Made by a program: the position numbers and the translations under genes. This document shows, piece by piece, positions 1 to 64,000 of a stretch of 64,000 bases of DNA (positions are counted from its first letter, which is position 1; every line of letters starts with the position of its first letter). The stretch comes from a virus, in the IMG/VR virus record IMGVR_UViG_3300024496_000012. One strand, given 5' to 3'. A model generated the notes under the pieces. The model saw only the letters and a program-made list of their open reading frames with translations, ran no database searches and was not told the DNA's origin.

Positions 1-2
1 TC

Positions 3-530
3 AAAACAAACTTCCAGGCCGCAGCCAGCGAAATAACAGCACTACAAAGCAAGTCTGTGTTAAACTCTGCACTAGGAGGCACAACGCCAGCAACAAACGA
101 TCTAGGGTTTTCCTACATCACTAAAGCTATGTTGCAGAATAATAGAAATGTTGTTTGGGATTTTAGTAACCCTCTAACAGCTACACCCCAATCGATCGAT
201 TACATCCAAGGAAACTATCAGGTTATTAGACTCGGCGCGGATATTACTTTTACCTTTAGCTCGTTTCCAGGTGACCCAGGACTATCCGATACCGCCGGTG
301 GTATGGGCAAAGTTACCTTAGAACTCTACAGCGATGGATCGGCAAGGACAGCTACATTCCAAACTTCAGGAATAGCAGTTATTAAGGCCAATGGGTTTCC
401 TCTTTCTAAGATCGGAAACAGCCAACAGCCAGTCGCTCTACCAACATCTACATCTACAGCAACTATCGTAGAAATTTGGCGTAGGAGAGAGTCCGAGTTC
501 TTCATGAGATACGTGGGCCAATTCAGTTAA
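3..530 (+). CDS. Probable virion structural protein, C-terminal part (5' truncated by window edge)
   Basis: Frame stays open upstream of the track start (57) to position 3 (KTNFQAAASEITALQSKS...); T/S/G/N-rich composition. Confidence 0.6.
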   Translation, partial: KTNFQAAASEITALQSKSVLNSALGGTTPATNDLGFSYITKAMLQNNRNVVWDFSNPLTATPQSIDYIQGNYQVIRLGADITFTFSSFPGDPGLSDTAGGMGKVTLELYSDGSARTATFQTSGIAVIKANGFPLSKIGNSQQPVALPTSTSTATIVEIWRRRESEFFMRYVGQFS

Positions 531-760
531 TGTTCCATCCTCTTTCAAAAGATCTTTCAGAGCTCAAAGATCAAGAAATCGAAGACAAGGTCATAGAGCT
601 CAATAAAAAATACTATGCTGCGGCACGGTTAGGTAAACTTGAACTCTTGACACAGATCGCTACTTTTGTTACAATATATAAAGATGAGCTCGCTCTTAGA
701 TATGCACGTAACAAACAACAACTTGATGGCGATTTGGATCAACTGATCAATGTGGACTGA
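530..760 (+). CDS. Hypothetical protein (76 aa)
   Basis: ORF coupled by TAATG overlap to upstream gene. Confidence 0.7.
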   Translation: MFHPLSKDLSELKDQEIEDKVIELNKKYYAAARLGKLELLTQIATFVTIYKDELALRYARNKQQLDGDLDQLINVD

Positions 761-1217
761 AAATAACACCCAAGAACAACTTATCAAAGGAATCATGAAA
801 TATGGTCCAGATATTCTGGAACATTGCTATTGCTCCGATGATCTGAATCAATACCTTTCTCGTCTACAATCCGAGTATCTAGATTATCCAATCCCTCCAA
901 AAACTATAGACACAGGTCATTGGTTTATACCCAAAGACTATTGTCCAAATCTAGTGGAAATGTTGTATGGAATGTGTGAAACCGAAGAACAGCGGAATAG
1001 AGTAAGCCAAGAACTAGAACTGTTTATCAAGAACGGAATGTATGATATACTTCATGTCATAAAATATATAGTAGATACTTTAAGAGAAAACAACATTGTT
1101 TGGGGTGTAGGACGAGGTAGTTCCGTGGCCAGTTATGTACTCTATTTGATAGGGATACATAAGATAGATAGTATTAAATACAACTTACCAATAGAAGAGT
1201 TCTTTAAGGGGGTATAA
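750..1217 (+). CDS. Stand-alone fragment of DNA polymerase III alpha (DnaE-like)
   Basis: GVGRGSSVASYVLYLIGIHKIDSIKYNLPIEEFFK matches the DnaE GxGRGSxAGSLVxYxLGITxIDP...FERF segment; ends before the PDxDxD catalytic motif. Confidence 0.8.
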   Translation: MWTENNTQEQLIKGIMKYGPDILEHCYCSDDLNQYLSRLQSEYLDYPIPPKTIDTGHWFIPKDYCPNLVEMLYGMCETEEQRNRVSQELELFIKNGMYDILHVIKYIVDTLRENNIVWGVGRGSSVASYVLYLIGIHKIDSIKYNLPIEEFFKGV

Positions 1218-1319
1218 ATGTCTAAACGAAGAAGTCCAAAAAGTGTTGCAAGCAGAAATGCAAAAAGAATTCTTGCGGGTCGCAAGACTCCAAAAACAAA
1301 TCTCAAAAGGAGAAAATAA
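1218..1319 (+). CDS. Small highly basic peptide, 33 aa (not in ORF track)
   Basis: MSKRRSPKSVASRNAKRILAGRKTPKTNLKRRK; ATG directly follows upstream TAA and its TAA overlaps the next ATG, filling the gap exactly. Confidence 0.7.
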   Translation: MSKRRSPKSVASRNAKRILAGRKTPKTNLKRRK

Positions 1320-1543
1320 TGGGTAAAACTTATACCAGTATCAGAGGTTCAGAAATCGACATGGAGAAACTATCTCTCCAGAACGAAACTGTACCTGCTG
1401 TAGGAAATGCCAAGGTTAATGCTCGAGGCGATGAACTAGGACCCGGGGGCAAAGTTGTACGCACCCGCGAACAGGTTCTACAGGATTATTATGCCAATAA
1501 TCAAAAATCTGTAGACGAGAAATCTATTAGCAGAAGGGCCTAA
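1319..1543 (+). CDS. Hypothetical protein (74 aa)
   Basis: AAGGAG SD upstream; coupled ORF. Confidence 0.7.
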   Translation: MGKTYTSIRGSEIDMEKLSLQNETVPAVGNAKVNARGDELGPGGKVVRTREQVLQDYYANNQKSVDEKSISRRA

Positions 1544-1544
1544 T

Positions 1545-1946
1545 ATGAGTGGCGCATTCGGCGTTAAGAACATAAAAGTACGTCCATTACCAAAAGACAT
1601 ATTAGTCATTAATATGGATATGGGAGAGATGAAAACCGCAGGTGGTCTTATCATCCAAAGTGATGACGGTAAGGCACACGGTGTTAAACCTCGTTGGGCT
1701 CAGGTCTACAAGAAAGGCGATAAGGTCGACCTTGATGTAGAAGTGGGACAATGGATTCTTATCGAGCACGGTCGATGGACTCGAAAGATTAAGATCGATG
1801 ACGGCGAGGGTGTTAAAGAGTTTCAGAAAGTTGAAGTTGACAGCATCATCGCTGTTGCCAACGAACGTCCAAATGATTTTTATATCGGACAAGAGTTTGG
1901 ACACGGATCCACTGCGACTATACGTCCAGAAGACTTTATTAGGTAA
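1545..1946 (+). CDS. groES: Co-chaperonin GroES (Cpn10) family protein
   Basis: VRPLPKDILV start, TAGGLII mobile loop, VEVGQWILI motif. Confidence 0.8.
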   Translation: MSGAFGVKNIKVRPLPKDILVINMDMGEMKTAGGLIIQSDDGKAHGVKPRWAQVYKKGDKVDLDVEVGQWILIEHGRWTRKIKIDDGEGVKEFQKVEVDSIIAVANERPNDFYIGQEFGHGSTATIRPEDFIR

Positions 1947-2185
1947 TGGGTTTCAAAAAATCTTGGGATGTAGCTGACATATCTAGTCAGTTACATTCTC
2001 TCGCAAGAGAATGCGCCAGTCCATATAATGATGGTTTTGCCGCTTTTGAATGTAAAAAAGAACTCTATCTAATCAAGCACATAGTAGACCAAGCACTCAA
2101 TGATGCTCCAGATTTTGGACAACAAGAGCAGACTTGGTTGACAGAACAAGAAAAAAAGCGTATAATAAAGATACTAAAATCATAA
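1946..2185 (+). CDS. Hypothetical protein (79 aa)
   Basis: Coupled ORF in operon. Confidence 0.65.
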   Translation: MGFKKSWDVADISSQLHSLARECASPYNDGFAAFECKKELYLIKHIVDQALNDAPDFGQQEQTWLTEQEKKRIIKILKS

Positions 2186-2194
2186 TAGAAAGGT

Positions 2195-2995
2195 TTGATT
2201 TTGCGTATCGGTATCATAGGTTTTGGACATGTTGGTGGTGCCATTACATGGGCACACCGCAGTCAAGACCTCATTATTAGAGATCCAAAACTAGAAAATA
2301 GCGCCAGCATGGACCAGTTTAATACCTGCGATGCGGTCTATGTCTGTGTGCCTACACCTAGCACTGATGATGGTCACTGTGACTCGACTATTCTAGAACA
2401 GACTCTCAAAGAACTATTGTTTGTTACTATCAACAAACAAATCCCTATCATTTGTAAATCTACTGCTCCGCCTAGTGTATACGAAAAGTTGTGGAAACAA
2501 TATCCTAATATCGTACACTGCCCAGAGTTTATTACTGCGGCTGATGCAAACACTGACTACCAAAATAGCGACTACTTTGTATTAGGTGGCGGTAAGGCAT
2601 GGTGCGAGCAAGCACGTGAGATTATACGAACAGGTGTTCCGTTAGTTCATGAAAAGTTTTTGATCACAGATATCAAGACCGCTGCCATGTATAAGTACAT
2701 GATGAATACATATTTGGCTACCAAGGTAACTTTTATGAACGAGTTTTATAAGTTATCTCAAGCATCTGATATCGATTTTAATCAACTCAAAGAGTTGACA
2801 ATCTGGGATGACCGAATAGGTCGTACACACCTAGATGTTCCTGGGCCCGACGGTGAGTTTGGCTGGGGAGGAATGTGCTTTCCTAAAGACATAGCTGCCA
2901 TACAAGAAGAAGCTATTGATCTAGGTGTAGACATGGAACTACTCGGCAGAGTAGAAGATATCAATAAAAAACATAGGAAAATAACCAATGACTAA
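2195..2995 (+). CDS. UDP-glucose/GDP-mannose 6-dehydrogenase family, short form lacking C-terminal domain
   Basis: GIIGFGHVG Rossmann motif, VCVPTP, KSTAPP, CPEF, FGWGGMCFPKD catalytic Cys motif. Confidence 0.85.
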   Translation: MILRIGIIGFGHVGGAITWAHRSQDLIIRDPKLENSASMDQFNTCDAVYVCVPTPSTDDGHCDSTILEQTLKELLFVTINKQIPIICKSTAPPSVYEKLWKQYPNIVHCPEFITAADANTDYQNSDYFVLGGGKAWCEQAREIIRTGVPLVHEKFLITDIKTAAMYKYMMNTYLATKVTFMNEFYKLSQASDIDFNQLKELTIWDDRIGRTHLDVPGPDGEFGWGGMCFPKDIAAIQEEAIDLGVDMELLGRVEDINKKHRKITND

Positions 2996-3359
2996 TCCAT
3001 TTCGTGATCAAGAAAAGTTTATGCGGGCCTGTGATCAGACTGTAGATACCTGGAACGTTGATCAGTTCAATCTTTACGTTAAGCTCATAGAAGAAGAATG
3101 GAAAGAGCTTAATGTCGCGATCGATAATGTTGATAAAGTAGAAGTAGCAGATGCGCTAGTTGACATTCTAGTCGTTACTATCGGCGCTCTACACAGCATG
3201 GGCGCCGATGCAGAAGGTGCTTGGAAAGAAGTCATGCGTACTAACTTTGCTAAGATCGATTCTGAAACTGGTAAAGTACGCAAGCGTGAGGACGGCAAAG
3301 TACTTAAACCTCTGGGCTGGACTCCTCCCGATCTCAAACCTTTTGTAAAGACGTCATGA
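2988..3359 (+). CDS. MazG-like/PRA-PH NTP pyrophosphohydrolase
   Basis: LIEEEWKEL...EVADALVDILVV...EVMRTNFAK...DGKVLKP pattern. Confidence 0.8.
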   Translation: MTNPFRDQEKFMRACDQTVDTWNVDQFNLYVKLIEEEWKELNVAIDNVDKVEVADALVDILVVTIGALHSMGADAEGAWKEVMRTNFAKIDSETGKVRKREDGKVLKPLGWTPPDLKPFVKTS

Positions 3360-4132
3360 GATTATGGATTTTACTATTCTTAATATTAACTAATCTAGCT
3401 CATGCAGAAAACGCTACCTATTATGTCTTTAATCAAACGGACAAAAAGGTAGTACATTCGTACAATGCTAGTTTAAAAAGACCCATAGCATCAGTGTCTA
3501 AACTAATGACGGCACTGGTCGTCGTTGAATCATCACCTAACTGGGATGAGAAAATAAAATATAAGGGTCATATATTTTTTAACAAACAGATTAGCAAGAG
3601 AGAACTATTTGAATCTCTCTTGATACGTAGCGACAATAAAGCCGCAGATGCATTTGCAGACGCATGGCCCGGAGGGTATAATGCGTTTATTAAAGTAATG
3701 AACGAAACAGCTTCTCGACTAGGCATGACTGAAACTTATTTCGATGATCCTAGCGGTCTAAGTAGAAATAATGTCAGCACCGCAGAAGACCTGAACAGGC
3801 TGATAGCCGAAGCTTCAAAGTATGATATCATAAGACATACTTCAAGTTCTAAATATCTCAAGATTGAAGAAAAGATTGGGAAGAAAGTTAAATCGGTATT
3901 ATTAAACAATACCAATAAAGGTCTTCTTTTCGAGTTTGATCAAATCATATTGAGCAAAACTGGTTTTACGAATCCTGCTGGTCGATGTCTAGCCCTTCTA
4001 ACAGAGAAGAACGGCAAGCGATATGCTATTGTGATTCTTGGAGAAAAAACTCCCAGGGAACGAGAAGAACGGGCTAGACAACTGATCAATAACTATGTTA
4101 CAATACAACAAGTTGAAAAGGATTTTGAATGA
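3356..4132 (+). CDS. Peptidase S11 D-Ala-D-Ala carboxy/endopeptidase (PBP7-like), exported
   Basis: Signal peptide; SVSK (SxxK), SDN (SxN), KTG motifs. Confidence 0.88.
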   Translation: MRLWILLFLILTNLAHAENATYYVFNQTDKKVVHSYNASLKRPIASVSKLMTALVVVESSPNWDEKIKYKGHIFFNKQISKRELFESLLIRSDNKAADAFADAWPGGYNAFIKVMNETASRLGMTETYFDDPSGLSRNNVSTAEDLNRLIAEASKYDIIRHTSSSKYLKIEEKIGKKVKSVLLNNTNKGLLFEFDQIILSKTGFTNPAGRCLALLTEKNGKRYAIVILGEKTPREREERARQLINNYVTIQQVEKDFE

Positions 4133-4563
4133 AAATCGGTTTTACTTGTAGTACCTTCGATCTGTTTCATGCAGGTCATATCATGATGCTTAAAGAAGCA
4201 AAAACAGTCTGTGATCATTTAATCGTAGGATTACAAACAGATCCTACTATTGATCGTCCGGACACCAAAAATAAACCTGTTCAAAGCGTGTTCGAACGAT
4301 ACGAACAGCTCAAAGCCTGCAAATATATTGACGAAATCCTAGTCTACGAAACCGAAGCTGATCTTGTAAACATCTTGCTTTCTTATCCTATAAATGTTAG
4401 AATACTAGGACAAGAATACGAAGATAGAGACTTCACCGGTAGATATGAATGTATTAATCGTGGTATAGAATTTTATTTTAACAAACGTGAACATAACTTT
4501 TCGACTAGCGAACTACGCAGCCGTGTGATAGCCGCTGAAGTAGAAAAAGGACTAAGACAATGA
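4129..4563 (+). CDS. Cytidylyltransferase, glycerol-3-phosphate cytidylyltransferase (TagD)-like
   Basis: FDLFHAGH (HIGH-type) motif; RxxxxSTS-like REHNFSTSEL. Confidence 0.85.
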   Translation: MKIGFTCSTFDLFHAGHIMMLKEAKTVCDHLIVGLQTDPTIDRPDTKNKPVQSVFERYEQLKACKYIDEILVYETEADLVNILLSYPINVRILGQEYEDRDFTGRYECINRGIEFYFNKREHNFSTSELRSRVIAAEVEKGLRQ

Positions 4564-5474
4564 AAGAACTATGGGTTGAGAAGTACCGTCCTAAAAAGAT
4601 GGACGGATATGTGTGGCGAGACAATGCGCAACGCAGACAGGTTGAGACTTGGGTCAAGGAAAAAAGTATTCCACACTTACTTCTAAGCGGTCCTCCAGGT
4701 ATCGGTAAGACTACCATGGCCAAGATGCTGGTTAATGAGATCGGTATCGAAGATGCCGATGTATTAGAAGTTAACGCCAGTCGAGAAACTGGTATCGATT
4801 TTATCCGTAATAAAATCGTTCCGTTTATCAGTAGCATTGCGTGGGGGCCATTTAAGGTTGTATTACTCGACGAAGCAGATCGGTTAAGTCCACATGCACA
4901 GGATTCACTTAAAGGTATCATCGAAGAATATAGCAACTTTGCTAGATTTATCCTAACCTGCAATAATCCTAATATGGTAGTACCAGCACTACATAGTCGC
5001 TGCCAGCAGTGGCATTTTACTAAACTAGATCAGACAGAGTTTACTGCTCGCGCAGCCACTGTTCTAGTTGAAGAAGCGATTGATTTTGATCTAGAAACAT
5101 TAGACTTATATGTCTCAACAACATATCCTGATCTCCGCAAATGTTTGAATCTTCTTCAACAGAACTGTAGCGAGGGCAAACTACACAGTCCTGCCAAAGA
5201 AGATGCTGGATCGCTCGAATGGAAGTTTGAGATGGTTGAACTTTTCAAGGCTAAAAAGATCACCGAAGCAAGAAAACTGCTCTGCGGAAAACTACAAGCA
5301 GATGAGATGGTGCATGTTTACAGATGGCTTTATGATAATCTAGAGCTGTTCGGTGATGAAAAAACACAAGACAGAGCTATTTTCATCATCAAGGCAGGAC
5401 TTGTGGATCACACATCATGCATCGATCCAGAGATTAATCTTAGCGCAACATTAGCAAAGCTGGCTAATCTGTGA
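4560..5474 (+). CDS. Clamp loader AAA+ subunit (T4 gp44/RFC small subunit-like)
   Basis: LWVEKYRP, Walker A GPPGIGKT, LDEAD, SRC motif. Confidence 0.92.
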   Translation: MKELWVEKYRPKKMDGYVWRDNAQRRQVETWVKEKSIPHLLLSGPPGIGKTTMAKMLVNEIGIEDADVLEVNASRETGIDFIRNKIVPFISSIAWGPFKVVLLDEADRLSPHAQDSLKGIIEEYSNFARFILTCNNPNMVVPALHSRCQQWHFTKLDQTEFTARAATVLVEEAIDFDLETLDLYVSTTYPDLRKCLNLLQQNCSEGKLHSPAKEDAGSLEWKFEMVELFKAKKITEARKLLCGKLQADEMVHVYRWLYDNLELFGDEKTQDRAIFIIKAGLVDHTSCIDPEINLSATLAKLANL

Positions 5475-5494
5475 TAGGGGGTTACCCCCCTATC
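5473..5494. terminator. Probable bidirectional terminator between convergent clamp loader and phoH
   Basis: GATAGGGGG-ttac-CCCCCTATC perfect 9-bp hairpin. Confidence 0.7.
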
Positions 5495-6214
5495 TTATTG
5501 ATCACCGTATATCGCTAGTATCTCCTTTACAGCTTCATGTCTCTCGACATCAGAGATAGTGAAATGACATACGTCTACGTATCTGTGATTGTCGAAGTTA
5601 TTATACAGATTTAAAAACTCTAAAAGGCCGTTATTACTGGGTCGATCTGCTTGTTGTAGATCTCCTGTAACGACCATTCTTGACCCCTGACCTAACCTAG
5701 TTAACAGCATCTTCATCTGACTAGGTGTAGCATTCTGCATCTCATCAGCAATGATCACAGCGTTCTTAAATGTACGTCCTCGCATGTACGCTAGTGGACT
5801 TGTTTCAATCACCCCCTCTCTAACAAATCCTTCGATTTCGCGTTGATTAAAGTTTTCTGCGAAAACATCCATTATAGGCTTAGTCCACGGCTCCATTTTT
5901 TCTTGTAGGGTGCCTGGTAAAAACCCATGCTCTTCATCTACTGATACAGCTGGTCTTGTAATAATAATCTTATCAACTTCACCGTATTTGAGCTGGTCTA
6001 TAGCCCATTGCACAGCCAACATGGTCTTACCCGTTCCGGCTGGACCGATAGCAAAAACAATAATTTTTTGTTGATCGTTGAGCTTTAAAAGATAAGTCTC
6101 TTGACTGAGGTTTTTGGGGTATATTTGAACTCGCTTGCGTTTCTGTTCAATGCGTTGATTGATGTTTATTACATTCTCTTGCAGATATGCTGCTTGCGCT
6201 CTTTTTCGCTTCAT
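5495..6214 (-). CDS. phoH: PhoH-like ATPase
   Basis: GPAGTGKT, ITRPAV, GFLPG, YMRGRTF, DEMQN, VTGDLQQ motifs; start moved to ATG 6214 with GGAGG SD (track start 6343). Confidence 0.92.
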   Translation of the reverse strand: MKRKRAQAAYLQENVININQRIEQKRKRVQIYPKNLSQETYLLKLNDQQKIIVFAIGPAGTGKTMLAVQWAIDQLKYGEVDKIIITRPAVSVDEEHGFLPGTLQEKMEPWTKPIMDVFAENFNQREIEGFVREGVIETSPLAYMRGRTFKNAVIIADEMQNATPSQMKMLLTRLGQGSRMVVTGDLQQADRPSNNGLLEFLNLYNNFDNHRYVDVCHFTISDVERHEAVKEILAIYGDQ

Positions 6215-6235
6215 ATGTAGGTTAGCCCTCCTTGA

Positions 6236-6281
6236 TTGTGTTAGGCACGGACCTAGACCGTAGTGCCCGTACCGGACACAA
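6236..6281 (-). promoter_or_regulatory. GC-rich structured 5' leader of phoH (candidate cis-regulatory RNA)
   Basis: Nested inverted repeats TTGTGT/ACACAA, GGCAC/GTGCC, CGG/CCG. Confidence 0.4.
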
Positions 6282-6284
6282 AAG

Positions 6285-6340
6285 TATTTAACTTTGGGCG
6301 TAGAAAGTAATATGTAATGATTCTTTTTTGACGATAAATA
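6285..6340. promoter_or_regulatory. Back-to-back TAAATA (T4 late-like) promoters for phoH and the 6355 gene
   Basis: TAAATA on minus strand 6285-6290 and on plus strand 6335-6340. Confidence 0.55.
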
Positions 6341-6354
6341 CAAAAGGAGATACT

Positions 6355-6903
6355 ATGGCTACAACTAAAGACATTTTAAAGAACATTGAACAGGTTTACG
6401 GCTCCAATAATAGCTTGAATTTACTCAAAGATTTCGAGCGTGTTATTGATGAGCTAGATACCTATGTTTATGAAAACTGGCTCGACGGAGAGCTTGTACA
6501 GGGTCCTAAAGAATCACGCTATTTTGTAGAGTGTACTTTTATGTGGCCAAAAGATAATATGCCCGAACCCAAGGGTGGTATGAAACTCCTAGAATACGGA
6601 TGCAAGGTACAATATGCTGAAAGCATGATTTCGTCCGTTCGCAGAATCAAGAAACCGGATGACATCAGACCGGGCACCAAGAAAGGCAAGATAGATCATA
6701 AACCTGTATGGTTGGTCAAGATCACTATGCCCAAGAAACTAATGCACGACATCGATCGCGGATACACAGAACTAGATAAGAATAAGATAGAAGACATCCT
6801 TACACAAGGTGGTGGTGTGAATGCACATATCGATCCAGCAGATCAACAAGCACAGGAGATGGCTAATGCGACAGCAGCACCAGCAGCAGCACCAGCAGCT
6901 TAA
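6355..6903 (+). CDS. Hypothetical protein
   Basis: AAGGAG SD before ATG 6355; Ala/Pro-rich tail. Confidence 0.75.
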   Translation: MATTKDILKNIEQVYGSNNSLNLLKDFERVIDELDTYVYENWLDGELVQGPKESRYFVECTFMWPKDNMPEPKGGMKLLEYGCKVQYAESMISSVRRIKKPDDIRPGTKKGKIDHKPVWLVKITMPKKLMHDIDRGYTELDKNKIEDILTQGGGVNAHIDPADQQAQEMANATAAPAAAPAA

Positions 6904-7627
6904 TGAAGGCCTAAGAGCTGAAGACCTAAAAGAAATGGTCAAGGAAACCTTCAAGGTTGATACCTATGCCTCGAAGATGGGCGAAGATAAAGATGTTTGC
7001 GTTTTAACTTTTGAAGTTAAAGATCGTTCACCTGCTAAAGATCTAATGGAGTTTGTAGAAAAAGGATTTTCATTTGTTCTCGACTCTGATGTTAGCTCGG
7101 GCGAGAATGAAGATGGAACCTACTATGTATTCGTAGAACTTTCTAGATCTCCCAAACTAGCAGAAAATATCGACGAGCTTGTTTATAGTGTTAAGAAACT
7201 AACAGGCATTGATAAATTTAAATTCCAATATTATAAAGATAATACCGAACACGAAGTAACAGAAGAAACACTAAAACATATAATCCCAGAGTCTGCATCA
7301 ACTTATGAAATGATGGTCAACAAAGTAAAGACCGAAGATGTTCGCAGATTCTTTACTAAGACTTTGATGGATGACCTAACATTAGATGGTGACATCATTA
7401 CTATCCACAAACCATGGGATCAAAAAATACAACTTCGTATGGTCAAGGACGGTGACCCTGAAGCAGTTCTAGAAGGTATCACAGATCCATTTACTATAGA
7501 TCAAGAATCCACAAGCGAGATTTTTTGGCTTACTAAAGTATTAGGGGATTACAATATTAACAAAGTTGGAGACAGCTTTGTTTTTGAAAATGGCCGTAGA
7601 GCCATGTTACTGCAAAGGATAAAATAA
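6866..7627 (+). CDS. Hypothetical protein, possible head protein
   Basis: Likely start ATG 6866 (MRQQHQQQHQQLNEGL); overlaps upstream gene by 38 nt. Confidence 0.7.
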   Translation: MRQQHQQQHQQLNEGLRAEDLKEMVKETFKVDTYASKMGEDKDVCVLTFEVKDRSPAKDLMEFVEKGFSFVLDSDVSSGENEDGTYYVFVELSRSPKLAENIDELVYSVKKLTGIDKFKFQYYKDNTEHEVTEETLKHIIPESASTYEMMVNKVKTEDVRRFFTKTLMDDLTLDGDIITIHKPWDQKIQLRMVKDGDPEAVLEGITDPFTIDQESTSEIFWLTKVLGDYNINKVGDSFVFENGRRAMLLQRIK

Positions 7628-8256
7628 TGAGCGACTTTGATTTTGATTTTACACTAGCTAAGTTCAAGGAATGTGTAGGAAATCCTCCATACGCAGATCA
7701 TTGGCACGAAGCATTGTGTCAGATACTTCCAGACTACGATATTAACACTGTGCCACGTGTGGCTGCTTTTCTAGCACAGACAGCACACGAGAGCGGCGGG
7801 TATCGTGCTATCAAGGAAAATCTAAACTACAAAGCAGAAAGCCTAGTTAAAGTTTGGCCACGCTATTTCCCAAGTTTAGATATTGCCAAGCAATATGCTC
7901 ACAACCAACAGGCAATCGCTAATCGTGCTTATGCTAATCGTATGGGCAACGGTGACGAAGCAAGTGGTGACGGTTGGAAGTTCTGCGGTCGTGGCTTGAT
8001 CCAGTTGACTGGTAAAACAAACTATCAACGTTACGCTGAAAGTCTAGAGATTAGTCTAGACGAAGCCAGCGAACACCTAACAACATTTGAAGGTTGTGTA
8101 CAGAGCGCGGCTTGGTTCTGGGAAGCAAACAACCTAAACCAATATGCCGACAACGGTGACATCCTTACAATGACCAAGCGTATTAATGGTGGTACACTCG
8201 GACTAGAAGACAGAACTAAGCATTACAAACACGCACTTCAAGTCCTAGGCGGTTGA
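7627..8256 (+). CDS. Glycoside hydrolase family 19 endolysin
   Basis: FLAQTAHESGG, ENLNY, GRGLIQLTGKTNY, TKRINGG. Confidence 0.93.
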   Translation: MSDFDFDFTLAKFKECVGNPPYADHWHEALCQILPDYDINTVPRVAAFLAQTAHESGGYRAIKENLNYKAESLVKVWPRYFPSLDIAKQYAHNQQAIANRAYANRMGNGDEASGDGWKFCGRGLIQLTGKTNYQRYAESLEISLDEASEHLTTFEGCVQSAAWFWEANNLNQYADNGDILTMTKRINGGTLGLEDRTKHYKHALQVLGG

Positions 8257-8257
8257 T

Positions 8258-8722
8258 ATGTGGCAGTTCCAATGGATGCTGAGCCTTATACCAGATAGTC
8301 TGTTTATCTGGGTCACCTATGCTATGATAGGTGTGGGTCTAGCATTGTATATTGCCAGTAAACTAGTAGCTTGGATTCCTCTCATGGGGCAATACAAGCT
8401 ACCTGCAGAAATAGTCGGAATAATCTTTTTATTAGGTGGCGGATATCTATTCGGTGGGTATGGAGTAGAAATGAGCTACCGAGCTCGCATAGCAGAGATG
8501 CAATCTAAGATTGACGAGGCTGTACAAAAAAGCGAAGCTGCTAATGAAGAACTAGACAAAGCACTAAAAGCAAAAAAGAATAACAACAGAGAAGTACAGA
8601 TCGTTATCCAAGAAAGAATAAGAGAAGTTGAAAAGCGCATCGATGCAGAATGCAAAGTAGATCCAGAAGCGATCAGTATTCTAAACGATGCTGCCAGCAA
8701 CCAAGGAGGTAAGAAAAAATGA
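8258..8722 (+). CDS. Probable inner-membrane spanin (Rz-like)
   Basis: N-terminal TM helices then coiled coil; follows endolysin. Confidence 0.65.
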   Translation: MWQFQWMLSLIPDSLFIWVTYAMIGVGLALYIASKLVAWIPLMGQYKLPAEIVGIIFLLGGGYLFGGYGVEMSYRARIAEMQSKIDEAVQKSEAANEELDKALKAKKNNNREVQIVIQERIREVEKRIDAECKVDPEAISILNDAASNQGGKKK

Positions 8723-8988
8723 AAAAGATATTTTTAATACTTCCTATGTTATTTTTAACAGGTTGTGCAACCACTGTTCCTGTACACATGAGCTTTCCAC
8801 AGGTCCCAGAAGACCTGATGCAGCCCTGTCCTGATCTTAAAAAAGTTGACACCAAAACAGACAAACTCAGTGATGTCTTATCTACTGTCACGCAGAACTA
8901 CGGTCAGTACCACGATTGTAAAGCCAAGTCAGATGCGTGGGCACAATGGTTCAGAACACAGAAGAAGATATTTGAGGATATCAAATGA
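8719..8988 (+). CDS. Probable outer-membrane spanin lipoprotein (Rz1-like)
   Basis: Lipobox LTGC, Pro-rich segment (FPQVPEDLMQPCP). Confidence 0.7.
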   Translation: MKKIFLILPMLFLTGCATTVPVHMSFPQVPEDLMQPCPDLKKVDTKTDKLSDVLSTVTQNYGQYHDCKAKSDAWAQWFRTQKKIFEDIK

Positions 8989-9389
8989 AAAGATTATTAG
9001 CAATATTCTTACTAACACAGGCACTAACAGGCTGTGCGTTGTATGATGCGTACTTCATGGCCAGATTTGATAATAACGAATATTCATTGATCAACAGAAT
9101 ACGCACAGAAGCCAACCTAGGTGCTGCCAAATGCGGCAAGCCCGAAGTTGTCGAAGTAGTAGATCGTATGTGGTACACCGCAGTTGAGTTTAGAAACTAC
9201 AGTCAATCTATTCCGCATAACGAAGAAACAACAAAAATGGGCAATGAGCTAGCTGAGATAGTAAAAGGGCTCAGCGAAAGATATCATGGCAAAGAGCCAG
9301 TTAGTATGATGTATTGTACTACCAAGTTTAGTAGTATCGAACGTAATGCTGTTAACATCCAAAACGTCGTAGGAGCGAAACCAAGATGA
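8985..9389 (+). CDS. Second lipoprotein of unknown function
   Basis: Signal peptide with ALTGC lipobox. Confidence 0.7.
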   Translation: MKRLLAIFLLTQALTGCALYDAYFMARFDNNEYSLINRIRTEANLGAAKCGKPEVVEVVDRMWYTAVEFRNYSQSIPHNEETTKMGNELAEIVKGLSERYHGKEPVSMMYCTTKFSSIERNAVNIQNVVGAKPR

Positions 9390-9640
9390 GTCAAGAAGTA
9401 CACCAACAACTAGAATCAATCTACAATACCGGCGACCCTAATCTTCAAGATCTAGCAAACAGAGCTTTGGGTCTCAAGACCATGCTAGAGCAAGGGCAGA
9501 TCAGCAAGAGCGAGTTTACAGAACTCGTTAACGATCTGTACCACGAAAAGAATATCAACGAAGCTGTACAAGATCTAAGATTAAAAGAGCAGATAAATAC
9601 AGCTATGAATGCGCTGATAAGTTTAGCAGCACTATATTAA
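9386..9640 (+). CDS. Hypothetical protein with SHOCT-like helix
   Basis: LKTMLEQGQISKSEFTE pattern. Confidence 0.55.
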   Translation: MSQEVHQQLESIYNTGDPNLQDLANRALGLKTMLEQGQISKSEFTELVNDLYHEKNINEAVQDLRLKEQINTAMNALISLAALY

Positions 9641-9657
9641 TACATTAAGGAGCGAGA

Positions 9658-10248
9658 ATGGCATTAGTCGACTCAGTTTTAAATATCTTTACAAAGCAGT
9701 CTAAGGACGGCGGCTCAAGTTACGAGCAACTTAAACCTAGCTCACGCAGCGAGCGCGAAGCAAAAATCAAAGACAAGGCTGGTTTAGTTATTAACGTTTT
9801 CGCTCTACTATTAGCAGTTAATACATGGTACGGTGGAAAATTAAGTTCTACCATACTCAACAATACGATTGCAGCGAATGATACCTATGCTTTCTATCAA
9901 GCAAAGAGCTTGAAGAAGACTATGGCAGAATATGCTGCCGACGATGCTGCTGCTCGCAGCGATAAGAAAAGAGCAGATGAACTACGTGCCAAGGCAGACC
10001 GTTATCAGAACGAACCTAAAGAAGGTATGACTGATCTTCTCGCTAAAGCACAAAAACTAGAACACGAGCGCGATGAAGCAAAACTACGTAGTCCATGGAT
10101 TGGCTATGCTAATACTGCATATCAACTAGCGATCGTGTTGTTGTCAGCAAGTATTCTTGCTGTGAGTATGCCGCTGTTCTGGGGTAGCTTCGGAGTAGCA
10201 GCAATAGGTTTGTTATTAAGCAGTCAGGGTGTTCTACTCTGGCTATAA
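9658..10248 (+). CDS. Membrane protein, DUF4337-like
   Basis: TM segments flanking a helical soluble region with AFYQAKS motif; family from memory. Confidence 0.6.
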   Translation: MALVDSVLNIFTKQSKDGGSSYEQLKPSSRSEREAKIKDKAGLVINVFALLLAVNTWYGGKLSSTILNNTIAANDTYAFYQAKSLKKTMAEYAADDAAARSDKKRADELRAKADRYQNEPKEGMTDLLAKAQKLEHERDEAKLRSPWIGYANTAYQLAIVLLSASILAVSMPLFWGSFGVAAIGLLLSSQGVLLWL

Positions 10249-10258
10249 GGAGAAGATT

Positions 10259-10372
10259 ATGTTAGAAACTATTTTTTGGTTAGCACTAGGTGCTTTTATA
10301 GGTTGGAACTTTCCTCAGCCAGAGTTTGCAAAAACTATCCAGGCTAAAGTTCTAGGCATATTCAAAAAATAA
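10259..10372 (+). CDS. Small membrane protein, 37 aa (not in ORF track)
   Basis: AAGGAG SD; MLETIFWLALGAFIGWNFPQPEFAKTIQAKVLGIFKK. Confidence 0.75.
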   Translation: MLETIFWLALGAFIGWNFPQPEFAKTIQAKVLGIFKK

Positions 10373-10391
10373 ACTTAAAAAGGAGCGAATA

Positions 10392-10943
10392 ATGGCAACG
10401 CAAGAAGAGTACGCAAATATGAGTGATGCAGAAAAGAAAAAAGAAGATTGGATGAACAGTAAATGGCGTCCAATGATGGGATGGTTGTACATGGGTGTTT
10501 GCGCCTTTGACTTCGTGCTATTTCCTATCATGTGGAGTCTACTACAGGCAATAATGAAAGTAGGCACCATTACCCAATGGCAACCATTGACTTTACAAGG
10601 TGCGGGTTTATTCCACATCGCGATGGGTGCCGTTCTAGGTATAGCGGCATTGGGTCGCACACAAGAAAAACTAGCAGGAGCAAACAATGGCGGAGCAGCA
10701 ACACCAGCACCAACAGGCTTTAGCGTACCTCCAGCAGCACCAAGCGGTTTCCAGGCACCAGCTTCGACAGGTTTCGGAGCAACAGGCGCCCCAGGAGGCT
10801 TTAGCTCAGGCGGCTTTGGAAGCACACCTAGTCCAACACCAACAACAGGCTTTGGTAGCAGTACAGGATTTGGAGCGCCAGCGACTCCGGCCGTAACAGC
10901 AAGTGGTAAAAAGATCGTTCCAACAGACGATCCAGTTCTATAA
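10392..10943 (+). CDS. Holin-like protein (GTA_holin_3TM-like) with low-complexity xGF-repeat tail
   Basis: NSKWRPMMGW motif, hydrophobic helices, position in lysis cassette. Confidence 0.65.
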   Translation: MATQEEYANMSDAEKKKEDWMNSKWRPMMGWLYMGVCAFDFVLFPIMWSLLQAIMKVGTITQWQPLTLQGAGLFHIAMGAVLGIAALGRTQEKLAGANNGGAATPAPTGFSVPPAAPSGFQAPASTGFGATGAPGGFSSGGFGSTPSPTPTTGFGSSTGFGAPATPAVTASGKKIVPTDDPVL

Positions 10944-10952
10944 GGAAACACT

Positions 10953-11009
10953 ATGTTTAACACAGACGAAGGCTGTCCAGTATGTGGCGGCAAGCATCCA
11001 AAAAAATAA
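10953..11009 (+). CDS. 18-aa CxxC micro-peptide (not in ORF track)
   Basis: TAAGGA SD; MFNTDEGCPVCGGKHPKK. Confidence 0.5.
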   Translation: MFNTDEGCPVCGGKHPKK

Positions 11010-11020
11010 AGGAAAATATC

Positions 11021-11212
11021 ATGAAATACATTTTAGCACTAATGATCTCGTTGGGCTTACTAGCTGGTACAACAACAGCGTATGCAGGCGGCGAAGTTAA
11101 AGAAGTCTGTAAAGAAGTCGAAAAGAAGGGCAAAAAAGTCCAGGAATGTAAAAAAGTCAAAGTACATAAAAAAGTAGATGGCGAAAAAGTTCCCGACGGT
11201 AAGAAAAAATAA
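11021..11212 (+). CDS. Small exported Lys-rich protein with two Cys
   Basis: AAGGA SD before ATG 11021; signal peptide ending AYA. Confidence 0.7.
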   Translation: MKYILALMISLGLLAGTTTAYAGGEVKEVCKEVEKKGKKVQECKKVKVHKKVDGEKVPDGKKK

Positions 11213-11237
11213 CGAGCTCAGTAAATCTCCATTAAAT

Positions 11238-11269
11238 AATAGGACTACTTGACGTAGTCCTATTTTTTT
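11238..11269 (+). terminator. Rho-independent terminator closing the lysis operon
   Basis: AATAGGACTAC-ttgac-GTAGTCCTATT followed by a T run. Confidence 0.8.
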
Positions 11270-11277
11270 CGTATAAT
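11249..11277 (+). promoter_or_regulatory. Sigma70-type promoter for dnaJ-def-clpA
   Basis: TTGACG-17 nt-TATAAT. Confidence 0.75.
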
Positions 11278-11286
11278 GTGAGAACC

Positions 11287-12144
11287 ATGGATTATTATTC
11301 AACACTAGGATTGCAAAGAGGTGCTTCCGACGAGGAGATAAAAAAAGCCTATAGAAAAATGGCTATGAAATATCATCCTGATCGCGGTGGGGACCAAAAT
11401 AAGTTTAAAGAAGTCTCTCAGGCTTATGAGTTTCTAAGCGACCCTGAGAAGAAACGAATGATCGATTCGGGTATCGATCCTAATCAGCCTAACCCGGGAG
11501 GTTTCCACTTCCATCAAGGACAGGGGAACCCATTCGAGTTCCATTTCAACACAGGTACTCCTTTTGATGATATTTTTGGTAACTTTGGCTTTGGGCAAGG
11601 TTTCGGTGCGAGGCCACAACCAAAGAATAAGAGTTTCAGCATTAACATCGAAGTTACTCTAGAAGAAGTTCTAAAAGGCAAAGAGCTTAATGCCGAAGTA
11701 GGTGTCCCTGGCGGAAAGAGCAAAATGATTAATATTTCTATTCCTGCAGGAATAGAACACGGCCAGCAGATACGCTTCGAAGGGATGGGCGATAACAGCA
11801 TCCCTCATCTTAGAGCCGGCGACCTATTAGTAAATGTTTTTGTAAGACCGCATCCTGTATTTAGGAGAGATGGCAGTTCATTGATAGTAGAGCATAGAGT
11901 TAGCGTGTGGGATGCTATCATAGGATCTAAAGTTGATATAAGAACTCTAGATGGAAAACAACTTAGTATAAATGTTCCTCCGGGAACACAGCCCGATACT
12001 ACATTGAGCTGCAGAGGTGAGGGGCTGCCAGATATAAGAACTAGACAACGTGGAAATCTGTTGATACATATCAATATAGAAATCCCAAGAAATCTTTCAC
12101 CATTACAGATAGCTAGAATAGAACAACTTAAAAATGAACTTTGA
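11287..12144 (+). CDS. dnaJ: DnaJ-class (CbpA-like) co-chaperone lacking the zinc finger
   Basis: J domain with HPD, G/F-rich linker, C-terminal DnaJ domains (GDLLV, GNLLI). Confidence 0.9.
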   Translation: MDYYSTLGLQRGASDEEIKKAYRKMAMKYHPDRGGDQNKFKEVSQAYEFLSDPEKKRMIDSGIDPNQPNPGGFHFHQGQGNPFEFHFNTGTPFDDIFGNFGFGQGFGARPQPKNKSFSINIEVTLEEVLKGKELNAEVGVPGGKSKMINISIPAGIEHGQQIRFEGMGDNSIPHLRAGDLLVNVFVRPHPVFRRDGSSLIVEHRVSVWDAIIGSKVDIRTLDGKQLSINVPPGTQPDTTLSCRGEGLPDIRTRQRGNLLIHINIEIPRNLSPLQIARIEQLKNEL

Positions 12145-12631
12145 ACTAGGACCACACGACAGTCTCGTAGAAAAAAGCACACCATGGGATTTTTCATCCG
12201 ACGGTGATGCTAAACAGTTAGAAAAAGACATGATTGATTTCATGATCGCCAGCAACGGCATTGGTCTCGCTGCTAATCAAATAGGATTGACCAAGCGAGT
12301 TTTTGTTATGGGTAGTAATAGTATTAAAGACTTTCCTGCACCGTTTGCTGTGTTTAATCCTGTTATTAAAGAAGTAAGTGAAGAACAGGTCCTAGATCAA
12401 GAAGGCTGTCTAAGTTATCCCGGTCTATATCTTAAGGTTAAACGTCCAGCATGGATCGTAGCCGAATATCAAGACAGTGAAGGAAACCTTAAAGAAATCA
12501 AAGTAGATGGATATCTCTCTAAATGTTTTCAACATGAATACGATCATTTAGAGGGCATTTGTTTTGTTGACAAAGTAAGTAGAATGAAGTTAGACTTAGC
12601 TATGAAGAAGGTAAGGAAAATAAAAAAATGA
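12134..12631 (+). CDS. def: Peptide deformylase
   Basis: GIGLAANQIG, EGCLS, QHEYDHLEG motifs. Confidence 0.95.
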   Translation: MNFELGPHDSLVEKSTPWDFSSDGDAKQLEKDMIDFMIASNGIGLAANQIGLTKRVFVMGSNSIKDFPAPFAVFNPVIKEVSEEQVLDQEGCLSYPGLYLKVKRPAWIVAEYQDSEGNLKEIKVDGYLSKCFQHEYDHLEGICFVDKVSRMKLDLAMKKVRKIKK

Positions 12632-14973
12632 TCGAACCCAGCCAACAACTACAACTTATTTTTGAAAACTCCGTTTCTGTTGCCAAGCAGCTCAATCACG
12701 AATATGTGACTATCGAGCATCTATTGTTTGGCATCGTCAGCGACGAGGATTCATTTAAACTGCTCGAAGGGTTTGGTGCTGATGCTCTGTTTATAAAAAC
12801 CAACATCGAGCATTATATAAAGAACAATCTTAATGATATCAAAACAACTGATCCTAATACTCGTCCTAGAAAAACCAATAGTGTAGAGCGTGTTTTAAAT
12901 CGTTGTTTTACACAGGTACTGTTCAGCGGCCGTCAGCGTATGGAAGTAGCTGATGTTATCATCAGTATCCTTAGTGAAAAGAATAGTTTCGCATTTTACT
13001 TCCTGCAGAAGGGCGGGGTCACTAAAGAAAAGTTTGTCAAGTACTTCCAAGAAAATGTAGCTGTACACGAAGACGAAGAAGAATCACCACAACAAATAAC
13101 AACTACCTCAGGAGCGGATAGAATCTTGAATCAATACTGCACGAACCTTAGCTTGCGAGCAAAACAAAAAGCTATTGATCCTGTTATCGGAAGAGACGAG
13201 GAACTAGAAAAAACACAACTCGTTCTAGCACGTAGGAACAAGTGTAATGTATTAATGGTAGGAGATCCTGGCGTAGGTAAGACTGCTATTGCAGAAGGTC
13301 TTGCACGTAAAATCTTTGAAAAGAAAGTACCGAAGTTTATTCAAGATCACACAGTCTATGCATTAGACATCCCTGCGTTACTCGCAGGCAGCAAGTATCG
13401 TGGTGACTTTGAAGAACGCATTAAGGCTGTGCTAACTGCACTCGAACGCAAAGGCAAGATTATTTTATTCATCGATGAAGCACATATGATGAACGGTGCA
13501 GGTTCTGCTAGCCAGAACAGCAACGACCTTGCTAACATTCTTAAGCCTGTATTGACTAAAGGTATCATTAAACTCATTGCTTCAACTACTTGGGAAGAAT
13601 ATCGCAAGTACTTTGAAAAGGATCGTGCGCTGATGCGTCGATTCCAACGTATTACTATTGATGAGCCAACTCCAGAGTTGACTGTTAAGATCATCAAAGG
13701 AATCCGTAAGTATTACGAAAAGCACCATAACGTCAAAATCACTGATGCTGCTATCGAACAGGCAGTAAAACTATCGATCAAATATATGGCAGATAAGAAG
13801 TTGCCAGACAAGGCCATTGATATTATTGACTGTGCCTGCGCTCGTTACAAGATCAAGGATGATGAGACAATGGAAGGCGTCGAGCAGATTGTTGATCTAG
13901 AACAGGTAACCTATGAGCTTAGTAAAATGATCAGTATGCCGCTAGAAACAGTAGCGCAGAAAGAATCAAAGAACCTTGCTGACCTCGAAGATGGGTTGAA
14001 GGCTTCTGTGTTCGGTCAAGAAGATGCTGTTCAGATTCTGCTTGATAAGATCTTTGTTTCGCAAGCAGGTATGAAAGCACCAAACAAGCCTATTGGCAGT
14101 TTCTTATTCCTAGGTCCCACAGGTACTGGTAAAACAGAAACAGCTAAGACTCTAGCCGACAAAATGGGCATGGAACTTATTAGGTTTGATATGGGCGAAT
14201 ATCAAGAAAAGCATTCAGTTGCACGTCTGATCGGTGCACCTCCTGGATATGTAGGTTACGAAGATAACGCAGGTATGCTTATTACCAAACTACAAGAACA
14301 TCCTAATGCTATTCTGTTGCTCGACGAAATCGAAAAAGCACATCAAGATGTAAGCAATATCCTATTGGCATTCATGGATAATGGATTTGTTACAGGCAGC
14401 AACGGTAAAACCGCAGATGGCCGAAACACTATCCTTATCATGACGTCAAACTTAGGTGCAGCAGATAATGAACGCAACACTATCGGGTTTGGCGATTTGG
14501 CCAAAGATGGTGAAGATGATAAAGCGGTCAAGAAGTACTTCGCACCAGAGTTCAGAAATCGTTTAGATGCTATTGTTAAGTTCAAGAGCCTTGAGCCAGA
14601 AGTGGTTATTCAGATCGTTAAAAAGTTTGGAAAAGAACTCAACGATCAGCTTAAAGATAAAGGCATCGAAATCGTTATCAACAATGAAGCTGCTAAATGG
14701 TTGGCCGAAAAAGGTTACAATAAAAAGATGGGTGCTAGACCGTTGGCCAGATTGATCGATAACGAAATCAAGAGTCCATTGAGTCGTCGTGTGCTGTTTG
14801 GTGATCTTGTCAACGGTGGACGAGTGACTGTTTCAGTAAATGATAATAAACTCGAGTTTACAGTGAGCGAACTAGTTAAACCTTTAACCAAAGAGCAGAG
14901 AAAAGCTGCTAAACTACTGGCATTAGAAAATGGAACATCTGACCAAGACAACCAATCGGAAGTTCTACAATAA
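12628..14973 (+). CDS. clpA: Clp protease ATP-binding subunit ClpA
   Basis: HEYVTIEHLL N-domain, two AAA+ modules (GDPGVGKT, GPTGTGKT), IGF ClpP-docking loop, no ClpB/ClpC-length middle domain evident. Confidence 0.9.
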   Translation: MIEPSQQLQLIFENSVSVAKQLNHEYVTIEHLLFGIVSDEDSFKLLEGFGADALFIKTNIEHYIKNNLNDIKTTDPNTRPRKTNSVERVLNRCFTQVLFSGRQRMEVADVIISILSEKNSFAFYFLQKGGVTKEKFVKYFQENVAVHEDEEESPQQITTTSGADRILNQYCTNLSLRAKQKAIDPVIGRDEELEKTQLVLARRNKCNVLMVGDPGVGKTAIAEGLARKIFEKKVPKFIQDHTVYALDIPALLAGSKYRGDFEERIKAVLTALERKGKIILFIDEAHMMNGAGSASQNSNDLANILKPVLTKGIIKLIASTTWEEYRKYFEKDRALMRRFQRITIDEPTPELTVKIIKGIRKYYEKHHNVKITDAAIEQAVKLSIKYMADKKLPDKAIDIIDCACARYKIKDDETMEGVEQIVDLEQVTYELSKMISMPLETVAQKESKNLADLEDGLKASVFGQEDAVQILLDKIFVSQAGMKAPNKPIGSFLFLGPTGTGKTETAKTLADKMGMELIRFDMGEYQEKHSVARLIGAPPGYVGYEDNAGMLITKLQEHPNAILLLDEIEKAHQDVSNILLAFMDNGFVTGSNGKTADGRNTILIMTSNLGAADNERNTIGFGDLAKDGEDDKAVKKYFAPEFRNRLDAIVKFKSLEPEVVIQIVKKFGKELNDQLKDKGIEIVINNEAAKWLAEKGYNKKMGARPLARLIDNEIKSPLSRRVLFGDLVNGGRVTVSVNDNKLEFTVSELVKPLTKEQRKAAKLLALENGTSDQDNQSEVLQ

Positions 14974-15604
14974 GTGGAACTATAAGATAACGGTTTATCA
15001 ACCTGGGGCTCATGTCTTTAGGTATTCTCTAGATCAGGCTCGCGTTATCTGCGATAGCGCGACTCCCAGTGAACATCCTTACAAGAGCAACAACCGTCTT
15101 AATAAAATCTTTGTCAATAAAGATGACCTTTTTGGCATGATTGATATCCTTGAAAAGATTGACAGCACAAAATGGTTTAAGCGTATTGAAGGTGAAAAAC
15201 TAGACATCTATACCAATGATAGAGACATTTATGATGATCTATCCCTAAAGTTTAAAGATAAACTGACTCATAGGTTCCAGCCAGGTTCAGACGAAGATTT
15301 ACTAGATGACTACGTAATAGTTTCTAAAAAATACCCGCACGATATCTATCAGTATCGTGTCTATCTGCTTCCACATAAGTTGAAAAACGATAAACTAGCT
15401 AAGGAGCAGTATCTTAAATGGGTGAACTCTCAGGCTCCTAAGATCCGCTGTACAGAAGCTGTGAACAAGTGGTTCATGTATACTGACTGGAACTGGGATC
15501 GTAGATACGTGCTAGTGGACTCTGAGCAGACTCTGCTGATGTTAAAACTTAGAAACTCCGAAGTAGTAGGCCGAGTTTACAAATACATTATCTCCGATAA
15601 ATAA
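14930..15604 (+). CDS. Hypothetical protein
   Basis: Long coupled ORF. Confidence 0.7.
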   Translation: MEHLTKTTNRKFYNKWNYKITVYQPGAHVFRYSLDQARVICDSATPSEHPYKSNNRLNKIFVNKDDLFGMIDILEKIDSTKWFKRIEGEKLDIYTNDRDIYDDLSLKFKDKLTHRFQPGSDEDLLDDYVIVSKKYPHDIYQYRVYLLPHKLKNDKLAKEQYLKWVNSQAPKIRCTEAVNKWFMYTDWNWDRRYVLVDSEQTLLMLKLRNSEVVGRVYKYIISDK

Positions 15605-15607
15605 TTG

Positions 15608-15961
15608 ATGACCAACGAAATCAAAACTCTACTGCCCGCTACATCAACTCCAGGAAACTTTACCGGCACACAGCAAAAAGGTGCCGGGTATCAGACTGGG
15701 TATGATAGCCTACATACTATCGTTTTTTACTTTAAAAACTGGTCTGGTGAGGTGAAAATACAAGCTACTCTAGCACTGTATCCGGGCGATGATGATTGGT
15801 TTGACCTCAAAGATACTGACGATAATGATGCTATGCTAGGTGACGGGTCTACTGACTACGATGACTCGTATACTATAAATGTTAAGGGTAGATTCGTATG
15901 GCTTCGTGCTATAGGTACCATTAACAGCGGTGAAATCACCGAGATCCGTTATAATTACTAA
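15608..15961 (+). CDS. Hypothetical beta-rich protein, probably structural
   Basis: TAAATA at 15598-15603 just upstream of ATG 15608. Confidence 0.65.
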   Translation: MTNEIKTLLPATSTPGNFTGTQQKGAGYQTGYDSLHTIVFYFKNWSGEVKIQATLALYPGDDDWFDLKDTDDNDAMLGDGSTDYDDSYTINVKGRFVWLRAIGTINSGEITEIRYNY

Positions 15962-15975
15962 CCGGCACTAAACGA

Positions 15976-16008
15976 TAAATATAGTATGACCTCGTGAGGG
16001 AGTACTAT
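15976..16008 (+). promoter_or_regulatory. TAAATA late-like promoter followed by a hairpin covering the SD and start codon
   Basis: ATAGTA/TACTAT outer stem and CCTC/GAGG inner stem. Confidence 0.5.
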
Positions 16009-16999
16009 GAGAGACCTTTTATCTAAAATAGATAATATTATAGCAGAAACAGAGCTTAAGAGCCCAGAAGATCTGCAGGCAAAACGCAAGGCCCTGCAGG
16101 ATCTACAGATGGATCCTATCGCTAGCAAAGATCCAGAAATCCGCCAAGCTATTATACAACGAAAGAACGATCTAGAACGTGAAGCCAAAGCCAAAGGTTT
16201 TGGAGAATCTGCATTCCAGATAGGCGACGATTTTGGTATTAGCTTTAATGAAGATTTAGAAATAGCCACTGAAATCGTAGGATTTACTGAAGATGGCATC
16301 GTTATCGATCTTGATGATACAGCACTTGAGCACTTATCAAGAAACGGTATACACTTCCTAGAAGGATTCCTAGAAGAAGGCCTCAAAGATCCCAAAGATA
16401 ATCCATGTTGGAAAGGATACCATCCAGTGGGTACAAAGAAGAAGGGCGGCAAAACCGTACCTAACTGTGTACCAGAAGCCGCTAATCCTGCACAGCAGGC
16501 AGCTATAGCTATCAACATGAAGAAGCATCACAAAACTCCTAAACACGAGGGTTCCGATGCTGAATATGATGATGAAGCCGGTATGGCCGACAATAATCTC
16601 GAAACTATGAAACGTGCTGTACAAGGTCTAGACGATCTTATACACGCAGGTGATAATCTACCAGAATGGTGCCAAGAAAAAATAGCTGTAGCAAAGAGTA
16701 TGCTAGTCGCTGTATGGGATTACATGCAGTCAGAAGAGCAGACAGAAGGCATCGAGAACGAAGCAGAGTATCACGGTAAGAATGTACCGCTAGGTAAGAA
16801 ACTGCCAGGCGACGTTAAGAAATCAAAAGTATATGTACGCAAGCCAAACGGCAATATCGTCAAGGTAAACTTCGGCGATAAGAAGATGCGTATCAAAAAA
16901 TCAAACCCTAAGAGACGTAAATCATTTAGAGCACGTCACAACTGTAAGAATCCAGGACCACGTTGGAAAGCACGTTACTGGTCGTGTAGGAGCTGGTAA
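16007..16999 (+). CDS. Modular probable internal head protein (C-terminal DUF6321-like basic domain)
   Basis: CWKGY...VPNCVPE module; VNFGD...SFRARHNC...RYWSCRSW domain; modules bounded by Glu. Confidence 0.65.
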   Translation: MRDLLSKIDNIIAETELKSPEDLQAKRKALQDLQMDPIASKDPEIRQAIIQRKNDLEREAKAKGFGESAFQIGDDFGISFNEDLEIATEIVGFTEDGIVIDLDDTALEHLSRNGIHFLEGFLEEGLKDPKDNPCWKGYHPVGTKKKGGKTVPNCVPEAANPAQQAAIAINMKKHHKTPKHEGSDAEYDDEAGMADNNLETMKRAVQGLDDLIHAGDNLPEWCQEKIAVAKSMLVAVWDYMQSEEQTEGIENEAEYHGKNVPLGKKLPGDVKKSKVYVRKPNGNIVKVNFGDKKMRIKKSNPKRRKSFRARHNCKNPGPRWKARYWSCRSW

Positions 17000-17337
17000 T
17001 GTTACTGAGAGAAATGTTTAGTCCAATCGGCGGACCGAAAAAAACCGAAGAGCCCGAAATCGATTGGGGAGATGATTTGAAGTTTTATATCGATAATGAT
17101 TCTGACCTATTGGCAAATCATCTATTTCCTGCTATAATGAAACATCAACAGTTTCACGGAAGGCCCGATGCTTACAAGTTTTATATCAAACCGTTAGAAC
17201 ATTGCTGCGAGGATTACTGTGCAAAATTTGATATTAATGATAAGAATAAGAAGTTTACTCCAGAAGTTATTATCGACCTTGCTAAAAAAATAGCAGAAGA
17301 ACAACACAAACATATTGAAGAAGGGCAGTATAAGTGA
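16999..17337 (+). CDS. Hypothetical protein, probable head protein
   Basis: MLLRE N-terminus. Confidence 0.65.
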   Translation: MLLREMFSPIGGPKKTEEPEIDWGDDLKFYIDNDSDLLANHLFPAIMKHQQFHGRPDAYKFYIKPLEHCCEDYCAKFDINDKNKKFTPEVIIDLAKKIAEEQHKHIEEGQYK

Positions 17338-17924
17338 GATTCAGAGAACTTTTCGAAGACGGGTCTAAACACGTTTCTTTCTGCTTTGGCAGGATGAATC
17401 CTCCCACATTGGGCCACGAAAAGTTAATGGACACTGTTGCTTCAGTCGGCGGCGATTATCGTATATTTCCTAGCAGGACACAGGATAAAAAAGAAAATCC
17501 TTTAAGTCCAGAGGATAAAGTAAGATTTATCAAACAACTATTTCCGCAACATGCAGGAAAGGTAGTTGATGATGCTAATCTTAATACTATAGGAAAAGTT
17601 TGCTCTTATCTATACGATCAAGGTTATAAACATGTAACATTTGTAGCTGGTGATGATCGACTACCAGTTATGGGAAAGTTAATAAAAGACTACAACGGTA
17701 TCGAAGGGAAAGCACACGGGTTTTATGATTTTGAAACTATTGATTTAAAATCAAGTGGTGCTAGAGATCCAGATAGTCCCGGTGTCGAAGGAGTGAGCGC
17801 AAGTAAAGCAAGAGCTGCGGCTGCAAACAATGATCTTCAAGGATTTGCAGAAGCAACGGGAGCAGGTGAACTAGCTGAAGAAATGTTTGCATTGGTCAGA
17901 AAAGGTATGGGAATAAAACAATGA
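17334..17924 (+). CDS. HIGH-superfamily nucleotidyltransferase (phage cytidyltransferase-like)
   Basis: FGRMNPPTLGH, VAGDDR, GVSASKAR motifs. Confidence 0.8.
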   Translation: MRFRELFEDGSKHVSFCFGRMNPPTLGHEKLMDTVASVGGDYRIFPSRTQDKKENPLSPEDKVRFIKQLFPQHAGKVVDDANLNTIGKVCSYLYDQGYKHVTFVAGDDRLPVMGKLIKDYNGIEGKAHGFYDFETIDLKSSGARDPDSPGVEGVSASKARAAAANNDLQGFAEATGAGELAEEMFALVRKGMGIKQ

Positions 17925-18583
17925 AAATCAAAGACCTACTATTAGAAAATAAAAAAGATCGTAAGGCTAAGAAGTTTAATATTAAGCCAAGAACAGGTCA
18001 TGCTCCTACACAGACAGGTGCTGGTCCCCATAAAGATAAAAAGAAATCTCAAAAACAGGGCGAAGTTAAACACAAGAAACCCATCGAAGTAGATGAAGCA
18101 ACTGGCAATCCAGACGCTGATGCTAAAATAGCAAAGATTGAAGCACATATCTCTAGCTTAGAAAAAATACTTCCTTCGGTTCTAAAAATCAGCAGCGACA
18201 ACCATTATGTGTTTGAAGAAATAGAAAGCCAGATTATGGGGCTAAAACAATCTCTAGAAGGCTTCGATCAAAACAGTGTATTAGATCTAGAAGATGCTAT
18301 TGACGAGTCAGTACAGGCTATACGCCAGGCTAACGGTAGCGTATATAATCTAGAAAAAACAATAAAGAGTCTTATCAAATATGCCAACGACGAGATCGAC
18401 GATATAGTCGACAGTGAAGAATGGGAAAGACGCTACGGCAATAAAGAAGAAACCACAGAAGGTATGAAGTTTCCAATGGCAGGATCATACAAGCAAGGCC
18501 CTGCAGGACAATGGAGTAACCGCGGTTCTAAAAAAAATCGTCCAGCGAAGAGAGGTGATCTAGTTGGAGGTGCAGGACTATAA
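17921..18583 (+). CDS. Hypothetical protein, probable head protein
   Basis: [10 protein letters not shown]-terminus; coiled-coil middle. Confidence 0.65.
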
Positions 18584-18906
18584 TGGTAGAAGTTACTCCA
18601 TCGGCTAAAGTAAAGATACAAGATCTTTTAGATGAGGAAAACAATCCTAATCTAAAGTTGCGCACCTTTGTACAAGGCGGTGGATGTTCTGGATTCCAAT
18701 ACGGTTTTACCTTTGATGACGAGCAGAATGAAGATGATTTTGAAATATCAGTAGGACGTTGGAAAATACTTATAGATTCGATGAGTATGACCTATATGAC
18801 TGGTGCTGTTATTGATTATAAAGAAGATTTGATGGGCAGTCAGTTTACTATAAAAAATCCTAATGCCACTACTACATGTGGCTGTGGCAGTAGCTTTGGA
18901 GTTTAA
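18583..18906 (+). CDS. erpA: A-type Fe-S cluster carrier (ErpA/IscA/HesB)
   Basis: [22 protein letters not shown]. Confidence 0.9.
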
Positions 18907-18907
18907 A

Positions 18908-19243
18908 ATGAGATACAAAGATATTATAAAAAGTGATTTAGATGAGGCAGGCTACTTCGGTGGTGGCGGAAGCTACGATAGAGATTACAATAGTAGCGTA
19001 AGCGGGTTCGGTCGCAGAAATAGAGCTGACGATTGGGACGAGGGTAATACTGAACCACCAAATAACTTTGCCATCTATATCAATGGTAGGAAATGGAAGG
19101 TATTACACGGTCAAGGAACATACGCTGACGATCACAGAGAAATGGCCCAGCTTCGTCGTTTACAAGACATGTGCCGCAGAAAAACTGAGCAGACTGGTAA
19201 AAAATGGGAAGTATCTCGTACAGGTGAAAAGGCCACAGACTAA
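18908..19243 (+). CDS. Hypothetical protein
   Basis: ATG 18908 (MRYKDIIKSDLDE). Confidence 0.65.
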   Translation: MRYKDIIKSDLDEAGYFGGGGSYDRDYNSSVSGFGRRNRADDWDEGNTEPPNNFAIYINGRKWKVLHGQGTYADDHREMAQLRRLQDMCRRKTEQTGKKWEVSRTGEKATD

Positions 19244-19389
19244 TGGACAAAACTCTTAAAGACTATATCGAAAGAACGACAAAACGTCTAGAAGAAGAAA
19301 ATAAGTCACCGGAGCCTCAACAATATCCGGTATACCCAGAAAATAATAACGAAGAAGATACTCCTAAAAATCCTTACGGACAACACTAA
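19243..19389 (+). CDS. Small acidic protein, 48 aa (not in ORF track)
   Basis: MDKTLKDYIERTTKRLEEE...; TAATG-coupled on both sides. Confidence 0.7.
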   Translation: MDKTLKDYIERTTKRLEEENKSPEPQQYPVYPENNNEEDTPKNPYGQH

Positions 19390-20561
19390 TGAAAGCAGCA
19401 GATCTACACTTACCAGAAGGAATGGAAGTCTATGTAGACATGGACGGTGTGATCGCGGACTTCTTTACAGAATATGCTAAACTTGCAGGAGTAAAAAGCG
19501 GTAACTACAGAGACATTCCTCCCGCCAAGGCAGATCCTACATTAGATAAGATGGTCGGTACTGATTTCTTTTTTAGGCTTCCTAAGTTTCCAACAGCAGA
19601 TAAACTTTTAGATATAGTAGTCGATGCTGCCGGAAGTTATAAGATCTGTTCAAGTCCTCTTAGAGGAGATCACGAGAACTCAGGTGTACAAAAGCGTAGA
19701 TGGATTCAAAAGAATCTACATGTACAACCTAAAGAAATCATTATAACTCCTAACAAGGCCAAATATGCTAAAAGTCCCAATGGACTTCCTAACGTATTAA
19801 TCGACGATCGAGGAAGCAATATAACATCATGGGAAGCTGCTGGCGGCATCGGTATCAAATATCAAGCAGACGAAGACAGTCTTAGAGTTATCTTAGACGG
19901 GCTTAAACGTGCCAGACGTGTAGCCAAAGGCGAACAAGATCACGAGCCTCAACAACTTGTTAGCAAAGATAGAGGTGGTAGTAACGCTATTGCTACAGCA
20001 AAAGATGAAAGCATCAGAGAAGACTATCATCCACATCAGAAAAAAGTAGAACACTTTATAAAATGGGTTTACAAAAAGCTAAACCTACACGATCCCCTAC
20101 CAGAGATTATTTTTAGTAACAATACTAAGTTAGCAAAAAGCAAACATAGAACTGGTTATTTTAATAAAGAGAAAAATGTAATATATGTCTATACAGGACA
20201 TAGAAATCTAGTAGATATCTTTAGAACCCTAGCGCATGAAATGACTCATGAAAAACAGGGTGAAGAGGGTCGTATACATGGACATAGTCCTCCCGGGAGT
20301 CCCAATGAAATGGATGCAGATTCCAAAGCAGGATATCTGATGAAACTTTATACCAAGTCGCATCCTGAAATAATCGACGGTTCGTTAACTAAAGAAAACT
20401 TCGCGGACGGTAAAGGTCCTGGTCGTCCGGGTGATAGCCAACGTCACGGAATACCCAAAAAAGCTACTATGGCTGAACTAGAAAAGGCTTCACATGCAAA
20501 AGGGCGTAAAGGACAACTGGCCCGCTGGCAGATAAATATGCGTAGAGGGCATAAAAAATGA
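19389..20561 (+). CDS. HAD 5'(3')-deoxyribonucleotidase-like domain fused to a HExxH metallopeptidase-like domain and a basic tail
   Basis: DMDGV, LIDDR (HAD); LAHEMTHE; ENFADGK...ARWQINM tail. Confidence 0.8.
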   Translation: MKAADLHLPEGMEVYVDMDGVIADFFTEYAKLAGVKSGNYRDIPPAKADPTLDKMVGTDFFFRLPKFPTADKLLDIVVDAAGSYKICSSPLRGDHENSGVQKRRWIQKNLHVQPKEIIITPNKAKYAKSPNGLPNVLIDDRGSNITSWEAAGGIGIKYQADEDSLRVILDGLKRARRVAKGEQDHEPQQLVSKDRGGSNAIATAKDESIREDYHPHQKKVEHFIKWVYKKLNLHDPLPEIIFSNNTKLAKSKHRTGYFNKEKNVIYVYTGHRNLVDIFRTLAHEMTHEKQGEEGRIHGHSPPGSPNEMDADSKAGYLMKLYTKSHPEIIDGSLTKENFADGKGPGRPGDSQRHGIPKKATMAELEKASHAKGRKGQLARWQINMRRGHKK

Positions 20562-20743
20562 GACTAGCAGAAATATTAAGGAAACCTGTAAAAGAGTCCG
20601 CTTCAGCGGGTGCTACAGGCGCAGGAGCTATAGCTAGTACATCTGCTACAGGAGCAGGCCCTAATGTAGGAACGCTGTTTGGGGGCAGTTACGGGCAGAA
20701 ACGTAAGAGCAAGAAGAAAAGCGAATCTATTATCAAAAGATAA
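20558..20743 (+). CDS. Small hypothetical protein, probable head protein
   Basis: MRLAEIL...VKE/SASAGATG. Confidence 0.65.
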   Translation: MRLAEILRKPVKESASAGATGAGAIASTSATGAGPNVGTLFGGSYGQKRKSKKKSESIIKR

Positions 20744-20778
20744 ATACATTATGAACCTTAAAACGCAAGGACACTAAC

Positions 20779-21621
20779 ATGGATTTTAAAGCACTCATTA
20801 ACAAGATCGGAGAACTAGATGACAAGATCAGCTCAGTTCCTGCACCACAGCTACCTAAAGCTGTACAGCTAAACGAAGACGCCCAGCTTCGTGTACTAGC
20901 TGGCACTTCTTCATATATTTCAGAAGCTAAGAAAAAAGCTGAAGAAAAGAAAGAAGATAAAGAAGAAGTCAAAGAAGAAATGAAAGTCGGCGATAAGAAG
21001 CCAAGCTCAACTGGCGGAACTATCGAAAAGACTAAAACAGGTATCAAACACCACGCAGGCAAGAACTACGGCGGTGATAAAGCTCCTAATGTTAGTGACG
21101 ACGAAGACGCACCAAAGAAGAAAGCTAAGAAAGAATCCATCGATCCAGTGGCATTTAAATCTAAGTTCAGCAAGATGGTAGAAGCCAAGAAAGCTGACGA
21201 CAAGAAGAAAGCCAAGAAGGAAAAGATGGAAGAAGGTTCTAAGCCAGATTTCCTAGATCTAGACAAAGACGGCAACAAGAAAGAACCAATGAAGAGTGCT
21301 GCTAAATCCAAGGGCGGAGACAAGAAGGACGATAAAAAGGGCATGAGTGCTAAACAAGCCAAGTTCTTCGGTAAAAAGAAAGCAGTTAAAGAAAGCATAG
21401 AACAAAAACTAACTTTCAAACAAATGATCCAACTAGTCCGTGAAAGCGGTGGCCAACAACAAATCGATCCAGTTGATCGTGAACTGTTTGCTTGGGCAAC
21501 TAGAATCGCTCAAAGAAAGTTTAACGAATCAGCCAAACAAGAAGTTTATGCTGGTTTAGTATACGAGCGTATGGGCGGTGTATTTGAAATGTACGACGTT
21601 CTATCCGAAGCACAAAAATAA
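20779..21621 (+). CDS. Lys/Glu-rich probable internal head protein with EF-hand-like loop
   Basis: KPDFLDLDKDGNKKEPMK; many xE/S and xE/A junctions. Confidence 0.65.
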   Translation: MDFKALINKIGELDDKISSVPAPQLPKAVQLNEDAQLRVLAGTSSYISEAKKKAEEKKEDKEEVKEEMKVGDKKPSSTGGTIEKTKTGIKHHAGKNYGGDKAPNVSDDEDAPKKKAKKESIDPVAFKSKFSKMVEAKKADDKKKAKKEKMEEGSKPDFLDLDKDGNKKEPMKSAAKSKGGDKKDDKKGMSAKQAKFFGKKKAVKESIEQKLTFKQMIQLVRESGGQQQIDPVDRELFAWATRIAQRKFNESAKQEVYAGLVYERMGGVFEMYDVLSEAQK

Positions 21622-21640
21622 TTTTTGTTTTTGGTAATAT

Positions 21641-21670
21641 AAAGCCAGTCATAGGTTGACTGGCTTTTTT
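21641..21670 (+). terminator. Rho-independent terminator
   Basis: AAAGCCAGTCA-taggt-TGACTGGCTTT followed by a T run. Confidence 0.8.
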
Positions 21671-21684
21671 TATGACTATATACT
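21656..21684 (+). promoter_or_regulatory. Sigma70-type promoter for the replication operon
   Basis: TTGACT-17 nt-TATACT. Confidence 0.7.
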
Positions 21685-21707
21685 TGTCTTATAGTCAGGA
21701 GAAACTA

Positions 21708-21968
21708 ATGGCAAAAATCTATGGTCCGGAAGAAAAAGCAAAACTAGAAAGATTGATCAACGAAGGATCAAATGTCCTACGCGAAGTAGAAGATCTGCAA
21801 GAAGGTCTTAAAGAAACAGTCAAGGCAGTAGCAGAAGAACTACAACTTAAACCAAGTATTATCAATAAAGCTATTCGCATCGCACATAAAGACAACTGGA
21901 AAGATCACGAAAACGAATGGGAAGAAATCGAAGGTATTCTTGGTGTTACTAAACGCTTACCAGAATGA
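21708..21968 (+). CDS. Small helical dsDNA-binding protein (T4 DsbA/GapR-like)
   Basis: LxxLINE...LKETVKAVAEELQLKPSIINKAIRIAHK pattern; AGGAG SD. Confidence 0.55.
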   Translation: MAKIYGPEEKAKLERLINEGSNVLREVEDLQEGLKETVKAVAEELQLKPSIINKAIRIAHKDNWKDHENEWEEIEGILGVTKRLPE

Positions 21969-22255
21969 TAGACTTATTAAAACCAACCTTTGATTGGATA
22001 CGAGATGACTGGAACAGTAATCCTTTCCGTTTTATTGTTGAGCTTGTCGCTTGGGCTGTCAGTATTGGGTGCAGTATTACTATGGCTGTTACTGTCCCCA
22101 ACCCACCACTTCTCGCTCTTTATCCTGTTTGGATCTCTGGCTGCGCCATGTATGCTTGGGCTGCTTATACTAGGAAATCATTTGGCATGTTGGCTAACTA
22201 CATCTTGTTGACCAGTATTGATACATACGGTCTGATAAGAATGCTAACTAATTAA
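21965..22255 (+). CDS. Small multi-pass membrane protein
   Basis: Several hydrophobic segments. Confidence 0.65.
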   Translation: MIDLLKPTFDWIRDDWNSNPFRFIVELVAWAVSIGCSITMAVTVPNPPLLALYPVWISGCAMYAWAAYTRKSFGMLANYILLTSIDTYGLIRMLTN

Positions 22256-22265
22256 TATAAGGTTC

Positions 22266-22313
22266 GATCAGCCATAAATGATCAGTTGGGTATTTGCGAG
22301 CCGAAAATCGCAA
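22266..22313 (+). promoter_or_regulatory. Tandem hairpins abutting the polB SD (candidate translational operator)
   Basis: GATCA-gccataaa-TGATC and TTGCGA-gccgaaaa-TCGCAA. Confidence 0.6.
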
Positions 22314-22323
22314 GGAGAAAAAT

Positions 22324-24993
22324 ATGAGTTACGTTGACGCATTCTATGATCGCGAAGACGACATTATTCGTGTCGTTGAGCGCAATGAAAAAGGTGAAAG
22401 GCATTTTAAAGATTATCCTGCCAAGCATCTTTTCTATTATTACGATCCCAAGGGCAAGTATCAAAGTATCAAAGGTGAACCACTCACCCGTGTAGTCTGT
22501 AAAAATATCAAAGAACTACGAAAAGAACTTGCTATACATTCAAACAAAAAGCTATACGAATCAGACATCAATCCTATCTTTAGATGTCTAGAAGACCATT
22601 ATATCAACATTGACGCTCCAAAACTAAATGTAGCATTTTTCGATATTGAGGTCGATTTCGACCCTGCTAGAGGATATGCTAGCCCAGACGATGCATTTAT
22701 GCCTATCACATCTATCGCTGTGCATCTACAATGGGTTGACACATTAGTTTGTTTAGCTATGCCACCTAAGACGCTATCTATGGCTGAAGCAACCAAGGCT
22801 GTAGAAGATTTTCCTAATACCATGCTATTCGACAACGAAGCAGATATGTTAGATGCTTTTCTAGATCTGATACAAGATGCTGATGTTTTAAGCGGGTGGA
22901 ACAGTGAAGGGTTTGATATTCCCTATACGGTCAATCGTGTTACCAAAGTCCTAAGCAAAGAAGATACACGTCGTTTCTGCCTTTGGAACCAATATCCTAA
23001 GAAAAGAGAGTATGAAAAGTTTGGTAAGACAGCGGTCACATATGATCTAATCGGTCGTGTTCACTTAGATAGTCTTGAGCTATATCGCAAATATACCTAT
23101 GAAGAGCGTCACACTTATCGACTAGATGCGATCGGTGAGATGGAGATTGGCGAAAACAAAACAGTCTACGAAGGCACACTCGATGCGTTGTATAACAATG
23201 ACTTTAAAAAGTTTATTGAATACAACAGACAAGATACAAGCCTACTTGATAAGTTAGATAAAAAACTAAAGTTCTTAGATCTGTCAAACAAGATCGCACA
23301 CGAAAATACTGTATTGCTACAGACAACTATGGGTGCGGTAGCTGTTACTGAACAGGCTATTATCAATGAAGCACATCGCAGAGGTATGATCGTTCCTAAT
23401 CGTAAGAAGATGGAAGAACACGGTGATACACAGGCCGCAGGTGCGTATGTTGCATATCCTAAGAAAGGCATCCACGAGTGGATTGGTTCTTTAGATATTA
23501 ACTCATTGTATCCTAGTGCCATTCGTGCATTAAACATGGGGCCCGAAACTATCGTAGGACAACTGCGCCAAGATGGGACCAAAGCACACCTCGAAGCTGA
23601 AATGGCCAAAGGTAAGAGTTTTGCGGCCGCTTGGGAAGGCATCTTTGGAAGTCTAGAATACACTTCAGTGATGGAAAGAGAAGTAGGACGAGACATAACT
23701 ATCGACTGGGAAGGTGGCGGCAGCGATACCCTTAGTGCCGCTCAAGTTTATGATCTTATATTTGAAAGTAATCAACCATGGATGATCAGTGCCAACGGTA
23801 CTATCTTCACATATGAAACTGAAGGAATCATTCCTGGTCTGCTAGCTCGTTGGTATAAAGAGCGTAAAGAGATGCAGGCCAAACTTAAAGAATCTATCGC
23901 GGCAGGTAACAAGATTGAAGAAGAATATTGGGACAAGCGTCAACTGGTTAAAAAGATTAATCTTAATAGCCTTTATGGTGCAATCCTTAATCCTGGTTGT
24001 CGCTTTTTCGATAATAGGATCGGGCAATCTACCACGCTTACGGGCAGAGCTATTGCAAAACATATGGCCAGTAAAGTAAACGAAATCATTACCGGAGAGT
24101 ATGACCATATCGGTCGAGCTATCATCTACGGTGACACAGACTCTTGTTACTTCTCTGCGTATACTACGCTAAAGAAGGACATTGAGAAAGGATTGATTCC
24201 TTGGACTAGAGAATCAGTCGTAGAACTTTATGACACCATAGGAGAAACTGTAAATGGAACCTTCGTCAAGTTCATGTCAGACGCTTTCCACGTGCCAAAA
24301 TCTAGAGGAGAGGTCATCAAGGCAGGTCGCGAGATTGTTGCAAGCAAAGGACTCTTTATTACAAAGAAACGATATGCAGTCCTCTACTACGACAAAGAAG
24401 GCAAGCGATCAGACGTCGACGGCAAACCAGGCAAGATTAAAGCCATGGGGCTCGACCTCAAGCGGTCAGATACCCCGGTTGTTATCCAAGACTTTCTCAG
24501 TGAAGTCTTGACCCGAGTACTAAATGGCGTACCTAAAGAAGAAGTGTTAGAATATATCACTGACTTCCGAACCGATTTTAAAACTAGACCAGGTTGGGAA
24601 AAAGGTTCACCTAAACGTGCCAACAACATTACAGAGTATGCAGCCAAAGAAAAGAAAGCAGGCAAGGCCAATATGCCAGGTCATGTTAGAGCTTCCTTAA
24701 ACTGGAATACTTTGAAACGTATGTTTGACGACAAGTATTCTATGACTATCGTAGACGGTGCCAAGGTCATCGTCTGCAAGCTCAAAGAAAATCCTATGGG
24801 CTATACATCTGTGGCTTACCCAGTCGACGAACTGAGATTGCCGCAGTGGTTTAAAGATCTTCCATTTGACGATCATCAGATGGAAAATACCGTTATCGAT
24901 GAAAAGCTAGAAAACTTGATCGGGGTCCTTGAATGGGACATCAGTCAAACTAGAAGCGATAATACCTTTAACAAGTTATTTGATTTTGAGTGA
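22324..24993 (+). CDS. Family B DNA polymerase (T4 gp43-like)
   Basis: FFDIEVD exonuclease, SLDINSLYPS, KINLNSLYG, YGDTDS; AAGGAG SD before ATG 22324. Confidence 0.97.
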   Translation: MSYVDAFYDREDDIIRVVERNEKGERHFKDYPAKHLFYYYDPKGKYQSIKGEPLTRVVCKNIKELRKELAIHSNKKLYESDINPIFRCLEDHYINIDAPKLNVAFFDIEVDFDPARGYASPDDAFMPITSIAVHLQWVDTLVCLAMPPKTLSMAEATKAVEDFPNTMLFDNEADMLDAFLDLIQDADVLSGWNSEGFDIPYTVNRVTKVLSKEDTRRFCLWNQYPKKREYEKFGKTAVTYDLIGRVHLDSLELYRKYTYEERHTYRLDAIGEMEIGENKTVYEGTLDALYNNDFKKFIEYNRQDTSLLDKLDKKLKFLDLSNKIAHENTVLLQTTMGAVAVTEQAIINEAHRRGMIVPNRKKMEEHGDTQAAGAYVAYPKKGIHEWIGSLDINSLYPSAIRALNMGPETIVGQLRQDGTKAHLEAEMAKGKSFAAAWEGIFGSLEYTSVMEREVGRDITIDWEGGGSDTLSAAQVYDLIFESNQPWMISANGTIFTYETEGIIPGLLARWYKERKEMQAKLKESIAAGNKIEEEYWDKRQLVKKINLNSLYGAILNPGCRFFDNRIGQSTTLTGRAIAKHMASKVNEIITGEYDHIGRAIIYGDTDSCYFSAYTTLKKDIEKGLIPWTRESVVELYDTIGETVNGTFVKFMSDAFHVPKSRGEVIKAGREIVASKGLFITKKRYAVLYYDKEGKRSDVDGKPGKIKAMGLDLKRSDTPVVIQDFLSEVLTRVLNGVPKEEVLEYITDFRTDFKTRPGWEKGSPKRANNITEYAAKEKKAGKANMPGHVRASLNWNTLKRMFDDKYSMTIVDGAKVIVCKLKENPMGYTSVAYPVDELRLPQWFKDLPFDDHQMENTVIDEKLENLIGVLEWDISQTRSDNTFNKLFDFE

Positions 24994-25053
24994 TTTGACA
25001 CTTGTTTTTTTCTCAAGATCTAAATATAATCAGATTATAACTGGAGAACTCTA

Positions 25054-25791
25054 ATGAAAGACATTTTACAAGATATCGTGGGTCATACACAGAACCTCGG
25101 TTTTCTAACTACCGTCAAGGTAACAGGTACAGAAGAAAAGACAACTATTAACTCAATGGCAGATGACCGTTCAGTTATCATGGAAGCTGAAACTTCTGCT
25201 CCATATGCAGACATGATTGGCGTATTCGGTATGCCGCAACTGCAAAAGCTAAAGTATCTGCTAGATGGTGCAGAATACAAAGATGATGCTAAAATCACTA
25301 TCACTACAGCAGAACGCAATGGCGAAACTATTCCTGTAGGCATCCACTTTGAAAACAAAGACGGTGACTTCAAGAACGACTATCGTTTTATGAACTCAGA
25401 AATCATCAACGAAAAGATGAAGACTGTCAAGTTCCGTGGTGTTAAGTGGGACGTAGAAGTAGAACCTACTGTTGCTGCTGTACAGCGTTTTAACTTCCAA
25501 GCAGGTGCTAACAACGAGCATCCAACATTCCTTGCCAAGACAGAAGGTGGAAATCTAAAGTTTATCTTCGGTGATGCATCAACACACGGCGGAGAGTTTA
25601 TCTTTGCACAGAATGTACCAGGTAAACTTGATCGTGGTTGGACTTGGCCTGTGTTGCCTATCTTGAGTATTCTTAAGATTTCAGATGTCAACAACACCAA
25701 GATGTCATTGAGCAATGAAGGCGCTATCCAGATCACGCTAGACAGCGGATTGGCAACTTACAAATACATTATTCCAGCACAGGCGGCCTAA
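25054..25791 (+). CDS. Probable sliding clamp (gp45-like)
   Basis: 245 aa, alternating alpha/beta pattern, directly after polB, clamp loader present; no diagnostic motif. Confidence 0.55.
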   Translation: MKDILQDIVGHTQNLGFLTTVKVTGTEEKTTINSMADDRSVIMEAETSAPYADMIGVFGMPQLQKLKYLLDGAEYKDDAKITITTAERNGETIPVGIHFENKDGDFKNDYRFMNSEIINEKMKTVKFRGVKWDVEVEPTVAAVQRFNFQAGANNEHPTFLAKTEGGNLKFIFGDASTHGGEFIFAQNVPGKLDRGWTWPVLPILSILKISDVNNTKMSLSNEGAIQITLDSGLATYKYIIPAQAA

Positions 25792-26189
25792 TGATTAGTA
25801 CTATTATGCCCACAGGTAGATATGTGCAGGTGTCAGGAGGCGGCGCCAGCACATACGTCAATAACTATTCTGGTTCACAGGGTGTCGGCAACATGCGATA
25901 CAATACCAGTATGCAATGCATGGAAGTCTTTGACGGTCAGAACTGGCAAAAGATAAACATGGCAACCGCTTCAGTTGGCCTAAATCACGAAGCAGAGTCA
26001 TTGCTAGACTGGGCCCGTGATAAACGTGCCGAAGAACTACAGTGGAAATCATTGGCTGAAACTAACTCCGCTGTTAAAATAGCATTAGAAAATCTAGAAA
26101 AAGCAAAACAACAACTAAAAATAACTGCGACATTGGCACAAGAAACATCACGTGACTATGGAGAAGTTATGGAACAGGCAAGCCCATAA
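25791..26189 (+). CDS. Hypothetical protein
   Basis: Coupled ORF. Confidence 0.65.
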   Translation: MISTIMPTGRYVQVSGGGASTYVNNYSGSQGVGNMRYNTSMQCMEVFDGQNWQKINMATASVGLNHEAESLLDWARDKRAEELQWKSLAETNSAVKIALENLEKAKQQLKITATLAQETSRDYGEVMEQASP

Positions 26190-26190
26190 T

Positions 26191-27732
26191 ATGAAAAGAC
26201 AAATACACCTTACACCATTGCAGAAAGATTATGCTGTATATCTACCTGCTATCAGTAGTTTTTACAGCACCTATGTAGCTAAACAACGACTCGAAGAGTT
26301 TGTGCCTAACGACCGTATTCCTAAAGGAATGGATCGAGGTATCGAAGGAATGAACTTTCTTAACGAAGAAGAAGGTTACTTTACCTATACCTATGCGCTG
26401 TATTCTGCAGGACATGCTCAGTTAGATCTCCAGAAAAGCCTTGAGCAAGAATCAATGATACAGCAACGTAATAGAGGTCGTACCGTTATCGTAGGAGATT
26501 CCGGCGGATATCAGATTGGTAAAGGTGTTCTTAAGTTTGATTGGTTGAACTTCGAAGGTGCAGAAGCTAACAAGACTCGTAAAAAGATTCTTGAGTGGTT
26601 AGAACTAACTGCTGACTGGTCTATGATGCTGGACGTTCCGACTTGGGCGTGTGACCACATTCACAGTCCAAAGACTGGGCTAAAGACTTTTGAAGACTGT
26701 CTAGAAAAGACTCGCTTCAATAACAAATATTTCCTTGATAATCGCCTAGGGCAAACTAAATGGCTTAATGTGCTTCAAGGTGGTGACTGGGATACTGCAC
26801 AACAATGGTACGAAGGTGTTAAAGAGTTTAGCGATCCTAATGGCCCCTATGCTGGTAAAGAAGCAGAAGGATGGGCCTTTGGTGGTGCCAACATGTGCAA
26901 GATGGACATTACCCTCAAACGTTTGATGGTGATGCGTGACGAAGGAATGTTAACCGGTAAGAACTGGATCCACTTCCTGGGTACAGCACAGTTAGACTGG
27001 AGTTGTTACCTAACACAGATCCAACGTCAAATCCGTAAGCACATCAATCCAGAACTGACTATTAGCTTTGACTGCGCTAGTCCATTTATTGCTACAGCTC
27101 ACGGCCTTGTTTACACTAATGCACAACATCTTAACAAGCGTTGGTCAGTAATCATGGACAAGGCTCCTGATAATAAGGCACTAGCAGGCAGCGATATTCC
27201 GTTTCCTTTTGAAAGCGAGTTTGGTAGCAGATTAACAATGGGGGATATCTGCTATATGGCTCCCGGTATGCTAAACAAACTTGGCAAAGAAGGTAAGACT
27301 AGTTGGGATAGTTTTGCATATGCTCTAATGATGGGTCATAATGTAGAATGTCATATCAAGGCAGTACAACGTGCTCAACAGTTAATGGATATCGAATGCA
27401 CTAGATTCAAACCAGATTGGCGTAACTGGGGTCTCGAAGGCAAGAAAGAGATCGAGTTAAGCGAATGGGTTCCTAGAAAGATCCTTTATTTCGGCACATT
27501 CATCGAAGAACTGTTTAATACTAAAGATAAAACAGAAGCATTTGATCTTATCAATAATGCCGGTGGATTCTTAAAGAGTCTCGAAGGTGCTCGACTACAA
27601 GGTGGTCCTGCTGATAACGAGTTTAATAACTTGTTTGATTGGGGTGATGCCAAAAAAACTGATCCTGAAAACTTTGATCAACAGGATGATGACGATTTAC
27701 GTGCTTTAGAAACCGAACTTACACAGGAGTAA
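26191..27732 (+). CDS. dpdA: TGT-fold DNA guanine transglycosylase (DpdA-like)
   Basis: GDSGGYQIG, MLDVP, HFLG and SFDCASP match TGT substrate-binding and nucleophile Asp motifs; context of folE and queE. Confidence 0.75.
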   Translation: MKRQIHLTPLQKDYAVYLPAISSFYSTYVAKQRLEEFVPNDRIPKGMDRGIEGMNFLNEEEGYFTYTYALYSAGHAQLDLQKSLEQESMIQQRNRGRTVIVGDSGGYQIGKGVLKFDWLNFEGAEANKTRKKILEWLELTADWSMMLDVPTWACDHIHSPKTGLKTFEDCLEKTRFNNKYFLDNRLGQTKWLNVLQGGDWDTAQQWYEGVKEFSDPNGPYAGKEAEGWAFGGANMCKMDITLKRLMVMRDEGMLTGKNWIHFLGTAQLDWSCYLTQIQRQIRKHINPELTISFDCASPFIATAHGLVYTNAQHLNKRWSVIMDKAPDNKALAGSDIPFPFESEFGSRLTMGDICYMAPGMLNKLGKEGKTSWDSFAYALMMGHNVECHIKAVQRAQQLMDIECTRFKPDWRNWGLEGKKEIELSEWVPRKILYFGTFIEELFNTKDKTEAFDLINNAGGFLKSLEGARLQGGPADNEFNNLFDWGDAKKTDPENFDQQDDDDLRALETELTQE

Positions 27733-27735
27733 CAC

Positions 27736-27927
27736 ATGTATGAACTCAGAATCAAACATCTCGAAGAAACACACAGTATGCTCAACAAAAAGATCGACAA
27801 TTTGGAAAGAACAGGCGTCTTTAACGACCTAGAACTTGAAACTTTGAAGAAACAGAGGTTGCATTTAAAGGATGAAATCTCTATAATGAAAGATAAGCAA
27901 AAACGTTATCAGGAAGATAATGACTGA
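27736..27927 (+). CDS. Small coiled-coil protein (DUF465/YdcH-like)
   Basis: HLEETH...LKKQRLHLKDEI. Confidence 0.6.
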   Translation: MYELRIKHLEETHSMLNKKIDNLERTGVFNDLELETLKKQRLHLKDEISIMKDKQKRYQEDND

Positions 27928-28075
27928 CAAATGCACAACCTGCGGTAAAACATACAGCATAACTTGTGATTGGAATCAAGGACGCTGTCCAAACCATCCA
28001 CCTTATTTCAATCCACATTCATTGCGATTCTATAATCTTCTAAAATCAATCAAAAATCTCTTTAAGAAAGACTAA
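27920..28075 (+). CDS. Small Cys/His zinc-finger-like protein, 51 aa (not in ORF track)
   Basis: MTDKCTTCGKTYSITCDWNQGRCPNH...; AGGA SD. Confidence 0.6.
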   Translation: MTDKCTTCGKTYSITCDWNQGRCPNHPPYFNPHSLRFYNLLKSIKNLFKKD

Positions 28076-28076
28076 A

Positions 28077-28631
28077 ATGGATCAAGTATATCTGATCAAA
28101 CCACTCGAAAAGAAAAGCATTGTCTATCACGTCGAGATGTTTCGTGAAAACTCAGATGGAACTATAAGCTGGTTCAATATGGACGAAACTTTCCGTTGGG
28201 GGCAAGGATTCGTCGAGGGAGACATGGACGTCAATCTTCCCCGATCTGATGATCCGGTTGCATATGCCAAAACACAACCAGGATGGGGCTGCGAGTTCGA
28301 TGACAGTATCAGCATAGATTTTGAGTTCAGCGAAGATATCACCGTTGAAGAACAAGAAGCTATCCGAGAAGAATACTATAACGGTGGTGCTGGATGGTTG
28401 TTTGATGGTGAACACGATTGGCAAGAAGAAGATAGTGCCGTCCATATTTACGCACCGTTTGAAGTTACCCTCTGCAGCGAAAATGGTGATTTTATTCGAG
28501 AAGTGGTCTTGCGTTCTAGAGAAGAAATCAATAAAATATACGAAGAACAGAAAGTTTTTGCGTCAGCTGACTCAGGACTTCCTATTCAAACCGAAAATCA
28601 ACTAGCCAGAGAAAACGGATTCGAACTATGA
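28077..28631 (+). CDS. Acidic hypothetical protein
   Basis: Coupled ORF, very D/E-rich. Confidence 0.7.
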   Translation: MDQVYLIKPLEKKSIVYHVEMFRENSDGTISWFNMDETFRWGQGFVEGDMDVNLPRSDDPVAYAKTQPGWGCEFDDSISIDFEFSEDITVEEQEAIREEYYNGGAGWLFDGEHDWQEEDSAVHIYAPFEVTLCSENGDFIREVVLRSREEINKIYEEQKVFASADSGLPIQTENQLARENGFEL

Positions 28632-29179
28632 AGCGCGATTACTCAACAGGTATCACTGACACCGCCTCCTTCTTTGTAGGTGTAGAAGTAGAACATACTC
28701 CTGCATATAAAATGAAGACTCTGTTTGTAGTAGGAGTTCAAGATCCAGCGATTATTTTGCACATCGCTAACGACACACAACCCCTTCTCGACGAGTCTAG
28801 GCGCATTAAACATATCTATTTCGGTGCTAACCAGAGTTTTCCTAAGTTAGCTGTCAACGATGCTGACGGTTGGGGTGAATGGGAATACATGATCGAAGAA
28901 TGCCTCGATGCAGGTTACTGGTGTACCTTAGACTTAGACGTTGCTCAGGTCGAAGGTCTATTAGAAAGCGGCCTTGTTGAGAATAGAAAGTTTATTCCTC
29001 AGATCAGTGTAAAGATTCCCTATCTCTCACAGCTAGGATATAATGCTACACTAAAGATTGACGACAAGGATTTTGATGCAACTAATCATGGGGTTTGGTG
29101 CCATAACCTGCATGACCTACTCGGAAGAGATCGCTTCACAAGTTGGGATCAATATGGCAAAGACGAAATAATCAAATGA
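28628..29179 (+). CDS. Hypothetical protein within the deazaguanine cluster
   Basis: GVEVEHTPAY...LFVVG, HIYFGANQSF; function unknown. Confidence 0.7.
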   Translation: MKRDYSTGITDTASFFVGVEVEHTPAYKMKTLFVVGVQDPAIILHIANDTQPLLDESRRIKHIYFGANQSFPKLAVNDADGWGEWEYMIEECLDAGYWCTLDLDVAQVEGLLESGLVENRKFIPQISVKIPYLSQLGYNATLKIDDKDFDATNHGVWCHNLHDLLGRDRFTSWDQYGKDEIIK

Positions 29180-29511
29180 ATATTTTTGATAAATGGTTGT
29201 ACGGCAAAGTCCGTGACATGTGGGAAAATAAGGATAGGTACGAAGAAGCTGTCAACTATAAAGAATCAAGGAACATAAAAATGGGCACTGGTATGATTGG
29301 CGCACAAGCGATGGTAGAAGTTGGCAGGTCTGTCGATGCAAACGGATTTAACTTAAAAGTCTACAAAGCAAACGGCGGAACGATTATCGAAACACGAAAG
29401 TATGATAATAAGCGTGATACGAGTAGCAACGGGCTTTACATTGTTACCGATGATAAAGACCTTGGGGAAGAAATAGGTAAGATCATTACTATGGAAGGAC
29501 TTAAAGCATGA
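29176..29511 (+). CDS. Hypothetical protein
   Basis: ATGA overlap at 29176. Confidence 0.65.
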   Translation: MNIFDKWLYGKVRDMWENKDRYEEAVNYKESRNIKMGTGMIGAQAMVEVGRSVDANGFNLKVYKANGGTIIETRKYDNKRDTSSNGLYIVTDDKDLGEEIGKIITMEGLKA

Positions 29512-29720
29512 GAGTAACTAAAGAGTTTATAGTAAAAGAAAACGAAGGTTTTCGAGTTCGTGTAAAAGCTGTGCCTTGTCTTTCTCCTAAAGAACTAATC
29601 GCACTAGATTTTATCCAAGAAAGCCTAAATAAAGGCAAGGTAGTAGATTCTAGCACTTATAACTTCTTTATGACCAAAGAAGAAATCAACGATCTAGTAG
29701 AAGGACTACAACAGATATGA
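29508..29720 (+). CDS. Hypothetical protein
   Basis: Coupled ORF. Confidence 0.6.
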   Translation: MRVTKEFIVKENEGFRVRVKAVPCLSPKELIALDFIQESLNKGKVVDSSTYNFFMTKEEINDLVEGLQQI

Positions 29721-30112
29721 TTATCCGACAGGACATTCGTCCTAACAAAATGATCTGGGTCACTTTCCGTAAAGAAGGTATTCACTGCTTTCCGGCGGCG
29801 GCCACAGATCCTAACCTAGCTACAGGAGATGAATACGATGTATCGTTTCTTGCCACTCCTCATCGCCATATCTTTCACTTCAGGGTGTGGATCAGTGTGC
29901 AGCACAATGACAGGGACATCGAGTTCATCCAGTTCAAACGATGGCTCGAGTCGTTGTATAATGGTCAAGATTCCGTTTTGAAGCTTGACTACAAGAGTTG
30001 CGAAATGATGTCAGATGATTTATATGACATGATTTCACAAAAGTATCCAAATCGTGAGATTTGGATTGAGGTCTCCGAAGACGGAGAAAATGGTTCATTC
30101 ATCAAATACTAA
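29717..30112 (+). CDS. QueD-like T-fold protein, variant motif LxxxHRHxF (DpdL-like candidate)
   Basis: EGIH, LATPHRHIF, DIEF and SCE motifs parallel QueD metal ligands; lacks the QueD CxxxHGH Cys. Confidence 0.6.
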   Translation: MIIRQDIRPNKMIWVTFRKEGIHCFPAAATDPNLATGDEYDVSFLATPHRHIFHFRVWISVQHNDRDIEFIQFKRWLESLYNGQDSVLKLDYKSCEMMSDDLYDMISQKYPNREIWIEVSEDGENGSFIKY

Positions 30113-30118
30113 GGAACA

Positions 30119-30376
30119 ATGATGAGTAAAAACTACAAGGATTTCAAATATTTTGAAAGACGTCCTGACATCGTCAAAATCTTTGACGATCTAGATGCGT
30201 ACCTCGACTTCTGCAGGTTTGAGTTACGTGAGTTCAATCCCGCAGATCTTTACAAGAAAGATTCTGCAAACTATCAGGCTTATCTAGCAAGTAAGCGTCC
30301 ACGTAGACCTTGGGTCGATCGTGGTGAACGTTCTCATAATGGTCAAAGACCACATTACAACCGCAGGGGCAACTAA
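30119..30376 (+). CDS. Hypothetical protein with basic C-terminus
   Basis: TAAGGA SD. Confidence 0.65.
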   Translation: MMSKNYKDFKYFERRPDIVKIFDDLDAYLDFCRFELREFNPADLYKKDSANYQAYLASKRPRRPWVDRGERSHNGQRPHYNRRGN

Positions 30377-31473
30377 TGGCAAGGGTTTTCCTAGTAGATT
30401 TGGAATCAGTTGAAACTCGTTACACTTGCGAATGGAAAACCCATTTCCCTGCACTTCTCAAAAAGGAGGGGCATGATGTTCAAGTTATCGATGGCCCTAC
30501 GGATATTCCTGCGGCCACTACTCCTGGTGCTTTTCTTAATTTTGGTGGCACCAATATATACAAGTCTAGTCAAGTTGAGAAAATTGGCAGACTATTTTGC
30601 TCCGGATCAGTGGGCCCTGGTGATCATTTTATTTTTGCAGATGCTTGGCATCCTGGGATCATTAACCTCAAATACATGAGCGAACTTCTTGGCATTCCTG
30701 TCAAGATTCATGCTCTATGGCATGCTGGCAGTTATGATCCTCAAGACTTCTTAGGACGCCTTATTGGTAATGCTCCTTGGGTTAGAAACGCTGAGAAGAG
30801 TTTCTATCATTCAATCGATTATAACTACTTTGCCACAGAGTTCCATGTAAGACTGTTCTTCGATGAACTCTTACATGGAGGAATCCCTAGCGAGAATCCT
30901 TGGTACTACGAAGACTGGGAAGAGCGTTACGATAGCGGTAAAATCGTTCGCTCTGGATGGCCCATGGAATATATGAAAGATACTTTGGTCATGTATAAGA
31001 ATATGCCAAAGCGCGATCTTATCTTATTTCCACATCGTATCGCTCCGGAGAAACAGATAGAGATATTTCAAGATCTAAAAGAACATCTTCCTCAATACGA
31101 GTTTGTAGTCTGTCAAGAACAACAGCTCACTAAAAGAGAATATCATAACATGCTCGGAGAGGCCAAACTAGTGTTTAGTGCAAACCTGCAAGAAACATTG
31201 GGTATTAGTTGGTACGAAGGTGCTATCGTAGATGCTATTCCTATGGTTCCAGATCGTTTAAGCTACAGCGAAATGGCAATGGAAGATTTCAAATATCCTA
31301 GTGAATGGACTGAGTCGTTTGATGCCTATACCAAGCATAGAAACGCAGTCGTAGACAGAGTCCAACACTACATGGAAAATTATAAATCTTACCTCCCCCG
31401 CCTAAATAAACAGGTAGATCGATTAACAGAAAACTTTTTTAGTTGCAATAAGTTACTAGAGAAGTTAAAATAA
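30376..31473 (+). CDS. GT-B (GT4-like) glycosyltransferase
   Basis: HRIAPEKQ, EX7E motif ETLGISWYE. Confidence 0.75.
   Translation: MARVFLVDLESVETRYTCEWKTHFPALLKKEGHDVQVIDGPTDIPAATTPGAFLNFGGTNIYKSSQVEKIGRLFCSGSVGPGDHFIFADAWHPGIINLKYMSELLGIPVKIHALWHAGSYDPQDFLGRLIGNAPWVRNAEKSFYHSIDYNYFATEFHVRLFFDELLHGGIPSENPWYYEDWEERYDSGKIVRSGWPMEYMKDTLVMYKNMPKRDLILFPHRIAPEKQIEIFQDLKEHLPQYEFVVCQEQQLTKREYHNMLGEAKLVFSANLQETLGISWYEGAIVDAIPMVPDRLSYSEMAMEDFKYPSEWTESFDAYTKHRNAVVDRVQHYMENYKSYLPRLNKQVDRLTENFFSCNKLLEKLK
31443..31471 (+). promoter_or_regulatory. Sigma70-type promoter upstream of folE
   Basis: TTGCAA-17 nt-TAAAAT. Confidence 0.55.
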
Positions 31474-31516
31474 TATACATTATGTCATCCACGACATTAA
31501 CTCGGAGAAAATCAAC

Positions 31517-32260
31517 TTGGAAAATAAAGAAACAGCATTAGACGTCATGTTCGGCGACGGCGGATATGAAGAAGCTTATCTTGGCGATCATATTCGCTTT
31601 AAGATGAAGCGTGAAGGCAAACGCTTTTGGGCCGGTGACAACATCAGCGACTACTTACACGAAGGCGATAAAGAACAACTAATCGACGAAGCGACAGAAG
31701 CATTTGAACTAGTGCTTGACCGTTTACTGATCGATCGTGAAAGCGATCCTAACAGCAAGGGCACCGCTCGCCGACTAGCTAAAATGTATTTTAACGAAAT
31801 AATGGCAGGAAGATATGACCCAGCACCAGACGCAACAGCTTTCCCAAATGACACGCAGGATCGTTACGAAGGTATGCTGGTTGTTCGCAGTGAGCTTCGC
31901 AGTATGTGTAGCCATCATCACCAACCTGTGGTTGGTGTTGCTTATATTGGTCTTATTGCTGCCGAGAAGCTCATTGGACTCTCAAAGTACACCCGCATCG
32001 CCCAGTGGTGTGCCCGACGTGGAACTCTCCAGGAGGAACTTGCTAATGACATTGCTAGGGAAATCCAGAAAGCAACCGGAGCCAAAGACCTAGGAGTTTA
32101 CATCCAGGCTACACATGGTTGCTGTGAGAATCGTGGCATCATGGCACACTCTAGTCTTACACAGACTACTGTCTTAAAGGGCGCCTTTAAAGATGATGCT
32201 GGAACGAAGAAAGAATTCTTTGACAACATCAAAATGCAACAGGAGTTTGCACCTCGATGA
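31517..32260 (+). CDS. folE: GTP cyclohydrolase I
   Basis: [30 protein letters not shown]; TTG start with GGAG SD. Confidence 0.95.
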
Positions 32261-33276
32261 GAATCGAAGACGAAATCAAACTTGACTTCAAAGATGTTCT
32301 TATAAGGCCTAAAAGATCTACACTTTCTAGCAGAAAAGAAGTAGACCTGAATAGAACTTATAAGTTCAAATACAGCGGATGGGAATGGTCAGGTATTCCC
32401 ATTATGGCATCAAACATGGATGGTGTCGGAACTATGGAAATGGCCGATGCACTATACTCTCAGAGAATGTTTACGTGCCTTGTAAAATCTTATACCGAAG
32501 ATCAGTTTGAAGATCTTGTTGCTAATGTCGGCGGAAACTATTTTGCAGTTAGCACAGGAACTAGTGATGCTGATTTTCAAAGACTTACTAGGATTATAAA
32601 CAGCTATCCAGAAATTCATTTTATCTGTGTAGATGTTGCTAACGGGTATAGTGAACACTTTGGTGATTTTATTTCTAAAGTCCGTAAGACATTTCCTAAA
32701 TGCACGATCATTGCCGGTAATGTTGTAACCGCAGACATGACACAGGAGTTAGTTTTACGTGGAGCAGATATTATTAAAGTGGGCATCGGTCCTGGGAGCG
32801 TTTGCACTACTCGTGTACAAACTGGCGTTGGTTATCCTCAGCTTAGTGCTATTATGGAGTGCGCTGATGCTGCTCATGGTCTTGGCGCTCATATCATCGC
32901 AGACGGCGGTTGTACCTGTCCAGGTGACGTGGCAAAAGCCTTTGGCGCTGGTGCTGACTTCGTTATGCTAGGCGGTATGCTAGCAGGACACGATGAAGGC
33001 GGAGGCCATATCGATAATGATAAGGTTATATTTTACGGAATGAGTTCAGAGACTGCTATGAATAAGCATAGCGGCGGTGTTGCAGAATATCGAAGCTCAG
33101 AAGGTCGTACTGTAGAAATCCCCTATCGTGGTCCTGTACAGAAAACTGTACAAGATATACTAGGCGGCTTGCGTAGCACCTGCACGTATGTTGGTGCTCC
33201 TAGTCTTAAGCAGTTGAGTAAGTGTACCACATTTATCCGTGTCAACAGACAGATCAACGATGTGTTCTTAAAATGA
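32257..33276 (+). CDS. guaC: GMP reductase
   Basis: [51 protein letters not shown]. Confidence 0.93.
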
Positions 33277-33707
33277 TACAACCACTTAAAGATGAACTAA
33301 TGGTTCAACAACAGTTGCCTGCAAAGAACAAAAGAAATCGAGCTTGGCAACATATGGTCGGTGTGATCATGCTGAACCAAACTGGACGCAAACCAGTAAA
33401 ATATGTACTGCCGTTATTCTTACAAAAATGGCCTACTCCCAAAAAGTTCTTATGGGCTCCGATAGACGAAGTCAAGGAGGTTATTTGGCCATTAGGAATG
33501 TACAATATTCGTTTCCAAAGACTCAAACTTATGACTGCTGATTTCTTGACTTGGGACGGAAATGATGCTACAATGTTATATGGAATAGGAAAATATGGTA
33601 GCGATAGTTATGAAATCTTTTTTAAGAAAAACTATACCGTACAACCTAAAGACAAAGAGTTGATTAGATATCTAAAGGAAGAAGTGAATGTTCCTGAAAC
33701 TGCTTGA
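33273..33707 (+). CDS. HhH-GPD DNA glycosylase, MBD4-like minimal domain
   Basis: [40 protein letters not shown]. Confidence 0.8.
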
Positions 33708-34158
33708 TAAGCTAGGAAGAAAACGCATCATTTATGATCGCGTACACAACGAACCGTATCTCGAACGATACTATCTTTTCTTAAAAGATAGAGATCGTTT
33801 TCCCTTTAATGTATTCTTGCACAAGTTCTTGAAAGGTGATCCAGACGATGTGCATGATCACCCATGGCCTTATGCTACGCTAATCTTGAAAGGTGGCTAC
33901 TATGAATGGGTACCTGAGTTTGATAGTAACGGTACTATGTTGGGTCAGCGCCGTCATTGGCGTGGCCCTGGTCACTTTAGGATCTGTAGTCCTAATTCTT
34001 ATCATAGGATCGAACTGAAAGAAGGTGTTACTGCCTGGACATTGTTTATGCCAGGACCTCATAAGCGTGAATGGGGATTCTTAGTTAAGAACAAATGGAT
34101 TCAACACGAACAATATCTTAAGGAGAGATATGAACAAGCTCATAATCGACCAGCATAA
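33688..34158 (+). CDS. Cupin-like protein
   Basis: HDHPW...GGYYE...YHRI. Confidence 0.6.
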   Translation: MFLKLLDKLGRKRIIYDRVHNEPYLERYYLFLKDRDRFPFNVFLHKFLKGDPDDVHDHPWPYATLILKGGYYEWVPEFDSNGTMLGQRRHWRGPGHFRICSPNSYHRIELKEGVTAWTLFMPGPHKREWGFLVKNKWIQHEQYLKERYEQAHNRPA

Positions 34159-34642
34159 CATGACTGGTCTAGTCAGCAAAATCGGTAGGAATATTGCTAC
34201 CGGAGGTTGGCGTCCTGATTATATCGTAGGGCTCACTAGAGGTGGGCTTGTTCCCGCTGTTATGCTCAGTCATTATCTTAATGTACCGTTGAATACATTG
34301 AATGTAAGTCTTAGAGACGGTGGCGAATGCGATAGTAATCTATGGATGGCTGAAGATGCATTTGGGCACAATCAAGAGTTTCCTAAAAACATACTCATCG
34401 TAGATGATATTAATGACACTGGTGCTACCTTTAACTGGATCATGGAAGACTGGCCTAGTGGATGTTTTCCTAATGACGATCACTGGAACTATGTGTGGAA
34501 TAAGAATGTTAAGTTTGCTGTTCTAGTAGATAATCTAGCCAGCAAGTGTAATGTAAAAATGGACTACGTTGGCATGGAAATCAACAAAGCCGAAGATGAT
34601 GTCTGGGTTGATTTCCCCTGGGAAGATTGGTGGTCAAAATGA
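34130..34642 (+). CDS. Type I phosphoribosyltransferase (xanthine/guanine PRT-like)
   Basis: GLTRGGLVPA, PRPP motif ILIVDDINDTGAT, WVDFPWE. Confidence 0.88.
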   Translation: MNKLIIDQHNMTGLVSKIGRNIATGGWRPDYIVGLTRGGLVPAVMLSHYLNVPLNTLNVSLRDGGECDSNLWMAEDAFGHNQEFPKNILIVDDINDTGATFNWIMEDWPSGCFPNDDHWNYVWNKNVKFAVLVDNLASKCNVKMDYVGMEINKAEDDVWVDFPWEDWWSK

Positions 34643-34866
34643 TCGATTCTAAAATAAAAATACATTGTACAGACAACGGAAAAGACTTCGAAGGTCATGT
34701 ACTGAACTATAAACCTAAGGCTATTTTAGAAGTAGCGGTGCAAACACTAAAGATCCGCATGGCCTATCAAGATAGGACCAAGGTGTTTGTTGGTAGTGTC
34801 GGGGGACGAGAGTTCACTATCAAAGAAGATGCGTTGCCTCAGGAAAGGAGGGAGTTTACTCGATGA
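34639..34866 (+). CDS. Hypothetical protein
   Basis: ATGA overlap. Confidence 0.6.
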   Translation: MIDSKIKIHCTDNGKDFEGHVLNYKPKAILEVAVQTLKIRMAYQDRTKVFVGSVGGREFTIKEDALPQERREFTR

Positions 34867-35261
34867 AAGAATATAAAGAAGAACTGATGAAAGGTCAGCC
34901 GATGTTTATAGAAGAAAGCACGGCACCTTGGGATAATCTCTTAGAAGAAGATTTCCATATAAAAGTTTTCTATGACAAATATCCAGTGACTGAAGGTCAT
35001 TTGTTATTCGTGCCTAAATACAACACCATACATGTGCTTATGGATGCGTTTGAAAGTGCCGTAGCCGATGGTATGCGTATGATCGAAAGAGGCGAGTGCG
35101 ATGGGTTCAATGTTGGATTTAACTACGGCAAGTCTGCAGGCCAAACTGTTGGCTGGCCACATGTACATCTTATTCCAAGACGTACAGGAGATATGGATGA
35201 CCCCACCGGAGGTGTGAGACATGTCATTCCAGAAAAAGGTAACTACAAAAAGGAAAAATAA
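34863..35261 (+). CDS. HIT family nucleotide hydrolase
   Basis: YPVTEGHLLFVP, GFNVG, AGQTVGWPHVHLIPRR. Confidence 0.9.
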   Translation: MKEYKEELMKGQPMFIEESTAPWDNLLEEDFHIKVFYDKYPVTEGHLLFVPKYNTIHVLMDAFESAVADGMRMIERGECDGFNVGFNYGKSAGQTVGWPHVHLIPRRTGDMDDPTGGVRHVIPEKGNYKKEK

Positions 35262-35461
35262 TGCAGATAAGAGCAACAGAAGGTGATGATGTTTTTGGAA
35301 AGTGTGGCTGCGGCCGTTCTCCCACTGGTGTGTGTGTTGGTTGGCATTCACTTACTGAGACGCAACTAGCAGAAGCACGTAGAAAGTGGGAACTATCTGA
35401 ATATTCTAAGCAGGCCCAAGAACTGTGGTCAGATAGTTGCACAACTCCACGGTCAAAATGA
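35261..35461 (+). CDS. Small CDGSH-like Cys/His metal-binding protein
   Basis: CGCGRSPTGVCVGWH. Confidence 0.55.
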   Translation: MQIRATEGDDVFGKCGCGRSPTGVCVGWHSLTETQLAEARRKWELSEYSKQAQELWSDSCTTPRSK

Positions 35462-35652
35462 ATCTAATAACTGTTCCGTGGAAAAACCAGAGTAACACAT
35501 GGTGGAATGAAACATGTGCTCAAATCATTTTACATTTTGGATTGCCTGGTGATAAGTATACCACAGAAGTCGGTGCAGACGAGATGAAGTTCTTTTTTAA
35601 AGATGAAAAAGAAGCTCTCATGTGTAGGATTCTTATAAGCGATCAGATATGA
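35458..35652 (+). CDS. Hypothetical protein
   Basis: ATGA overlap at 35458. Confidence 0.6.
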   Translation: MNLITVPWKNQSNTWWNETCAQIILHFGLPGDKYTTEVGADEMKFFFKDEKEALMCRILISDQI

Positions 35653-35882
35653 AACAGATAGCCAAGCTGGGTTTTCTAGTAGTATGTATATTCATACTTT
35701 TGGGAATATATGTCATTAATGCTCCTCGAGGAAGAGTTTATGACTGCGGCATGGCTGAATGGCATCCTGATATTCCGCCTTCTGTTAAAGAAGAATGCCG
35801 CAGACTTCACTACGAGTATTGGAAAGAGCAACAAGAAAAAAGAGAACAAGAACAATCTGGACGTAAGTTGATACGGACATGA
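35649..35882 (+). CDS. Small membrane-anchored protein
   Basis: N-terminal TM helix; YDC...HPD...EECR. Confidence 0.6.
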   Translation: MKQIAKLGFLVVCIFILLGIYVINAPRGRVYDCGMAEWHPDIPPSVKEECRRLHYEYWKEQQEKREQEQSGRKLIRT

Positions 35883-36088
35883 AAAGATCTTGGGAAGTTA
35901 CTGTAGAACATGATGAAACCACTGGAAACTATTATATACAACTTCCAGAAGAGGCTATAAAGGCCAGTGGTCTTGAAATCGGAGATTCTTTTTATTGGAG
36001 TGATAATGGCGATGGGTCTTACACCTTGATAAAAGAGGACTTGACAACTTTTATAAAAAAAGGTATAATAAAGAATGAGCAAGATTAA
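35879..36088 (+). CDS. AbrB/MazE-like DNA-binding protein
   Basis: IQLPEEAIKASGLEIGD...W...DGSYTL. Confidence 0.6.
   Translation: MKRSWEVTVEHDETTGNYYIQLPEEAIKASGLEIGDSFYWSDNGDGSYTLIKEDLTTFIKKGIIKNEQD
36041..36069 (+). promoter_or_regulatory. Perfect-consensus sigma70 promoter upstream of queE
   Basis: TTGACA-17 nt-TATAAT, ending 5 nt before the ATG. Confidence 0.8.
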
Positions 36089-36929
36089 GATAGCAGAACT
36101 ATTCTATTCAATCCAAGGCGAAGGACGATATATGGGTGTACCGTCCGTCTTCTTACGTACATTTGGCTGTAACTTTAAGTGTGCCGGCTTTGGTATGCCT
36201 AAAGGAGAACTAAGCAATGAAGTTGAATCCATTGCAGAACGTATTACAGAGTTTAAGTCGTACCAAGAACTACCGCTTGTTAGCACAGGTTGTGATAGTT
36301 ACGCTAGTTGGGATCCTCGTTTTAAAGATCTCAGCCCAATGCTTACAAGCGATGGTATTGCAGAACGTATCTGTGAAATCCTTCCGTTTGGAGAGTGGCG
36401 GGATGAACACTTGGTAATCACCGGTGGCGAACCTTTGTTAGGTTGGCAACGTGCATATCCGGATTTACTGCGTCATCCTAAGATGGCAGGTCTTAAAGAA
36501 ATCACTTTTGAAACTAATGGTACTCAACCTATCAGTGAAGATTTTAAAGAGTACTTGCTAGAATGGCTCATGCCTCATCCAGATTACACAAGAGAAATCA
36601 CTTTTAGTGTAAGTGCTAAACTCAGTTGTTCAGGTGAAAGCAGGGACGAAGCCATCCGTCCAGAGATCGTTTGCGAATATGAAAACTGGGGTTATACATA
36701 TCTTAAGTTTGTAGTGGCCACAGAAGAAGATGCAGAAGAAGCGATTGAAACAGCAGACATCTATCGTGCAGAAGGGTTTACTGGTCCTATATATTTGATG
36801 CCTGTAGGTGGTGTGGAAAGCGTTTATACATTAAATAATCGCCGAGTAGCGGAACTAGCAATGAAGAACGGACTTCGCTATTCAGATCGCCTACAGGTAC
36901 CTTTGTTTAAAAATGAATGGGGTACTTAA
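36075..36929 (+). CDS. queE: 7-carboxy-7-deazaguanine synthase (radical SAM)
   Basis: ELFYSIQGEG, FLRTFGCNFKC, CDS, VITGGEPL, FETNGT, SAKL, YLKFVV, RLQ. Confidence 0.88.
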   Translation: MSKIKIAELFYSIQGEGRYMGVPSVFLRTFGCNFKCAGFGMPKGELSNEVESIAERITEFKSYQELPLVSTGCDSYASWDPRFKDLSPMLTSDGIAERICEILPFGEWRDEHLVITGGEPLLGWQRAYPDLLRHPKMAGLKEITFETNGTQPISEDFKEYLLEWLMPHPDYTREITFSVSAKLSCSGESRDEAIRPEIVCEYENWGYTYLKFVVATEEDAEEAIETADIYRAEGFTGPIYLMPVGGVESVYTLNNRRVAELAMKNGLRYSDRLQVPLFKNEWGT

Positions 36930-37369
36930 TGAAAAAATTTATAAAGAAAATGATGGGTTTGGACAAACTAGAAGAGTCCATAGCCAAAGCAGAAAAAGAT
37001 CTAGCTGAAGCCAATAAAAGATTGGAAGAATCAGAAAAAGCACAGAAGGCCGCTCTAGAACAAGAAGAACTGGCCAAACTCAACCCAAAAGACCGTGCTA
37101 CTCGTAAGAAAGAACCATGGGTCGGTGTATTAAATACACATATAAATAAGGATAATATCCGTAATGGATTCTTTGAACTTGACTGGAACGAGTACTTTGT
37201 GCTAAAATTAAAGCAAGAAGGTTACGGTGCAGACGGTGACAAAGAAGAAGAAATCGTCGATCGTTGGTTCCGTGAGCTTTGTGCTAACGTCGTAGTAGAC
37301 GGTGATTACGGTGGTCCTTTGGAAACTGGGACTTTGGACATACAGACGGTGATTAAGAACAACAAATGA
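36929..37369 (+). CDS. Hypothetical protein
   Basis: TAATG coupling. Confidence 0.7.
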   Translation: MKKFIKKMMGLDKLEESIAKAEKDLAEANKRLEESEKAQKAALEQEELAKLNPKDRATRKKEPWVGVLNTHINKDNIRNGFFELDWNEYFVLKLKQEGYGADGDKEEEIVDRWFRELCANVVVDGDYGGPLETGTLDIQTVIKNNK

Positions 37370-38373
37370 CCTACATTCTAGTAGATACTGCTAACACGTT
37401 CTTTCGTGCAAGGCACGTAATCAACGGTGATGCCGATATTAAGCTCGGTATGGCCTTCCATATAACCCTAAACTCTATTAGAAAAGCATGGAGAGACTTC
37501 GGTGGCTCACATGTTATCTTCTGTTTAGAAGGTCGTAGCTGGCGTAAAGACTACTACGAGCCGTATAAACGCAATCGTGCAGAAGCTCGTGCCGCACATA
37601 CTGTGAAAGAAGCAGAAGAAGATACTATCTTTTGGGAAGCCTTTGATAAGTTTAAAGAGTTTGTGTCTGCTAATACTAACTGTACCGTGATACAAAATCC
37701 TAGATTAGAAGCTGACGATCTTATCGCTGGCTGGATTCAGAATCATCCGCATGATAATCATGTCATTATTTCTACAGACAGCGATTTTGAACAACTTATC
37801 GCCCCTAATGTCAAGCAATACAATGGCATCACTGAAACAACCATAACACACGAGGGCTATTTTGATTCCAAAGGTAGTAAGGTCAAGGATAAAAAGACAG
37901 GCCAAGACAAGGCCGCTCCTGATCCGCAATGGTTACTTTTCGAGAAGTGTATACGAGGTGACACATCCGACAATGTGTTTAGTGCTTACCCAGGTGTGCG
38001 TACAAAGGGGACCAAAAATAAAGTTGGTCTCATGGAAGCGTTTGAAGACCGTAAGGCCAAGGGATTCGCTTGGAACAACCTTATGCTCCAACGATGGACC
38101 GACCACGAAGGCAAAGAACACAGAGTCTTAGAAGACTATGAGCGTAATCGTCGTCTGATCGACTTGAGTTATCAACCAGAAGACATTAAAGAGATTATCA
38201 ATGAGACAATCCATAATGCTGTAACTGCAAATAAGAATGTCAGCCAGGTTGGTATTAGGCTGATGAAGTTTTGCAGTCTATATGATTTAAAAAAGATCGC
38301 AGATCAGGCACAGAGCTACGCCGATCCGTTAAATGCGAGGTACAACTATGAAACTAATGCCATGCCAGTATGA
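37366..38373 (+). CDS. T4 RNase H-like 5'-3' exonuclease
   Basis: LVDTAN, EGRSWRK, YKRNR, EADD, STDSD, GDTSDN. Confidence 0.9.
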   Translation: MTYILVDTANTFFRARHVINGDADIKLGMAFHITLNSIRKAWRDFGGSHVIFCLEGRSWRKDYYEPYKRNRAEARAAHTVKEAEEDTIFWEAFDKFKEFVSANTNCTVIQNPRLEADDLIAGWIQNHPHDNHVIISTDSDFEQLIAPNVKQYNGITETTITHEGYFDSKGSKVKDKKTGQDKAAPDPQWLLFEKCIRGDTSDNVFSAYPGVRTKGTKNKVGLMEAFEDRKAKGFAWNNLMLQRWTDHEGKEHRVLEDYERNRRLIDLSYQPEDIKEIINETIHNAVTANKNVSQVGIRLMKFCSLYDLKKIADQAQSYADPLNARYNYETNAMPV

Positions 38374-38413
38374 TAACACATGCCAGGATAGCAAAACTTG
38401 TGGAGGACCGACT

Positions 38414-38890
38414 GTGAAAGATTTATATGCAAAACCAATCATTAAAGATAAATTCTGGATCATCGAGAAAGATGGAAGTCGTTATGCCACTCTAAGAAAG
38501 AACGAAGACAATCGTTTTGTTATGAGTAACGAAACAGGTGTTCAAATCTACGACAATAAAGAAAGTCTAACACGCCAGTTCGGTAAAAACTTTTTTGTGG
38601 CGAAGATAGTTAAGGAATCCGAGACTGCCAAGCCATTAGAGGTGCATGGCTATCCTAGTAGCACATCACCTCACAATGCCATGTTCGATATTAAAAAGAA
38701 ACTTCCTTTGTTTACCAAGAGCGAAGACAGTAAAAGTCTTTACTGTGCCGGCTATTATGTGATTCGATTCGACAAAGGATGGGTTAAGAGCTTCTGTCCT
38801 AAAATGATTACCTTACAAAGGTACGAGTTCCGAGGACCTTATAAAACCGACATTGAAATGAAACAGGTACTGTCAAGTGTCTCAAAATAA
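38414..38890 (+). CDS. Hypothetical protein
   Basis: GGAGGA SD before GTG 38414 (track start 38333). Confidence 0.65.
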   Translation: MKDLYAKPIIKDKFWIIEKDGSRYATLRKNEDNRFVMSNETGVQIYDNKESLTRQFGKNFFVAKIVKESETAKPLEVHGYPSSTSPHNAMFDIKKKLPLFTKSEDSKSLYCAGYYVIRFDKGWVKSFCPKMITLQRYEFRGPYKTDIEMKQVLSSVSK

Positions 38891-39125
38891 ACTACCAACT
38901 ACTCTTCCTACTATAGAAAAGCTAATACAGCGTGTAGTATCTGCTGAAAAGACACAACAAAAAGACATACGCATATCTATAGATGAGGCTAGACTACTAA
39001 CAGCTGAATTGGCTATACTAACCTCTAGATTAGGTTCTACTGTTACCGAAATACACCAAATATTAGGTGAAATAAAAGAAACTACCGCATTAATCGACGT
39101 AAAGTTCGACGGCGGTAGCTTCTAA
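38877..39125 (+). CDS. Hypothetical protein
   Basis: Coupled ORF. Confidence 0.6.
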   Translation: MSQNKLPTTLPTIEKLIQRVVSAEKTQQKDIRISIDEARLLTAELAILTSRLGSTVTEIHQILGEIKETTALIDVKFDGGSF

Positions 39126-39129
39126 AAGG

Positions 39130-39166
39130 TATAAATATATACGTGGTTTATTAGGAACACGTATAT
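39130..39166 (+). promoter_or_regulatory. TATAAATA late promoter followed by a 9-bp hairpin enclosing the SD
   Basis: ATATACGTG (39137-45) / CACGTATAT (39158-66). Confidence 0.65.
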
Positions 39167-39167
39167 T

Positions 39168-39452
39168 ATGAGCAGACCAAAACCTAAGATACTCTTAGAG
39201 TACGCTAACAAGGAAACATATAAAATAGAGCAGATCCTTGACAGCGAAGCTATCTGGGCAGTATTCTATAAAGGCCAACCATTCAACCTTAAGAGTGGTA
39301 GCTTGGTCGCAAGTTATCCCGGACCCAAATATAAAAAGGTTTCATTTAGTAATCCAGGACATGCGATCAACTTGGCTAAAAAACTTAATCGACTTTTTAA
39401 GACTAAAGATTTCGAAGTCTTTAAGTTAACATCTGGTGAAAAGGTAGGATAA
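39168..39452 (+). CDS. Hypothetical protein
   Basis: MSRPKPKILLE...PGPKYKKVSFSNPGHA. Confidence 0.75.
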   Translation: MSRPKPKILLEYANKETYKIEQILDSEAIWAVFYKGQPFNLKSGSLVASYPGPKYKKVSFSNPGHAINLAKKLNRLFKTKDFEVFKLTSGEKVG

Positions 39453-39453
39453 G

Positions 39454-39855
39454 ATGGATCTCAAGGATGCCTACACCAAGGTGTTCTTACAGGCAGCAGA
39501 TCAAGAGGCTACAGAAGAAAAAATAAAAGCCTTCAAACCCATTTGGTGGTGGAACATCCGACAAAAAAATCAAGGCGGACTACGTCTAACAGATCAGGCC
39601 TTGCATTTCATTGAAGAAGAAGCTAAAATAAAAACATACAGTATAGAACTTCCCAAGGATTTTTCAGTAACTCCGCAAGTTCTAGTTTGGCTGGACAAGT
39701 TTATCGATTCACCGTTTTACATAACTAAAAGGAAGATCATAGTGTTAAAAGAAAAAGCAGCATTTGAGCTTTATCTCTTTAGTGGTGATATAAGAAAAAT
39801 GGGCTACAATAAAGCACTATCATCTCGTCTAAGCCAAGATTCAGTACCTCAATAA
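39454..39855 (+). CDS. Hypothetical protein
   Basis: Coupled ORF. Confidence 0.7.
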   Translation: MDLKDAYTKVFLQAADQEATEEKIKAFKPIWWWNIRQKNQGGLRLTDQALHFIEEEAKIKTYSIELPKDFSVTPQVLVWLDKFIDSPFYITKRKIIVLKEKAAFELYLFSGDIRKMGYNKALSSRLSQDSVPQ

Positions 39856-39879
39856 ACTGACCATATAAATATTCACGTT

Positions 39880-40155
39880 ATGTTCGATCTTAATCCTATC
39901 GATGTGTTAAAGAAAAGAAAGCTAAACTTTCTTCCACTCCATTTTTCTAAACTAAAGATCAATGAAGGTGACCTGTTTGAAGGAAACATTCAAGAATGGA
40001 TCCAAAACAAACTAAAAGGAAGATACGCTATCACTAGAACACCATCATTAGATAAAGATGGAAATATGAAAACAGCCACTTTTGTGGCGTTTGAAGACCA
40101 GAAAGAGCTAACATACTTTATGTTGGCATGCCCACACTTAAGGAGAAACCAATGA
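39880..40155 (+). CDS. Hypothetical protein
   Basis: TATAAATA at 39864-39871 directly upstream, no SD. Confidence 0.65.
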   Translation: MFDLNPIDVLKKRKLNFLPLHFSKLKINEGDLFEGNIQEWIQNKLKGRYAITRTPSLDKDGNMKTATFVAFEDQKELTYFMLACPHLRRNQ

Positions 40156-40379
40156 CAGAAGAAGTACAAAACCCAGAAGTTCCTGCAGGCTCACAGCCCG
40201 AGGCACCTCAACAACCAGCTGGTCCTGACCTTAACGTCAGCGATCTAGTAGCAGTAAAGAGTATCATCGAAATAGCATCACAAAGAGGAGCGTTCAAAGC
40301 AAATGAACTAGAAGCAGTCGGTAAAACTTTCAATAAGCTGAATACCTTTCTAGAATCAGTTGCTAAAAAGGAGGCTTAA
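40152..40379 (+). CDS. Hypothetical protein
   Basis: AAGGAG SD before ATG 40152. Confidence 0.7.
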   Translation: MTEEVQNPEVPAGSQPEAPQQPAGPDLNVSDLVAVKSIIEIASQRGAFKANELEAVGKTFNKLNTFLESVAKKEA

Positions 40380-40380
40380 A

Positions 40381-41022
40381 ATGGCTGCAAGTTTAAAACA
40401 CATCGGAAAGATCAAGAACACAGGAATGAAAGTTCTTGTTGCTTTCCGTACTATCCCAGGTGATTCTCACATGTCCCTGGTTATTCCTACAGCAACGTTA
40501 CCTGATGCCTATCATGACAGCATCATGACTCTTGTCGAAACAGATCAAGCACAAGAATCGTTCGAGTTTGGTGAAATCTTACACATCCGTAGATTTCCAG
40601 ACGGGCGTCCTATGTTGCAGGCTCTGAGTCAAGACGGTCGTATGCAACGTGTCACTACTGATAATGTTATTATGACCCCTACTATCAATGCCGAAGTAGC
40701 ATTGGACGAATTAAACAATCTTATCGCAGAGCAGAAAAACTGTACTATCGATGACTTGTGTAACTTTGTCGCAGGAGCTCCTAACGCCAAAGCTAAAGAA
40801 GAAGTTCAAGAAGTAGCAAAGGTCAAGGATATGTCGGAGCCAACGACATCGGCTCCATTAAAGGCCAAGGATAATGAAGTATTGTCAGACGGTGATCTAG
40901 CTAAGAGTTATCGCAGCCAAGCTGATGCACTATACAAAGAAGCAGCTCGACTACGTAAGCAAGCAGATGAACTTGATCCGCCAAAGAAAAAAGTTAAAGC
41001 AGCTGAAGTAGAAAGTGCCTAA
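40381..41022 (+). CDS. Hypothetical protein
   Basis: GGAGG SD before ATG 40381. Confidence 0.7.
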   Translation: MAASLKHIGKIKNTGMKVLVAFRTIPGDSHMSLVIPTATLPDAYHDSIMTLVETDQAQESFEFGEILHIRRFPDGRPMLQALSQDGRMQRVTTDNVIMTPTINAEVALDELNNLIAEQKNCTIDDLCNFVAGAPNAKAKEEVQEVAKVKDMSEPTTSAPLKAKDNEVLSDGDLAKSYRSQADALYKEAARLRKQADELDPPKKKVKAAEVESA

Positions 41023-41320
41023 ACCTTTGTTTAAACCGCCAAGACATCTCGTTAAAGAGTGGCCGGAGGTATTCGAAGACCTTTATATGAATACTATGCC
41101 GGTTGCATATCTAGAAATGATGCACATCGAGTTCCACGATGGACGGATATGGCGTATAGATATAAAAGAACAGCTCAGGGACAGTGATGCCGATTCTATA
41201 GCTTCTCAACTTCTCGAAACCATGCAAGAATATAAAGATGATATCAAGAAGTTAGATTTTAAAATCGATGTCACAAAACTAAAAGAAGATATTAGGAATT
41301 CTACTAAAGATATTTTCTAG
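41015..41320 (+). CDS. Hypothetical protein
   Basis: Coupled ORF. Confidence 0.65.
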   Translation: MPKPLFKPPRHLVKEWPEVFEDLYMNTMPVAYLEMMHIEFHDGRIWRIDIKEQLRDSDADSIASQLLETMQEYKDDIKKLDFKIDVTKLKEDIRNSTKDIF

Positions 41321-42527
41321 TATTTCCGTAATGTATCACTGTGTGGGCCGGTGACTCATACGTTCTCCAAGGATCGATAACAATCGATCCTTTTTCTATT
41401 TTACAATAGAGATTTTGATTTTCTTCGAAACCTCTATAGTCATAGGTAATCTTTCTATTATGTGCTAATAGCACAACACCATAACAGCCTTGTATGTCAT
41501 CGCCTGTTAGAGGATCGATGTACGTAGGCTTATGCCCCAGTTCTTCGCAGTAGTGACCAATCAATAAACTATAGCTTCCATCACAATACGGAACATCTGG
41601 CTTATAGGCCTTACCGTGTATAAAGATGCTCATCTTATTTTTTTCAGCATGTCTCACAAGCTCTTGGGCTAGATTTTTAGCCTGTATTTCTCTAGCATTC
41701 ATTATGGCATCAAATAAATCGTATCCTAAATCTAGGTTCTTTGCCATATATCTTAGAGCTATATTATCTCTCGGATGACAGGCACCGCCGTCTCCCATGC
41801 CTGCCTTCATATATTGTGGTCCCATGATACGCATAGTGCTCTTTGCCAATGCGTCAGTTACTACATCTACATTGATATTTCCCTGCTTGACGGCAACATC
41901 TTGTATCATGTTGACTAGGCCAATCTTGGCACTAATAAATGTGTTATAGAATACTTTGATACATTCACATTCATCCCATGTACCGATAACATACCGAGGA
42001 TCATTTTCCATGACTGTTTTGTAAAACTCGACCAACTCTTTTGCATCTCCTGTTTCGGTACCGTCCTCGGTTCCAATCATGACCATTTCAGGATTAACCA
42101 TATCCCATGCTACACTGCCCATAGCGATTAGATATGGGTTATAAACAAACCGTGTATTGGTAATATGTTGGATGAACTCTCTACGTGTGGTGCCCGGAAG
42201 TACCGTAGATATAAGAACCAACAACTGATTTTTATTCATGTACTTGTTGGCTTCTTTAAGACATTCTATAACTGTGTCATATCTAAAATCTTTTGGTTCG
42301 AGATGCGCTGTAGGACTACGGCCATCATAGTCAGGATCATGCGGAGTAGGAACTGCGATAAAAACTATATCTGCATTTTTAACACATTCTTCAATACTAG
42401 GTACTACCTTGATTAACTCACTAGATCTTTCAGATATATCATAGCCAAAAACTGTATAACCTTTTTTGGCAACTTCCTCTGCGCAAGGCAAACCTAACTT
42501 GCCTATACCAATAAAACCAATTTGCAT
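41304..42527 (-). CDS. UDP-glucose/GDP-mannose 6-dehydrogenase family, full length
   Basis: GFIGIGKLG, AVPTP, STVLPGT, GGACHPRD, AYKP; start moved to ATG 42527 with GAGG SD. Confidence 0.9.
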   Translation of the reverse strand: MQIGFIGIGKLGLPCAEEVAKKGYTVFGYDISERSSELIKVVPSIEECVKNADIVFIAVPTPHDPDYDGRSPTAHLEPKDFRYDTVIECLKEANKYMNKNQLLVLISTVLPGTTRREFIQHITNTRFVYNPYLIAMGSVAWDMVNPEMVMIGTEDGTETGDAKELVEFYKTVMENDPRYVIGTWDECECIKVFYNTFISAKIGLVNMIQDVAVKQGNINVDVVTDALAKSTMRIMGPQYMKAGMGDGGACHPRDNIALRYMAKNLDLGYDLFDAIMNAREIQAKNLAQELVRHAEKNKMSIFIHGKAYKPDVPYCDGSYSLLIGHYCEELGHKPTYIDPLTGDDIQGCYGVVLLAHNRKITYDYRGFEENQNLYCKIEKGSIVIDPWRTYESPAHTVIHYGNTRKYL

Positions 42528-42538
42528 TTTCACCTCGA

Positions 42539-42562
42539 TAAATAATAGCAGCACATTATTTA
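42539..42562. promoter_or_regulatory. Face-to-face TAAATA promoters forming an 8-bp inverted repeat
   Basis: TAAATAAT (42539-46) / ATTATTTA (42555-62) between divergent genes. Confidence 0.55.
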
Positions 42563-42575
42563 GTGGAGTATTTTT

Positions 42576-43079
42576 TTGTATAAGCAAGGTTTGATAGAAC
42601 CGTTTTGGGGTACGCATCATAGATATTTGGATTATCAAAGAGAACCATTTAACTGCTATGAAGACATCCAACTGTGGCGTTCTCAAGGATATTCTCAAAA
42701 TCATTTCACTGGTCTTTTGTATGACATGAAATCAGTCATGCCTACATGGACTGAAAAGTTTTTAACACTATTCGAAGGACAGAATCAAGGCTTGAGTTTC
42801 TACAAGATGGAGACCTGCAATGTACTTCCAACACATAAAGATACCTATAGCCTATACAAAAAAATATTCAACATAACAGATAATAACTCAATATGGCGAG
42901 CAATAATTTTCTTAGAGGACTGGAAACCAGGCCATGTATTTGAGATTGAAGGTGATCCTATTACCAAATGGAAAGCAGGAGAATATGTCTTATGGCAATA
43001 CGATGCAGCACATATGGCTGCTAATCTCGGATTAGAACCTCGATACACAGCACAGATAACATTCACTCATGTTCAATAA
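42576..43079 (+). CDS. 2OG-Fe(II) dioxygenase-like protein
   Basis: HKD...H facial triad, RxxxQIT end motif. Confidence 0.65.
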   Translation: MYKQGLIEPFWGTHHRYLDYQREPFNCYEDIQLWRSQGYSQNHFTGLLYDMKSVMPTWTEKFLTLFEGQNQGLSFYKMETCNVLPTHKDTYSLYKKIFNITDNNSIWRAIIFLEDWKPGHVFEIEGDPITKWKAGEYVLWQYDAAHMAANLGLEPRYTAQITFTHVQ

Positions 43080-43659
43080 GATCGCAGACTTTGAAAACGC
43101 TTTATCGGAGTTTACTGGTGCTCCGTTTGTAATCACTACTGATTGCTGTACACATGCTATCGAACTATGCTTTAGATATAAAAAAGTAAAAACGACCGAG
43201 TTTACCTGTTTTACATATCTCTCTATACCTATGACCATGAAAAAACTTAATATAGAGTATAAACAGATTCCAGAAAAATGGGCAGGCGAATATAGATTTT
43301 ATGGTACAGACATATGGGATAGTGCCAGAAGGTTGCAACCCGGAATGTACATGCCTGGTATGATGCAATGCCTTAGTTTTGGTTACTCTAAACCTTTAGA
43401 CATCGGCAGAGGCGGAGCGATATTATTAGACAACTATGATGATTATAAGTCATTGTCTATGATGAGATATGATGGGAGAGATTTATCTATCTCTCCATGG
43501 CAGTCACAAAAAGAGTTTACTTTAGGATTTCATTATAAACTCAATCCAGAAGAATGCATAAAAGGTATTGAAAAACTGGAAGAATATAAGAATAATAAAA
43601 ACTTCAACATAGCATTTGTAGAATATCCAGATTGCAGAGATATAAAAATAAATGATTAG
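43069..43659 (+). CDS. DegT/DnrJ/EryC1/StrS PLP aminotransferase, minimal form
   Basis: CCTHAIEL, IWDSA, SFGYSKPLDIGRGGAIL with PLP Lys. Confidence 0.8.
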   Translation: MFNKIADFENALSEFTGAPFVITTDCCTHAIELCFRYKKVKTTEFTCFTYLSIPMTMKKLNIEYKQIPEKWAGEYRFYGTDIWDSARRLQPGMYMPGMMQCLSFGYSKPLDIGRGGAILLDNYDDYKSLSMMRYDGRDLSISPWQSQKEFTLGFHYKLNPEECIKGIEKLEEYKNNKNFNIAFVEYPDCRDIKIND

Positions 43660-44560
43660 ATCTTACAACGAATGGGACCCGTTACAGGAAGTAATACTTG
43701 GAACGGCAACAAATGCACACTGGCCAGTAAGTTGTCCTGCATTTAGAAATCTAGAAAATATCACTGCATGGAAAGAAACTCCCGTTCCGTCTGGTTGTGT
43801 AGAACAAAGAATAGTAGACGAAACTAACGAAGATCTAGAAAATTTTAAACAAACATTAGAGTCTCTTTCTGTGAAAGTACATAGGCCCAAGGATTTAGAT
43901 TTCCAATCATTTGACGGTATGTATAACTATTGCCCAAGAGACAGAGTGTTAATAATAGGCGATAAAGCAATAGATGCTCCAATGTTATATCCCACGAGAA
44001 CAAAAGAAATAGATGCCATTGATCATTTGTTAGATAACGTTTTACATGTAGATGATGATACCGCAAAGTTTGATGCAGCTAACATATGTAGACTAAACGA
44101 TGATATTTTATATCTAATCAGTGAAAGCGGTAATAGAAATGGTGCTGTATGGTTAGAAAAAATATTTCCAACTCATAGAATACATATACTAGATAACATA
44201 TACAGCGGAGTACACATCGACAGTACCATATCTCCTATAAGAGAAGGACTAGTCGTCCTTAATGCTGATCGAATAAATGAAAGTAATCTTCCGTCAGTTT
44301 TTAAATCCTGGGATAAAATATGGGTCAGCGGAGATGATATAGTTCCGCAAGGATTTGAAGGTTATCCTTACGCCAGCAAATACATAGCTTTAAATTTTTT
44401 AACTATAAATCCTTATTTGATAATCTGCGATCCTAAACAGAGTTATCTCAGAAGACTGCTTTCTAAATATAATGTTGAAAGCATAGGTGTCGAACTTAGA
44501 CACAGTCGTACACTAGGGGGAGGTCATCATTGTGTTACACTTGATTTGGTCCGAGGATGA
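43652..44560 (+). CDS. Amidinotransferase (StrB1/AGAT family)
   Basis: SYNEWDPLQEVILG, CPRD, FDAAN, HID, GGGHHCVTLDL. Confidence 0.9.
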   Translation: MIRSYNEWDPLQEVILGTATNAHWPVSCPAFRNLENITAWKETPVPSGCVEQRIVDETNEDLENFKQTLESLSVKVHRPKDLDFQSFDGMYNYCPRDRVLIIGDKAIDAPMLYPTRTKEIDAIDHLLDNVLHVDDDTAKFDAANICRLNDDILYLISESGNRNGAVWLEKIFPTHRIHILDNIYSGVHIDSTISPIREGLVVLNADRINESNLPSVFKSWDKIWVSGDDIVPQGFEGYPYASKYIALNFLTINPYLIICDPKQSYLRRLLSKYNVESIGVELRHSRTLGGGHHCVTLDLVRG

Positions 44561-45746
44561 TTCCTACAAACACGATATCTTTTGGAATAACATTCCTGGA
44601 TACCAAAAAAGATTAGGATATCTAAAAGAAAATCTCGTAGACGAATCTTTTCTTAGAAACATAAAGAATCCTTATTTTATATACACAGGCAATGGAAGGA
44701 TCAAATCTTTAGAATCTATTATATTAGATAAAGATACTGTCGATAAACTTAACTCAACAGAACTGTATTTTTATCTATACGAACCTAGTTGTTTTAGGAT
44801 AGGGGAACATAATAGAAGTTTTTATAGCGAAATGCGATCAGACGAAAATATCAAAGATATCATAGTCGATGAGCTAGAAAGTATAAAAATATTTGTTCAT
44901 CAAAATAATCTAAAAAGATTTCGTGTATTCACATCCGATTATAGGATACAGATACTACAAGACAACTATCCAGATATAAAAATAGATTGTTTAGATTTAT
45001 TCCTAAGAGAAATAGCAAAATGCTATAAATCATTTCCAAAATATTTTGTAAAACATAAAATAGAAAAAAAGTTTTGGTGTGGTAACTGGCGATACACTAC
45101 CCACAGACATCTAATGACCAGTTATCTTTCTCAACTCAATGGAACTTATACATGGAATCTAAAATGTTCTTACAACGAACTTAAAAATAATAACTGGTTT
45201 GATCTAGATCAGTTTCAAAAAGAAAGACCACAACAACATGAACAACTCAGAAAAGGTGTAGATTTTCTAGAAAAAAATATACTGGCTATAGATCAAAAAA
45301 TAGATTCAGTTAATGTTGTCAACTCCGATCAAGTATACATACCTGGACACAAGGCACCCGAATGGACTCAAGAGTTTTTAAAGAGCTACGAATCTAACTT
45401 CTGTGCTATCATCAATGAAACAAGATATGCACAACCGTTCGGTTACTTCAGCGAAAAAACTTTAACAGCTATTGGTAGCAGTATGCCAATAATACTAGTA
45501 GCTCCGCCACGCAGTTTAGAATATCTCAAAACTTTTGGATTTACAACATTCGGTAAATGGTGGAATGAAAGTTATGATCAAGAAGAGGATCATTATAAAA
45601 GAATGATTATGATTTTTGATATTATAGATTCTATCAACTCTAAATCTCTAGAAGAGTTACAGAAAATATATCAAGACATGCGACCTGTATTAAAGCACAA
45701 TAGAAGAATACTAGACACTATTACCTTTAACGATAAAATTGTATAG
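44532..45746 (+). CDS. Putative GT-B glycosyltransferase (GT10-like C-terminal motif), paralogue 1
   Basis: INET...FSEKT...P...L..L..FGF.TF...ESYD. Confidence 0.55.
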   Translation: MLHLIWSEDDSYKHDIFWNNIPGYQKRLGYLKENLVDESFLRNIKNPYFIYTGNGRIKSLESIILDKDTVDKLNSTELYFYLYEPSCFRIGEHNRSFYSEMRSDENIKDIIVDELESIKIFVHQNNLKRFRVFTSDYRIQILQDNYPDIKIDCLDLFLREIAKCYKSFPKYFVKHKIEKKFWCGNWRYTTHRHLMTSYLSQLNGTYTWNLKCSYNELKNNNWFDLDQFQKERPQQHEQLRKGVDFLEKNILAIDQKIDSVNVVNSDQVYIPGHKAPEWTQEFLKSYESNFCAIINETRYAQPFGYFSEKTLTAIGSSMPIILVAPPRSLEYLKTFGFTTFGKWWNESYDQEEDHYKRMIMIFDIIDSINSKSLEELQKIYQDMRPVLKHNRRILDTITFNDKIV

Positions 45747-47832
45747 GTTGTTCTATTACAATCTGATTAGAAACTTCTGTAGAGTAATCAGAGTAATCGC
45801 TCCAGTCCCCGGTACCGGTCCAGGAATGATCAAAGGACCAATCGATATTGTTATTGAGATGTTTTTCTTCTTCGATCATAGCTACATATTCCGGCCAGTC
45901 TCTACCATCTATACCCCACCAAGGTTTAGCCAAACGCCTTGCTCTCACAGCAGCATTGCTGGTCATTCGACTAAAGTCTTGTGCAAAGAACGGTCCTTGT
46001 CTTTCTGGCTCAGCATATTCGTTGTATTCATAGGTTTGTTTAAACTTCCATTTGAAATCAGCTGACCATTTTCCGTCTTCTGTTATTTCAAACTTAAAGT
46101 CAGCATGATACGTACCTGAGCCATACTGATTACCAAACTCAGCAGAATCTAGATCGGGACTAAATCGAAGATTAAATCTATAACCACCCTTTGCCCTCCA
46201 TAGAGTTCTTAGCAATGGCCAGATCTCATTAACCAGACCATCGGCATAAGGATTGATGGTTGTTTTTATGATGTTATAATCAAACTGCTCATAACTGACT
46301 TCTCTGTCCTGCTCATTATCATAGATAATATCATAATGATATTTCTTAAGATTTGGCCTTACAGGATAGGTGATTTTCTTGCTGCCAATGATTTGATCTA
46401 GATATATGCTAATACATTTTACACGCATCAAAGTGTGTGTTCCGCCTAATCTAAAATCTTTTGTGATCCAATGTCCGAGATATTTGTGATAAGAAAGATT
46501 AAACTTATCAGGATTTTGACCTGTAATAGTTTCAGGACCCTGCCCAAATCCTATACCTGTACTCATGTTCCTAATATTCATGTCTCTGTTACGCCAGAGA
46601 AACGTCATAGTGTCTGCATAGTCTTGATATGACTCTGTCGGAAATGCCACTATCCAGTTAGTGGCTGCTTCAATACCAACAGTCTTTCCGTCTCTAAAGT
46701 TTTGTTCCATTTCTGCAATAGTGACACCTTTGGCCATATCATCTAGAACTTTTTGACTGCCAGATTCACAACCATAGTTTAGATAAACACAGCCGCTATC
46801 AGCTAGATCCTTCATATACTCTAGATCCATACGACCGTCACATCTCGCATATCCTGTCCACTTAATGTCAAGTCCTTTAGCAATAACTCCTTTAGCGAAC
46901 GCCCGAAGCTCTTTTAAGTTGCCGTTGACAAGGCTGTCAATAAACCAAAAGACTCTAGTTCCTTTTTCGTGATAGAGGTAATCTACTTCTTCAAGAGCAT
47001 CAATGGCCATGCGTTGGCGATATTTCCAAAAATGTGTTTCTTCACAGAATGTGCATTTAGCTATACAACCTCGACTAAGTTCTGTAGTAACGCCATTTGG
47101 AATCCTATAGAGATTAAAATCAATATTAGAATAATCTGGCATAGGAAACTTGTTAAGATTTAATCGTTGATCTTCGGGCTGAACTATGTACTGTTGTTCA
47201 GGATGTTCGATGCTATGTTCTATCTCGTCTAGTATTTTTAATATAGCTTCTTCGCCTTCGCCGTTTACTACATAATCATAGTATTCTTCTTTGACAAAAA
47301 ATCCCTTCTGTACATTAGGACCACCAACTGCGATCTTAACTGTTGGTAACTTCTTTTTTAACTCTTGAATCATCCATTTAGTAGGTTCTTCATTCATCTG
47401 GTAGACGCTGAAGCCAACAAGAGTAGGATTGTAATCAACTATTTCATCTAATACAGTTTTAAGATAAGGTTCTAGATATTGATGTATCTCTTGGTAGTTA
47501 TCGCCGCACCAGCGCCATATGGTTGTAGGATCCCAAAGTTTATAATCTAGTTTAGATTTGATTTCTTTTTCATAGAATCTAAAAGATTTAATGTTGGCAT
47601 CTAATACCTTGCTTGCATAACCTGCTTGCCGAGAAACTGCCGATAGCCTGCACAGATTAAAAGGAGGAAACTCTGCTGCCCACTGTGGTAGCAGTACTAA
47701 CATCAGCTTAGTCTTGCGCTCAGCCTGCTGTATAACAACCGTAGTCGTATTTCTTTGTTCTACAGGTTTAGCATATTGAGCTATAGCCTTGAGAGTCGTT
47801 ATATGTTTATCATTGCCTTCTTCGTAGGGCAT
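45727..47832 (-). CDS. Cobalamin-dependent radical SAM enzyme
   Basis: N-terminal B12-binding pattern (VGFSVY, VGGP, GEGE); SRGCIAKCTFC; GCESGS. Confidence 0.85.
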   Translation of the reverse strand: MPYEEGNDKHITTLKAIAQYAKPVEQRNTTTVVIQQAERKTKLMLVLLPQWAAEFPPFNLCRLSAVSRQAGYASKVLDANIKSFRFYEKEIKSKLDYKLWDPTTIWRWCGDNYQEIHQYLEPYLKTVLDEIVDYNPTLVGFSVYQMNEEPTKWMIQELKKKLPTVKIAVGGPNVQKGFFVKEEYYDYVVNGEGEEAILKILDEIEHSIEHPEQQYIVQPEDQRLNLNKFPMPDYSNIDFNLYRIPNGVTTELSRGCIAKCTFCEETHFWKYRQRMAIDALEEVDYLYHEKGTRVFWFIDSLVNGNLKELRAFAKGVIAKGLDIKWTGYARCDGRMDLEYMKDLADSGCVYLNYGCESGSQKVLDDMAKGVTIAEMEQNFRDGKTVGIEAATNWIVAFPTESYQDYADTMTFLWRNRDMNIRNMSTGIGFGQGPETITGQNPDKFNLSYHKYLGHWITKDFRLGGTHTLMRVKCISIYLDQIIGSKKITYPVRPNLKKYHYDIIYDNEQDREVSYEQFDYNIIKTTINPYADGLVNEIWPLLRTLWRAKGGYRFNLRFSPDLDSAEFGNQYGSGTYHADFKFEITEDGKWSADFKWKFKQTYEYNEYAEPERQGPFFAQDFSRMTSNAAVRARRLAKPWWGIDGRDWPEYVAMIEEEKHLNNNIDWSFDHSWTGTGDWSDYSDYSTEVSNQIVIEQPIQFYR

Positions 47833-47833
47833 A

Positions 47834-49006
47834 TCACAACTCCGTAATAAATCGTTTCTTAGACATCAACATGTTATAGTTATAATCACATATTTCACGA
47901 GCAGATTTAAGAAAGTTTTCTAGTTCTGTTTCTGAAAGATTACATAGTCTTTCAATCTCGTCTAAAATCTTTAGCATACGTTTTCCGTCGTCTGTTTCAA
48001 GATCATAACTCTCATCGATAATAGAGGAAAAGGTTTTGTAACCCATTATTCTGTATATGTCTAAACTGTTAGGCACAGATACTAGAATAAATGGATGCTT
48101 CATAGCGATTGGCTTCCATGCTTTCTCACTTAAAAATCTCGCACTGTGGTACCACTCTTTTGTAAAATAAGTAGTTTCAGCTACAACACTAAAATAGGTA
48201 TCTTCATAATATCTATTAGTGTCTATAGTCGACTCAGCCCTGTTAATATGTAGCTCTTCGGTATCTAGATACATAGGAGGCAGATTCTTTACTCCCTCAG
48301 CACGTTTAAGAATATCTAATATATCCTTGTCGTTGCGGAAGTAATGCATGAGCTCTGGCCATTTATGGTTCCATGTATCTCTCTGATCACATGGTCCGAA
48401 GCTGATGAACGCTTGTTCGATCAGATTCTTTCCATAGAGCAATGCTGTTAGAAAAGGTCTATGCAATCTCCAACGTCTATTAAGGTTTAGAAACTTTTTG
48501 TTATACTTTTTATTTTCTAATGTTCTTGGAAGTTGTTTTTTGTAAAGATGCAGTACGGCATTCTGCAGATCCTGTTCAAAAACTGTATACCAGAATATTC
48601 TTATAGGATCTAGATTTAATTTCTTAGCGATATAACGACTGTATTCGCCAGCGTCATACATATTAGTCAACAATATTATCTGAGATGCCGGAATACCATC
48701 TCTCATGACTATATTTTGATATATCGAATCTATAGCCCTCTCAAACGGCTCTAAGGTATTGTCTAATATCAAGAACGCTTGCTTGTTTACGATCCTACCT
48801 AACGACTCTTTGTCGATTAGATCTTTCATGTTATAGATTTTAAAACTATTCTCGCACGAGAATAAAGCATACCATGCTTCAAAATCAAAACCCGGTTGCT
48901 GCGAAAGTGTATCGATCGCTGCTGTTTTATTATCAGTCCATGTGATTTTAGGATCACTAGGATTATAGGTATTGATAAGAGGAATAGATTTATTGAGTAA
49001 GATCAT
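47834..49006 (-). CDS. Putative GT-B glycosyltransferase, paralogue 2
   Basis: VVAET...LSEKAWKP...HPF...GYKTF...DESYD. Confidence 0.55.
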   Translation of the reverse strand: MILLNKSIPLINTYNPSDPKITWTDNKTAAIDTLSQQPGFDFEAWYALFSCENSFKIYNMKDLIDKESLGRIVNKQAFLILDNTLEPFERAIDSIYQNIVMRDGIPASQIILLTNMYDAGEYSRYIAKKLNLDPIRIFWYTVFEQDLQNAVLHLYKKQLPRTLENKKYNKKFLNLNRRWRLHRPFLTALLYGKNLIEQAFISFGPCDQRDTWNHKWPELMHYFRNDKDILDILKRAEGVKNLPPMYLDTEELHINRAESTIDTNRYYEDTYFSVVAETTYFTKEWYHSARFLSEKAWKPIAMKHPFILVSVPNSLDIYRIMGYKTFSSIIDESYDLETDDGKRMLKILDEIERLCNLSETELENFLKSAREICDYNYNMLMSKKRFITEL

Positions 49007-49758
49007 AATCGATCATTCGGAGGTTGTCGAAAATGCATATCATCAAAGTTACGCAGAGCTTCCATTTTAGTTTGCTGTACATTTAACCAAGAGAATGTGT
49101 TAATGGACCATTCTTGATCAGGAAATAGTTTACTGAGATATCCAAAATGCTGCTTAGGGCTTGGATGATAGTCTGCACTTTGATGTCCTTCTTTGCTTAT
49201 AGGATGTTGTGGCCAAACACCGTTACATTCTAAAGTTAAAATGTCAGGAAGTATAGCATCTAAGGTATCCTTATAATATTGTCTTAGCTGCGTTAGTTTA
49301 TTTCTTTCTGTTGTTGTCTTGGCCTCTATCGTCAACGGAGACATGTTTAACATATAGTAATCGATTCCCAGATTATCTAAAAGATTTTTACTGAGTGTTA
49401 TCATATTGATATCACGTAACAAATAACCGAAATCATCTGAAAACTTCATCACAAACTGTTCATCGTAATAGTTTTGTGTATAGATATTTCCGGGGGTAAG
49501 CCATGTACCATTAATATACCTATCTTCTCTAGATACTGAACTCCACATTACCATTACGAGATCGTCTTTGTTAAACTTATGTCTCTGATGTGCTTCTGTA
49601 AGCTGGCAAGCTATAAAAAGATTACCGCCACCGCTCTGTGCATAGTTTCTGTATTCAGGTATCTCTCTTCCTATAATGTCTGCCCAAGTCGGCCAGCCAT
49701 AAGCAGTCATACTACATCCAAAAGCAAAAAATCTCTTATACTTTTTAAAATCAATCAT
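49003..49758 (-). CDS. SGNH-hydrolase-like protein
   Basis: FGCS block I, SGGGN, DYHP. Confidence 0.6.
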   Translation of the reverse strand: MIDFKKYKRFFAFGCSMTAYGWPTWADIIGREIPEYRNYAQSGGGNLFIACQLTEAHQRHKFNKDDLVMVMWSSVSREDRYINGTWLTPGNIYTQNYYDEQFVMKFSDDFGYLLRDINMITLSKNLLDNLGIDYYMLNMSPLTIEAKTTTERNKLTQLRQYYKDTLDAILPDILTLECNGVWPQHPISKEGHQSADYHPSPKQHFGYLSKLFPDQEWSINTFSWLNVQQTKMEALRNFDDMHFRQPPNDRL

Positions 49759-51031
49759 TAAAATATTTTCCTGCGATATTTATGGTATCTACTAGATCTT
49801 CATGATAGAAATCTCTGCTGGCAGAAAGTTTAAGATTATGTTCTATAATAGGCATAGAATCGATAATGCGTCTTATTTTTTCTTCTCTAGGTAATGATAT
49901 CCAATCTTGCAACACTTGGTGTGTAGCATAAAATCTTTCTGTATGATCTTCAATATCATTATATGAGGGATCGATACCATTGAAATGTATATTAAAACCA
50001 AGCTCCTCGAGAGCTCGAAGAGTTCCTGCAGCAGCAAGTACAATCATCGGATGACCGTACGCCAAAGCCTTATATACTTTTTCTGTAAGAAACACAACAT
50101 CTTCGTCAAACTTAGTTTCTGTAATAAAACTCATGAGACTATTTTTAAAAATGTCAGGGTTCACAGAGTTTGCGGCATTGTTTACAGACCAATCACCATC
50201 AACAAATATAGGATAGTTCTTTGATAATACCCTTTCAAAGGATTTCAAGTCTACAGAATCACCTAATATTTTAAGAGGTTGGTGTTCTTTAAATTTTATC
50301 TCATTGGCACTAACTATGCCGCTTGACAGCATTCCGGACACTGCTAAATGATATAGATGCGCACTGCGATGATGTTTATATGTTCTGTTAAGACTATTGT
50401 AATCTTTAGCCAATGGGTTATGTATTGACTCGTATACTATTGGAACCGCAGGAGGTTGATGACCTCTATCTATGAAAATCCTACTGAAATGATTTGAATA
50501 TTTTACATCAAATATTTTCGGAAGCCCCGTGTCTATCAACCATGATTCATATTGTTGTTCAATCTTTTTATTTCCCTGTATTATCATTACAGAACCTGCA
50601 GGCAAACCTTGTTTTTTCATAGCCTTGTAGGTAGAGAGAAATCCATCTTTTTTTGCAAAAAATGACCCGTCGTTAACAAACATGGATCCGCCTTCTCTAT
50701 CTGCTGATATGATTATCTTAATCTGTTTTGTTCTAGCTAAATCTAAAATATTTTGTGGCAGGCATCTCAGGACATGTTTCTTTGGAACATCCGGGCCTTG
50801 AGCCATACCTGCCCACCAAACTGGATCACCGTTGACTTCTATAAAATACAGTCCGGGTTCTCTGATATGATTGATACCGAAATATGGTATCCTAAGATTT
50901 CCCAGTTCTGTTTTAAGTCTAGATCCAGGTGATGTCAACCAAAAATCGTTATCGCCGTTCTTTGAAAGGCTAACACAGTTAGGACTTGTAGGATGAAAGA
51001 CATCGTCAAAATATATTTTCATAGAATCCAC
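49751..51031 (-). CDS. Putative GT-B glycosyltransferase, paralogue 3
   Basis: FITET...LTEKVYKA...HPM...LGF...SYN. Confidence 0.55.
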   Translation of the reverse strand: MDSMKIYFDDVFHPTSPNCVSLSKNGDNDFWLTSPGSRLKTELGNLRIPYFGINHIREPGLYFIEVNGDPVWWAGMAQGPDVPKKHVLRCLPQNILDLARTKQIKIIISADREGGSMFVNDGSFFAKKDGFLSTYKAMKKQGLPAGSVMIIQGNKKIEQQYESWLIDTGLPKIFDVKYSNHFSRIFIDRGHQPPAVPIVYESIHNPLAKDYNSLNRTYKHHRSAHLYHLAVSGMLSSGIVSANEIKFKEHQPLKILGDSVDLKSFERVLSKNYPIFVDGDWSVNNAANSVNPDIFKNSLMSFITETKFDEDVVFLTEKVYKALAYGHPMIVLAAAGTLRALEELGFNIHFNGIDPSYNDIEDHTERFYATHQVLQDWISLPREEKIRRIIDSMPIIEHNLKLSASRDFYHEDLVDTINIAGKYFND

Positions 51032-52196
51032 TTAACTCAGGAAATGTTTCTACAAACTTCCTATTCCTAATGGAATCATAGTAATCTGTATGATGCTTAA
51101 ACTGTTTCTGTAGATCAACATTTACCACAGAAGATTTTAAGTGTCTAATAACATTTTCTATCTGAGACTTTATATGCCCATTATACTGTCTATCTGAAAG
51201 TTTTTCAATAGCCAGCATCCTAGTTTTATCATCAAAAATGCTGAAACTATAGAAATCTGGATTGATCAAAGAATAAAAGCTGGCTGTGGTTTTTGAATCT
51301 ACAAGTTTATTTTGAAATAGGTAATCAATAAACTCCGGTAATGTCAATACATTAAAAATAGAAACTACTGATGCTATACCAAAATAAATGTGAGGACATT
51401 CAGATTTGACTGTTAAAATATTTTCTTCTATCTTCTTCCAGTCTGTTCCTTCCCTAATATATTCTGCTCTATCACTCCAGCTGTCTAAGCTAACATTGAG
51501 ATGTACATTAGAAAACTTCTTCCACATTTCTAACACTGATTTATTTTTAAAATGCAATGAACTTAGATTTGTGTTGTATCTTATTTTTATGTCAGTATTA
51601 TTTGTTTCAATGAGATACTCTAGCATATCATAATGCTTATCCATCAACAAAGGTTCGCCACCTGCAAAATATATTTCCTTAACTCCGGTTATATGAGGTT
51701 TAAGTTCTTCATAAAGTTTATCGTTGTTATCTCCTCCGGCAAAGATATAAACTGGTTTTTTGTTTCCATTCTTGTTATCTTCTGTGGCCCAACTAGAACT
51801 ATAGGTGCTAGAACAGCTTCTGCATTTAAAGTTGCAGATATTACTCCACCGTATATCCAAATATTTTAAATCCATTTCGTCAAGAGATCCGTCTACATTA
51901 GTCTTATTAACCAACGGTATGTATTCTGCATAATCTCTATTGACTGATTGTCTAAAACTATTAACTCCTGAATCTTCTGCATGATAACAAGACTGACACT
52001 CGTCACATCTTTTACCAGATAGCATATTCAACCGCATGGTTCGATATTTTTCACTATTCCAAACATTCAGAATAGATTCTTTTTGCACATTGCCTAAAGG
52101 CTTTCTATGATTACCGATGCAGCAAGGCAAAACGTTTCCATCAGGGTTGGCATAAAAATGTATCCACGGCAATATGCAGAATGTATTAGAGGTCAT
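51006..52196 (-). CDS. Radical SAM protein with N-terminal SPASM/twitch-like Cys module
   Basis: CILPW...PCC...CDEC; CNFKCRSC; GGEP; NTN. Confidence 0.85.
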   Translation of the reverse strand: MTSNTFCILPWIHFYANPDGNVLPCCIGNHRKPLGNVQKESILNVWNSEKYRTMRLNMLSGKRCDECQSCYHAEDSGVNSFRQSVNRDYAEYIPLVNKTNVDGSLDEMDLKYLDIRWSNICNFKCRSCSSTYSSSWATEDNKNGNKKPVYIFAGGDNNDKLYEELKPHITGVKEIYFAGGEPLLMDKHYDMLEYLIETNNTDIKIRYNTNLSSLHFKNKSVLEMWKKFSNVHLNVSLDSWSDRAEYIREGTDWKKIEENILTVKSECPHIYFGIASVVSIFNVLTLPEFIDYLFQNKLVDSKTTASFYSLINPDFYSFSIFDDKTRMLAIEKLSDRQYNGHIKSQIENVIRHLKSSVVNVDLQKQFKHHTDYYDSIRNRKFVETFPELSGFYENIF

Positions 52197-53133
52197 TTAT
52201 CCACTCCGCTTTGCGTAAAATATATTGAGACCACATTAAATGCGCATACTCATTAGGATGATGTGAATGTAAAAAGTTTCCGTGAATAAAATTATTAGAT
52301 TTTTCTATTAGATCAACTTCTCTCTTTATATAAGGAAGCTCAAACTTAATGAACTTATACAAAGATGATTTCATAATATCGTCTAACCATCCTATAGAAT
52401 AAAATGACGGAGAAAAAATTCGATTTCCTAATATCTTAGATGAATACTCTATCCAAGTAGTATCAATAATCTTAAACTTATTATTCTTGAAGGTCGTGTT
52501 TATCCTACAGAAGTTTTTCCAAAGAACGGCATCGATATATACATTCTTATATTTTGACAATATATCATTGTATTGAGTAAAAAATATTTCATCATATTTT
52601 TCTAACCAACACTCAAAAGTCATGGTCTTATCTGATTTCATTAAGTATTTTAAAGGATGATCGGTTTGCTGAACTTTATTATTGATGGCGTTTTCTCTAG
52701 AGGGCTCAGTCATCTGCATAGAAACATATATCTTAGAATAACCGAGCGTAGTTACATAATCCATGACCCTTTCTAGCTCAGAAAACATATAAAAGTTGCA
52801 GTTGCCCGGAACCGCATATTGATAAAGATCACAGTTAAGAGCGATGGCCATCCTAGGACCATAACAGTATTTTAGTTGAGCAGGAAGATTATATCTTTCT
52901 ATACCTGTGGCAATTCCTTTCAATGTTTCACCATAGGTCCAACTTTCACCTATTACAACCAACAGTTCGGTTTTATTTCTTTTAATAAAAAACTCTGTAT
53001 TTTTAGCAGGCTTTTCGACCCAGTCAGGTTTTAAATTTTCATCATTATAGATGATAGAATCAACCCCATCTAATATATCGCAGTCACTTTTAAAAGATAG
53101 GTCGTCATGTATGTATTTTTTTCTAAGCTGCAC
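52186..53133 (-). CDS. SGNH-hydrolase-like protein
   Basis: IGESWTYG, PGNCN, HHPN. Confidence 0.55.
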   Translation of the reverse strand: MQLRKKYIHDDLSFKSDCDILDGVDSIIYNDENLKPDWVEKPAKNTEFFIKRNKTELLVVIGESWTYGETLKGIATGIERYNLPAQLKYCYGPRMAIALNCDLYQYAVPGNCNFYMFSELERVMDYVTTLGYSKIYVSMQMTEPSRENAINNKVQQTDHPLKYLMKSDKTMTFECWLEKYDEIFFTQYNDILSKYKNVYIDAVLWKNFCRINTTFKNNKFKIIDTTWIEYSSKILGNRIFSPSFYSIGWLDDIMKSSLYKFIKFELPYIKREVDLIEKSNNFIHGNFLHSHHPNEYAHLMWSQYILRKAEWINDL

Positions 53134-54490
53134 TACATAACTCCATAAAATCTATAAGCAAAGGAAATGTAGATCTAAAATCTGTTCCTCTGCGCAGATC
53201 GTATTCTTTAAACCAGTTGTAAAAGTCTCTACGACCTTCGTTAATTTTTTCTTCGCTATATTTTGCAGTTTCCATGTAATGGACCACACGCTTAAACTTT
53301 TCTAGTTCATAATCGCTAAACTTAGTACGATCATTATTATCTAGATTATTTTCGATAAACTTTAAATGATTGTACATAAAAGGCATAAACTGATCTTTGG
53401 GCAATATATTCATGTCATATTGTAAAGGTTCTTTTAAGAACGGTGTATCAAATCTAACACGTTGCCATTTATTTTGATCTGTTCCATTATACTTAATGCG
53501 CCATTCAATGATCTTTTCTAACAACGATTGAAAGTTTGTAACTGTTAGTATGTTAAAAGTTATCATGAAAGTGATAGGCAAAGAAGTTCTAGTTAGATAT
53601 TCATTTAGATTTCTTTCCCAAACAGTTAGATCTAGACCAGTACGTATATATTCGGCCTGAGGTCCCCATGTATCAATGCTTGTGAATATTTTAAAATCTT
53701 TGATTTTTTTATTTTCAACTAGGTTGTTAACTTTTTCTATTAAACGATCTATCAAAATAGGTTTGACACCAAAGTTGGTGTTGATGTTTAGTTCCAGATT
53801 AGGCAAAGGATTTTTTTCAAGATCCTCTAACAACCTCCATGTACTCTGCTGTATTAGAGGTTCGCCGCCTGTGATACGCAAGATAGTTAATGTCTTGCGT
53901 ACTTCGGGCCACCAACGCCACCATGCTTCCACATAAGGATTATCCTCTTCTTCATAGATCTTAAACCAATCAATGTCATTTCTATGATTCTTTACCATAG
54001 TATAAGGACCGTGATCTTTGATCTCTTTATAATAACTACTACTGTGTTTAGGATGGCAATACCCGCATTTAAAGTTACATTCGTTGCCAAATGATATTTC
54101 AATATACTGTGGATTTATATTTTGATCCCAATCCCCGTCCTTGATTTGTGCAAATCTTTCGGGCGTGTAGATAGTAGAGTTTCGTTCTTTACGATCACTA
54201 ATATAGTCCTCGCCCATTGCTTCGATATTCCAGCAATAGTTACAACCGCTAGGTTTTCCTCCATTGAGCATTTCAAGACGTTCATGTTTCTTTTGATTTG
54301 TGTTATGCAGAGCACCTGGATCTATAATGATTTCTTCTAAAGAGATCTTGTGTGGCGGCGGATGATAACAACTATGGGTTTCTCCGGTCTGCAAATAGAT
54401 AGTGGTATGGTGCCATTTAGCTAGACAAAAGGTAGGCGATATTTCATTCATTATAGGAATGAATTTTTTAATCCTCGATATGTCGTTCAT
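53123..54490 (-). CDS. Radical SAM protein with N-terminal Cys module
   Basis: CLAKW...SCYHP...CNYC; CNFKCGYC; TGGEP; NTN. Confidence 0.85.
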   Translation of the reverse strand: MNDISRIKKFIPIMNEISPTFCLAKWHHTTIYLQTGETHSCYHPPPHKISLEEIIIDPGALHNTNQKKHERLEMLNGGKPSGCNYCWNIEAMGEDYISDRKERNSTIYTPERFAQIKDGDWDQNINPQYIEISFGNECNFKCGYCHPKHSSSYYKEIKDHGPYTMVKNHRNDIDWFKIYEEEDNPYVEAWWRWWPEVRKTLTILRITGGEPLIQQSTWRLLEDLEKNPLPNLELNINTNFGVKPILIDRLIEKVNNLVENKKIKDFKIFTSIDTWGPQAEYIRTGLDLTVWERNLNEYLTRTSLPITFMITFNILTVTNFQSLLEKIIEWRIKYNGTDQNKWQRVRFDTPFLKEPLQYDMNILPKDQFMPFMYNHLKFIENNLDNNDRTKFSDYELEKFKRVVHYMETAKYSEEKINEGRRDFYNWFKEYDLRRGTDFRSTFPLLIDFMELCSAA

Positions 54491-56081
54491 TGAACTTTTC
54501 CTCTAGCCATGCAAAATCATTTATCTTTTTAAGAGCTTCTATATTATTTCTATTTTCATAACCATAGTCTCGGCCTTGTCTAGCACCGTCTAAAGCATAT
54601 TTGTCTATGGTTTCTGTGCACCATACATCTAATCTCTGTTGTGTTTCTTCGTCAACTTGTCCTGTAATAATCCTGCTCGATAACTTAGAACATTCTCTAA
54701 ATGCCGATTTCCAACTATTGAATGGATCTGTATTAAACTTGTTGATGTTTGATACTTCTGGCATGGCTCTAAACCTACCAGAAATACTAGTGGTCATATC
54801 TGGATTGTCAACCTTCATATCTAGTGTTAACTTCGTCGGGAGGAGTTTGACACCACCGTTTCCGTATTCAAGACCGTTGACTTCGTTACGACTACGCCAT
54901 ACAAAAACAATATCTTGATCTACTTTTAAGGGTCGATGATCAAAGTTAAAAGATTCTAATACCTCTGCATCAGCATCAACTACCCAAAACATAGGTGTAG
55001 AAACCTGCTTCGCAGCTTCTATGTGTGCGTTGTGTATCCCTTTAACACCGTCAATACGTTTTATATCTCTCTTAACTTTTTCCTGCAGCTTCTGATAATG
55101 TTTATCGGCATACGGTTCGTGATATGAGATAAAAACTATATCAAAGTCTTTAGGTTGACTGGCAACTATGTCTACTTCTTTCTTTGTATGAAAGAATCGT
55201 TTTTCAATCTCTCGACGTGCATACACATTCCTTTTAGGAAACAAACATATTCCATCAAAGTTATTTCCGTTTTTGAAAATATGTACTATCGTTTGATTAT
55301 ACTTGGGTACCTGATAGCTAAAATCAAAGTCGTTAGGTTTGACATCATTCCATACAGCATAAAACATGTCTGTCTCAGAAGTTTTTAATGCATTCTGATA
55401 ATCTTCGTAACTTGAAATATTAAAAACTTCAAAAGACCTCGGAGTGCTGGCTAAGATGTCTACTTCTTTTTTATTTGTGAAAAATCTATTATCAAACTCA
55501 CGCTTGGTTATCTTTTCATTCCTAGAAAATAAACATATGCCGTCATAATACTCTCCGTTCTTAAAAACATGAGTAATGTTTCTGTGAAAGCTATCGTAAG
55601 CAGGAACATAATAATCAAAATCAAAATCTACATCGATGTCATTCCAAACCGCCCAAAACATTTCAAGATTTGAATGTTCGACAGCATACAGATAATCATC
55701 GTATGACTTAATATAGAAAACTTCAAAAGGAATAGGATTACTGGCCACAATATCTATTTCTTTTTTATTCATAAAGAATCTGTTTTTAAACTCTCTATTA
55801 GAAATGGATATTGTTTTGTTTATAAGACATATACCATCATAGGTATTTTTATTTTTAAAAACATGGGTGTATTCTTCATCCCATTTTGTTGCTCGATAAC
55901 TGTTCAGATTAAAATCAGAAAGTATAAGATCATCCCATATTAACCAAAACATCTTAGTAAAAGATTTTTTCTGTATCTGATCTATAGACATATTTTTGTC
56001 AAGGCGTTGAGCATTAGGATATCTCCTCTTTAGAGTTTCCCATTGTTCACCCAGACCACCAAAGAAAAATATATCATACAT
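54468..56081 (-). CDS. GT-A-like glycosyltransferase with three degenerate N-terminal repeats
   Basis: Three HxFKN...DGICL...RFF.KKE.DI.AS repeats, then a domain with VVDAD. Confidence 0.65.
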   Translation of the reverse strand: MYDIFFFGGLGEQWETLKRRYPNAQRLDKNMSIDQIQKKSFTKMFWLIWDDLILSDFNLNSYRATKWDEEYTHVFKNKNTYDGICLINKTISISNREFKNRFFMNKKEIDIVASNPIPFEVFYIKSYDDYLYAVEHSNLEMFWAVWNDIDVDFDFDYYVPAYDSFHRNITHVFKNGEYYDGICLFSRNEKITKREFDNRFFTNKKEVDILASTPRSFEVFNISSYEDYQNALKTSETDMFYAVWNDVKPNDFDFSYQVPKYNQTIVHIFKNGNNFDGICLFPKRNVYARREIEKRFFHTKKEVDIVASQPKDFDIVFISYHEPYADKHYQKLQEKVKRDIKRIDGVKGIHNAHIEAAKQVSTPMFWVVDADAEVLESFNFDHRPLKVDQDIVFVWRSRNEVNGLEYGNGGVKLLPTKLTLDMKVDNPDMTTSISGRFRAMPEVSNINKFNTDPFNSWKSAFRECSKLSSRIITGQVDEETQQRLDVWCTETIDKYALDGARQGRDYGYENRNNIEALKKINDFAWLEEKFNERHIED

Positions 56082-56985
56082 TTTCGTTCATCTGATAATA
56101 TGTTAGACCCAGATTAATAGTTTCGTCATATAGATCTAGCGTATATTTGCTCTGCGCCGCATCAAGCCAAGGCCAATCGAGACCAAGTTCATGCTTGATT
56201 TGTTCTCCTAAATCTTTGATAGCTTCTACGAGACCTTCACCATTTACTTCTTCATATGGTCGGCCATACTGATTCCATATTCCTCTTAGTATTTCAAAAT
56301 CTCTAACATCTACATAGTTCCACTGAGTGCAGTTGGTCATCCATGTTCCCAATCTAGCTCCATAGACTGCATAGATACCATTTTCTTCATGTGCTCCTAC
56401 GGTTGACCACATACGGAGTCTATGTATGTTATGCCACCATATCTGCTGCTTGATTTCCTGTGGAGGAACTTTTACTCCATCGAGCAAGGTCATCTTGACA
56501 CCTTCACGAAATCCTGCTCGCCAGGCTTGAAAAGGTGAACCTGTAATAACGCTTTCAGAATACACTCTAGGAAAATTACGATATCCATCTTCCCAACAAA
56601 AATCTACCTGTGCTCGTTCGCTTTCTGCGTTTTCATGAGTACGCATGTTTAGAACAAAATCTTTACGCCAGATTTTTAAACCACCATTGCCATATCGTAG
56701 TCCATTGATAGAGTTCCTTCCGCACCAGCCGTAGACCTGTATCTTAGGATCATCCATCTTAAGATCGAGATTGAAGAAGTCAGGATTTACGATGTTATCT
56801 GCATCTACAGTTATAAACCAATCAGTTTCTGATAACTCTGCTGCGGCTTTATGTGCATGATCACTGCCTTTCACACCATGTATTCTTTTTGCCCAGGGCA
56901 CTTTATTACACAAATCTGCATAATGAAGATCTGCATTCGGTTCGTCATAACTTAGAAACACTACGTCAAACTCAATGACTTTCAT
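56074..56985 (-). CDS. GT-A-like glycosyltransferase, single domain
   Basis: DVVFLSYDEP, TVDAD, YGNGGLK, AWRAGFRE; paralogous to the 54468 C-terminal domain. Confidence 0.65.
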   Translation of the reverse strand: MKVIEFDVVFLSYDEPNADLHYADLCNKVPWAKRIHGVKGSDHAHKAAAELSETDWFITVDADNIVNPDFFNLDLKMDDPKIQVYGWCGRNSINGLRYGNGGLKIWRKDFVLNMRTHENAESERAQVDFCWEDGYRNFPRVYSESVITGSPFQAWRAGFREGVKMTLLDGVKVPPQEIKQQIWWHNIHRLRMWSTVGAHEENGIYAVYGARLGTWMTNCTQWNYVDVRDFEILRGIWNQYGRPYEEVNGEGLVEAIKDLGEQIKHELGLDWPWLDAAQSKYTLDLYDETINLGLTYYQMNENV

Positions 56986-57611
56986 AATATCTCCAATACA
57001 TAACTCTTAAATATTCTTCTAGTATACACACTGAACTTTTCAGGAAGATTAATATTTTCAAATATCTTTGCCTGACCTACTAGTTCATCTAATCTCACAG
57101 ACAGCATCTTGATTAATACATTAGGATCGTTATAATCAGTCAATAAGAAATTCATCAATGTGTCTCCGCCCCAATGTACTGAACGCTTTGGTCGTGGTTG
57201 GAACTCTTCAGCCTGTATATACGTTCCATTTAAATCTTCAGTCAACTCAATCTTTAATGTTTTAGAAGTAGTATCATAGGTAATATAGATATCGGGTATT
57301 TCTACACCAGACCATCTTTTATCTATTACTCTATGGACAACATCGTCTATCTTGAAAACAGATTTCATTTCTGTTATTTCAAGACTATCACCCATCGGAT
57401 CAACAAAACAAGAATGTATGCTAATAGTACCCTTTAAGATTAACTCAGCGATTTCTGTGTCAACAAATACTTTAAACTTCTCATCTGGAAATGCAGACTT
57501 AGGCCCAACGCTGATAACTTTGCCAGTATCCTTGTCATAGACTGCGACATATCTTACTTCAGGAACTTCGTATTCTGAAAGCCATTTATCAAAATCGATC
57601 ATTTCTTCCAT
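56982..57611 (-). CDS. Hypothetical protein
   Basis: Coupled ORF in the island. Confidence 0.7.
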   Translation of the reverse strand: MEEMIDFDKWLSEYEVPEVRYVAVYDKDTGKVISVGPKSAFPDEKFKVFVDTEIAELILKGTISIHSCFVDPMGDSLEITEMKSVFKIDDVVHRVIDKRWSGVEIPDIYITYDTTSKTLKIELTEDLNGTYIQAEEFQPRPKRSVHWGGDTLMNFLLTDYNDPNVLIKMLSVRLDELVGQAKIFENINLPEKFSVYTRRIFKSYVLEIL

Positions 57612-58438
57612 GCTATTTCCTCAAGTATATTGATAAGCTCAGGAGTAATAGTATCCTTTTCAACATAGTGAACTATATCGTGCTGTTGATAGTTTCCTAT
57701 TTTTAACTGTCCTTTTCTATTAAGATAAAACCCTACATGGTCTGTTACTGTGTCAGCAGGCCAAGGCCAGTTTTGTACCATCGGTTTCATATGCACTACT
57801 CTAGGAAACTCTAGGTCATAGGCGATCTCATCCGCAATATCTAGTATCTTAGCTGCCAATGAGAAAGCTTCATCTGTTCCTAAAACTTTAGGTTTTAGTT
57901 TTGATAGATATACATTTGAAAATTGTAAAGGATTTTTTATGATATGTCTACCTAAAGAAAAGAATTCTTTAGCCATCTCACTATCACGTTTAAAAAAAGT
58001 ATAAAAGCTATAAAGATTTGGCAGTTCGTTTTTTGTAAAAGTTCTTCTATACTCATCAGAAGTTATTTTTTCACCTCTATAAGTAAACCCTTTATTGGCT
58101 ACATATAACTCAGTGTTTTCTAAAAAATAATCAATCCAATGACTGTAATCTCTTAAAAATAACATATCAGCGTCTAGACAAACCGTTGCGTCAAAAGGAC
58201 TTAATCGATCCATCCAAGAACGCCCATCCCAAAATGTTTCTTCATTCCATTCAATAATATGATCAAAAACCCATTTAGATTCGAATCTATCGAGATACAT
58301 CTTGTCATCGATCACCAGTGCTACTTTATCATACCCTTCTTTTTGAGTGTTCTTTATACTCAGGGCAAGAGCATATGCCATCTGAGAATAATCTGCTTTA
58401 TCTGACGTTGACACGATTATAAGATAACCAAAGTTCAT
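57599..58438 (-). CDS. GT8-like glycosyltransferase
   Basis: CLDADML DxD motif, GTDEAF, HMK. Confidence 0.65.
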   Translation of the reverse strand: MNFGYLIIVSTSDKADYSQMAYALALSIKNTQKEGYDKVALVIDDKMYLDRFESKWVFDHIIEWNEETFWDGRSWMDRLSPFDATVCLDADMLFLRDYSHWIDYFLENTELYVANKGFTYRGEKITSDEYRRTFTKNELPNLYSFYTFFKRDSEMAKEFFSLGRHIIKNPLQFSNVYLSKLKPKVLGTDEAFSLAAKILDIADEIAYDLEFPRVVHMKPMVQNWPWPADTVTDHVGFYLNRKGQLKIGNYQQHDIVHYVEKDTITPELINILEEIAWKK

Positions 58439-59298
58439 ATCAACCTCATAAGATTTTCTGCATTTCTAACTATACTTTTTTTATTCATTACATGCACATC
58501 TGTATCTTTTATAGTCGCAGGGCAATAGTTAGCATCTACTTTACCGGACAATAAAAAAGTTAGTTTTCCGTTATCATCTACAGAATGTAGTATATCCTTA
58601 TCTATGGTCGTTAGTACCGGAGGCAATGACATTACCGGTTCCTCAAAGCCATACAATAAATGATTTGCTACACTAAAGCTGATATCATTTCTGTATTGCC
58701 TCGGATCAAATCTAAAAAGATCTCCATAATAAGAATAATGAGTCCTAACAAAATCTACTGTTTCAAAAAACATTTTTGAGACATCGTCTTTAGTAAACAT
58801 TACTGTTGTTGCCCAGAACAGTTTTACTCCTGTATCAGAAATGTAGTTGTCATGATATCCGTTCCTAGAAGGAACAACCATATCATTCATAGAATCAGAA
58901 ACTAATATAGATTCGTCTACATCCCAATATTCAGACAATCTATCAGAAAAAATTAAAAAATCGCTGTCTATTAATAATGTTCTATCGTAGGGAGTTAGAT
59001 CCCAAGCACTTGCTCTGTTAGCATTAACAAACGGAACTAATACATCAGAAAATTTTCCATCATGTAATCGACGTTGATTATCAGTTAAAGGTTTTTCAAC
59101 GATAATAAACGCTTCAAAGACTTCTTTGGCTTTTTCTACTATTTCCGATTTTGCCATCCATTCTAATGTAGAAGCATCTGTCACTAGTGTTGCAGGAACA
59201 TTAAGATGTTTACGTGCTAGACCCCCGGCTATCACTGCCATAAGGGCATAGTCTATTTCTCTATTGTTATGAGCAAATATTAGAATACCGTTGGTCAT
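58435..59298 (-). CDS. GT8-like glycosyltransferase, paralogue
   Basis: LLIDSDFL DxD motif, RNDISF, HVMNK. Confidence 0.65.
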   Translation of the reverse strand: MTNGILIFAHNNREIDYALMAVIAGGLARKHLNVPATLVTDASTLEWMAKSEIVEKAKEVFEAFIIVEKPLTDNQRRLHDGKFSDVLVPFVNANRASAWDLTPYDRTLLIDSDFLIFSDRLSEYWDVDESILVSDSMNDMVVPSRNGYHDNYISDTGVKLFWATTVMFTKDDVSKMFFETVDFVRTHYSYYGDLFRFDPRQYRNDISFSVANHLLYGFEEPVMSLPPVLTTIDKDILHSVDDNGKLTFLLSGKVDANYCPATIKDTDVHVMNKKSIVRNAENLMRLI

Positions 59299-59645
59299 AG
59301 GTCTAATAACTTTTCTACAGATCTACTCTTTCTAAGATTTTGATATTGCTCGTGATATTCGTAGACCGATGTGAAATATCTATCTAATATTTCATTCATA
59401 AAAATATTAAGGTCGGGGATTAAGACAGGATTTCCGTTAGCGTCGATCAACGGAACATTTTGCGTTCTTTCTTGGTCGATCAAAAACTTAACAAATGCTA
59501 TGAGTGTTTGATCAATCTTAAAGATTCCACCAGATGCGCCATAGGTGAGTTTGGCTTCGATCTTTTCTTTGAGGGTTTTTCTTTGGATAGAAAAGCTCTG
59601 ACGATAGTTCGAAAAGTCAAGAGCCTGCTTGAGTTGTTCTTCCAT
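59295..59645 (-). CDS. Hypothetical protein
   Basis: AGGAG SD; first gene of the minus-strand glycosylation operon. Confidence 0.7.
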   Translation of the reverse strand: MEEQLKQALDFSNYRQSFSIQRKTLKEKIEAKLTYGASGGIFKIDQTLIAFVKFLIDQERTQNVPLIDANGNPVLIPDLNIFMNEILDRYFTSVYEYHEQYQNLRKSRSVEKLLDL

Positions 59646-59661
59646 TGTTTCTCCTGATTAA

Positions 59662-59687
59662 CATAGCAGTTTATTTATTATGCTATG
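59662..59687 (-). promoter_or_regulatory. 7-bp inverted repeat with a TAAATA late-like promoter in its loop
   Basis: CATAGCA-12 nt-TGCTATG; TAAATA on minus strand 59672-59677. Confidence 0.5.
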
Positions 59688-59701
59688 ATAACCAGGAAAA
59701 T

Positions 59702-60655
59702 TTATGTTGTTATAGCGTTGATTGTTATAACTGGAGTCGAAACAGTGAAGTTACCTGCACCAACAGGAACTAATGTTCCCGAGGCAGCTAGTGTCGAAAC
59801 GTTTAGACTAAAAGTTCCATCAACAAAGTCAGGACCTCCAGAATCGCCTACGTGAGCATCGTTCCAGGTAATCTGAAACTCAATGCTGCTGGCTGTTCCT
59901 GAGCTATTGTTGGCTATTCCAGGAGTCCTAGCTGCCAGAATATAAGAGTTAGAACCATAGGGAGTGCTTGCACTCGCCGAATAGAAGTTGCTAAAAATAT
60001 TACTGCATCTATAATAGTTTAGATTATCGTTAGGAGATGTTCCAGTACCGGGCTTGTTTCCGCCCCAAGCGACTGTGCCCACCGAACTTAATAGATTAGT
60101 CCAAGATGTATTTTGCGGAATATTTTGACCTCCGCTGCGACTAGAGGTAAATCTTATTTCTCCGCCAGAGTTGAAGAAGTATCTAGCTTGATCTGCATTG
60201 GAAAATGTAACTGTGACTGTACACTGAATACGCACTGACCAAGTATTTCCGTATACCCCCGGCCATGTTTGTGTAACCGTGCCAACATTGGTCGTATAAG
60301 ACTGGCTAGGGGCTATCGTAAACTTATTTGAAACAACGGTGTTAGCCCACGAATCAAGCTGTGTAACTGGAGAGTCGGTGGCAGCTGGAGTAAATGTAGT
60401 GCTGTAACGTATTGTATTTCCTTCAGCCACGACCGCTACTGCAGGATTGGTTCCTTGTTGATGTTTATAACAGTTTATGATGTCATATCCAAGCTTCATC
60501 CAATCGTTGTATGAAACTTTCTGCCCTTCTGCGACAGCAGAACTGACAACAAACTGACCATACCCAGAGTTACTAGAACCTGTTCCTATTATAGGAACTA
60601 CTTTGTTTCGGATGCTATTGTAGTCTGCTTGACTGATTTTATCATTAACTGCCAT
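59702..60655 (-). CDS. Probable tail/baseplate structural protein, paralogue A
   Basis: T/S/G/N-rich; ARYFFNSGGEIR motif shared with neighbour. Confidence 0.65.
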   Translation of the reverse strand: MAVNDKISQADYNSIRNKVVPIIGTGSSNSGYGQFVVSSAVAEGQKVSYNDWMKLGYDIINCYKHQQGTNPAVAVVAEGNTIRYSTTFTPAATDSPVTQLDSWANTVVSNKFTIAPSQSYTTNVGTVTQTWPGVYGNTWSVRIQCTVTVTFSNADQARYFFNSGGEIRFTSSRSGGQNIPQNTSWTNLLSSVGTVAWGGNKPGTGTSPNDNLNYYRCSNIFSNFYSASASTPYGSNSYILAARTPGIANNSSGTASSIEFQITWNDAHVGDSGGPDFVDGTFSLNVSTLAASGTLVPVGAGNFTVSTPVITINAITT

Positions 60656-60671
60656 GGTAATATTTACTTTA

Positions 60672-61586
60672 TCAGGTAGCGGTAATCGAAGATAGCGAAT
60701 ATGTAGGACTTACGATACTAAATGTTCCTGTAGGAAATAGTGTTCCAGCAGCTTTGGCTTCCTCTACTGTTAAAGATAGTGTACCATCTACACCATCGCC
60801 CGGAGGATTCACATAACCAGTGAGCACGTCAGGATCGACGTATGCATCAACCCACCTGATTTTGAATATTATCTGTGTGGCAGTTCCGTTGATATTATTA
60901 GCAACATCACATTTTGCCTCTACCTGATAATAGCTATTAGAATAAGGAGCACTAGAAGCTAGATATTTAAACAGCTGATAGTTATTTGTTAAAGTATAAT
61001 AGCTTAGTTGTTTTGTTTTGTCTGCATCAAAAGCTATCGTTCCTACTGAAGAAAGTATGCTAGTCCATGCTGCATTTTGTAGTGTTGCTACACCGCCGGT
61101 CCTTGTTGATGTTAAACGTATACTTCCGCCGCTATTGAAAAAATATCTTCCTTGATTTGCATTGGCAAATGTCACTGTTAGCGTTGCTGTTGCCTCAATC
61201 GACCATAAACTTGTATAAGTGGCATTGGCTTTGCTAGTTACCGCGAACTGTCCAAGTCCGACATTGAATCTAGTAAGTGTGGCCTGATCTGCGAGATTAT
61301 CATAATCAGTATTTGGATTACCTGCACCGTATCTTATTGGATCAGTCTTCTGTATTTCCACTATAGATGGCATCACACCATCTTGGTGAAACTTGATAGA
61401 CATGAGATCATATCTTAAGGCATCCCACTGTGCTTTGGTTGCGGTTTGGCCGCTGGTTACATCAGCACTGTAAACAGTCTGTCCATACCCTTTATCTGCT
61501 GATCCGGTGCCTAAAAGAGCTATAATCTTAGCACGAATGCTAGTATAGTCTACCGCAGCAATCTGTGATCCAACTGCTCCGCTCAT
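60672..61586 (-). CDS. Probable tail/baseplate structural protein, paralogue B
   Basis: GRYFFNSGGSIR; VDGTLSL.V; similar N- and C-termini to paralogue A. Confidence 0.65.
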   Translation of the reverse strand: MSGAVGSQIAAVDYTSIRAKIIALLGTGSADKGYGQTVYSADVTSGQTATKAQWDALRYDLMSIKFHQDGVMPSIVEIQKTDPIRYGAGNPNTDYDNLADQATLTRFNVGLGQFAVTSKANATYTSLWSIEATATLTVTFANANQGRYFFNSGGSIRLTSTRTGGVATLQNAAWTSILSSVGTIAFDADKTKQLSYYTLTNNYQLFKYLASSAPYSNSYYQVEAKCDVANNINGTATQIIFKIRWVDAYVDPDVLTGYVNPPGDGVDGTLSLTVEEAKAAGTLFPTGTFSIVSPTYSLSSITAT

Positions 61587-63370
61587 TATAACACCAATAC
61601 TTCAATGATTTTTTCGCCTTCATCATCGCTCGATTCTAAGGCGACCCCAAACACTTTTTTATCTCCAAATCTATCTGAAACTGCTACACCATTTGGTCCC
61701 GGGCACATGTCATCGCCCTTGGAAACTGGGCCTAACACTCTGCAAGGTACACGACCTTTTAGTGCGACATAAACACCACCCTCGAGGTCTTTATTCATCA
61801 TATAGGCTGGGTTTGTACTAATAACACCAATGGCTCTATCCCCACCGCTGGCTTGTGTAATCTCTGCATCGCCGCCGATTGTAACTACTGTGCCAGGTGC
61901 ATATTCTTGGTCTGGCAAATATTTTTCTGCAAGGTCAGCGTAACGTGCTGCTGTTGCAGTACCATCAAATAACACAGCTACTAGATTACCGCCGGATGTT
62001 CTAGCTGCAATGGTACTTCCTGTTGCTGTTGTTTTTGCTGTTTTGTAGTTAGGATCAGAATCGATAGCTGTGTCATCGATCTTGATACGATCTGCTTTAT
62101 CAGCAGTTCCAACAAACTGATTAGCTATGATATTTCCGCTGCTATTTCTAACAGGAATCGATGTTTTATCAATACTACTAGGTAACGAAGTGCTAGGAAC
62201 AAAGTTTGTAAGAGTTGTTGCGTTAGTAGCTGTACCTGTAACGTTACCAGATACAGTTCCAACAAGATTACCACGTATAGTAGCACCGGTATATCCTATT
62301 TCTTTAGTAGAACCATTAACTAAAATAGTCGCGTCAACAGCCGCTACTGTTCCTGTATGTGTTCCAGTACTATTGCCTGTGACATTTCCTGTTAGATTGC
62401 CATGGAAAGTAGTGGCATAAACATCGGACCATCTATACCCAGTATTACCGATTGTATAAGCATTATCTGCACCTGGAATCATTCCAGTATTATCAAAGAT
62501 AGCAACGTCTTCTGCAGAGTTGTTATAGTTGATACGAATAGTTACTGGATTTCCATTATTGATACTTTCTAGTAGCGAACTGGTATTACCTTGTACGTTA
62601 GTACCAATATGTACATATAGGTCTTTACTGTTACCTACATAGTATCCGGCATTCTGAAAAGTAACATCTTGATCAAATGTAATGCTACCTTTTCTAATAT
62701 ATTCTGTCGCTTCAACACCACCTAAGCTAACTGCATTACTAGCGGTACCCCAGAAATATGCTGTACCGGTTGTAGTAATACCATTAGAGTTAGTATTAAC
62801 TAAAGTAATGCCTTTCTTGATTAGAGAAAATCCTGTAATCGGATTAACATTGTTTAACACAAACTCAGATTCGCTAACGACGGCCATTACTTTGCCGCCT
62901 GCAATGATCTTTAATATCGTTTGGTTAGCGTTTGTGTCGTCTTTGACAACCTGAGAAGTTACTGAGCTTGTTCCTAGTTCTGGACTAGCCTGCGGACCAA
63001 TCAATACATATTCAGTTCCGGACCATGTGTATAGCTGTTTAGCACTAGTATCAAACCAAAACTCGCCTGTTGCTAGTCCGGATGGAGCAGATGATCCGGT
63101 TTCAGCACCGCCGGCAACTTTAAACTTGCTACCGTCATAGTACTTCAGCTTCTTATTTCCGCTGTCATACCATATTTGTCCAGTTAGTGCCTTTGGAGGG
63201 GGACTGGTGTTTGAAAAGTTTTCTAGAAGATAAACAAGATTTTCGTTTTCAATAGCACCGTAACCGGCGTAGTTTTTACCTACGAGATTAAGATCTGTGC
63301 TAGTATCTACGGTTCCGTCTTGTACGGTTACTAAAAAAGAACCGTTAAATTTGTTAATTGTATATGCCAT
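61586..63370 (-). CDS. Tail fibre-like structural protein
   Basis: LVGKNYAGYG...LLENF head; W.DT repeats; GNVTG repeats; C-terminal YADLAEKY...VALKGRVP domain. Confidence 0.7.
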   Translation of the reverse strand: MAYTINKFNGSFLVTVQDGTVDTSTDLNLVGKNYAGYGAIENENLVYLLENFSNTSPPPKALTGQIWYDSGNKKLKYYDGSKFKVAGGAETGSSAPSGLATGEFWFDTSAKQLYTWSGTEYVLIGPQASPELGTSSVTSQVVKDDTNANQTILKIIAGGKVMAVVSESEFVLNNVNPITGFSLIKKGITLVNTNSNGITTTGTAYFWGTASNAVSLGGVEATEYIRKGSITFDQDVTFQNAGYYVGNSKDLYVHIGTNVQGNTSSLLESINNGNPVTIRINYNNSAEDVAIFDNTGMIPGADNAYTIGNTGYRWSDVYATTFHGNLTGNVTGNSTGTHTGTVAAVDATILVNGSTKEIGYTGATIRGNLVGTVSGNVTGTATNATTLTNFVPSTSLPSSIDKTSIPVRNSSGNIIANQFVGTADKADRIKIDDTAIDSDPNYKTAKTTATGSTIAARTSGGNLVAVLFDGTATAARYADLAEKYLPDQEYAPGTVVTIGGDAEITQASGGDRAIGVISTNPAYMMNKDLEGGVYVALKGRVPCRVLGPVSKGDDMCPGPNGVAVSDRFGDKKVFGVALESSDDEGEKIIEVLVL

Positions 63371-63401
63371 TGGGCTGCTCCACCTTTATTCGTTATATTT
63401 A

Positions 63402-63998
63402 TTAGAGTTTCATTATGTAAAACAATGCTACATAGGGCGGTAATGTTTGTACCACAATATCTCCGCTGTTTGCTGTTACTGTTATACTGTGATTGTGATT
63501 TCCGTCAGTGCTAAGGCTGTGATTGTGCGGAGCTCCTGTTGGCCCGCCACCTGCTGTATCAGTTCTGCTTGGAAACCCATAATATCCGTTGTCTCGATCT
63601 CCGTCACTAGCGTTTCCAGCGTAAAAGCTAGGATAGATGTATGTTCCATTTCTATCATATGCCGAGGCTGTACTGCCTCCAAGACCGTAGTCACCGACGA
63701 TCGCGTAAACGTCTGTAAAGTTATGATAGTGTTCGGGCATCATAGCAGCACTTAGCGCAGTACTGCCAGTAGAACCACCGTGACTGTGAGCTCCTGCTGC
63801 CGATGTTGTACCTGTAAAAGTAAGATTTACATTGTTAGTTGATGATGTAGAACCACCTGTAGTACCCATTGTATAAGTGCTTCCTGCACCAACAACAAAC
63901 TTGTTTCGTAAATCTGGGGTTCCGTTTGTACCATCGCACAAGCCCCATCCACTAGGTACGGCATTAGATGCTCCATACCATTGCATGATCATACCACG
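63402..63998 (-). CDS. Tail collar domain protein (5' truncated by window edge)
   Basis: PSGWGLCDG, TPDLRNKFVVGAG, HSH/HNH repeats, LPPYVALFYIMKL; frame open to the edge. Confidence 0.8.
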   Translation of the reverse strand, partial: RGMIMQWYGASNAVPSGWGLCDGTNGTPDLRNKFVVGAGSTYTMGTTGGSTSSTNNVNLTFTGTTSAAGAHSHGGSTGSTALSAAMMPEHYHNFTDVYAIVGDYGLGGSTASAYDRNGTYIYPSFYAGNASDGDRDNGYYGFPSRTDTAGGGPTGAPHNHSLSTDGNHNHSITVTANSGDIVVQTLPPYVALFYIMKL

Positions 63999-64000
63999 AA

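Follow-up and report, generated by a model that had tools for sequence, protein, structure and literature searches.

Two tandem RNA structures, each predicted to be a compact pseudoknot of the H-type whose third loop is rich in A, lie directly before the DNA polymerase gene polB in the viral sequence analysed here (IMG/VR record IMGVR_UViG_3300024496_000012; the whole stretch of 64,000 nt is called the window below). Judged by the sequences of related phages, the tandem hairpins on which these structures are built are real and are kept in hundreds of related uncultured giant phages. As the fold always ends at the Shine-Dalgarno sequence (SD) of one gene and occurs once per genome, it is best read as a means of cis control of translation initiation. 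Our leading interpretation, held tentatively and at somewhat less than even likelihood, is that the element is a translational operator of polB which would probably be bound by PolB itself (autoregulation). Operators in the leaders of phage replication genes are a kind already known; new is the duplicated mini-pseudoknot form in jumbo phages.

Structure of the polB leader in the window

A preliminary description, made from the letters of the window alone, had placed two hairpins with 8-nt loops at the polB ribosome-binding site, and on reading of the stretch from 21900 to 22620 the coordinates of both proved exact. Hairpin 1 consists of GATCA (22266-22270), the loop GCCATAAA (22271-22278) and TGATC (22279-22283), and hairpin 2 of TTGCGA (22294-22299), the loop GCCGAAAA (22300-22307) and TCGCAA (22308-22313). 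As described, hairpin 2 runs into the polB SD, AAGGAG (22312-22317), which shares 1-2 nt with the stem, and the polB ATG follows at 22324. All of these features are on the plus strand. The gene (22324-24993, plus strand) encodes a T4-type family B DNA polymerase of 889 aa according to its PHROG and Pfam matches (phrog_262, 1.4e-197; DNA_pol_B and exo1); the identity to T4 gp43 is 27% over 692 aa.

The plain hairpin with an 8-nt loop was not borne out. Instead, the GCC that opens each loop pairs with a GGU further upstream, which turns each hairpin into a pseudoknot. Unit 1 begins with this GGU, the 5' strand of helix S1 (22261-22263), followed by the 2-nt loop L1 (UC, 22264-22265), the sequence of which is variable in relatives at a length of 2-3 nt. 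The 5' strand of the second helix, S2 (GAUCA, 22266-22270), is the 5' arm of hairpin 1 and enters five co-varying pairs. It is followed by the 3' strand of S1 (GCC, loop nt 1-3, 22271-22273), the A-rich loop L3 (AUAAA, 22274-22278) and the 3' strand of S2 (UGAUC, 22279-22283). A spacer of variable sequence (AGUUG, 22284-22288) leads to unit 2, whose S1 5' strand is the GGU of a conserved GGUAUUUG (22289-22291; invariant in the polB-anchored set). L1 (AUU, 22292-22294) then precedes the 5' arm of hairpin 2 (UGCGA, 22295-22299), the invariant GCC (22300-22302), L3 (GAAAA, 22303-22307) and the 3' strand of S2 (UCGCA, 22308-22312). In the window, U22294 can give a sixth pair and A22313 lengthens the stem.

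Taken by itself, the window makes the case for the element only suggestive. Both the MFE and the centroid fold of 22250-22335 contain both hairpins. The folding energy of the leader is no better than that of shuffles (MFE z -0.16), and the loop word GCCRWAAA is not enriched in the window (9 against 9.0 expected). The window has 4 hairpins with a GCCNNAAN loop, where 1.75 would be expected; the two that lie elsewhere, at 9134 (within an ORF at 8985-9389) and at 43320, gave no score with either of the covariance models R1 and R2. The case was built on conservation and covariation in relatives.

Conservation and covariation in related phages

The phage database held no close relative of the window phage. 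The nearest cultured phages are jumbo phages, namely Sinorhizobium phage Phosso, Atu_ph07 and the 121Q/Rak2-like group, with PolB identities of 51%, 47% and 43%. Relatives in IMG/VR number several hundred, the longest contig measuring 372 kb, and three sets were taken from them: the best 80 by the window PolB (87-92% identity), 80 around locus L175, whose PolB is 70% identical, and about 100 loci retrieved by the leader pattern. Pooled, these jumbo-phage contigs of IMG/VR gave 249 polB leaders, of which 159 are distinct. An alignment was made of 46 distinct leaders from the first set, which had been picked by protein and not by RNA.

A covariance model, proposed as a check in the preliminary description together with a search of Rfam, confirmed that the two like modules at the polB ribosome-binding site are a conserved structured RNA element: the stems co-vary and the loop positions are fixed. 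In the 46 leaders, 100% of the cells of hairpin 2 are paired, and two of its pairs change in a compensatory manner (CG/UA/AU and AU/GC/CG). The two-hairpin structure as a whole is 96.6% paired in this alignment, against 22-45% with the partners slid, and no shuffle equals it. The stems of hairpin 1 are diverse in the relatives and comprise GCG(n)G/CCGC, with the bulge free or absent, GATCA/TGATC, ACTCA/TGAGT, GGCAG/CTGCC, CAAACG/CGTTT, GTCC/GGAC and others. For unit 1, 34 distinct gapless 25-mers are 95.2% paired and show compensatory change in all five stem pairs of S2, the inner four of which are paired in every one.

Several loop positions are fixed. The polB-anchored alignment shows no variation at G, C, C, A6 and A7 of either loop, nor in the linker GGTATTTG. 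Positions 4 and 5 of the unit 2 loop are free, and position 8 is A or G. In unit 1, position 4 is A in 121/121 sequences and position 5 is U in 104/121; the G and the first C are invariant, and base 3 is C, with U occurring solely where the upstream triplet is AGY.

This last exchange bears on the pseudoknot. GGU, sometimes GGC, stands 2-3 nt 5' of each stem and is complementary to the loop GCC, so that a unit of about 23 nt has the order S1a (GGY), L1, S2a, S1b (GCC), L3 (NNAAR), S2b. S1 comprises 3 bp, L1 2-3 nt, S2 4-5 bp, L2 0 nt and L3 5-6 nt. The strands thus follow each other as a, b, a', b', both helices co-vary, and the lengths permit coaxial stacking, as in an H-type pseudoknot. All three S1 pairs of unit 1 are formed in each of the 34 sequences, as GC (30) or AU (4), an invariant GC, and UG (29) or CG (5). 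RNAalifold, given the alignment alone, picked the GGU:GCC helix for unit 1. Among distinct leaders, GCC in the first unit goes with GGY 127-134 times and GCU with AGY 8 times; mixed combinations occur 0 times. The S1 of the GGUAUUUG-type unit does not vary in the collected leader sets.

On the PolB tree, AGY/GCU is found in the subclade of the window (L177), in L116, and interleaved in the L175 clade. On well-supported branches this gives 4 independent pairs of AGY/GCU versus GGY/GCC, and 6 when every branch is counted; each pair is concordant (sign test, p = 0.125 for 4 pairs and ~0.03 for 6). Exchange of whole leaders between phages could cut these numbers to two or three independent events. 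A pattern scan of IMG/VR for AGU..GCU returned at least four distinct genuine polB leaders (L311, L342, L356 and L390), and the discordant patterns AGU..GCC and GGU..GCU, each with about 115 chance matches, returned 0 genuine leaders among the matches listed. The outer U.G pair of S1 would be A.C on the complementary strand, hence it is the sense-strand RNA that folds.

Two other pairings were considered. An S1 longer than 3 bp (AUGGU:GCCAU) was rejected as the flanking positions do not co-vary, and pairing of the GGU in the linker with loop 1 was rejected because GCU loops are compensated upstream and not in the linker. With about 160 distinct sequences supporting both helices, the element is a clean candidate for a new RNA family.

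Position, relation to known elements and possible function

The element occurs once in each genome. The two-unit model R1 finds a single site in the window at 75.6 bits, the next match scoring 11.6, and exactly one site per locus in 100 loci (0.98 Mb). A structure-aware scan of 1.69 Mb of loci found no further units. The single-unit model R2 was applied to a 372-kb relative whose genome has terminal repeats and is 100% complete, and there its two best matches are the adjacent polB units. Among four large fragments searched with R2, both units are the best matches in one, and in the other three this holds for one unit or neither. Weak extra matches at G003:28033 and G001:104667 were rejected as copies, having the wrong loops and no SD.

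The position at the SD is equally constant. The SD core begins 0-5 nt after the SD-proximal stem in 154/154 distinct leaders, the start codon 9-18 nt after it, and in 130/141 leaders the stem of unit 2 begins 11-12 nt past the end of that of unit 1. The polB start codon is UUG in 36/154 distinct leaders and AUG in the rest; UUG is a weak start, which is consistent with tightly limited polymerase synthesis.

Regarding Rfam, the element is unlike any family. Rfam 15, which includes preQ1, guanidine-II and phage motifs, gave no match over the window at the gathering score, and none in 22150-22420 at E values up to 10. The element is described nowhere in Rfam 15 or in the literature searched, and it may be present unnamed in a 2023 catalogue of 8495 structured RNAs from IMG/VR, the main text of which makes no mention of polymerase (PMC10690425).

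The preliminary description had likened the leader to the operator of T4 gp43. This likeness stands with respect to position and logic, judged against the T4 leader and a review (PMC3014915), and fails with respect to homology to the T4 and RB49 operators. The gp43 proteins of T4, RB69 and RB49 bind hairpins located at the SD whose loops contain UAAC or UAAA, the 3' AC or AA being important; the review sees no evidence for a pseudoknot in the operator of gene 43 and states that autoregulation is lacking for some T4-related polymerases (PMC3014915). The T4 gene 43 leader reads AGCCU / AAUAACUC / GGGCU, 20 nt before the AUG, and that of RB49 UUUC / GUAAAU / GAAG, overlapping the SD GAAGGAG. The element shares with these operators the leader of a T4-family polB, a structure at or over the SD, a 4-5 bp stem, an A-rich loop, and its single-copy, gene-specific occurrence. 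It differs in having two units, each of them a pseudoknot, and a loop that opens with a paired GCC. With regard to UAAC/UAAA, the loop of unit 1 ends mostly in AUAAA, the AA is invariant in both units, and position 5 of unit 2 is free. Model R2 found no match in the gene 43 regions of T4 and RB49, and none in the 1.4-1.5 kb that flank polB on each side in Phosso, Atu_ph07, Vibrio phage 2.275.O and 121Q, the leaders of which also lack the motif by eye. As the fold differs and the models detect no homology, we do not assign the element to the family of gene 43 operators.

Three further systems resemble the element in part. The pseudoknot in the gene 32 mRNA of T2 and T4 is also of the H-type, lies in the leader of a replication gene and serves autogenous translational repression by gp32 (PMC3014915). 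It is situated far upstream, however, and nucleates cooperative binding over an unstructured A/U-rich ribosome-binding site, whereas the pseudoknot at polB itself abuts the SD, is duplicated and belongs to a different gene. The dominant RNA aptamers against HIV-1 RT obtained by SELEX, the F1Pk family, are pseudoknots bound in the primer-template cleft; one stem is short and conserved and has an ANAA loop lying in its minor groove, whereas the second stem is generic in sequence (PMC3561961). The architecture is the same (UCCG:CGGG in place of the GGU:GCC stem), and L3 of unit 1 reads A-Y-A-A, but the aptamers are artificial and concern another polymerase family and other sequences, so that the likeness is architectural only. 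They do indicate that polymerases bind folds of this design. Tandem like hairpins before an SD are found in the E. coli thrS operator and in the guanidine-II (mini-ykkC) riboswitch. These likewise have two hairpins just 5' of the ribosome-binding site with a common conserved loop and free stems; in contrast to the polB element their loops are anticodon-like (thrS) or ACGR (mini-ykkC), no pseudoknot is formed, and the ligands are different.

In the reading we prefer, the leader RNA at 22261-22313 folds into two tandem, self-contained H-type pseudoknots, in each of which the variable stem S2 stacks on the GGU:GCC helix and the A-rich loop probably lies in the minor groove of this helix, which is short and conserved. 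As the second pseudoknot reaches the SD, a factor bound there would keep the 30S off the polB start. Free PolB would be the likeliest factor, exerting autogenous control like gp43 of T4, RB69 and RB49. The structure, its conservation, its single occurrence per genome and its constant place at the SD come from the comparisons above, while translational repression and PolB as the ligand are what we infer from the analogy with gp43 and with the RT aptamers. To our knowledge, only a few T-even-type phages are known to control the translation of their replicative DNA polymerase autogenously, and we know of no structure of a polymerase-operator complex. Were the reading true, polymerase autoregulation would reach a clade of uncultured jumbo phages that is large and widespread in the environment, by means of a different RNA solution. 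Binding by PolB would in addition make the element a natural counterpart of the SELEX aptamers and a compact target, defined by covariation, for structural work on polymerase-RNA complexes.

Some observations speak against PolB as the partner. PolB is only 27% identical to T4 gp43, without homology of the operators, and neither the cultured relatives (43-51% PolB identity) nor the close relative L274 has the element. Two units at a fixed spacing of 11-12 nt would fit a dimeric protein distinct from PolB just as well, and the operator may serve a dedicated phage repressor, possibly with one subunit on each unit, or a host protein, for instance a ribosomal one. Near-identical modules so spaced are as expected of operators read by dimers, and a jumbo genome of 372 kb encodes hundreds of uncharacterised proteins. 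We nevertheless consider another trans-acting protein quite unlikely, since a separate regulator with polB as its single target, present once per genome, is less economical than autoregulation; moreover, the neighbouring small ORFs have no constant linkage to the element, and the single-unit forms described below do without a second site. RegA was ruled out as the regulator: a search with PF01818 that recovers regA in T4 and RB49 found none in the complete 372-kb relative, and the sites of RegA, unlike the one here, have no structure (PMC3014915). The main weakness of the PolB reading is that the conserved GGU, GCC and AA are all explained by the fold, hence nothing forces a protein partner. 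The compact structure 5' of the SD could act free of any ligand as an insulator of the ribosome-binding site, as a standby or enhancer site, or in protection against nucleases. An intercistronic insulator is made plausible by the apparent co-transcription of polB with two upstream ORFs, and the UUG start in 36/154 leaders suggests finely tuned initiation. This role appears unlikely to us without being far-fetched: no other gene has the element in the 372-kb genome, which must contain many intercistronic junctions, and the strict keeping of A4 in unit 1 (121/121) together with the kept tandem geometry suggests recognition by a partner.

Alternatively, a small molecule tied to the supply of DNA precursors might be sensed by the pseudoknots as a tandem cooperative mini-riboswitch that would tune polB translation. 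Some very small riboswitch aptamers have the same general fold, an H-type pseudoknot with an A-rich loop, and the tandem arrangement directly 5' of the SD and the strong covariation would agree with it; at about 23 nt per aptamer, these would be among the smallest natural riboswitches and specific to phages. We regard this as very unlikely given that there is no Rfam match even at E 10, that in most relatives the fold does not include the SD and no conserved alternative pairing (expression platform) is seen, that 3 + 5 bp leave very little room for a pocket, and that the element belongs to one gene in one phage clade, metabolite sensors usually preceding several genes. Finally, the folding energy and the chance-level frequency of the loop motif in the window would be compatible with weak hairpins arisen by chance, or with a signal at the level of DNA, for example a palindrome bound by a protein or the hairpin of an origin, instead of RNA. 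This is scarcely credible in view of the roughly 250 loci that keep pairing while the sequences of the arms change, which is the opposite of a double-stranded DNA operator, and of the strand-specific G.U pairs and the fixed position relative to the SD. Autogenous control by PolB is thus the reading we prefer, with the reservation expressed at the outset.

Variant loci and genomic context

Some leaders contain only one unit. In one monophyletic subclade there is a single unit, which is of the same type as unit 1 and joins the SD directly, and in L126 unit 2 alone is retained, behind a terminator-like hairpin. Judging from these loci, one unit of either type appears to suffice beside the SD. In the single-unit clade (L231, L237, L238, L244, L261, L265 and L278) a different hairpin is found 5' of the unit, about 40-70 nt before polB, with GCC...GGC or another co-varying stem and with variable inserts. 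At its 3' side, just before GGU/AGU, stands a conserved CAUGNAGA; the two-unit leaders have a similar (U)AGAUGGUA. The arrangement of extra hairpin and CAUGNAGA is present also in L311, L342, L356 and L390. These sequences could mark a processing site or belong to the fold. In L274 and L275, which are close to the single-unit clade, the element has been lost and only GGTAC is left before the SD; the N-terminus of their PolB is MPYV, not MSYV.

In four loci a small Cys-rich ORF is inserted between the element and polB, in each case on the minus strand of the contig: L098 (4839-4997), L105 (4646-4816), L106 (2045-2227) and L129 (409-597). All four ORFs have 53-63 aa and a CxxC...CxC pattern. The stop codon of the inserted ORF overlaps the polB start in 3/4 loci, suggesting coupled translation; the exception is L106, where polB starts a few nt downstream. 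The element adjoins the SD of the inserted ORF in these loci and so heads the polB unit. L192 has an ORF of 204 aa between element and polB, and L194 another insert at this place.

Upstream of the element, the window contains an ORF of 96 aa that stops at 22255 and a DsbA-like ORF of 98 aa (21672-21968; Pfam Phage_DsbA, 1.7e-5). Homologues of the former are present at 69/147 leaders and the DsbA-like ORF at 97/147. As the upstream genes vary, the element travels with polB, and both ORFs were rejected as its partners because the linkage is not constant. At 21641-21684 the window has a terminator-like hairpin (11 pairs and a T run) which overlaps a sigma-70-like promoter, TTGACT-17-TATACT, just 3' of it; the DsbA-like ORF lies 3' of this site. 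From the promoter-like site near 21656, polB is seemingly co-transcribed with the two upstream ORFs, and the element is probably intercistronic in the window.

Many relatives have a box resembling a T4 late promoter, TATAAATA or ATAAGTA, 8-12 nt 5' of the first GGU (for instance L013, L018, L020, L042, L055 and L061). The box overlaps the stop codon of the upstream ORF. A TATAAATA box of the T4 late type is absent from the leader of the window and not enriched in the window. Further upstream, about 2 kb before polB, the window carries a nucleotide-pool gene, an ORF of 390 aa (19389-20561) with a match to a 5'-3' deoxyribonucleotidase over its first 160 aa (phrog_2643, 1.9e-20).

Follow-up and report, generated by a model that had tools for sequence, protein, structure and literature searches.

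Background

The C-terminal peptide of the phage T4 and RB69 DNA polymerase, gp43, binds the gp45 sliding clamp, as was reportedly described by Berdis in 1996 and by Shamoo and Steitz in 1999. Read side by side, the T4 tails are SLDFLFG in gp43, TLDFLL in gp33 and SLDFLYEAND in gp55; each has [ST]LDFL[FLY], so in T4 the rule is one peptide common to all clamp clients. DNMT1 and UNG2 are eukaryotic examples, PCNA clients that modify or edit bases at the fork via PIP boxes.

Phage and bacterial DpdA families (bDpdA and DpdA1-4) put 7-deazaguanines into DNA (PMC6884629, PMC10516641). A clamp is not mentioned in these two papers (0 occurrences), and no literature description was found of a DpdA carrying a polymerase-type clamp-docking peptide. 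That a DNA-modifying enzyme of a phage binds the phage clamp has been claimed only once before, for T4 alpha-glucosyltransferase and gp45 (Sommer et al., 2004, as cited in PMC6024577). A 2025 preprint did not reproduce that interaction in vitro or in vivo, and this counts against the clamp reading put forward below.

The Polymerase Peptide and Its Copy

The window, by which we mean the whole stretch of 64,000 nucleotides analyzed, belongs to a jumbo phage that is a relative of PA5oct (Wroclawvirus); many of its close relatives are metagenome-derived viral contigs in IMG/VR. The features at issue are:

22294..24993, + strand: family B DNA polymerase of the T4 gp43 type (PolB), 899 aa; Pfam PF00136 and PF03104; phrog_262, E 5e-198
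24958..24990, + strand: PolB C-terminal peptide DNTFNKLFDFE, read by translation and followed by the stop; presumed clamp-interaction peptide, no binding data
26152..27732, + strand: TGT-fold, DpdA-like DNA guanine transglycosylase (526-aa ORF, likely start ATG 26191, M14); AF2, Foldseek, BFVD, conserved Asp
27595..27660, + strand: disordered linker carrying the motif, residues 482-503, AF2 pLDDT <50
27613..27642, + strand: DNEFNNLFDW, copy of the PolB C-terminal peptide, residues 488-497 of the 526-aa ORF; presumed clamp-docking motif, no binding data
27688..27726, + strand: acidic amphipathic helix DDDDLRALETEL, conserved, C-terminal, partner unknown; residues 513-525, pLDDT 75-82

The true start of PolB is likely ATG 22324 (MSYVDAFY). 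The protein is collinear with T4 gp43 (27% identity, E 1e-59), and its last 11 residues, which 80 close relatives and another 9 lineages have kept, occupy the same position as the gp43 tail ASLDFLFG. The initial annotation had PolB ending in this peptide and the DpdA-like protein carrying a copy of it, with 7 of 10 identities plus an F/W exchange; translation agrees on both counts. When the PolB tail was compared without gaps with the 95 other proteins of the window, DNEFNNLFDW was the best match (BLOSUM62 score 40, runner-up 27); in residue-shuffled proteomes the maximum score was 25.4 +/- 2.9, and 0/300 reached 40. Within the window, the resemblance is beyond chance.

The copy had also been placed in a probably disordered tail, and the AF2 model supports this: residues 482-503 have pLDDT below 50, which places the motif in a disordered linker, and a short acidic helix comes next. 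The helix pattern, D-D/E-x-L-x-x-L-E, is itself conserved in PA5oct, L084, L194 and several family representatives. The PolB motif is terminal, whereas the DpdA motif of the window is internal, 29 residues from the end, a difference that speaks against the clamp reading; in many relatives it forms the extreme C-terminus. Its general form is (N)-x-F-x-x-L-F-[DE]-[FWV], following the DpdA catalytic domain.

The DpdA-Like Enzyme and Its Gene Neighborhood

Translation of dpdA probably begins at ATG 26191 (M14), because homologues align only from residue 13-19 on. The AF2 model of the protein (mean pLDDT 90.9) has tRNA-guanine transglycosylases as all of its best 50 Foldseek matches in the PDB (E 3e-7, probability 1.0). 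Its structural neighbors in BFVD are phage TGT/DpdA proteins, including those of Motura, nt-1 and phiST, the Motura- and nt-1-type proteins being nearest. Across 58 diverse homologues, D116 (in GDSGGxQ) and D307 (SFDC) are invariant and D161 (LDxP) nearly so; judging by the known TGT motifs and not by a computed alignment, we take D116, D161 and D307 to be the equivalents of the catalytic D102, D156 and D280 of Z. mobilis TGT. At the sequence level the protein has no Pfam match at E 0.01 or below, including to PF01702, and the family profile finds none among PDB TGTs, in the phage CP220 genome (DpdA3) or in nt-1 (DpdA2). The family may be a further DpdA subfamily beyond DpdA1-4.

Genes for 7-deazaguanine synthesis and related functions lie downstream:

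31469..32257, + strand: GTP cyclohydrolase I (FolE), first step of 7-deazaguanine synthesis; PF01227, E 7e-39
34085..34639, + strand: phosphoribosyltransferase; PF00156, E 2.5e-11
36072..36926, + strand: radical-SAM protein, probably QueE-like; weak PF04055 match, E 4e-4

QueE is annotated in the syntenic block of PA5oct, and genes for QueE, QueF, QueC and FolE are found beside DpdA-like homologues in PA5oct, a Vibrio phage and loci L085, L086, L089 and L091. The most likely activity of the enzyme, not yet shown, is exchange of guanine in DNA for the 7-deazaguanine made by the neighboring FolE/QueD/QueE genes. The phosphoribosyltransferase, whose gene also adjoins DpdA-like genes in L086, L089 and L091, possibly salvages the guanine released by DpdA; this is an inference. 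PA5oct DNA is resistant to several enzymes whose sites contain G (PMC12191111), which is indirect evidence as to base exchange.

Conservation and Co-Variation of the Two Tails

Checked in orthologues, the DpdA motif is present in the 80 close IMG/VR relatives and in 9 further diverged lineages. Among close relatives the LF core is retained while the linker around it diverges (one locus, L013, has LV). In the diverged lineages examined, an [LM]F peptide is found on both PolB and DpdA in 10/10:

Window: PolB FNKLFDFE, DpdA FNNLFDW
PA5oct: PolB FDSLFGW, DpdA FNSLFDV
Vibrio phage 2.275.O: PolB NTDLFDW, DpdA NNDLFGW
L084: PolB FESLFD, DpdA FDGLFDI
L085: PolB LDDLFDF, DpdA VNNLFDFS
L086: PolB VNKMFTF, DpdA AMKLFDFGG
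L194: PolB FDSLFG, DpdA FDAMFET
L195: PolB FNSLFSF, DpdA FSSLFSF
L196: PolB AMKLFNY, DpdA AKSLFEF
Phosso: PolB FNDLFTF, DpdA VEGLF

Hosts across the lineages used for co-variation are Pseudomonas, Vibrio and Sinorhizobium; those of the metagenomic lineages are unknown.

Co-variation of the two tails is observed as well: tails from one lineage are more alike than tails paired by permutation (p 0.0007 by BLOSUM62, 0.002 by identity). The test covers only 9 lineages (without Phosso, read later), hand-aligned on the LF anchor, which was excluded from scoring.

Farther out, 108 full-length members represent the DpdA-like family at 27-51% identity. An [LM]F pair occurs in the last 45 residues of 52/108, against 15.8 +/- 3.6 for internal windows, and [LMI]F within the last 7 residues of 31/108, against 3.4 expected: a tail enrichment of 3-fold to 9-fold. 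About half of these distant representatives have no motif in the tail. In Vibrio phage nt-1, DpdA2 carries no copy of that phage's own gp43 tail; tethering is therefore no general trait of DpdA enzymes. Both observations weigh against the clamp reading.

A Third Carrier of the Peptide

In whole-genome scans of PA5oct and the Vibrio phage, PolB and DpdA are the only proteins with the motif in a terminal tail. In a 98%-complete close relative, the same scan finds it only on these two and on an FkbM-type methyltransferase ending ADNQFESLFDFG. This ending, of the FESLFDFG type, recurs in the close relatives, where all 39 complete orthologues of the methyltransferase (66-100% identity) carry the motif and end in LFDFG, LFDFGA, LFDFT, LFDFQ, LFD or LFS. 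A third carrier had not been predicted, and it strengthens the reading of the peptide as a docking element; more than one DNA-modifying enzyme may thus use the clamp as a tool-belt.

Two described motifs were tried as labels for the peptide and rejected. The bacterial beta-clamp motif, QL[SD]LF, does not fit the PolB, DpdA and methyltransferase tails, which lack a conserved Gln and have F or N three residues before the L. Nor does the PIP box, Q-x-x-[LIM]-x-x-[FY]-[FY]: the pattern here, F-x-x-L-F-[DE]-[FW], has no Gln and another spacing.

Candidate Partners for the Peptide

We put at roughly 0.7 the probability that the peptide is a shared clamp-docking element which brings DNA-modifying enzymes to freshly replicated DNA; binding has been shown neither physically nor by co-folding. 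The inferred partner is encoded between polB and dpdA:

25054..25791, + strand: sliding clamp of the PCNA/gp45 fold, 245 aa; AF2, Foldseek, VIA-align, fold level only
25791..26189, + strand: small ORF between clamp and dpdA, 132 aa, function unknown; weak phrog_1325 match only

The initial annotation called the 245-aa product a probable clamp nearly adjacent to polB and dpdA, and both parts are borne out. The gene order is polB, 245-aa protein, 132-aa ORF, dpdA-like gene; PA5oct and L084 also have a small ORF in the gap between clamp and dpdA. The AF2 monomer model (mean pLDDT 91.8) agrees with clamp architecture, two topologically repeated beta-alpha-beta-beta-beta domains per monomer. Its Foldseek matches listed, to rank 50, are PCNA-type clamps (best E 3e-11), that of African swine fever virus included, and VIA-align superposes it on clamps over its full length (Z 17-18, 220-229 of 245 residues; in one comparison Z 17.8, rmsd 3.3, 225/245 residues). 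Sequence-level searches of Pfam, PHROGs of known function and PDB sequences gave no match, and hhalign against T4 gp45 gave a probability of 0.9%, with no detectable similarity; transfer of the gp43-gp45 binding mode therefore rests on fold and polymerase homology. A gp44-like clamp loader is found in PA5oct, Vibrio phage 2.275.O, Phosso and two near-complete close relatives (E from 3e-14 in Phosso to 7e-29); it is absent from the 64-kb window itself, a point against the clamp reading.

Could PolB, DpdA and the methyltransferase dock instead on another common partner in the replication factory, such as SSB, the helicase/primase or a scaffold or compartment protein, the peptide being a localization tag and not a clamp tether? 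Conservation, co-variation and recurrence on three proteins indicate a shared partner without naming which, the clamp has no sequence similarity to gp45, and the DpdA tail includes a further conserved element, the acidic helix, with an unknown partner. Against this, PolB is homologous to gp43 and has the peptide at the very end of the chain, the position that it has in gp43; in T4 and RB69 that tail is established as the clamp-binding element; and the clamp gene remains beside dpdA even where polB has moved off: in Phosso polB is 180 kb distant, and the clamp gene is still immediately upstream of dpdA. We regard another partner as unlikely.

The bound clamp could also be the host's (DnaN), so that the enzymes would ride host rather than phage clamps. 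The LF core after a small or acidic residue does resemble bacterial QL[SD]LF, and in several distant members of the family the chain ends in SLFEF, GLF or DLFG, but the start of the motif has no conserved Gln, these phages encode their own clamp and loader, and co-variation of the peptide links two phage proteins in lineages whose hosts differ; we give the host clamp little credence. A resemblance without docking function, arising by chance or recombination between low-complexity tails or serving only folding or solubility, is disfavored and very improbable: short linear motifs are easily over-read, and about half of the distant DpdA-like proteins lack this one, but no shuffled proteome matched the observed score, close relatives keep the LF core in a diverging linker (LV in L013), and tail enrichment, co-variation with the PolB tail and independent recurrence on the methyltransferase (39/39 orthologues) all stand against it.

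Docking on the phage clamp thus remains the preferred reading: PolB is collinear with T4 gp43, whose tail binds gp45, and the same peptide most likely docks DpdA on the phage clamp. Two of the outcomes that the initial annotation named as refuting, a motif not kept in orthologues and a 25054 product that is no clamp, were checked, and both checks favor the proposal.

A Possible Mechanism

Since DpdA carries a conserved copy of the PolB clamp peptide, a coupling of base exchange to the replication fork is probable, with the caveat that clamp binding is not yet shown. The phage has a T4-style replisome, with a family B polymerase and PCNA-fold clamp and, judging from relatives, a gp44-like loader. 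The motif in the DpdA linker would dock in the same hydrophobic clamp pocket as the polymerase tail, and DpdA would become concentrated on fresh duplex by clamps that move along with the polymerase or stay behind on the lagging strand. Held in this way, DpdA might scan processively, base exchange following the fork, and the clamp could serve as a tool-belt for more than one DNA-modifying enzyme, including the FkbM-type methyltransferase of close relatives. Action on nascent DNA is inferred, and so is any influence on how much of the DNA is modified. It is likewise an inference that DpdA travels behind the fork and that this accounts for high guanine replacement, the modification level of this phage being unknown.

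A broader model, which we offer only tentatively and consider doubtful, is that in these jumbo phages (hundreds of close IMG/VR relatives and diverged lineages in other metagenomes) the DNA-acting steps of hypermodification are organized on a clamp tool-belt: base exchange by DpdA, then FkbM-type tailoring, perhaps others. A copy of the polymerase's C-terminal peptide would bring each enzyme in, and tethering would allow genome-wide rather than sparse guanine replacement. If this is true, the level of modification in each DpdA subfamily would be predictable from whether it has the peptide.

Comparison with Known Systems

Compared with described DpdA enzymes, the protein here has the same TGT fold and conserved catalytic Asp, and is likewise encoded with FolE, QueD, QueE and QueC. 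At 513-526 aa it far exceeds them in length; it has a long insertion and a clamp-type tail, and it lacks a CxCxxC zinc site.

The T4/RB69 replisome offers a homologous, collinear polymerase with a short hydrophobic/aromatic-acidic peptide at the extreme C-terminus, outside the folded domain. As in T4, the peptide of a gp43-type polymerase is repeated on other proteins of the same phage, which has its own clamp (the gene adjoining polB) and, in relatives, a gp44-like loader. The differences lie in the consensus (F-x-x-L-F-[DE]-[FW] here, [ST]LDFL[FLY] in T4), in the clamp, PCNA-like by fold without detectable sequence similarity to gp45, and in the additional carriers, which in T4 are transcription factors and here are DNA-modifying enzymes, DpdA and the methyltransferase.

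As proposed, the arrangement also resembles that of DNMT1 and UNG2: a base-flipping DNA-modifying or glycosylase enzyme, a short disordered peptide, a PCNA-fold clamp and tool-belt logic. Unlike these, it is viral, its chemistry is neither methylation nor excision but transglycosylation, a base exchange, and its peptide has no PIP-box Gln and another spacing. With the proposal for T4 alpha-glucosyltransferase it shares the idea of a phage DNA-hypermodifying enzyme acting just behind the fork via the phage clamp. The evidence there was biochemical, with no shared peptide described, whereas here it comes from the polymerase's own peptide, present in a conserved copy.

The Shared Peptide

Translation confirms the match reported in the initial annotation between the C-terminus of the phage DNA polymerase (PolB) and part of the DpdA-like protein, at seven of ten identities plus an F/W pair. 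The features concerned are:

22294-24993, + strand: PolB, family B DNA polymerase, 899 aa (PF00136, PF03104, phrog_262)
24958-24990, + strand: PolB C-terminal peptide DNTFNKLFDFE, then stop (translation; end of the 899-aa PolB)
25054-25791, + strand: putative sliding clamp, 245 aa (predicted fold)
26152-27732, + strand: DpdA-like protein, 526-aa ORF, likely start ATG 26191 (predicted TGT fold, homologue alignment)
27613-27642, + strand: DpdA-like motif DNEFNNLFDW (residues 488-497 of the 526-aa ORF)

The DpdA-like 10-mer is the best match to the PolB 10-mer (BLOSUM62 score 40), the next best among 95 other window proteins scoring 27 (ungapped); 300 residue shuffles of these 95 proteins gave a mean maximum of 25.4 ± 2.9, with none (0/300) reaching 40. 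A scan of the window genes found no real gene besides these two carrying the peptide. In the predicted structure, the DpdA-like motif sits on a flexible linker (residues 482-503, pLDDT below 50). After the motif comes an acidic amphipathic helix, D-D/E-x-L-x-x-L-E (27688-27726), which is kept in PA5oct, two metagenomic loci (L084 and L194) and several distant representatives.

PolB is collinear with T4 gp43 (27% identity, E 1e-59; 899 vs 897 aa) until about 55 residues before its end, so that its tail occupies the position of the gp43 clamp-binding tail, ...KASLDFLFG. The polymerase gene of PA5oct is split by a homing-endonuclease gene (L001:1605-6831), and in locus L196 (4955-9154) there is an intein-splicing domain on the N-terminal polymerase part and a separate 340-aa ORF between both parts; the C-terminal part retains a clamp-type tail in both.

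The DpdA-Like Protein and Its Gene Neighborhood

The DpdA-like protein has no Pfam or PHROG match, and PDB sequence searches with it and with the clamp, singly and as a 58-sequence profile, found nothing; identity came from folds only. Its model (pLDDT 90.9) has tRNA-guanine transglycosylases as all of its best 50 Foldseek PDB matches (E 3e-7), and its BFVD neighbors are phage TGT/DpdA proteins: the Achromobacter phage Motura TGT, Vibrio phage nt-1 DpdA2 and, weakly, a Cellulophaga phiST protein. Among 58 homologues (27-50% identity), D116 (GDSGGxQ) and D307 (SFDC) are invariant and D161 (LDxP) nearly so; these three are presumably the TGT catalytic aspartates. Numbering follows the longer ORF (start 26152), but since the alignment of every homologue begins at residue 13-19, the gene probably starts at ATG 26191. 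The protein is read here as a DpdA-type DNA guanine transglycosylase, base exchange itself being inferred. Its subfamily is unresolved, since neither the family profile nor Pfam TGT found anything in CP220 (DpdA3) or nt-1 (DpdA2). No match came from phage genomes when the locus was searched by megablast, nor from IMG/VR when the Vibrio phage DpdA was the query.

Downstream of dpdA in the window are FolE, a weak radical-SAM (QueE-like) protein, a phosphoribosyltransferase and an IMPDH/GMP-reductase-like protein, and QueE, QueF, QueC and FolE flank DpdA-like homologues in PA5oct, Vibrio phage 2.275.O and several metagenomic contigs. PA5oct DNA is resistant to enzymes whose sites contain G (PMC12191111). 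The IMPDH/GMP-reductase-like and phosphoribosyltransferase genes (32224-33273, 34085-34639) recur beside FolE and the DpdA-like gene, also in the related loci L086, L089 and L091; they may salvage exchanged-out guanine into GTP for deazaguanine synthesis. The deazaguanine gene block also includes a small HhH-GPD (EndoIII/Ogg-like) protein (33222-33704; PF00730, E 4e-5); host END nucleases detect hypermodified DNA through an inactive EndoIII domain (PMC12191111). A 132-aa ORF (25791-26189) lies between clamp and dpdA, its stop 1 nt before ATG 26191, and upstream of the replication block are a ClpB-like double-AAA chaperone (12583-14970; also present in locus L195) and a DnaJ homologue (11236-12141). 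The Vibrio phage 2.275.O gene just 3' of dpdA (L003:9732-10844, NVP2275O_469) begins MFNELFDF, like an N-terminal motif copy; no homologue of it was found in other genomes.

The Putative Sliding Clamp

The initial annotation called the 25054 product a probable clamp, and its predicted fold bears this out. Sequence searches found no similarity in Pfam, PDB sequences or T4 gp45, and hhalign of the family against gp45 gave no signal. The model, built from a 16-sequence alignment (pLDDT 91.8), has PCNA-type sliding clamps as its listed Foldseek matches (to rank 50; E 3e-11, TM 0.65-0.70), that of African swine fever virus among them, and VIA-align superposes 220-229 of its 245 residues at Z 17-18. 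Judged by this modeled fold, the protein is a sliding clamp. Its homologues in PA5oct (L001:6912-7658, EST35_0314) and Phosso (L002:7181-7903) are annotated “structural protein” or “virion structural protein,” probably wrongly, as they too would be sliding clamps by fold; the predicted fold thus corrects the annotation in both phages. A gp44-like clamp loader (E 3e-14 to 7e-29) is encoded by PA5oct, Vibrio phage 2.275.O, Phosso and two near-complete close relatives (353 and 331 kb). In Phosso, the clamp gene is directly upstream of dpdA although polB is 180 kb away.

Conservation and Co-Variation

The suggested check of conservation and co-variation came out in favor of the peptide. In 80 IMG/VR loci (77-85% identity) PolB ends ...F-x-[KSNQ]-LF-[DST]-F-[EDN], and the LF core of the DpdA-like protein is kept in nearly all (e.g., NTFGSLFDF, YGNKDLFDW, NEFNKLFTV; LV in one) while other linker positions vary freely. 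The same peptide is on both proteins in nine more diverged lineages:

Tail peptides in diverged lineages (L numbers are metagenomic loci)
PA5oct: PolB tail HFDSLFGW; DpdA motif SFNSLFDV
Vibrio phage 2.275.O: PolB tail NNTDLFDW; DpdA motif NNNDLFGW
L084: PolB tail KFESLFD; DpdA motif TFDGLFDI
L085: PolB tail LDDLFDF; DpdA motif VNNLFDFS
L086: PolB tail VNKMFTF; DpdA motif AMKLFDFGG
L194: PolB tail LFDSLFG; DpdA motif VFDAMFET
L195: PolB tail IFNSLFSF; DpdA motif HFSSLFSF
L196: PolB tail AMKLFNY; DpdA motif AKSLFEF
Phosso: PolB tail TFNDLFTF; DpdA motif VEGLF

Nine PolB/DpdA pairs were anchored on [LM]F and only their flanks scored, Phosso, read afterwards, being left out. Same-lineage pairs were more alike than permuted ones (sum 130 vs mean 53, p 0.0007; identities 24 vs 14, p 0.002), in a small sample aligned by hand. 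Two tails that track one partner would be expected to behave in this way.

An exhaustive HMMER search of the DpdA-like family gave 890 representatives at the 50% clustering level; tail statistics use the 108 full-length sequences among the best 150. [LM]F occurs within the last 45 residues in 52 of these 108, vs 15.8 ± 3.6 in internal windows, and [LMI]F within the last seven in 31 (3.4 expected). Family members in which the motif is absent are both shorter and more distantly related.

Other Carriers

Whole-genome motif scans were made of G001 (a close relative, 98% complete), PA5oct and Vibrio phage 2.275.O. PolB and DpdA are the only proteins with the peptide in every one of them. A third carrier lies outside the 64-kb window:

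G001 339996-341060 (the same gene as L117:16999-18060), - strand: FkbM-type methyltransferase (PF05050), 354 aa, ending ...ADNQFESLFDFG

All 39 complete IMG/VR orthologues (66-100% identity; orthologue loci are L154-L193) end LFDFG, LFDFGA, LFDFT, LFDFQ, LFD or LFS, an ending that persists where the linker before it has diverged. The enzyme may tailor a modified base or sugar on DNA. Used as a search handle, polymerase-tail copies thus revealed an unsuspected methyltransferase client, and could expose other DNA-acting enzymes.

LF-type endings of a PA5oct DnaE-like 200-aa protein, a phrog_11279 protein, the large terminase subunit, QueD of the close relative, a tail tube protein and a dNMP kinase were rejected as not kept in homologues or plainly structural/packaging. 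A KFGxLF[EQ]I match was also left out of the count: the protein that has it, 1150-1320 aa long and present in each of the three genomes, is of structural type, and the match falls within a folded, conserved part of it. The methyltransferase's N-terminal EFxxLFGF was rejected, its L being lost in many orthologues.

Possible Role of the Peptide

On the simplest reading, F-x-x-L-F-[DE]-[FW] serves this lineage as its clamp-interaction peptide. Carried by DpdA on a flexible linker, and in relatives by the methyltransferase too, it would recruit these enzymes to clamps on newly replicated DNA, with base exchange close behind the fork and perhaps processive. Tails that track one partner could also be docking on some other component of the replisome, which seems unlikely. 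Binding to the host beta clamp, whose client motif is QL[SD]LF, is less plausible still: the phage peptide has no conserved Gln, and the phages encode their own clamp and loader. A resemblance without function is very improbable.

Clamp docking, as initially proposed, has support within the limits of sequence, fold and comparative evidence. Peptide-clamp binding itself is an inference and has not been shown, and any connection with how much guanine is replaced is likewise inferred.

Comparison With Known Systems

The share of guanines that phage DpdA enzymes replace post-replication runs from below 0.1% to 100%, a range discussed in PMC10516641 with no mechanism offered and no mention of the clamp. 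How so wide a range is reached is an open question, for which the docking peptide offers a hypothesis: base exchange coupled to the replisome. Full-text literature searches for DpdA or deazaguanine with sliding clamp found no description, and a jumbo-phage comparative-genomics paper says no more than that a deazaguanine system is present in PA5oct (PMC7824862). The one earlier claim for a phage DNA-modifying enzyme on the clamp, T4 alpha-glucosyltransferase (Sommer 2004, cited in PMC6024577), was not reproduced in a 2025 preprint. Because that case is now disputed, DpdA would, if docking is true, be the best-supported phage DNA-hypermodifying enzyme on a clamp.

In Vibrio phage GR7B, which lacks a T4-type PolB, the tail of the TGT protein is Lys-rich, and in nt-1 DpdA2 ends AEYPDFKS whereas gp43 ends TLESFFG; both contrasts, each a single case, fit a modular tail. 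Sliding clamps are known to gain their clients through short peptides, as with T4 gp43, gp33 and gp55 on gp45, and with PIP boxes on PCNA, for DNMT1 and UNG2 among others. The T4 tails (gp43 SLDFLFG, gp33 TLDFLL, gp55 SLDFLYEAND) are one peptide type on several clients, the same rule as for PolB, DpdA and the methyltransferase here. Peptide recruitment is thus already known and the DpdA-like client new; if true, clamp docking by DpdA would parallel, in a virus, that of DNMT1 and UNG2 on PCNA.
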